The notes under the pieces were generated by a model. The model searched no databases, was not told the origin of the DNA, and saw only the letters and a list, made by a program, of their open reading frames with translations. Shown here piece after piece: positions 1 to 24,624 of a DNA stretch of 24,624 nt; the stretch's first letter is position 1, and every line of letters begins with the position of its first letter. The stretch is from an uncultured Gammaproteobacteria bacterium. GTDB taxonomy: Bacteria > Patescibacteriota > Microgenomatia > Curtissbacterales > GWA2-41-24. The stretch spans positions 1 to 24,624 of the forward strand of contig CAYHKI010000001.1 of the NCBI GenBank assembly GCA_964357165.1, read 5' to 3'. Both the position numbers and the translations under genes were made by a program.

Positions 1-287
1 AAAGCTGTTTTAAAAGCACTTACACTCGAACCATCACTTGTTAAATCTTGCCAAGAGCGTAGGCCTGCGACGGCTTCTTTTGTATCTGCGGAAGTTTGTT
101 TATTAAGACGCTCCGTTTCAAGATATGTTGCCCCTTCTATTTCATCTGGAGTAAAGCCTTTGGCAATAAAATAAGGTCTATTTACAGTAAGCGACCAGCC
201 AAACTCGTTTCTTATTGCCATAAACGGTCTTTCCGAAACAGTTGTATTGGGCTCTAAATTTTCTTTTGGCTTATCGTGTTCCACCAT
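1..287 (-). CDS. Hypothetical protein, partial (runs off window start)
   Basis: Hand translation from ATG at 287 gives MVEHDKPKENLEPNTTVSERPFMAIRNEFGWSLTVNRPYFIAKGFTPDEIEGATYLETERLNKQ..., open to base 1. It is absent from the ORF track because it has no stop in the window. Confidence 0.7.
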   Translation of the reverse strand, partial: MVEHDKPKENLEPNTTVSERPFMAIRNEFGWSLTVNRPYFIAKGFTPDEIEGATYLETERLNKQTSADTKEAVAGLRSWQDLTSDGSSVSAFKTA

Positions 288-499
288 TTAATCCCTATCT
301 AAAACCATTATACAAAAAAACAAAATACTACGAACTAAAAAAGTTGAATTGTTTAATTTAGCTGATTGTGTGATAAAAAAGAATAGACTGAAACTCGAAT
401 AGTTTTGCTAGCTCAGCAATACCAAACTTTGACGCAATATAGTCATATTTTGCCATCTTGAAATTTGTGCCCAAATATCAAAAACTTTTTTCATAAACG

Positions 500-533
500 C
501 CTCGTCTATGCTTCGTGCTCGGCGAGGTTTTTT
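500..533 (+). terminator. GC-rich stem-loop followed by T-tract (terminator-like or REP-like)
   Basis: CCTCGTC (500-506) pairs with GGCGAGG (521-527), followed by TTTTTT (528-533). Confidence 0.45.
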
Positions 534-550
534 GTGGCATAATTACTTTA

Positions 551-1189
551 ATGTCTTACATATTCCTTGACGAATCAGGAGACTTAGGCTTTGATCCTAA
601 AAAGAAAAACTCCAAATATTTTGTTATTACTTTGCTTTTTGTAGAAAATAAAGGCTCAATAGAAAAAGTTGTTAAAAAGATACACGCTACGCTTAGAAGG
701 AAAGTTAAAAGATTGAGCGGTGGTATTTTACATTCAGTAAAGGAGAAACCAATAACTCGAAAACGACTATTAAACTTACTAAATGAAAGGGATTGTTCAA
801 TTATGACTATATATTTAAACAAGGCCAAAGTATATACGAATTTAAGAGATGAAAAACATGTTCTTTACAATTTTGTGACCAATATTTTACTAGACAGGAT
901 TATATCCAAAAAGCTTGTCGATACAAAGTCATCAATATATCTTATCGCTGAAAAACGGGAAACGAATAAATTTTTAAATGAAAATTTCAAAGAATATTTA
1001 CAGAAACAAGTGCAAGGCAAACATGGATTAAAAATTGTGGTTGAGATTAAAACTCCAGCTGAGGAAAAGTCGCTTCAGGCCGTAGATTTTGTTAGCTGGG
1101 GTATCTTCAGGAAATACGAACAAGGTGACGATTCATATTACAATTTAATCAAGGAAAAAATAATTGAGGAAAGCCCTTTATTCCCTTAA
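551..1189 (+). CDS. DUF3800 family protein (RNase H-like fold, putative nuclease)
   Basis: N-terminal YIFLDESGDLG and C-terminal LQAVDFVSW (QxxD) motifs are typical of DUF3800. ATG 551 is preferred over GTG 515 because the motif starts at residue 3 and an extended -10 (TGgCATAAT, 535-543) lies just upstream. Confidence 0.85.
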   Translation: MSYIFLDESGDLGFDPKKKNSKYFVITLLFVENKGSIEKVVKKIHATLRRKVKRLSGGILHSVKEKPITRKRLLNLLNERDCSIMTIYLNKAKVYTNLRDEKHVLYNFVTNILLDRIISKKLVDTKSSIYLIAEKRETNKFLNENFKEYLQKQVQGKHGLKIVVEIKTPAEEKSLQAVDFVSWGIFRKYEQGDDSYYNLIKEKIIEESPLFP

Positions 1190-1190
1190 A

Positions 1191-1256
1191 AAGTGCAAAG
1201 CCCCATGTGCTATTTATCGAGGAACCATCCGGAACCCCACACATGAGGACTTACTT
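1191..1256 (+). ncRNA. Candidate structured RNA immediately 3' of DUF3800
   Basis: AAGCCCCATGTG (1198-1209) pairs with CACATGAGGACTT (1240-1252) with one mismatch and one bulge. Outer AAGT/ACTT can extend the stem. The 30-nt loop contains GGAACC twice. No T-tract follows. Confidence 0.45.
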
Positions 1257-1289
1257 ACAATGCTAATTATACACTCTATTCAGATTTTG

Positions 1290-2000
1290 TCAAAACCTGT
1301 ACAGTATCAGGGTTTCGTTTACATCAGCACCATCAAGATATGATGGATTGTTGATTATGTAATCCTCAATTCTTTGCTGCGGTGTTCTGCCTTCCATACC
1401 ATAGCCTCCGTGTCTTCGTTTGGTATTGTACCAGGCGAGGTAACGGGACAACCAATACCTGGCATAATCAAGATCATCAGGTTTTGCACCAACCCTCCAG
1501 AAGCATTCCTCCTCTATGGTCCTGTGCATCATTTCTACCTTACCGTTTGAAGTTGGGTGATGAACTGGATTTCTGATGATGTTGATACCAAGTTCCTGAC
1601 AAGTAGTGGTGAAATATTTCTTAAACTCACTGCCATTATCAGTTCTTACTGTTTTGATTGGGAAAGGAGCTGACAGCACCATTTTCCTCAAGAAGTCAGC
1701 TGCTTGATCACTCCTGTTGCCAAAATAGCAGTCTGCCATTCCCCACCTGCTATGGTCATCAACTGCCGTAATAAGAGTGGGACCACTCTTTCCAAGAGGC
1801 TCAGTGGTATCAATCTGAACCTCTTCTCCCGGGTAACCTTTAGTGTAGAGGTGGACGGGCTTCCTTGGTTCTTTGACGTGGGGGATAATCAACCTTCTTC
1901 TGACCAGTATCCTGTATATTCTAAGTACAACGAATTGAAAGATCTCCCTTTTGATTATAAAAAAGTATTTGAAGAATTCTTTGCCGGTCTGGGAAGACAA
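1290..2000 (-). pseudogene. IS481-family / rve integrase-core DDE transposase, N-terminally truncated
   Basis: DDE core QIDT...AVDDHSR...RTDNGSEF...SNGKVEMMHRT is present. The N-terminal HTH region is missing upstream of IYRIL, and the first ~25 codons look like antisense of another gene. Confidence 0.8.
1298..1922 (-). mobile_element. Truncated IS481-like insertion sequence (one terminal IR plus the 3' part of the transposase)
   Basis: TGTACAGTATCAGGGTTTCGTTTACA (1298-1323) looks like an IS481-type TGT-initial terminal IR, and the transposase stop lies just beyond it. No partner IR is visible upstream of the transposase. Confidence 0.7.
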
Positions 2001-2081
2001 AAAAGTAAAACATTAGAAATCAAAGGATTCCACAATTCACTAAGAGCTAAAAAAGAAATTGAACTTGCTTTGAGTGTTTAG
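1917..2081 (+). pseudogene. 3' remnant of an unknown gene abutting the IS fragment
   Basis: AT-rich, protein-like frame YSKYNELKDLPFDYKKVFEEFFAGLGRQKSKTLEIKGFHNSLRAKKEIELALSV*. The upstream part of ORF 1704-2081 is transposase antisense. The left boundary is approximate. Confidence 0.45.
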
Positions 2082-2311
2082 TTTGATAGGTCTGTTTTCT
2101 TAGCTTCTTTTTCCTTTGCTGTCGTTGCCATATACGCATCAGCATTTATAAGCAATACTGCAAACTCATCAACATTTTCTTTATGCTCAGGATCAGTCGC
2201 TTCAAGTATTTTTCGCACGTCATTCTTATTGTTTATATCTAAACTATGATCATGGGCATATTGAAGCGCATCTATTACTAATTCAAGTTTTTCTGCAACA
2301 GGGTCTTTCAT
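2078..2311 (-). CDS. Hypothetical protein (77 aa)
   Basis: Strong SD (AAAGGAGGT) 4 nt upstream of the ATG; acidic helical composition. Confidence 0.75.
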   Translation of the reverse strand: MKDPVAEKLELVIDALQYAHDHSLDINNKNDVRKILEATDPEHKENVDEFAVLLINADAYMATTAKEKEAKKTDLSN

Positions 2312-2348
2312 GTTTACCTCCTTTCTGGATTATAACATTAAGGTTTTT

Positions 2349-2840
2349 CTAAAAACCTAGCTTATTATAGTTTAAGAACCTAAACATCTCTTCGGAGAGT
2401 TTTCTGCTTTCAATTCTTCTCATAATTTCGCGGCTACGAGCTTGCGAAAGAATATTCAGGCTTCCTTCCCAAAGAACTGCTCGGTCAATAATAGCTAATT
2501 TTCTGTGGTGATTACCAGAGCATAGCAGTGTTTGAACCCCTATTTGCTCAAAATTCCTGATTTCAGCTTCTGACTGATACTCAAAGGGCAAATCGTGCTC
2601 TCTTGGGTCTCGGGTCATTACAAAGACCCTGACACCACGATTAATTAGTTTTGTAAATATTGGCCGAAAAAGTCTCATTCTATGACTTGTAATATATGGG
2701 CTTTCAATAATTACTTCATTTTTGGCCTCAAGTAGATCCTGGGTAAACCTGTTGTAAAAGCCCCTTTCATCATATAAAATGGAGCCTGCGACATCTGTGG
2801 AAGGTTGAGTCTTAATCCTCAATGTGTTAAACCAACTCAT
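2349..2840 (-). CDS. Single-domain phospholipase D / Nuc-like superfamily protein
   Basis: HxKxxxxD motif HRKLAIID followed by GSxN (EGSLN); VIIESPYIT strand; SD AAGGAG. Confidence 0.85.
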   Translation of the reverse strand: MSWFNTLRIKTQPSTDVAGSILYDERGFYNRFTQDLLEAKNEVIIESPYITSHRMRLFRPIFTKLINRGVRVFVMTRDPREHDLPFEYQSEAEIRNFEQIGVQTLLCSGNHHRKLAIIDRAVLWEGSLNILSQARSREIMRRIESRKLSEEMFRFLNYNKLGF

Positions 2841-3007
2841 GTCTTGTTCTCCTTTTTGAAATGAGAGAGGGCTACGATAAGAGCGGTTTTTTCTTTGGGG
2901 TCAATTGAGGATGTTAAATAGGTACGAACATCGTCCCAGATGGTGCACCCGCATTAAACATATTACATCAAAGCAAATCTCACATGAGTCACAAGAGCTA
3001 AACTAAA

Positions 3008-3490
3008 TTAATTTGATGATTGTGGTCTTTTTAGAAGTTTTTTCTGGAAAAGTGTTTGTTCAATTAAAAAAAGCCTTTGTTTGGAAATTTCCGGCAAATC
3101 GTCAAAAGTAAAAAACTTCGCCTCCGAAACTTCTGAACTTTTTCTAAATTCACCGCCCATCAATTTTCCTAAAAAACATATATCAACTCTAGCCGACTGC
3201 CTGTCGGTTCTTATTTTTAATTCTTCATCTACGCTAACAATAAGACCGGACTCCTCTTCTATTTCCCGTTCTAACGCCTCCTGCGGATGTTCTTTTGCTT
3301 TAATATAACCACCGGGCAGTCCCCATTGAGTTTGTCTGTAATTATGCTTAAAAAGCAGGATTTCGTTTTTGTTGTTTAAAATAATCCCAGTTACTCCAAT
3401 TAAGAATTGATCTTCAAATATTCGCATAATAAAAAGTTGAATTGATTTGGGCAAATGAAGCATCCGCCAAATTTTAGCGAGGATTCCCAT
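3008..3490 (-). CDS. NUDIX hydrolase
   Basis: Nudix box GGYIKAKEHPQEALEREIEEESGL. Confidence 0.9.
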   Translation of the reverse strand: MGILAKIWRMLHLPKSIQLFIMRIFEDQFLIGVTGIILNNKNEILLFKHNYRQTQWGLPGGYIKAKEHPQEALEREIEEESGLIVSVDEELKIRTDRQSARVDICFLGKLMGGEFRKSSEVSEAKFFTFDDLPEISKQRLFLIEQTLFQKKLLKRPQSSN

Positions 3491-3492
3491 TG

Positions 3493-3834
3493 TTACAGCG
3501 ACTTATCGTCCGATGGATGACCAGACTGCGCTTTTAGTCTTTCGTTTTCCAGCTCCAGCTGGTGCACTGTTTTGGTAAGATTGGCAATTTGTTTATTCGC
3601 ATCTTTGATGGAACTTTCTTTTCCACGAATTTTAAAAGCCGAAGAAATAACGTCTACAAGACTTATAATCCAACTTATAATAAAACCCAAAAGCAAAGAT
3701 CCTAAAACAATTACATATACAGGAATCCCATTCAGATTATAATTGGCAAGCGTTACGGAAATCGTTTGAGTATTTTGTGTTCCAAAATAAGCAACTCCAA
3801 TTCCAAAAATAAATAAAACAATTAAGGCAAACAC
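3493..3834 (-). CDS. LapA/DUF1049-domain membrane protein
   Basis: Two hydrophobic segments flanking F/G-x-QN (FGTQNTQTISVTL), followed by a coiled-coil C-terminus; GTG start. Confidence 0.75.
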   Translation of the reverse strand: MFALIVLFIFGIGVAYFGTQNTQTISVTLANYNLNGIPVYVIVLGSLLLGFIISWIISLVDVISSAFKIRGKESSIKDANKQIANLTKTVHQLELENERLKAQSGHPSDDKSL

Positions 3835-3976
3835 GTGTTAATAAGGTAGCCTAATCTTGCCCTTTTTGCAATAAAGTAGATTTGGAAACTTAATTGCGCT
3901 ATAAAATAAGTTATAATAACCTACGCGGGACGTTTACGCTGTTTACCCTGAATTTAATGATGGGAACGAAGCGAAG

Positions 3977-4050
3977 CGGGGAGTAGCTCAGTTGGCTAGA
4001 GCGCTGCTTTTGGGAAGCAGAGGCCGGAGGTTCGAGTCCTCTCTCCCCGA
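3977..4050 (+). tRNA. tRNA-Pro (TGG)
   Basis: Acceptor CGGGGAG/CTCCCCG; D-arm TAGCTCAGTTGGCTAGAGC; anticodon arm CTGCT-TTTGGGA-AGCAG; T-loop GGTTCGAGTCC. CCA is not encoded. Confidence 0.95.
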
Positions 4051-4051
4051 C
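4000..4051 (+). repeat. 52-bp direct repeat copy 1 (3' part of tRNA-Pro)
   Basis: Identical to 4821-4872: AGCGCTGCTTTTGGGAAGCAGAGGCCGGAGGTTCGAGTCCTCTCTCCCCGAC. Confidence 0.95.
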
Positions 4052-4093
4052 TCTGAATTTTTTTAGTAGTAGGTTAGTCTAATCCAGAGTCGA

Positions 4094-4117
4094 GGTTCGC
4101 TCATAAAATGAGCGACC
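4094..4117 (+). other. Short stem-loop downstream of tRNA-Pro
   Basis: TCGCTCAT (4097-4104) / ATGAGCGA (4108-4115) form a perfect 8-bp stem, extendable by GG/CC. Confidence 0.5.
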
Positions 4118-4122
4118 GACAA

Positions 4123-4151
4123 TTGACAATATGTACATATTGTACTAACAT
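4123..4151 (+). promoter_or_regulatory. Sigma70-like promoter of the TA operon with an 18-bp palindromic operator
   Basis: TTGACA (4123-4128), 17-nt spacer, TAACAT (4146-4151). Perfect palindrome ACAATATGTACATATTGT at 4126-4143. The ATG is 6 nt after the -10. Confidence 0.7.
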
Positions 4152-4157
4152 AGATTT

Positions 4158-4436
4158 ATGACTTTAAGTGTTTCTGTTGGGCAGTTTAGGCAGAATATTG
4201 CGGAATATATCGCAAAGGCTAATTCTGGGCATACTATTGTTTTAATAGATGAAAAGAAAGGTCAACAGTTGGTACAGATTGTGGGGAGCAAAAAGTTTGA
4301 TCCGGAGGCATTTGGAAAAGCATTAAAATCTTCTGCTGGTGTGTTTACTGCAAAAAATCATCCTGAATGGGCTACGAAAAAAAAGTTGAACGATTGGGTT
4401 AATAAAAGCCGTATTAATGACGAAAGAACATTCTAA
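4158..4436 (+). CDS. Phd/YefM-type antitoxin
   Basis: N-terminus SVSVGQFRQNIAEYIAKANSGHTIVL has the Phd/YefM pattern; 92 aa; directly upstream of a PIN gene. Confidence 0.75.
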   Translation: MTLSVSVGQFRQNIAEYIAKANSGHTIVLIDEKKGQQLVQIVGSKKFDPEAFGKALKSSAGVFTAKNHPEWATKKKLNDWVNKSRINDERTF

Positions 4437-4438
4437 TA

Positions 4439-4819
4439 ATGTTTTTAATAGACACAGATATTTTAATATGGGTTTTGAGAGGGAATTCACAATACGCAGA
4501 GTTTTTGCAAGACTTAAAGTACAAAGGCCCCCTTTCCATTTCCGCTGTAACTATTGCTGAGATTTATAAAAATGTTTTCCCTTCAGAAATTGTAAAGACG
4601 GAGAACGTATTAAATGAACTGCAAACTTGGGATGTGACTCCAGGCATTGCAAAGCAATCTGGTTTATATTGGCAAGAATACAGCAAAAAACTTAAAAACT
4701 TGAGTTTAACAGATTGTCTAATAGCGGCAACTGCGAATGTGAATAATCTGACCTTGGTTTCTCTCAATGCTCGCCATTTTCCGATGAAAGACATTAAGTT
4801 TCGCAACCCCTCAGTTTAA
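4439..4819 (+). CDS. vapC: PIN-domain toxin (VapC family)
   Basis: FLIDTDILI, SISAVTIAEI, LTDCLIAATA and LVSLNARHF carry the PIN acidic residues; 126 aa. Confidence 0.9.
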   Translation: MFLIDTDILIWVLRGNSQYAEFLQDLKYKGPLSISAVTIAEIYKNVFPSEIVKTENVLNELQTWDVTPGIAKQSGLYWQEYSKKLKNLSLTDCLIAATANVNNLTLVSLNARHFPMKDIKFRNPSV

Positions 4820-4820
4820 A

Positions 4821-4872
4821 AGCGCTGCTTTTGGGAAGCAGAGGCCGGAGGTTCGAGTCCTCTCTCCCCGAC
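4821..4872 (+). repeat. 52-bp direct repeat copy 2 (tRNA-Pro 3' fragment, att-like)
   Basis: Exact copy of 4000-4051; it lacks the 5' acceptor strand and most of the D-arm. Confidence 0.95.
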
Positions 4873-4912
4873 AATTTAAGTATAGGTACTGTAATAGTCC
4901 AGATGCTGTTTT

Positions 4913-5896
4913 TTATCGGTCTATAGTACCCCAAGTCGAATGCCATTGTCTTTCTTGGCCATGTTTTTTTACACAGAAAATCACGGGATATTCTGAGAAA
5001 AAGTCCTCAAGCCTTTTGTTTTGGACATCTGAGTGAAAAGTTTTGTTATCTATCCAATCCGGAATTGAAAACATCCAGGATTCACCTGATTGTGGGTTCA
5101 TTCTTGATAGCCTTAATCTTCCATCTCTTCCAAACCTTGGAATTGTTCTTGTTAGTTTTCCTTTATAAGGAGTATCACCAATTTGTGTTGAAGAGCTGTT
5201 ATTTACTTGAGTAATCCACCTGTAATATTGTAACCAATCGCTGTGTTCCTCATTGTCAAATGTACTTACGCCCACTTTTGCTCCTACTAAATGCTCCCAT
5301 TGAAAATATGTCTCACTATAACTTCCATGATTAAATTCTTGCTTTTTTCTTTTATCAACGTCACCGACAAGGGCTTTTTTATAATCCGCATTAGGGAAAC
5401 GTACGTCAATTGGGATTTTAGAAGTTGGGTCGTAGCGAGCTACAGCAAGTGGTGGAATTATGGGGTCATTACCGCTCGTTACGTGAACAGCAGGTGTAAA
5501 GTTAGCAGGGTCTTCTAAAATACCCGGATATATAAAAGGTCCCTTTAAAGTTGTTGAATAAAATATCTGGATGCTGTCATCAAAGCTGAATCTAATTTCT
5601 CCGCCTTCGAACGTATAAATGTGTTTGGATGTTTTTCTCTCTACAAGTGTGCGTTTTGCCTTGAGACCATGACGTGATTCGTAACTAATTCTCACACGTT
5701 GTTGGGGAAGTTCTTCATCCGGAGCACTTAAAGCTTCAAAAATGACCTTTTGATTATTCTCACCACCATTTACAGGCAATTCTGTTAATGGCCATAATTG
5801 TGTACCGTGTAAAGTTCTTGCGACAAATGGCTGGGTAAATTCTGGTGCGTCTTTAAGAGATTCTCTTAAAGGTACGCTGTTATTTCTTTCGCCCAT
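4913..5896 (-). CDS. Hypothetical protein (327 aa)
   Basis: Long open frame with a TATAAT box shortly upstream; no motif recognised. Confidence 0.75.
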   Translation of the reverse strand: MGERNNSVPLRESLKDAPEFTQPFVARTLHGTQLWPLTELPVNGGENNQKVIFEALSAPDEELPQQRVRISYESRHGLKAKRTLVERKTSKHIYTFEGGEIRFSFDDSIQIFYSTTLKGPFIYPGILEDPANFTPAVHVTSGNDPIIPPLAVARYDPTSKIPIDVRFPNADYKKALVGDVDKRKKQEFNHGSYSETYFQWEHLVGAKVGVSTFDNEEHSDWLQYYRWITQVNNSSSTQIGDTPYKGKLTRTIPRFGRDGRLRLSRMNPQSGESWMFSIPDWIDNKTFHSDVQNKRLEDFFSEYPVIFCVKKHGQERQWHSTWGTIDR

Positions 5897-5951
5897 AGGT
5901 TGGCATTATAATACGATTTAGCTTCTTGTCAATAATAATTGATACTAGATA

Positions 5952-6305
5952 TTATGGGAGGGATTCTTCGTCGTAGGGATCTTCGTTGGCTTCTCGATGG
6001 CAAAGAGGATTTTTTGGGGCGAAACCTTCGTCTAAAAGTTGGTAAGAGATATTATTTCCTGTTATTGCGCTTCTATCTACCAAAACTCGAGCTTGATCTT
6101 CCTGGAAAATGTCATGAACTTCGGGATTCATGTCTAATTCTTCAGTTATGAATTCATGGACTAGGGTTTGAAAATGATCACTTTCTGTAATGGGTCTCAC
6201 AGCAGGGGTGGTTTCAGGCGTTTCTTTGGTTAGGCTTGATACAATTTCGTGAACCTCTTGTGAAAGGTCAATTTCTGATTGTCTAGCTTCTCTGCGGTTT
6301 GCCAT
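5952..6305 (-). CDS. Hypothetical acidic protein (117 aa)
   Basis: Open frame, co-oriented with its neighbours; no motif recognised. Confidence 0.65.
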   Translation of the reverse strand: MANRREARQSEIDLSQEVHEIVSSLTKETPETTPAVRPITESDHFQTLVHEFITEELDMNPEVHDIFQEDQARVLVDRSAITGNNISYQLLDEGFAPKNPLCHREANEDPYDEESLP

Positions 6306-6469
6306 ACAAAAAGCTGCAAGATACCTGCAGCTGATCTTAATTTTATTAAAGCTAATTTAGATTGTCAATACTTAATTTTAATATTGATTTTTCGACTTGA
6401 TGATTATATAGCGCAACACAAATACACAAATTTTAATTTGCATTAAACTAACTTTTGAGTCAATGTTTT

Positions 6470-6913
6470 TTATTTATACTTGGACTTTATTTGAAATATC
6501 AAGTAAAAACCAATTGCTGCACCAATTACGCTACCAATATTGATACCAATAATAGATGTCACGGCACTTATAACTTCGGCCCAAAAAAGCAGAGTCCAGC
6601 CGCTCATTTTGCCAGCTTTAAGACCAGGATAGGCCATAATCATGATGGCACTAGAGATAAGCCAGCCAATTGTGGCAACTATACCTAATCCAATGTTTTG
6701 TGCTACCCCGCCCACAGCCGCAACAGGCGCTAGAAACGATAGTGCACTAAGTGCGGAAATTGATAGCAATACTCCAAGAACTCCGAAAATCAGAGCTATC
6801 CAGGGAGTAATTTTAAAAAGTGTTTCTATGGCGTTTGCCGGTAAAGGTGGAAGTTTTTTAAACACATCTTCTAGTGAAGATTCAATTTGATTTGACAATT
6901 TTTTATCACTCAT
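6470..6913 (-). CDS. Multi-pass membrane protein of unknown function
   Basis: About four hydrophobic segments; strong SD (AGGGGGTGAT). Confidence 0.85.
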   Translation of the reverse strand: MSDKKLSNQIESSLEDVFKKLPPLPANAIETLFKITPWIALIFGVLGVLLSISALSALSFLAPVAAVGGVAQNIGLGIVATIGWLISSAIMIMAYPGLKAGKMSGWTLLFWAEVISAVTSIIGINIGSVIGAAIGFYLIFQIKSKYK

Positions 6914-6971
6914 AATTTAATCACCCCCTTTTTATATGTTGAGTTAACAATAAACCTAAAACAATAAAAAA

Positions 6972-7211
6972 TCAACGATTATGTTTGTTTGATTTGTTTT
7001 CCTTTTTATAAATACTTTCCAGATAAATTTCATCGGTTTTGGCATTTAGCGGAGCAAAAATATGAACGTTATAACCTTTTTCTTTAAGCAATTCTGATGT
7101 GCAACGTACCTTGTCCTGAACACCACCTTCTACACCCTCCATTGCATACGCGCAATAGATACCTATATTTGTCGTTTGGGGATTTATTCGTTCGCTCATT
7201 ATGCCTGTCAC
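6972..7211 (-). pseudogene. GT-B family 4 glycosyltransferase N-terminal fragment (PimA-like)
   Basis: IGIYCAYAMEGVEGGVQDKVRCTSELLKEKGYNVHIFAP matches the GT4 N-terminal beta-GG-helix-GH/Y.V pattern. The frame ends after ~79 aa in an AT-rich tail. An alternative ATG lies at 7199. Confidence 0.65.
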
Positions 7212-7256
7212 AATACCAGAATATATAAAAAAGTCAAATTTATAGATTAACTTCTT

Positions 7257-7706
7257 TTACTGATCAGGGCAGGAAACTGTGAATGAATATTTTAGTTCGT
7301 TGTGGTTTTCCATTGCCACTTGGCATTTGTCGGCTCTTTTAAAAACCGCAGATGATGGTATGGATGTTAGCACAAAACTATTGCTTGTCCAACCGGATTG
7401 TGTCATATAAGTTTTGTAATAAGAATATATCGTCCCCCATTCGTTTTGTGATTCGAATAAAATCCGGATTGGCTGATCGCATCCTCCAACTGTAAGGCAA
7501 AAATTTTTGGACTCTTTTATTTCCCAACTTGAGGAGTTGGGATATTTATAGATAGCAGCTGCTACTTTTGTTGTTTTTTCGTTGGGGGTTTTAGCATAAT
7601 TGGTATACATAAAGTAAATAGCTCCTGCGGCTGCTGCTACTAATATAAGCAATATTAATGTTCCGATAAAACCTTTGTTTACACTGAATATTTTTGAAGT
7701 GCGCAT
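7257..7706 (-). CDS. Membrane-anchored/secreted protein with a pilin-like N-terminal helix
   Basis: KGF followed by a hydrophobic helix; four Cys in the exported domain; no Glu at +5. Confidence 0.75.
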   Translation of the reverse strand: MRTSKIFSVNKGFIGTLILLILVAAAAGAIYFMYTNYAKTPNEKTTKVAAAIYKYPNSSSWEIKESKNFCLTVGGCDQPIRILFESQNEWGTIYSYYKTYMTQSGWTSNSFVLTSIPSSAVFKRADKCQVAMENHNELKYSFTVSCPDQ

Positions 7707-7752
7707 GTTTTCATTGTAGCAAATATGTTGGAATTATTGTTGAATTAAGTTT

Positions 7753-8514
7753 ATGGCTTATAAATTTATTCAAGTTAACATGTATAAGGGGAAGTACCTA
7801 AATGAACTTATACAATTTTTAACAGATGAGGATCCTGATTTTATCTCGCTTCAAGAAGTTTCTGGTGGTGCAGATAATTTATGTGAAGACAGAAATATCA
7901 GTTTATTCGTGTATTTAAAAGACCAACTCTCTTTATTTGGCTCGGAAAAGCATGATTATGATTTAATTGATGTTAGCGGTTATATGGGCAATGCCGTATT
8001 ATCTAAACATAAACTTATCGATACTAAGGTTATCCCTTTAAAGTCTTATGTTCAGATTGACCTTAAAACCAGTAAAGATCAGAATTTTTGGCCAAATGGC
8101 CCAAGACATCTTTTGGATTGTACTTTTACTGTTGATGGATCATATATACATGCGATGTCTGTTCATGGAGCCTGGACTGCACCGCCTGCCGATACAGATG
8201 AAACTTTAAGACAGGCAGGAATTATTGCTGATTATCTTAAAAATACAAATGAGCCATTTCTGTTAGGTGGAGATTTTAATAATGTGATTCAGAGCAAAAC
8301 TATTGGATTGATAAGTGAGGTTTCCAATAATTTTCTTTTGAATTCAGGGATTCTGGAGACAACTAACCCAAAAGTGCATAAAATTGCACCAAGAGGTTAT
8401 TTGATTGATTTTATTTTTGCATCAAGAGATATTAAACTAAAAAAATTAACTGTTCCTAGAATAACAGTTTCGGACCATTTGCCTGTTATTGCGGAGGTTG
8501 AAGTTTATGCGTAA
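7753..8514 (+). CDS. Endonuclease/exonuclease/phosphatase (EEP) family protein
   Basis: Motifs QVNM, PDFISLQEV, GNAVLSKH, GGDFN, IDFIF and SDHLPV. Confidence 0.9.
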   Translation: MAYKFIQVNMYKGKYLNELIQFLTDEDPDFISLQEVSGGADNLCEDRNISLFVYLKDQLSLFGSEKHDYDLIDVSGYMGNAVLSKHKLIDTKVIPLKSYVQIDLKTSKDQNFWPNGPRHLLDCTFTVDGSYIHAMSVHGAWTAPPADTDETLRQAGIIADYLKNTNEPFLLGGDFNNVIQSKTIGLISEVSNNFLLNSGILETTNPKVHKIAPRGYLIDFIFASRDIKLKKLTVPRITVSDHLPVIAEVEVYA

Positions 8515-9317
8515 TGACCTCGAAGTTTTCTGGGTAAACCTTGAGCTATTCCTTTCATTACTTCTGTTGCTGCTTCGTGTACATCTGTTTCTTTCTGGAT
8601 ACCTATTACCGGACCATATACTGCAAAGGCTATATTTCTCTCATAAAATGAAGCTAGAGTTGTGATTTGATAATGCGTAGAAAGTAACTTGAGATTTTCA
8701 AGGGTTCTTACAAAATTTCTATGATAAGGTTTAAGTTCGAAGCCTGGTTCCTGTTCTGGTAAGACTCCTAATGCATAATTGTTTTGAACTCTATGGATAA
8801 CTCTTGTCATTAGAGAATTTGTATCTTCTTTGTTCATTGTTTCCCTGTATCTTGGAATTATTCCTTTCATTGACAGCTTCTTAATAGTTCTTGCAGGTAT
8901 AGAATCAAAAACAGGTCCGGTTGCGTTTTGTACTTGGCGAGCCATTTTACCTATTCCAATTGGAGGAATAGGGAGTTGGCGGACCATCCAGGCAATGTCT
9001 TTCTCGCTGATGCCTTCGTTTCGTGTGCTAACAGATGCGATGCCGACAACTCGAAGCGATTCTTTTGTAGTAAAAAACCGTTGCCTGGAATGATGGTTAA
9101 CGGCAATTACAAGTAACTTGTTTGGATCCGGAAGATCTCCCTTTTCTGCTTTCAAAGTAAACCCTCCTATTTTTATGAATGCGTCAAGATAAGGAACCAT
9201 ATCTAGTTTTACACCATTAAATTGTGCTTCTATAACATCTCGAAAAAGTTCTTTTTCTGATTTTTCTGCTAGGCGGGATGGGTGATGTGTACTAATAAAG
9301 GGGCTTTCAACTGACAT
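8505..9317 (-). CDS. Hypothetical protein, possible degenerate PlsC/LPLAT-like acyltransferase fold
   Basis: LVIAVNHHS resembles block I and LGVLPEQ resembles the FPEG block, but the HxxxxD Asp is not evident. ATG 9317 is preferred over the ORF-track start at 9395. Confidence 0.5.
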   Translation of the reverse strand: MSVESPFISTHHPSRLAEKSEKELFRDVIEAQFNGVKLDMVPYLDAFIKIGGFTLKAEKGDLPDPNKLLVIAVNHHSRQRFFTTKESLRVVGIASVSTRNEGISEKDIAWMVRQLPIPPIGIGKMARQVQNATGPVFDSIPARTIKKLSMKGIIPRYRETMNKEDTNSLMTRVIHRVQNNYALGVLPEQEPGFELKPYHRNFVRTLENLKLLSTHYQITTLASFYERNIAFAVYGPVIGIQKETDVHEAATEVMKGIAQGLPRKLRGHYA

Positions 9318-9397
9318 TAACTTATTAAGATACCAAGTATAGCTGATTATTTCAATTAGTATAAGATTGTCGTATTTGGTAAAATATATCGGCACTT

Positions 9398-9471
9398 GCG
9401 GGTGTAGTTAAACGGTAGAACACCAGTTTTCCAAACTGGATACGAGGGTTCGACTCCCTTCACCCGCTCCA
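9398..9471 (+). tRNA. tRNA-Gly (TCC)
   Basis: Acceptor GCGGGTG/CACCCGC; anticodon arm CCAGT-TTTCCAA-ACTGG; T-loop GGTTCGACTCC; encoded CCA at 9469-9471. Confidence 0.95.
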
Positions 9472-10985
9472 AATGCAACTTGATAGTCCTCAGGGTGTTG
9501 AATGGGCTGATACAACGGGCTAATTTTGGTGTTCGAATAACCCGGATAGCCCCAGGGCATTCCAAAGGGGAATATCGAACACAATAATACTTTCTTTTGA
9601 TTAAATTTAGACTCCGTATAGGCTCTTACCAGATCTGAAAACTTTTCCTTAATAAAACTAATAATTGCTTCTAGGTTGTACTTGGAGATTACAACATCGC
9701 TCTTAGAAATTTGAGCGATAGCAACTTTTTCTTCTATTAATTTGTTTTGCTCTCTAAAAATCTCATCAGAGTAAATACCTAGCAAATTCTTTTCAATCAA
9801 AGACTGGCGCAGTTCGTAGAGCCTTTTAAGCTCTTCATCAGCCTTATCTTTTCTTTTTTGAAGATCAGTTAATCTTAGGTAGTAAGTTCTACGCAACAGC
9901 GCAATAAACAGCTCTAGACACTTTGGCGTTGGGGTAACTTCTGTTAATAGTTCTTTCATTGTTGACTCTAGTTTCCCAACAGGTATCGAAGCCTTCACAC
10001 ATCTTTTTGGACAGAAGTAGTAACTATATTTTGCTAACTTTCCTTGACTCCAAGCACCAGTAAATCCCGATTTGCAAATGCTACACTTGGTAATTCTTCT
10101 AAGAGGAAATTCAGGGTTATTTCTGTTTCTTCTTGAGAGGGCAACAATATTGGGGTTTCTGCCGTCTAGGATAGCCCGTACCAGATAGAACTGCTCCTCG
10201 GTAATCATTGGTGGGTGTTGTCCTTGCACGGTCTCTGGGTATCTTTCTGAGGTAAGAATTCCTGTATAAAATCTTTGCCTAAAAATGCGATTAACTGTCT
10301 GGCTTCTTAACTTAAATTCTTTTCCGTGTTTTTCTCGAAGACCTAGATCATTCATTATTTTAGCCATGTCTTTCAAGCTTTTGGTTCCAGTAGCCATTAA
10401 TTCCCAAGCTTGTTTGACCTTCTCAAAGGCGTTTGGGTCTTTAATGACATAACCATCTTGAACTTTATAGCCTAAAGGTGGTTTACCACTTATTAAACCA
10501 GATAGAAAACGCGCTCTTAGACCGTTTTTGGCTCTTTCGCTTCTAACATCGTTATCTAGCTGGGCAAAACCAGCAAGCATTGTTTCAATTAATTTCTCTG
10601 TAGGGCTTTCTCCAGTTGGTTCAGTTGCCGAAATTAAAGCAATTCCGAATTCAGTTAACTTTTTGCGAATCGCTAAGTAGTCGGCCGTTTGACGTGATAT
10701 TCTGTCTATTCTATATACAAAAACAGCATCAAGCCCCCTTTTATTTCTACGGCAGTATTCCAAAAGGGCAACAAGAATTGGTCTCCCCGATATATTTTTA
10801 GCTGACCTTCCTTCCTCTCGAAAAATCTCAATAACATCAAACCCTCGACGATTTGCTTCTTTGGTGCAAAGTTCTTCCTGTGTACCTAGGGAAAAATTAT
10901 CCACTTGTTCTTCGGTTGATACTCTAAGATAGATTGCAGCCTTTTTACGTTCAAGTGAGTTGTTTGGGCTATTTTGCGGGTTCAT
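9408..10985 (-). CDS. Large serine recombinase (site-specific integrase)
   Basis: Catalytic AAIYLRVSTEEQ, plus SLGTQ, EEGRSA, RIDRISR, a recombinase domain, a Zn ribbon (CSIC...YYFCPKRC) and a coiled coil. The stop at 9408-9410 lies inside the tRNA. Confidence 0.95.
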   Translation of the reverse strand: MNPQNSPNNSLERKKAAIYLRVSTEEQVDNFSLGTQEELCTKEANRRGFDVIEIFREEGRSAKNISGRPILVALLEYCRRNKRGLDAVFVYRIDRISRQTADYLAIRKKLTEFGIALISATEPTGESPTEKLIETMLAGFAQLDNDVRSERAKNGLRARFLSGLISGKPPLGYKVQDGYVIKDPNAFEKVKQAWELMATGTKSLKDMAKIMNDLGLREKHGKEFKLRSQTVNRIFRQRFYTGILTSERYPETVQGQHPPMITEEQFYLVRAILDGRNPNIVALSRRNRNNPEFPLRRITKCSICKSGFTGAWSQGKLAKYSYYFCPKRCVKASIPVGKLESTMKELLTEVTPTPKCLELFIALLRRTYYLRLTDLQKRKDKADEELKRLYELRQSLIEKNLLGIYSDEIFREQNKLIEEKVAIAQISKSDVVISKYNLEAIISFIKEKFSDLVRAYTESKFNQKKVLLCSIFPFGMPWGYPGYSNTKISPLYQPIQHPEDYQVAFGAGEGSRTLVSSLENWCSTV

Positions 10986-11280
10986 AATTACCGCCCTTTA
11001 ATAGTTCAGTTAGTGTTTTGTCATTAAAAACACCTTTTTCATAGTCATCGAGCCAACTATCGGCTAAATATTGAAGCTCGGTTATAAACGTGTCTAGTAT
11101 TTGATCAGGTATATTTTTAACTGATTCACCGAGCACTCCTCGAGCTTTTTGAAGCCTGCTTTCTTCTCGAGTACCTAAAAACGAAGTGTTGAAATTATTT
11201 AGAAGATTATTATTTGCACCTTGATTTGATAGTTCTTCTCTACTGTTTCTTAAGTTCTGCTTGGGTAGGATTCTATTCAT
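10969..11280 (-). CDS. Hypothetical protein (103 aa) coupled to the recombinase
   Basis: Overlaps the recombinase start by 17 nt and contains its SD (AAGGGCGGT). Confidence 0.7.
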   Translation of the reverse strand: MNRILPKQNLRNSREELSNQGANNNLLNNFNTSFLGTREESRLQKARGVLGESVKNIPDQILDTFITELQYLADSWLDDYEKGVFNDKTLTELLKGGNYEPAK

Positions 11281-11294
11281 GTCTAATCACTCTG

Positions 11295-11352
11295 TATTGA
11301 TTAAAACTATCAATATACGGATAGTATATATCCCTATCCGGATAGCTGTCAA
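11295..11352 (-). promoter_or_regulatory. Leftward promoter of the recombinase operon overlapped by inverted repeats
   Basis: On the minus strand: TTGACA (11352-11347), 18-nt spacer, TATACT (11328-11323). Palindrome CTATCCGGATAG at 11334-11345. Inverted repeats CGGATAG/CTATCCG (11318-11340) and TATTGAT/ATCAATA (11295-11315). Confidence 0.6.
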
Positions 11353-11472
11353 GAGGCAATTAGCTTCAAAACAGTGAAAACAAAACTACTTTACTTTTAT
11401 GTGGTATATTTGATATAGTTCGATACACTTAATCTGCACCTGTATATTCTGCCCGAAAGTATTGGGTAGAAT

Positions 11473-14202
11473 ATGACCGCTTTTAAACAATGGCTGACTG
11501 AGTACGCACATAGGCTTGTCACACATCAAGTATCTCCTATCGAGACTATTTCTTTACTTTTAACGGTTTTGCTCTGGCCAGTATTTATATTTGTTTCTAT
11601 AGTTCTGTTACTTAAAGGTTTTAAGAACTTTGGTCATCTTTTGCCTACACTTGCGGGTAAAGTGATGCCAAAAAAGTATTTGCCACAAGAAGAAAACACT
11701 TTTCTTGAGCTTTCCTTCCCGGCTGATACCAGTAAATCTTCCTACGCTACAGAACAGCTCTATACCCTAGTGCACACCCTAGCACGCCAGAAAAACTTAC
11801 TTCAAAGGCTCACAAAATACAAAAAGCACTACTCGCTGGAGATTGTTTCAACAAAATCTGAAGGTATAAGATACGTTCTTGTTGCTCCTAGTTTTGAGGC
11901 TGACATCATTAAAAGGAGTCTGCTTTCGTATCTGCCTGGAATAAAGATAAAGGAAATAAACGACTATCTTGAAAAACTTGTGAGTCCTGAGAGTCTATTA
12001 AAGGTAGTTGAACTAAAACTCTCCAATCACTTTGCCCTTTCCCTGCAAGATCAGAAAACACTCTCAAAACATGATCCAATCTCCTACATCACGGGTGTTA
12101 TGACCAAGCTTAATCCAGGCGAGCTAGTTTCCTACCAGATTGTTACAACTCCGGTTATTGCACAAATTCACACTCAACAAACTCAGGAAATGCACGCTCT
12201 TCGCAGTAAAATGTATAAGCAAGAACCACTGAACTCACATCTGCAAAATGGTCTGCCTGTATTAATTAGTCTGCCTTTTTTGCTCATTAAAGCAGTAACT
12301 AAAGTCTTCAGCTTTGCTATTATGATTACCTACAGCATGGCCGCCGCTGCCGTTGATACCAGCGGAAAAAGTGTTCCTTTTTTCCAAGATACAACTCTTA
12401 AAGTTCAGCCTTCGGAAATCTATAATCCGTATGAACAAGAATTAAGGACAGTTGTTAAAGAAAAGATTGACCAACATCTTTTTGAAACCTCAATTAGGTT
12501 TCTGGTTGTCTCAAAAGACGGAGAAGAAGTACAGAAAAGAACTTCTAGTTTTCTGGCTGCATTTGGGCCCTTCTCAAGTCCTTACCAATCTTTAGTTGCC
12601 AAGGGAAGCATGTTTAAGGGCAGAAGTATTAAAAAAAGGCTTTTAGATTTCCAAGATAGAGTTGTTTCAAAGGGGTTAGGTACTGATAACCCACTTCTTT
12701 CGGCTTCTGAAATCTCAGATATTTACCACTTTCCCTATTCCGACACCACGAAGACTGAAGACATCGTCAAAGTCTATAGCAAAGACTTGCCTGCACCCCT
12801 ATCTCTTAAAAGAGGCGACGAGCTTGATGTAACCTTTGGAGTCAATAACTATGGAGGCAAAGAAACAGATATTGGTTTAACCGATGAAACCCGAGACAAA
12901 CACGTCTTTATTGTTGGCGCCACTGGTTCAGGTAAAAGTACAGTTCTTTTCAACATGGCTTCCGGTGATATTCAAAAGGGACGTGGGGTTGCAATCATTG
13001 ACCCTCATGGTGACCTAGCCGAAGACCTACTTTCAACTATCCCTACAAACAGGATTGATGATTTTGTCTATATCAACCCTTTTGATCTCAAATATCCAGT
13101 TGGCATAAACCTGTTGGAACTCCCAGAAGGACTTGACGAAGATGAACTGGAACTGGAAAAGGAACTCGTCTGTGAGTCAGTAATTACTATCTTCCGAAGG
13201 GTCTTTACTAAAGAAGACAATGTTGATGCCCACCGAATCGAATATATCTTAAGAAACTCCATCTATACTTCCTTCACAGTCAAAGACCGAACAATTTTTA
13301 CAATCTACAACCTTCTAAACAATCCGGATTACCGAAAAGGAGTCATAGCAAGCCTTAATGATGAAAACTTGCAAAACTTCTGGAAAAATGAATTTGGGAA
13401 GGCTGGTAACTTCCAGATTGTGAAGATGGTAAGCGGGGTAACTGCTAAGGTTGGAAGATTTCTTTTCTCACCTACCGCAAGAAGAATCTTGGAACAAAAA
13501 CACTCGACTATAAACTTTGATGAAATCCTTGCTCAGAAAAAGATTCTAATCTGCAATCTTGCCGAAGGTAAGTTAGGTGAGGACACCTCGCAAATCCTAG
13601 GAATGACCATAATCTCTAAGATCCAACAAGCCGCTCAGAGAAGAGCTAGGCAAGAACTAAAAACAAGAACACCTTTTTACCTCTACATTGACGAGTTCCA
13701 AAACTTTGCCACCAGTGCTTTCACTAAGATTCTTTCGGGAGGTAGAAAGTTTGGTTTGCGAATAACAATTGCTGAGCAATCCACTTCCCAACAAAAGGAC
13801 AAGGATATCGTCAACATTATCCTAGCCAACGTCGGCACAGTAATTTGCTTTAGAACCGCAGGACTGCATGACGAGCAGTACATGATAAATCAATTCTCTC
13901 CTTACGTCGAAAAAGGCGAGCTTGCCAACCTTCCCCGCTACAGCTTTTACATGAAGATTTCAGCCGTTGAGCCGGAAGAGCCTTTTTCTGGTAAAACTTT
14001 AAAGCCAGACTTGGAAAAAGACCAAGGCAAGATAAAAAGACTGATTGACACGTCTAGAAAGAACTACGCGACTCTTTATGAAAAACCAGTTGTTGTAAAA
14101 GTTATTCCCAAAGTAAATAAAGATGAAGGCAAGGCTGTTGATACTAAGCCCAATTCAAAGCAGAAGAAAGATTTACCAGAGAACCATAAGGGCAATAATT
14201 AA
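11473..14202 (+). CDS. VirD4/TrwB-like type IV coupling ATPase with a long membrane-associated N-terminal extension
   Basis: Walker A GATGSGKS, IIDPHGD, Walker B LYIDEFQNF, RKFGL and NVGTVICFR; N-terminal TM segments. Confidence 0.85.
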   Translation: MTAFKQWLTEYAHRLVTHQVSPIETISLLLTVLLWPVFIFVSIVLLLKGFKNFGHLLPTLAGKVMPKKYLPQEENTFLELSFPADTSKSSYATEQLYTLVHTLARQKNLLQRLTKYKKHYSLEIVSTKSEGIRYVLVAPSFEADIIKRSLLSYLPGIKIKEINDYLEKLVSPESLLKVVELKLSNHFALSLQDQKTLSKHDPISYITGVMTKLNPGELVSYQIVTTPVIAQIHTQQTQEMHALRSKMYKQEPLNSHLQNGLPVLISLPFLLIKAVTKVFSFAIMITYSMAAAAVDTSGKSVPFFQDTTLKVQPSEIYNPYEQELRTVVKEKIDQHLFETSIRFLVVSKDGEEVQKRTSSFLAAFGPFSSPYQSLVAKGSMFKGRSIKKRLLDFQDRVVSKGLGTDNPLLSASEISDIYHFPYSDTTKTEDIVKVYSKDLPAPLSLKRGDELDVTFGVNNYGGKETDIGLTDETRDKHVFIVGATGSGKSTVLFNMASGDIQKGRGVAIIDPHGDLAEDLLSTIPTNRIDDFVYINPFDLKYPVGINLLELPEGLDEDELELEKELVCESVITIFRRVFTKEDNVDAHRIEYILRNSIYTSFTVKDRTIFTIYNLLNNPDYRKGVIASLNDENLQNFWKNEFGKAGNFQIVKMVSGVTAKVGRFLFSPTARRILEQKHSTINFDEILAQKKILICNLAEGKLGEDTSQILGMTIISKIQQAAQRRARQELKTRTPFYLYIDEFQNFATSAFTKILSGGRKFGLRITIAEQSTSQQKDKDIVNIILANVGTVICFRTAGLHDEQYMINQFSPYVEKGELANLPRYSFYMKISAVEPEEPFSGKTLKPDLEKDQGKIKRLIDTSRKNYATLYEKPVVVKVIPKVNKDEGKAVDTKPNSKQKKDLPENHKGNN

Positions 14203-14227
14203 CCCTGCACGCGTGCGGGGTCTTTTT
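14202..14227 (+). terminator. Intrinsic terminator after the coupling-protein gene
   Basis: ACCCTGCA-CGCG-TGCGGGGT 8-bp stem followed by CTTTTT, directly at the stop codon. Confidence 0.7.
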
Positions 14228-14393
14228 GCTAGGTTTTTAAGCTAATATTAGGGATATCTTTCTGCTCTTTCTCTTTAATAAATATAGACAGAATAAATTC
14301 GCTACAAAATCGTAATATACATACTGCCTCTGTCCCAGATCCTGACCCCAACTACCTGCCTAAATAAATAGTTAGCTTTAAGTCAATATAAAC

Positions 14394-15167
14394 ATGATAA
14401 ACAAAATCAAAGACATTAATTTAAAACAATTAGCAATACTAATACTTCTTTACAGGTTTAGGTTCCTAAATACAAAACAGATACAGAATTCGTTAGGCCA
14501 CAAAGATCCAAGTACTGTTCAAGCATGGCTTGCTGATCTTGTCCAGAAACAGTATGTATATTCCAATTACGAGCGGAACAAGTTTGGTAAAAACACCAAA
14601 CCTTCTGTCTTCCACCTCCTGCCCAAAGCAATACAAGTGCTAAAGGAACACGAGGATTGTGACGAAAAGCAACTCAAGAAAATCTATAGCGAAGGAGAGA
14701 GATCAGAAGGCTTCATTAATGACTGCCTATTCATTGCCGATATGTATCTAAAATTAAAAGACCAGGGTAGCAAAACTACTGAAGTACACTTCTCAACCAA
14801 AGTAGACCTGAATGGTTACGATTACTTTCCGAACCCACTTCCAGACGCCTACATTGCCTTAAAAGAGAAAAGAAAGACCAATAGGTACTTTGTACTACTT
14901 CTTGAAGAAAAAGCACCAAAATACGCCTACCTGGATAAACTAAAAAAGTACATGGACTATTTAGAAACGGACGAATGGAAAAGCAACACCAAAAACGCTC
15001 CTTTCCCATCAATCCTAGTAATCTGCCCGGATTACCCTAAGAAAAGATTTGTAGAAAGGTACATTAAAGATAACCTGCCCAAAGAACCACTTTATTTAAC
15101 AACTAAAAACCAAATCCGGCTTAAAGGAATAAAATCAGATGTTTGGGAAAATATTGGGGGAAATTAA
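14394..15167 (+). CDS. Replication-relaxation (Replic_Relax) family protein, putative relaxase
   Basis: Winged-helix-like N-terminus LLYRFRFLNTKQIQ; a PD-x-Y motif (PLPDAYIAL) followed by YFVLL; located directly after the coupling protein. Confidence 0.75.
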   Translation: MINKIKDINLKQLAILILLYRFRFLNTKQIQNSLGHKDPSTVQAWLADLVQKQYVYSNYERNKFGKNTKPSVFHLLPKAIQVLKEHEDCDEKQLKKIYSEGERSEGFINDCLFIADMYLKLKDQGSKTTEVHFSTKVDLNGYDYFPNPLPDAYIALKEKRKTNRYFVLLLEEKAPKYAYLDKLKKYMDYLETDEWKSNTKNAPFPSILVICPDYPKKRFVERYIKDNLPKEPLYLTTKNQIRLKGIKSDVWENIGGN

Positions 15168-15193
15168 TCTAACAACTCTTTGTCAGCAAATCC

Positions 15194-15820
15194 CTAAGCT
15201 GCTTGTTGTGGTCTGATGCCTCTTCGGTATTGTCGATTAACCCCCGTCATGCGCACTCTATAATTATATAGAGTTTTACTAATAGCGTAGTCTTGTAAAA
15301 TCGTAAACAGAGGTGTGTGATTGTAAGCACAATGCTCCAAAACCGTTCTTGGTAGCAACAATGTTCCAGCAAACCAGTCAGCCTCTGCTTCTTGCCTTTC
15401 ATCAAAGGTTCGAAGGGCATAGCCAGATTCTGAAACAAACACTTTTGCAGCATCATGTTTCCTAATGATATGAGCCAGTTCGTGCATTAGATCAGTCGAT
15501 TGGCGAGCAACTGAATGGGTAGGGTTGATAAGGATAATTTCTTCTCCGTTAACCATAACCGTGACTGCAGACCACTCATCTCCTTGTGCAGAACTTAAGT
15601 ATTCTCTAGTTTCTTGACTAAGTCCTGCTACATCTTCCAATTTCCATACTTTAACAGACAGTTTTGCGGCCAATTCATAAGGTGATAACGGTGAGGAAGA
15701 ATTAACCCCAAGCCTTTTACGAATAGCAACAGATGTGTTCTCGCACCATGATTTAAAACCTCTTTCAAACAGGGTGTCTTGTTTTTTCTTGGTTAAAAGT
15801 ACTGCGGTGGATCTGCCCAT
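15194..15820 (-). CDS. ImmA/IrrE-family Zn metallopeptidase (CapP-like)
   Basis: HEXXH in STDLMHELAHII, a later QEAEADWFAGTLLLP motif and a C-terminal HTH-like segment. Confidence 0.9.
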   Translation of the reverse strand: MGRSTAVLLTKKKQDTLFERGFKSWCENTSVAIRKRLGVNSSSPLSPYELAAKLSVKVWKLEDVAGLSQETREYLSSAQGDEWSAVTVMVNGEEIILINPTHSVARQSTDLMHELAHIIRKHDAAKVFVSESGYALRTFDERQEAEADWFAGTLLLPRTVLEHCAYNHTPLFTILQDYAISKTLYNYRVRMTGVNRQYRRGIRPQQAA

Positions 15821-15833
15821 ATTTTCATTTTGT

Positions 15834-16163
15834 CTAAGAAGATTTATTTGAGGCAGACTTCTGGACGGCTAATATTAACTCAGCTAGGTGGCTGGCTGTT
15901 GAAGTGCTCATAGTTTTTTCAGCACGGAAATGAGCAACCGGCATCTGAGCATCATTGCCTGTTGATTGTTTCTTCCGGAATCCAAGAATGGAGCTTGGAT
16001 CTATTTCAAGCCATTTGCAAATTTTCGTAAAAGTATCAAGGTCTGGTTGCTTTCCAGACTCAATTCGCGAGAGAGTTGCGTGACCAATTCCAATCTCATT
16101 GGCAACTTCCCTTATGCCTCTGTTACCCCTCTTTTGTTTTAGTTTCAGGCTCAGTTCATCCAT
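15834..16163 (-). CDS. XRE-family HTH transcriptional regulator (CapH-like)
   Basis: IREVANEIGIGHATLSRIESGKQPDLDTFTKICKWL is an HTH_3 pattern; C-terminal helix; co-transcribed with the peptidase. Confidence 0.9.
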   Translation of the reverse strand: MDELSLKLKQKRGNRGIREVANEIGIGHATLSRIESGKQPDLDTFTKICKWLEIDPSSILGFRKKQSTGNDAQMPVAHFRAEKTMSTSTASHLAELILAVQKSASNKSS

Positions 16164-16172
16164 AGTATGAAG

Positions 16173-16231
16173 AGTATATCATTAATCCTACTGTTTTATC
16201 AATTGACACAAGACCTCATCTGTGAGACACT
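16173..16231. promoter_or_regulatory. Back-to-back divergent promoters between the HTH/peptidase pair and the CBASS-like operon
   Basis: Minus strand: TTGATA (16202-16197) with extended -10 TGaTATACT (16181-16173). Plus strand: TTGACA (16203-16208) with a weak -10. The adjacent -35 boxes create TCAATTGA. Confidence 0.5.
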
Positions 16232-16250
16232 AACAAAGTAATCAAATTTT

Positions 16251-16733
16251 ATGCCAAACCTAATAACAATTATACAATTTTTATGGCCGGTTGCAGCAGG
16301 AGCATTTGGAGCTTGGGGTTGGTTCCAATTATTCCGGAAAAAAGAGCAACGACTTTTTAAAAATCTCCAAAGACCAGTTGGAATAATCGCTACTCCAGAT
16401 AAACCAATGACGCACGAAGCAGTTTTGCTAAAAAGAGTTGGATTTTTTGATATTAAAGACCCCTCTTCGGACAGCAGAGCCTTGGATTTAATGAACGAAA
16501 ATAGGCTCGTTATCATCGGATACTCTCCAAACTCCCAAGCTTTTAAAGATGCTTTCAATACCGCTAAACAGCGCGAGGTTCCTGTTATTGTCTATGCCGG
16601 ACCAACACGAATATCGGACGAAGACATGAAGCTTCTCCAAAGCTATTCCCACCACTCGATGTGCAACACCCCCTTGAGATTAATATCTGACGTTTTTGCC
16701 ATGATGGGTACGCTGCCGGAGGAAGAAAAATGA
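16251..16733 (+). CDS. Single-TM protein with an alpha/beta (receiver/TIR/flavodoxin-like) cytoplasmic domain; candidate effector or accessory
   Basis: Hydrophobic residues ~3-27, then five alternating strand/helix units (VGIIA, FDIK, LVIIGY, VIVYA, HSMC). ATGA overlap with the CD-NTase. Confidence 0.75.
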   Translation: MPNLITIIQFLWPVAAGAFGAWGWFQLFRKKEQRLFKNLQRPVGIIATPDKPMTHEAVLLKRVGFFDIKDPSSDSRALDLMNENRLVIIGYSPNSQAFKDAFNTAKQREVPVIVYAGPTRISDEDMKLLQSYSHHSMCNTPLRLISDVFAMMGTLPEEEK

Positions 16734-17743
16734 ACGATGAGGCAATAAACCAAGTTATAAATAAGTACGTAAAAGAGCATCTTTCGCCAAAAGAAAAGCA
16801 GCGGGAATACATTAGTGAAAAATATGTTGAGCTTTGGGGTTTTTTAAAAGGTAGTTGTTTTCAAACAGGGTCTTATGCCAGGTATACCGCTATCGATCCA
16901 GTGCACGACTTAGACGTAATTCATCCGGTTGCCGACGTTAGCCTTCAAGATAACCCGTCCTTGGTTATTGATGCTTTGTACGCTATTTTGGAAGAAGAAT
17001 ATTCCGCCTCCGCTACTCGAATTAAAAAAATTTACAGGCAATCACACTCGGTGACCGTGGAATTTGACAATGCTACTGAAGAATTTAGCATCGACGTTGT
17101 GCCTTCGATAGAGCTGCCAAATGAGCAGAATGAGTATAAGCAACCTTTTTATCTGGTACCTGAAATTTTGCCCCTTAATAAGCACAACCGTCAACTTCGC
17201 TATGAAAAATCGGTCGAAGAGCCGATTGGCTGGATAAAGTCTGATCCTCGCGGTTATATTAAAGCCGCTTCAGATTTAAACGAAAAAAACAGTGACTTCC
17301 GCCACAGCGCTAAGTTGGTTAAGTCCTGGCGGCATGCTTGTAAAATGAATTATGGCGACGATTTTTGCCTTAAATCATTCCATCTGGAGCAGATCGTCTT
17401 TAATATTTTTTCAGATAACGAAGGAATTCTTGCATTGGACGCTATAACTGAAGCTTTGGCGGCAATTCCGGGCAATATTTCTGAACCCCAGATTCAAGAT
17501 AGGGCAGATTCTGAAAGATACATTGACGATTATGTTGAAGGGTTTACCCAAGAGCAGAAGAAACTTATTTTAAATCTACAGGCGGAAGCTTATGCAGTAG
17601 TGCGAAAATTATCCGGGTGCCAAACTGAACAAGAAGTTATGGAGAACCTCGACAGATTTCTTGCGGTTCGTAAAAAAACAACCAATTCTTCCGTTCTACC
17701 AATCGCCGCGCCAACTATTCCCAGGCAACCATGGAGTTATTAA
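16730..17743 (+). CDS. cGAS/DncV-like nucleotidyltransferase (CD-NTase, SMODS)
   Basis: FQTGSYARYTAIDPVHDLDVI (G47-S48, D60, D62), third acid in SIDVVP (D122), plus RQSHSV, WIKSDPRGY, KLVKSWR and LKSFHLEQ. Confidence 0.9.
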   Translation: MNDEAINQVINKYVKEHLSPKEKQREYISEKYVELWGFLKGSCFQTGSYARYTAIDPVHDLDVIHPVADVSLQDNPSLVIDALYAILEEEYSASATRIKKIYRQSHSVTVEFDNATEEFSIDVVPSIELPNEQNEYKQPFYLVPEILPLNKHNRQLRYEKSVEEPIGWIKSDPRGYIKAASDLNEKNSDFRHSAKLVKSWRHACKMNYGDDFCLKSFHLEQIVFNIFSDNEGILALDAITEALAAIPGNISEPQIQDRADSERYIDDYVEGFTQEQKKLILNLQAEAYAVVRKLSGCQTEQEVMENLDRFLAVRKKTTNSSVLPIAAPTIPRQPWSY

Positions 17744-17756
17744 AGATGAGGTGTTT

Positions 17757-18488
17757 ATGTGGTCTGCAAGCGACTTCAAGTGGTTAAGGGGGAACTACCC
17801 GGCTCTTAAAAAAACATCTTCCCAGATGCTCGAGGGAAGAGTTTATTTTCAAATGCTTAGACTCAATGGTCAATACTTCGTCAATCCTTCTCTAAGCCAA
17901 ATTCAACAGTCTGCAGCCCCCGATTACCTTTATCTTTGTGGAAGTTATGGAATAAGTATCGAATGGAACCAACCCAACGGTTTACCCATGTCACGCGAGA
18001 CAGGTGGAAAATTTGCCGCGGTAGCAGCAAGGTTGGGCAAGGACAACAAGGACATGCATATTTATCCAGACGGAACCCTTTGCTTGGCCGCACCAATGGA
18101 TTTAGATATTGAGCTAGCCAGGGGTTTAAGGTTGGAAACTTATATCGAAGGGTTTCTTGTGCCGTATTTATTTGCCCAAACCTATTATGCCAAGACTCGA
18201 GTTTGGCTGTGGGGAGAACTCAGCCATGGTGTTTGGGGACTATTAGAATGGCTGGGCCGAAAAAAAGACTACGAGTCTGATGACGCGCGGCGTACTTATT
18301 CCAGGCTTTTGGTTTATGCCAAACAGGAAAATACTGATGTAAAAGCGATTTTGGCCACAAGATGTCGCAATCACAAACCTTGCCCTTGCGGCTCCACCAA
18401 GAAAACCCGCAGTTGTCATCCAGACGTGCAACCGGGCATTGCCCGCCTGCGTAGCGCGATAAACAGTGGGTTAATCGAAACAAGTTGA
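17757..18488 (+). CDS. Prokaryotic E2 (ubiquitin-conjugating-like) protein fused to a SEC-C zinc-binding motif
   Basis: HIYPDGTLCL has the E2-type catalytic Cys (C109, codon 18081-18083), followed by LVPYLFAQTYY...WLWGELSHG. C-terminal RNHKPCPCGSTKKTRSCH is a SEC-C motif. Start at ATG 17757 after SD GAGGTG. Confidence 0.75.
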   Translation: MWSASDFKWLRGNYPALKKTSSQMLEGRVYFQMLRLNGQYFVNPSLSQIQQSAAPDYLYLCGSYGISIEWNQPNGLPMSRETGGKFAAVAARLGKDNKDMHIYPDGTLCLAAPMDLDIELARGLRLETYIEGFLVPYLFAQTYYAKTRVWLWGELSHGVWGLLEWLGRKKDYESDDARRTYSRLLVYAKQENTDVKAILATRCRNHKPCPCGSTKKTRSCHPDVQPGIARLRSAINSGLIETS

Positions 18489-18489
18489 T

Positions 18490-19693
18490 TTAGGGATTGT
18501 TCTGAAATGATTTTTGCATCAAAGAGTGAAATTGAGTATCTAACTCTTCTGATTGGGTGAGCATTTTTTTCTTAAGGTTACTAACGCCACTAGCAACTTC
18601 GCTGTATTTAAGTTGAAGATTTAAAGGTGGAATCAAAGCTGGATAATTTTTAAGTTGAGTTAATATTGATGGTTGCGATACCAGTAGTTTGCTTTGCAGA
18701 TTTTAAGAAGTATTTCTTGCCACGAGCGGATCCAATTTGAGCACTTATATACTCAGGTAATGCAACCTGATTGTTTAAGCGAACCCTGAAAATATGATTT
18801 TGATGTATACAATTATCGACTTCTCCTCTCCAGATCCCCCCTCGTCCAAGTTTGTCTGGATCACCACCTTCTGTTAACAACAAGTCCCCAATTATCAGTC
18901 GATACTTCTCGACGTCGCTTGGTAATACTTCTATCTCTTTAATTTCAGATAAATCTATACGTTCATCTTGAACGTTAGCAACTCGCATATAAGGAGTATG
19001 AACAGTCTTTGAATTTCCGAATTTCCGACCCTTTGTTACTCCGGAACAAATGTCTGAAATTTCATCCAACATTTTTAAGTTCCAGTTTTTGGAGTTTGTA
19101 TTTTGATCTCCAAACATTTCGAAGTAAACAGATTTTAAGTATTCATCCAAAAGGTTAATTGCTTGTTTACGTTTTTGGCCAAGAGATTTAGCTTGATCAA
19201 GCATCCTCACTGTCCGCTTCTGTTCCTCTAGTGAGGGCACGTCAAATTTAATTTTTTCTAAGTTACTTCTTGAAATTCTCTGTCGGGTTGTGCCTGTTAC
19301 ATATTTTTGAATTTGCCGTCTAAATTGTTGGTCGTTTATTTTATACATCAACCATTCTGGCAACACTGCTTTTATGTCTGGCCTCACTATGCAAACATCT
19401 ACAACTGTTACACATCGGGTATCAAGCTTTGGGAAGATACACGCCCTACCAATGGGATCGGGCATTCTTGCGATTAATACATCTCCAGGTGTTAAAAAAG
19501 TACATTTTAATTCCAAAGCTTTTTCTGGGGTAAGATATCTATTAGATTTATTGATGAATGTCCCTTCTCCAATATCTGCAAGCTGAATTAATCTTACTGA
19601 TCCACTTGGATCTTGGTCTTTACTTTCAATCCAATCTCCATCTATGAAAATTCCATCTTTTCCAATGATTTGACTTAGTGAAACCTGTTTCAT
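18490..19693 (-). pseudogene. hsdS: Type I RM specificity subunit with a 1-nt insertion frameshift near 18661-18664
   Basis: TRD1, central conserved region PSLEEQKR...EMFGD, TRD2. The annotated frame stops at 18650, but the shifted frame continues TQLKNYPALIPPLNLQLKY...SLMQKSFQNNP* to TAA at 18490-18492. Confidence 0.85.
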
Positions 19694-21216
19694 TATTTGC
19701 CACTACCATTTAATTCAGCTAATCCTGATAATATTTCTTTCTCCAACGTTTCAATCTTTTTAACAATTACACTTGAGTCTTCATATTTTACTGCCTCATA
19801 ATTGCTCGTTTTATACCTATTAATACTTAAATCAAAATTATTTTCTTCGATTTCCTTTTTCTCCACCCAGAAAAACTTGCTAGTTCTGTTATTTTCCGTT
19901 TGCTCTTTTCTATACCTCCATTTTTCAACAATATCCGGCAAATCGTTTTCTTTAATTTTGTTTCGCTTGTCGTCCAGACTGTAACCGTCAGCTTGCATAT
20001 CATAAAACCAAACCTTCTCTGTCTCCCCACCTTTTACAAACACTAATATGGCTGTACTGACTCCAGCGTAAGGTTTAAAGACCCCACTAGGCATAGAAAT
20101 AACTCCTTGGAGTTCACAATCGCTAAGTAACATTTTGCGAGCTTGTTTGTGCGCATTACTTGAGCCAAAAAGTACACCGTCAGGAACAATTACTCCGCCG
20201 CGGCCGCCAATTTTAAGTGACTTAACAATTCGATTTATAAAAAGAAGTTCAGTCTTAGTTGAATCTATGGAAAACGATTCATGAATATCTCCTTTATCAA
20301 TACTTCCCTTAAAAGGAGGGTTGGCCATAATTACATCAAATTGATTATCCTCATCGTATTTTTTAGATAGAGTGTCTTTTTGTTCAATATTTGGAGTAGA
20401 AATACCATGCATCATTAAGTTCATAAGTCCAATTCGAACCATGCTGTCATCCATGTCGTATCCGTAGAATGTTTTTTCTTTGAGGTGAGTCCATTGTCTT
20501 GCATCAGTTAACTTATCTCCCAATATCCCACGGGTAAGTCCGTTTTCGTCTGTTTGTTGGTGTTCTTTACTAGTGTGTTGAGTCAAGATATGTTGATATG
20601 CGCCAAGTAAGAAACCACCCGTTCCACAAGCAGGATCACAAATGGTGTCGCCAAGTTTTGGGTCTACAAGTTCACAAATTAGTTGAATAATGTGTCTAGG
20701 CGTACGAAATTGACCAAGCTTACCTGCACTGTTTATTTCGGAGAGTAAATACTCGTACACGTCCCCTTGAGTATCTTGAAATTTCTGGCCAGACGATTCT
20801 TGTCTTGATATTTCTTCAAATATTTCGTCAATAATATTAACTGCTTCTACCAATAAAGTAGGCTTGGAAATTATAAAGACCGCGTTATCCATATGATTTG
20901 CAAAAGAACCGCCTTCTGCACCAAGACTTTTCAAGAAAGGAAATACTTTGGTTTGAATATGGTTAAGCATTTCACCGCCTTCCATTTGACGAAAATGGCT
21001 CCATCTTAGGTTCTCATTTTCTCCCTTGAAAAACGGTTCGTAGGATTCACCCGTAAATTCTGCATCATGACTCTTTTTGATGTCTAGTTGATCTATCCTT
21101 TTCATAAAAAGCAAATACGAAATTTGCTCTATGGCAGTAAGGGGATTAGAAATTCCACCACTCCAGAATTTATCCCAAAGACGGTCAATCGATGATTTTA
21201 TTGTGGTATTAAGCAT
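19693..21216 (-). CDS. hsdM: Type I RM N6-adenine methyltransferase subunit
   Basis: Motif I DPACGTGGF, motif IV NPPF, GQFRTPRHI and VPDGVLFG. ATG 21216 overlaps the hsdR stop, and the hsdM stop overlaps the hsdS start (TAATG). Confidence 0.95.
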   Translation of the reverse strand: MLNTTIKSSIDRLWDKFWSGGISNPLTAIEQISYLLFMKRIDQLDIKKSHDAEFTGESYEPFFKGENENLRWSHFRQMEGGEMLNHIQTKVFPFLKSLGAEGGSFANHMDNAVFIISKPTLLVEAVNIIDEIFEEISRQESSGQKFQDTQGDVYEYLLSEINSAGKLGQFRTPRHIIQLICELVDPKLGDTICDPACGTGGFLLGAYQHILTQHTSKEHQQTDENGLTRGILGDKLTDARQWTHLKEKTFYGYDMDDSMVRIGLMNLMMHGISTPNIEQKDTLSKKYDEDNQFDVIMANPPFKGSIDKGDIHESFSIDSTKTELLFINRIVKSLKIGGRGGVIVPDGVLFGSSNAHKQARKMLLSDCELQGVISMPSGVFKPYAGVSTAILVFVKGGETEKVWFYDMQADGYSLDDKRNKIKENDLPDIVEKWRYRKEQTENNRTSKFFWVEKKEIEENNFDLSINRYKTSNYEAVKYEDSSVIVKKIETLEKEILSGLAELNGSGK

Positions 21217-24019
21217 TTTGTAATATTCTTCCTGTGAAATGTAGTATTTCTTGCTGCATTTTGTTATCAAAAAGACCTAAGAATCCATTTTCATGCAATT
21301 TAGTGAAAGGCTCTTGCACAAGATCTTTTTTGCTAAGTACACCGTTTTCAATAATAAATGTTTGCAGAGTTTGTAAAAATTGAATTTGTTTTGCAGTAAG
21401 TGTGTTGTGGTCAGCAATAAACTCAGAAAATGCCTCTGATACTTTTTCCGGAAAGGTAACCAAACCGCCTATACCCATGATGTATCTGATCAAATCTAAA
21501 AAGCTTACTTTGCGAGCATCATAGGCCTTCTGAAGATTTTCCTCAGTTGGATAAGGGTCGTATCCTGCCAGAGTATCTGCAAGTTCTTCAACTTCTTCGC
21601 TGGTTATTCCTTCGTTTTGTTTAATCTTTTGCAAGATCTCATTTTCGTCTTCAAGTTTTTCAATAAGCGCTTCTACTTTTTCGCGATATTTCTGAATAGT
21701 TACTCTTTCATTTGCAGGGCCAAATTTAATGTATTCTTTCTCAAGAGTTATATCCCTAAGATTTAATGAATCCTGATCCGGCTTAATCCCTTCCTCACGA
21801 TATTTCATTAACGGTGCTATTTTTTGAGTTAAAATATCTAGTCCTTTTTCATCGGCTTTTGCCAAATATCCATTATTTAAAACGTCATCTATAAGTTCTT
21901 TATCTTTTGCAACAATATTTACTGAAAGTGGCAGGTCAGAAACCATTTCAATAATTACTTCTTCAAGAGTTTGAACTTTCTTGTCTGTTTTCTCACTTGC
22001 ACCAAGCTTTGCAATAGAGTATTGAAGAACTTTTAGTTCAAAACTCATTGCTTTGAAGTCTTCTCCTGTGCGAGTACGCATTAATGGAGCAATTTCTTTT
22101 TGTAGGTAAATCTTTTTATCGTCGTTTAGTTTCTGCCAAAAAGTATCACTAACTGTATCTATCTTGCTTTTTGCATCAAGGATTACAACATTGTTTGCAG
22201 GTAAACTTTGAATATCATTTTTTAGTTTCTGGATAGTGTTTTTAACAACCTCCTCATTATTTTGAGATTCAGCGACATTTAGTTTTTCAAGCTTTACTTC
22301 AAAAAGTCTAACTGGAATTGGTTTGGTTGGTCGATCAACTTTACCGGTTGGATTGATTTGAAAATATTCAAAGTTTTCCCAACAATCCATAATTAGAAAT
22401 TTATCTTTGACTTTACACCACGGTTTGATTTTCTTAGGCTCTAGAAGTCTGGTCCCTCGACCTATCATTTGCCAAAATTTAGTATAGGAAAAGACTGGTT
22501 TAGCAAAGACTAGGTTAACAATTTCACGAACATCAATACCCGTATCAAGCATATCGACACTAATTGCAATTCTTGGAAAATCGTTATTTACGAACTGATC
22601 AAGCAAGCCACCTTTGCCGTATACCCGAGGATCATCTGAAACTATCACCTTGGCAAGATTTCCTTTGTGTTCAGGGTAGAGATCGTCAAACATTTCCTGT
22701 AATCTCCTGGCATGTTTCATAGTCATAGCAAAAAATATTGTTTTGCCGGGCAAAGTACCGTTTTCATCTTTAATACACTCTTCCATGAATTCTTGAACGA
22801 TTAAGGCATTTGTGCCCTTATTAGTAACTTTCTTCTCAATATCTGTCCCTTCAAAATTTATTTCTTCAGGTTCTTTCCCGTCTGCTAAAAGCTTTTGTTG
22901 CTCTGCAAGAGAAATATTTTGTTTATGAATTCCTTCTTTCTGAAATTTAGTACGGATTTTCAAAACTTCATAATCAGAAAGGTAAGGTGGTTTATTATTT
23001 AGTGCTTCTTCATACGAATAGGCGTAGGTTGGAATCCCGTCTTCACACTCAAAAAGGCCAAAGGTATTGTGTTCCACCGCATCTTTTGGCGTAGCAGTTA
23101 AACCCACTTGAACACAGTCAAAATAATCAAAGATATTTTTGTAAACATTGTAAATGGATCTATGACTTTCATCCGCCACGATCATGTCAAAGAAATGAGG
23201 ACTTAGTTTGCAATCATTATCTTCAATAATGTTTAGCATTGTCGGATAAGTAGCCGCGTATACGCGTCTGTCAGTTTCAATTTCAGTTTCACCAATTTTT
23301 GGCCAAACAGGGGCATTTGGGAGAAATTCTTTAAATGCGTCTAAGGCTTGATTCCTAAGGGCAATTCTATCCACTAAAAATAAAACCTTTTGCACATGAT
23401 TAGTTCTCATTAACACGTCAAGCATTGATACGATTGTTCTTGTTTTTCCTGTTCCTGTTGCCATGACAAGTAGTGCTTTTCTTTTACCCTTATCAAGACT
23501 TTCAAAAACTGAGCGAATAGCCTCAATTTGGTAAGGGCGGTCGGAAATATCACGACTAATGAGTTCTTGTGAAATTGGTTTTTCGTTTTTCCTTAAAAAT
23601 AGTAATCGTTCTAGGTCTTTTTTTGTTGGGAAACCATAAACTTTTCTTGGAGGAGTCTTTTCTGTATCCCAAAAATAGATATCATTTCCATTCGTATAAA
23701 AAACAAAAGGCATGTCTTTACCTGAGTTTTTCTGAATCTCTTCAGCATACTGACGCGCTTGCTCCTGACCAATCCTGGCATCTTTTGATGTTTTCTTAGC
23801 TTCCACAACCGCCAAAGGGTACCCATCCTCACCTAAGAGTGCATAATCCGCGAATCGAAACCCTTGATATTCATTTTCAGGTTCTTCAATACCTTCAGGT
23901 AAGCCGACCCAAATATCTAACTCGGATGTAACTTGAGTAGGGTTATTTACGTCCCAACCAGCTTTCTCAAGGCGTTTGTCGATTATTTCTTGTCTGGTTC
24001 TGGCTTCAGTAATATTCAT
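21209..24019 (-). CDS. hsdR: Type I RM restriction subunit (EcoAI/EcoEI-like architecture)
   Basis: Nuclease ADYALL...VVEAKK, helicase MATGTGKT, DESHRS, GLTATP, DMLDTGID and QMIGRGTR. Confidence 0.95.
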   Translation of the reverse strand: MNITEARTRQEIIDKRLEKAGWDVNNPTQVTSELDIWVGLPEGIEEPENEYQGFRFADYALLGEDGYPLAVVEAKKTSKDARIGQEQARQYAEEIQKNSGKDMPFVFYTNGNDIYFWDTEKTPPRKVYGFPTKKDLERLLFLRKNEKPISQELISRDISDRPYQIEAIRSVFESLDKGKRKALLVMATGTGKTRTIVSMLDVLMRTNHVQKVLFLVDRIALRNQALDAFKEFLPNAPVWPKIGETEIETDRRVYAATYPTMLNIIEDNDCKLSPHFFDMIVADESHRSIYNVYKNIFDYFDCVQVGLTATPKDAVEHNTFGLFECEDGIPTYAYSYEEALNNKPPYLSDYEVLKIRTKFQKEGIHKQNISLAEQQKLLADGKEPEEINFEGTDIEKKVTNKGTNALIVQEFMEECIKDENGTLPGKTIFFAMTMKHARRLQEMFDDLYPEHKGNLAKVIVSDDPRVYGKGGLLDQFVNNDFPRIAISVDMLDTGIDVREIVNLVFAKPVFSYTKFWQMIGRGTRLLEPKKIKPWCKVKDKFLIMDCWENFEYFQINPTGKVDRPTKPIPVRLFEVKLEKLNVAESQNNEEVVKNTIQKLKNDIQSLPANNVVILDAKSKIDTVSDTFWQKLNDDKKIYLQKEIAPLMRTRTGEDFKAMSFELKVLQYSIAKLGASEKTDKKVQTLEEVIIEMVSDLPLSVNIVAKDKELIDDVLNNGYLAKADEKGLDILTQKIAPLMKYREEGIKPDQDSLNLRDITLEKEYIKFGPANERVTIQKYREKVEALIEKLEDENEILQKIKQNEGITSEEVEELADTLAGYDPYPTEENLQKAYDARKVSFLDLIRYIMGIGGLVTFPEKVSEAFSEFIADHNTLTAKQIQFLQTLQTFIIENGVLSKKDLVQEPFTKLHENGFLGLFDNKMQQEILHFTGRILQNA

Positions 24020-24125
24020 ATGTTTATTACGCTTGATTTTAACAAAAACGCAGGTATTTAGACAGAAGAACTTTACATTTGGCTCGTTACAGCAAAATAT
24101 TCTTTAAAAGTAGTATATTAATTGC

Positions 24126-24284
24126 ATGCTTACTGAAGAGCGTTTAAAAGAATTTACAGATCTTTATTACAGAAATTTTAAGGTTCGACTAAGTCGTGAG
24201 GAAGCAACAAAAGCGGCGACTGATCTTTTAAATTTAATGAGAGTTTTAACTAAGCCCTTACCAAAAAGTGAAAAATCAAAATGA
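24126..24284 (+). CDS. Small helical hypothetical protein (52 aa), missed by the ORF track
   Basis: Hand translation: MLTEERLKEFTDLYYRNFKVRLSREEATKAATDLLNLMRVLTKPLPKSEKSK*. Confidence 0.65.
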   Translation: MLTEERLKEFTDLYYRNFKVRLSREEATKAATDLLNLMRVLTKPLPKSEKSK

Positions 24285-24303
24285 AATGTTATAATATCCG
24301 TAT

Positions 24304-24528
24304 ATGGTTAGTAAAAATAGTGACACAATTAGAGAAAAATTGGGCAATAAATTAAAAATATCAAGGGAAAAAGCAAATCTTACACAGGCAGATGTAGCAT
24401 CGAAGTCTGAGGTACATGTTAACTATTACGCTAGGATTGAAAGGGGCGAAGAGAACCCTTCATTTGAGATACTTCACAGGATTGTCAAAGTGTTGAAAAT
24501 TGAACCCTCGGATATATTTCCCAATTAA
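24304..24528 (+). CDS. XRE-family HTH protein (74 aa)
   Basis: LTQADVASKSEVHVNYYARIERGEENPSFEILHRIVKVL; extended -10 TGtTATAAT (24287-24295) 8 nt before the ATG. Confidence 0.9.
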   Translation: MVSKNSDTIREKLGNKLKISREKANLTQADVASKSEVHVNYYARIERGEENPSFEILHRIVKVLKIEPSDIFPN

Positions 24529-24592
24529 AAATTGATATAATCATTCGGAAGCAGAAGCCTCTGTGTGCGCACGCATGAACTGGTCAATCCAG

Positions 24593-24624
24593 AGATCGGA
24601 AGAGAAACCTTCTGAACACAAGAC
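24593..24624 (+). other. Degraded Illumina TruSeq adapter (sequencing artefact)
   Basis: AGATCGGAAGAGAAACCTTCTGAACACAAGAC matches AGATCGGAAGAGCACACGTCTGAACTCCAGTC at 25 of 32 positions ungapped, with the first 12 exact, at the very end of the window. Confidence 0.9.

Follow-up and report, generated by a model that had tools for sequence, protein, structure and literature searches.

Membrane proteins are reported to be the commonest class of CBASS effectors, accounting for more than 40% of them (PMC12480259). One group of small single-TM proteins found in the effector position, the '1TM' class, follows the classification of Millman et al. 2020 and is represented by the PADLOC model PDLC00664; we found no published mechanism for the CBASS single-TM effector class. 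Type III CRISPR systems have comparable proteins. C3a59 is cluster 59 of the type III accessory genes, annotated as TM (Shah et al. 2018, PMC6546367), and Cam2, a candidate effector in which TM regions that vary in length are joined to a receiver (REC) domain, is predicted to bind cA3 (Hoikkala et al. 2024, PMC11229360). Csx23 and Cam1 are characterised cA4-gated membrane effectors. On the side of signal synthesis, CBASS operons with an E2 as the only conjugation-type protein are also a characterised class, exemplified by the CdnG-E2 system of Serratia marcescens (PMC12948482). Such operons encode a CD-NTase and, after it, one E2-like protein that has a catalytic cysteine; the effector belongs to the same operon, and E1 and JAB are lacking.

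Here we describe an operon that brings these two lines together. It lies in a window of 24,624 nucleotides, the whole stretch of DNA that was analysed, and the genome that carries it, on a mobilisable island, is CPR-like and ~1 Mb in size. Our results suggest that this is a defence operon of E2-type (type II short) CBASS, in which a 160-aa protein is the effector and is gated by a cyclic oligonucleotide; we put the probability of this reading at about 0.7.

Organization of the operon

The operon and its upstream region comprise the following features, in window coordinates:

15194-15820, - strand: CapP-like metallopeptidase, 208 aa, with a HELAH motif (Pfam Peptidase_M78, E 8e-15); second gene of the divergent pair
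15834-16163, - strand: CapH-like XRE-type HTH repressor, 109 aa (Pfam HTH_3, E 2.1e-8)
16164-16250, no strand: shared divergent region of 87 nt, putative promoter/operator, with promoter-like sites
16251-16733, + strand: effector, 160 aa, one TM segment, of the C3a59/Cam2-like family (PADLOC matches, AlphaFold2 fold, adjacency to CD-NTases in homologous loci)
16730-17743, + strand: CD-NTase of 337 aa, active site intact (PADLOC Cyclase, Pfam SMODS, invariant motifs)
17757-18488, + strand: lone E2-like protein, 243 aa (PADLOC E2 models, conserved H101/C109)

The ORF analysis places the effector, CD-NTase and E2 genes in this order on the + strand, tightly coupled, and each of them has a hit among the PADLOC models for CBASS: the first to Effector 1TM, the second to Cyclase, the third to E2. 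A first, sequence-only reading of this DNA had described the coupling and its ATGA overlap, both of which can be read directly: the effector and CD-NTase genes share the ATGA at 16730-16733, with a GGAGG upstream. The E2 reading frame is open over 17661-18488 and stops at 18486-18488; we prefer the ATG at 17757, 13 nt past the TAA of the CD-NTase, because all homologues begin with MW[ST]xxD at that point. A convergent hsdS gene closes the operon at the distance first noted, since the stop of its tail frame on the - strand (18490-18492) lies 1 nt beyond the E2 stop. We found this hsdS to be frameshifted, its main frame ending at 18650 and its tail frame spanning 18490-18702. The operon has neither an E1 nor a JAB gene, as in E2-only CBASS, and the convergent gene leaves no space for one. 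Searches of the operon with Pfam, NCBIfam and PADLOC found no patatin, SAVED, nuclease, 2TM/4TM or STING domain, in agreement with the initial view. Since a 119-aa antisense ORF (16199-16558) is located within the conserved effector gene, on the other strand, we regard it as spurious.

The CD-NTase matches the PADLOC Cyclase model PDLC00785 (E 1.2e-80) and exceeds the cut-off of Pfam SMODS (44.9 versus 26.5 bits), while staying under that of the NCBIfam CBASS cyclase models (79.6 versus 200 bits). Homologues show no variation in its motifs G47-S48, D60-x-D62 and D122; the active site is intact, as had been claimed, and the numbering given for D60 and D62 is correct. The C-terminal tail is conserved as PW[G/A/S]x and ends in PWSY in the window's copy, with Ser instead of Gly, which recalls the conserved tail with a small residue near its end in the cyclases of E2-only CBASS (PMC12948482). 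Unlike the 74% of that class that have a long clade-G cyclase, the window's enzyme has only 337 aa and is nearest to clades C and D: the closest solved structures by profile are PaCdnD (clade D, E 2.9e-19) and EcCdnC (E 3.9e-14), both cAAA synthases, in alignments that extend mainly over the N-terminal 135 residues. From this sequence comparison, cyclic tri-AMP is our best guess for the product. Csx1, which neighbours a CRISPR-linked relative of the effector (see below), is usually an effector of cA4 or cA6, and cA3 should thus be taken as a guess.

The third protein matches the PADLOC E2 models at E values of 3.6e-26 to 1e-24, whereas the PDB contains no chain that it matches by sequence. The E2-type catalytic residues H101 and C109 lie within MHIYPDGTLCL, and a SEC-C-like knuckle, CPCGS...SCH, is found at 209-221 near the C-terminus; the corresponding patterns HxxxxxGxLC and CxCxS...CH are kept in 8 homologues. 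This upholds the assignment as an E2 with a SEC-C-like feature and the position given for the catalytic cysteine. The knuckle and an extra N-terminal region distinguish this 243-aa protein from the E2s of the characterised class (PMC12948482).

An effector family shared by CBASS and type III CRISPR loci

The sequence-only reading saw no recognisable effector in the operon and proposed that the 160-aa protein was an undescribed receptor. Neither claim survives the profile searches. The protein matches PADLOC PDLC01057 'C3a59' along its entire length (E 5.7e-23), its residues 3-155 aligning with positions 14-163 of the 167 in the model, in agreement with the size and TM annotation of that family (PMC6546367), and its soluble domain (residues 41-154) matches PDLC00664 'Effector 1TM' (E 5.8e-7). 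The second match is far weaker than the first, which places the protein in a sister group of the sequences behind the 1TM model. The family also fits the published description of Cam2 (PMC11229360). At the level of catalogues, though not at that of experiments, the protein does match an already described Cap effector, which the sequence-only reading had named as grounds against its own proposal. Pfam and NCBIfam returned only noise for the protein (MCR_C, methanogenesis marker 7, GspB). Searches of PDB chain sequences, with the single protein and with the family profile, gave nothing related, and by sequence it is therefore neither Csx23, nor Cam1, nor any other solved effector. The C3a59 profile is also matched by the relatives P0073, P0139, P0163 and P0187. 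A protein of 971 aa (P0196), which matched the profile weakly and in triplicate, had no cyclase nearby and was treated as an outlier.

The neighbourhoods of homologues, whose inspection had been proposed at the outset, place the protein in the effector slot. We inspected 26 loci of small homologues, and an intact CD-NTase adjoins the gene in 24 of them, which are of E2-only, type I, HORMA/TRIP13 or AGS-C design. Of the other two, one has a CD-NTase remnant with HORMA/TRIP13. The last one, that of P0187, is within a type III CRISPR-Cas locus without CD-NTase or E2, where the neighbours are RAMPs, Csx19, Csx1, Cas6-RT-Cas1 and Cas2. The family is already catalogued in both kinds of defence loci, but the window's copy and these 24 relatives are wired to CD-NTases, whereas C3a59 was defined by its association with type III systems and their Cas10. 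Linkage to the cyclase often involves overlapping start and stop codons and persists in relatives down to about 30% identity, while the position of the gene varies between the two ends of the operon (L031 has it at the other end). One small protein associated with four cyclase designs, at either operon end, is the pattern of an exchangeable cyclic-nucleotide effector module. It is also the most conserved product of the operon: in the homologous locus L001, the effector is 75% identical to the window's copy, against 57% identity of the CD-NTases and 51% of the E2s.

An E2 is found in most of these operons, and the E2s of E2-only CBASS form covalent adducts with their cyclase. One might thus argue, given that the role of the family as nucleotide receptor is one that we infer, that the 160-aa protein serves as a membrane anchor, or else as a partner or substrate of the pair of E2 and CD-NTase, and that the output is protein conjugation at the membrane and not a second messenger. 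We regard this as unlikely, even if it is the best placed of the alternatives. The family is also associated with cyclases that lack an E2, in type I operons (L009, L028), with HORMA/TRIP13 (L010) and with SMODS plus AGS_C (L012-14), and it occurs in the CRISPR locus. The one partner that recurs in every setting is a cyclic-oligonucleotide synthase.

Regulators and host genome

Upstream of the operon, an XRE-type HTH gene and an IrrE/M78 metallopeptidase gene are divergent from the CBASS core and have a common promoter region with it, which is the arrangement of CapH/CapP modules; judged by these features, the pair is a putative CapH/CapP. The 87-nt gap contains a TTGACA on the + strand (16203-16208), a promoter-like site on the - strand (16202-16173), and palindromes that are all short and imperfect. 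A pair of HTH and M78 peptidase genes is also found upstream of the homologous operons in L003 and L006, whose HTH proteins are 83% and 73% identical to the window's CapH-like protein. Besides CapH/CapP, LexA-like repressors occur as regulators in loci of the family.

These regulators bear on the sense of the signal. A report on type II Panoptes (PMC13577387) describes a CARF-TM effector that is held inactive by cA3, so small TM effectors can be wired in the opposite sense, and the effector of our operon could similarly be a guard that a constitutive nucleotide keeps off until phage sponges or nucleases release it. This seems less probable still than output by conjugation. The synthase here is a CD-NTase associated with E2, HORMA/TRIP13 or AGS_C regulators, and not mCpol, and these regulators are known to activate or prime synthesis triggered by infection. 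Control by CapH/CapP or by LexA-like repressors is also what one would expect if the output is toxic and has to be turned on.

The family was present in 3 of the 401 sampled genomes of the host's phylum, which fits a recent acquisition through the mobile island.

A membrane-anchored pseudo-receiver

The AlphaFold2 model of the effector (pLDDT 88.5) consists of a helix at residues 2-39 followed by a receiver-like (βα)5 domain. The maximum of hydrophobicity falls at residues 4-22, is moderate (maximum KD19 of 1.56), and coincides with the TM helix predicted from the model, in line with the membrane anchoring proposed from the sequence. The TM helix carries the small-residue motif G17-x-x-G20-x-x-G23. 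It is followed by RKKEQR, so the remainder of the protein is expected on the cytoplasmic side. A conserved juxtamembrane helix, with R34, N38 and R41, connects the TM helix with the receiver-like domain.

REC structures match the model with Z scores of 11-12 and rmsd of 2.6-3.2 Å over 103-121 residues, and REC is the commonest match among those listed by the structure searches. Other folds that score are SIS domains, flavodoxins and GTPase domains, and the listed matches of Foldseek (PDB, AFDB) and of the wide VIA-align search include no specific ligand-binding relative. The receiver fold is generic, and fold alone is therefore uninformative on the ligand. Of the receiver/TIR-like fold suggested initially, the receiver part holds and the TIR part does not: in both PDB fold searches the best 50 matches include no TIR structure, nor did Pfam or PADLOC give a TIR match.

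A canonical phospho-receiver (PF00072) can also be rejected. Strand β3 (86-90) ends in G90-Y91, with a tyrosine (present in 76% of the family) and no acceptor aspartate; no aspartate after β1 is conserved at the 50% threshold across the family; and Pfam Response_reg has no match to the protein even at E <= 1. The domain is therefore a pseudo-receiver. It retains a polar cluster common to the family (Y91, Y115, Y132, N139 and R143). In the model these residues lie where strands β3, β4 and β5 have their C-terminal ends, on the face that bears the active site in receiver domains. The conservation of Arg, Asn and Tyr residues holds across 129 family representatives, including the CRISPR-linked one.

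The flavodoxin-like fold and weak structural matches to nucleoside 2-deoxyribosyltransferase models (rank 29; row 10 of the structure searches) might evoke a membrane-tethered enzyme, either a TIR-like NADase or a nucleosidase resembling these transferases, that kills by depleting a metabolite, and the pair H55-E56 is almost invariant in close relatives. Yet, in the wider family H55 is kept in fewer than 50% of members and E56 in 65%, both are substituted in the CRISPR-linked member, TIR is absent from the best 50 PDB matches as stated, and the protein matches no enzymatic family in Pfam or PADLOC. We hold an enzymatic effector to be quite improbable. Least credible of all is a true effector acting in trans, with the 160-aa gene as an unrelated passenger. 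Distant effector genes may exist in a genome whose assembly is 81% complete, but this assembly has a single SMODS gene and no patatin was found in it, and the passenger would have to remain linked to cyclases across the divergence described above.

Comparison with characterised and candidate effectors

By its published description, as opposed to sequence, Cam2 shares with our protein the N-terminal TM segment, the receiver-like domain and the lack of a partner histidine kinase. The predicted role is also the same, namely membrane disruption gated by a cyclic oligoadenylate, with cA3 proposed as the ligand; on the other hand, no link to CBASS was reported for Cam2 (PMC11229360), and its TM regions vary in length. 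There is probably a functional likeness to Csx23 and Cam1, where a small N-terminal TM region and a cytoplasmic nucleotide sensor form an oligomer that perturbs the membrane. The sensing domain of our protein is receiver-like, and thus neither CARF, as in Cam1, nor of the Csx23 fold.

The effector is most likely a membrane disruptor gated by a cyclic oligonucleotide. Beyond the gene structure, family membership, fold and cyclase linkage reported above, we infer that it binds such a ligand, that it works as an oligomer and that it acts on the membrane. Infection, together with de-repression through CapP/CapH, would lead the E2-regulated CD-NTase to produce a cyclic oligonucleotide, for which cyclic tri-AMP is the preferred candidate. 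The nucleotide would bind the pseudo-receiver domains of the effector oligomer, the juxtamembrane helix would relay this event to the TM helices, and the membrane would lose its integrity or its potential. The outcome would be growth arrest or abortive infection.

A broader proposal, to which we give somewhat better than even odds, is that TM pseudo-receivers are a class of cyclic-oligonucleotide receptors of their own, distinct from those like CARF, SAVED, STING or Cap15, and that they are killing modules interchangeable between CBASS, in its E2-only, type I, HORMA/TRIP13 and AGS-C forms, and type III CRISPR-Cas; the window's copy would then be a compact example of 160 aa. They would bind the ligand at the former phosphorylation face and transmit the signal via the Arg/Asn juxtamembrane helix to the single TM helix.

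The locus is not the new kind of system that had been suggested; E2-only CBASS is already characterised (PMC12948482). The authors who described Cam2 call it a priority for study (PMC11229360), because the receiver domain as a nucleotide sensor is so far a proposal. The window offers a short, well-folded member of such a family, whose cognate cyclase and E2 are defined and whose family-wide conserved residues are listed above, and it shows one effector family serving both CBASS and type III CRISPR.

An uncharacterised effector in a characterised system class

The CBASS-like operon of the window carries a catalogued, uncharacterised effector inside a characterised system class, because its first product matches the PADLOC C3a59 profile and our literature search found no experimental work on Cam2, C3a59 or CBASS 1TM effectors. 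The operon has three plus-strand genes in one direction (six-frame ORF list of the window) and is followed by a convergent hsdS split by a frameshift:

16251-16733, plus strand: first gene, 160-aa ORF (six-frame ORF list)
16730-17743, plus strand: CD-NTase, 337-aa ORF, with an ATGA overlap with the first gene and GGAGG upstream
17757-18488, plus strand: E2, 243 aa, start ATG 17757, in a frame open from 17661 to 18488 (six-frame ORF list and homologue alignment)
18490-18702, minus strand: hsdS, tail frame
18650-19693, minus strand: hsdS, main frame

The sequence-only reading saw no recognisable effector here, which is true only for a reader without tools and fails against current defence catalogues. 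Pfam and NCBIfam return only noise for the 160-aa protein. In PADLOC, its full length matches PDLC01057 ('C3a59, trans-membrane', E 5.7e-23), which makes it a C3a59 member by profile. PDLC00664 ('Effector, 1TM', E 5.8e-7) matches over the soluble domain, and Mem_04, which models a membrane protein of type III CRISPR, gives a weak match at the C-terminus. C3a59 is cluster 59 in the survey of type III CRISPR accessory genes by Shah et al. (PMC6546367), and 1TM is an effector class in the CBASS classification of Millman et al., as used in 10.1101/2022.04.27.489752 and PMC12480259. Compared by description only, the protein fits the published TM helix plus REC of Cam2, a candidate type III CRISPR effector, with no partner kinase.

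A probably exchangeable effector family

At 90% identity, close relatives within the family form 67 clusters; an exhaustive profile search gives about 200 clusters at 50% identity. Full-length representatives mostly have 150-195 aa, and every source names members solely 'hypothetical protein'. We surveyed 26 loci coding for a small family member, and an intact CD-NTase directly adjoins it in 24 (the window, L001-L014, the P0100 locus, L019, L021, L023, L027, L028, L030, L031 and L032), so that the linkage to CD-NTases proposed as a check on the sequence-only reading is borne out. One exception (L018) is located within a type III CRISPR-Cas locus, with Csx1 on one side and Cas6-RT-Cas1 on the other. 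The other has HORMA and TRIP13 genes and a CD-NTase reduced to its C-terminal third:

L015:828-6552 (also L016): decayed type III CBASS with HORMA, TRIP13, a CD-NTase remnant (4128-4472) and an intact TM effector

Four partner cyclase designs occur: E2-only in the majority of loci, a bare type I cyclase (L009, L028), HORMA/TRIP13 (L010) and SMODS fused to AGS_C (L012-14, L032). The effector gene is usually first in the operon, and last in L031. One family beside four cyclase designs and in one type III CRISPR locus is what one would expect of an effector that can be exchanged and that responds to cyclic oligonucleotides.

Some relatives depart from this layout. The L031 member (6001-6537), which follows SMODS and E2-like genes and adjoins a serine recombinase gene, reads correctly only with TGA as Trp, and the family thus reaches genomes with alternative genetic codes. 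P0196 (L025:699-3614, 971 aa) has three weak pseudo-receiver profile matches, without nearby cyclase or informative Pfam domains, and may be a repeat protein made of this domain. Directly 3' of the cyclase in non-E2 variants lie genes without Pfam or PADLOC match (L012:7795-9069, 424 aa; L009:7811-8746, 311 aa), possibly undescribed CBASS accessory genes.

A membrane-anchored pseudo-receiver

The AlphaFold2 model of the 160-aa protein (38-sequence alignment, pLDDT 88.5, pTM 0.77) shows a long helix (residues 2-39) followed by β1 42-46, α1 54-63, α2 75-83, β3 86-90, α3 96-107, β4 112-115, α4 123-130, β5 135-138 and α5 141-154. The hydrophobic maximum spans residues 4-22 and carries G17-x-x-G20-x-x-G23; RKKEQR follows the hydrophobic stretch, which predicts a cytoplasmic location for the globular domain. 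In the PDB, Foldseek mostly finds receiver domains of response regulators (TM up to 0.70 by target), alongside other folds of the flavodoxin type, and an independent VIA-align scan returned dozens of receiver domains (Z 11-12, rmsd 2.6-3.2 Å, 103-121 residues). AFDB and ESM Atlas searches concur, their nearest clusters being unnamed hypothetical proteins. The matches listed in these searches include no TIR, CARF, SAVED or STING structures; of the receiver/TIR-like fold suggested earlier, the receiver half is thus upheld and the TIR half is not. The soluble domain is a pseudo-receiver, since G90-Y91 stands where β3 ends and a receiver has its phospho-acceptor, and since the family has no conserved acidic residue after β1.

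Residues kept in at least 70% of 129 representatives are R34, N38, R41, F66, Y91, P111, I113, Y115, Y132, N139, R143 and L144. The helix linking the TM segment to β1 carries R34, N38 and R41, and Y91, Y115, N139 and R143 are found at or just past the C-termini of strands β3, β4 and β5, the active-site face in receiver domains. The conserved Arg/Asn/Tyr cluster would form a nucleotide site, whose occupancy would be transmitted to the juxtamembrane helix and then to the TM helix. Analogues of such a mechanism are the nucleotide-gated membrane effectors Csx23 and Cam1, as summarised in PMC11229360.

Cyclase, E2 and ligand

The middle protein is, by profile matches, a CD-NTase (PADLOC Cyclase PDLC00785, E 1.2e-80; Pfam SMODS, 44.9 bits against a cut-off of 26.5 bits), and G47-S48, D60-x-D62 and D122 are invariant in 11 CD-NTase family members. 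Among solved enzymes, its profile is closest to PaCdnD (6P82, E 2.9e-19) and EcCdnC (6P80, E 3.9e-14), which both produce cAAA. Because of this proximity, and because Cam2 is predicted to sense cA3 (PMC11229360), cyclic tri-AMP is our best guess for the ligand; the guess is weak, since the CRISPR-linked relative adjoins Csx1.

Matches to PADLOC E2 models (E 3.6e-26 to 1e-24) identify the third protein as an E2, and its homologues share both its MHxYxxxGxLC motif (H101, C109) and its CxCxS...CH knuckle. We place its start at ATG 17757 because all eight aligned homologues begin there with MW[ST]xxD, 4-13 nt past the cyclase stop. Judged by sequence, the locus has the defining features of E2-only CBASS, whereas its cyclase is atypical, being short and C/D-like where the typical one belongs to clade G. 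In the Serratia CdnG-E2 system, E2 cuts the cyclase at a Gly near the C-terminus and forms a covalent adduct (PMC12948482). By analogy, E2 probably regulates the window cyclase in the same way. Cyclases of the E2-linked group (window 17720-17743, 3' ends of L001-L008) share a conserved C-terminal tail, P-x-x-P-W-[G/A/S]-x, with invariant W (PWSY in the window), and given the position of the Serratia cut, removal of a single residue from such a tail is plausible.

Regulation, flanks and host

A divergent CapH/CapP-like regulator pair lies upstream in the window, L003 and L006; in L012 (5299-5931), L030 (163-789), L031 (3416-4012) and the P0100 locus its place is taken by an upstream LexA-like or S24-peptidase gene on the same strand. 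Since LexA-type repressors react to DNA damage, these two regulator types may represent alternative switches, both damage-responsive, that control one common core of effector and cyclase. Within the divergent 87-nt gap, window 16203-16231 combines TTGACA with a direct repeat (GACAC...GACAC) and an imperfect inverted repeat (CACAAGA/TCTGTG), and is a candidate CapH operator.

Downstream, the earlier claim that hsdS ends 1 nt past E2 is correct: the E2 stop is at 18486-18488, and on the minus strand the frame that encodes the distal conserved HsdS helix has its stop at 18490-18492, the main frame ending in ININST at 18650 before the helix continues in the other frame. A distant homologous operon (L030:163-7325) runs LexA-like gene, TM effector, SMODS, E2, then convergent hsdS, hsdM and hsdR. 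A CBASS and type I R-M island module, as in the window and L030, may be recurrent.

In the source assembly (about 1.0 Mb, 140 contigs, 81% complete) there is a single SMODS gene and no patatin gene. Among named homologues, the nearest belong to Microgenomates, Saccharibacteria and Parcubacteria MAGs, and the effector family was found in 3 genomes out of a sample of 401 from the host phylum. The window operon comes after genes for a coupling protein and a Replic_Relax protein. These two genes also flank the decayed system of L015, pointing to a common kind of mobile element whose slot for defence cargo varies.

Our analysis may thus add two things to what is catalogued: a list of residues conserved across the family, and the view that type III CRISPR and several CBASS designs draw on a single family of TM pseudo-receivers.
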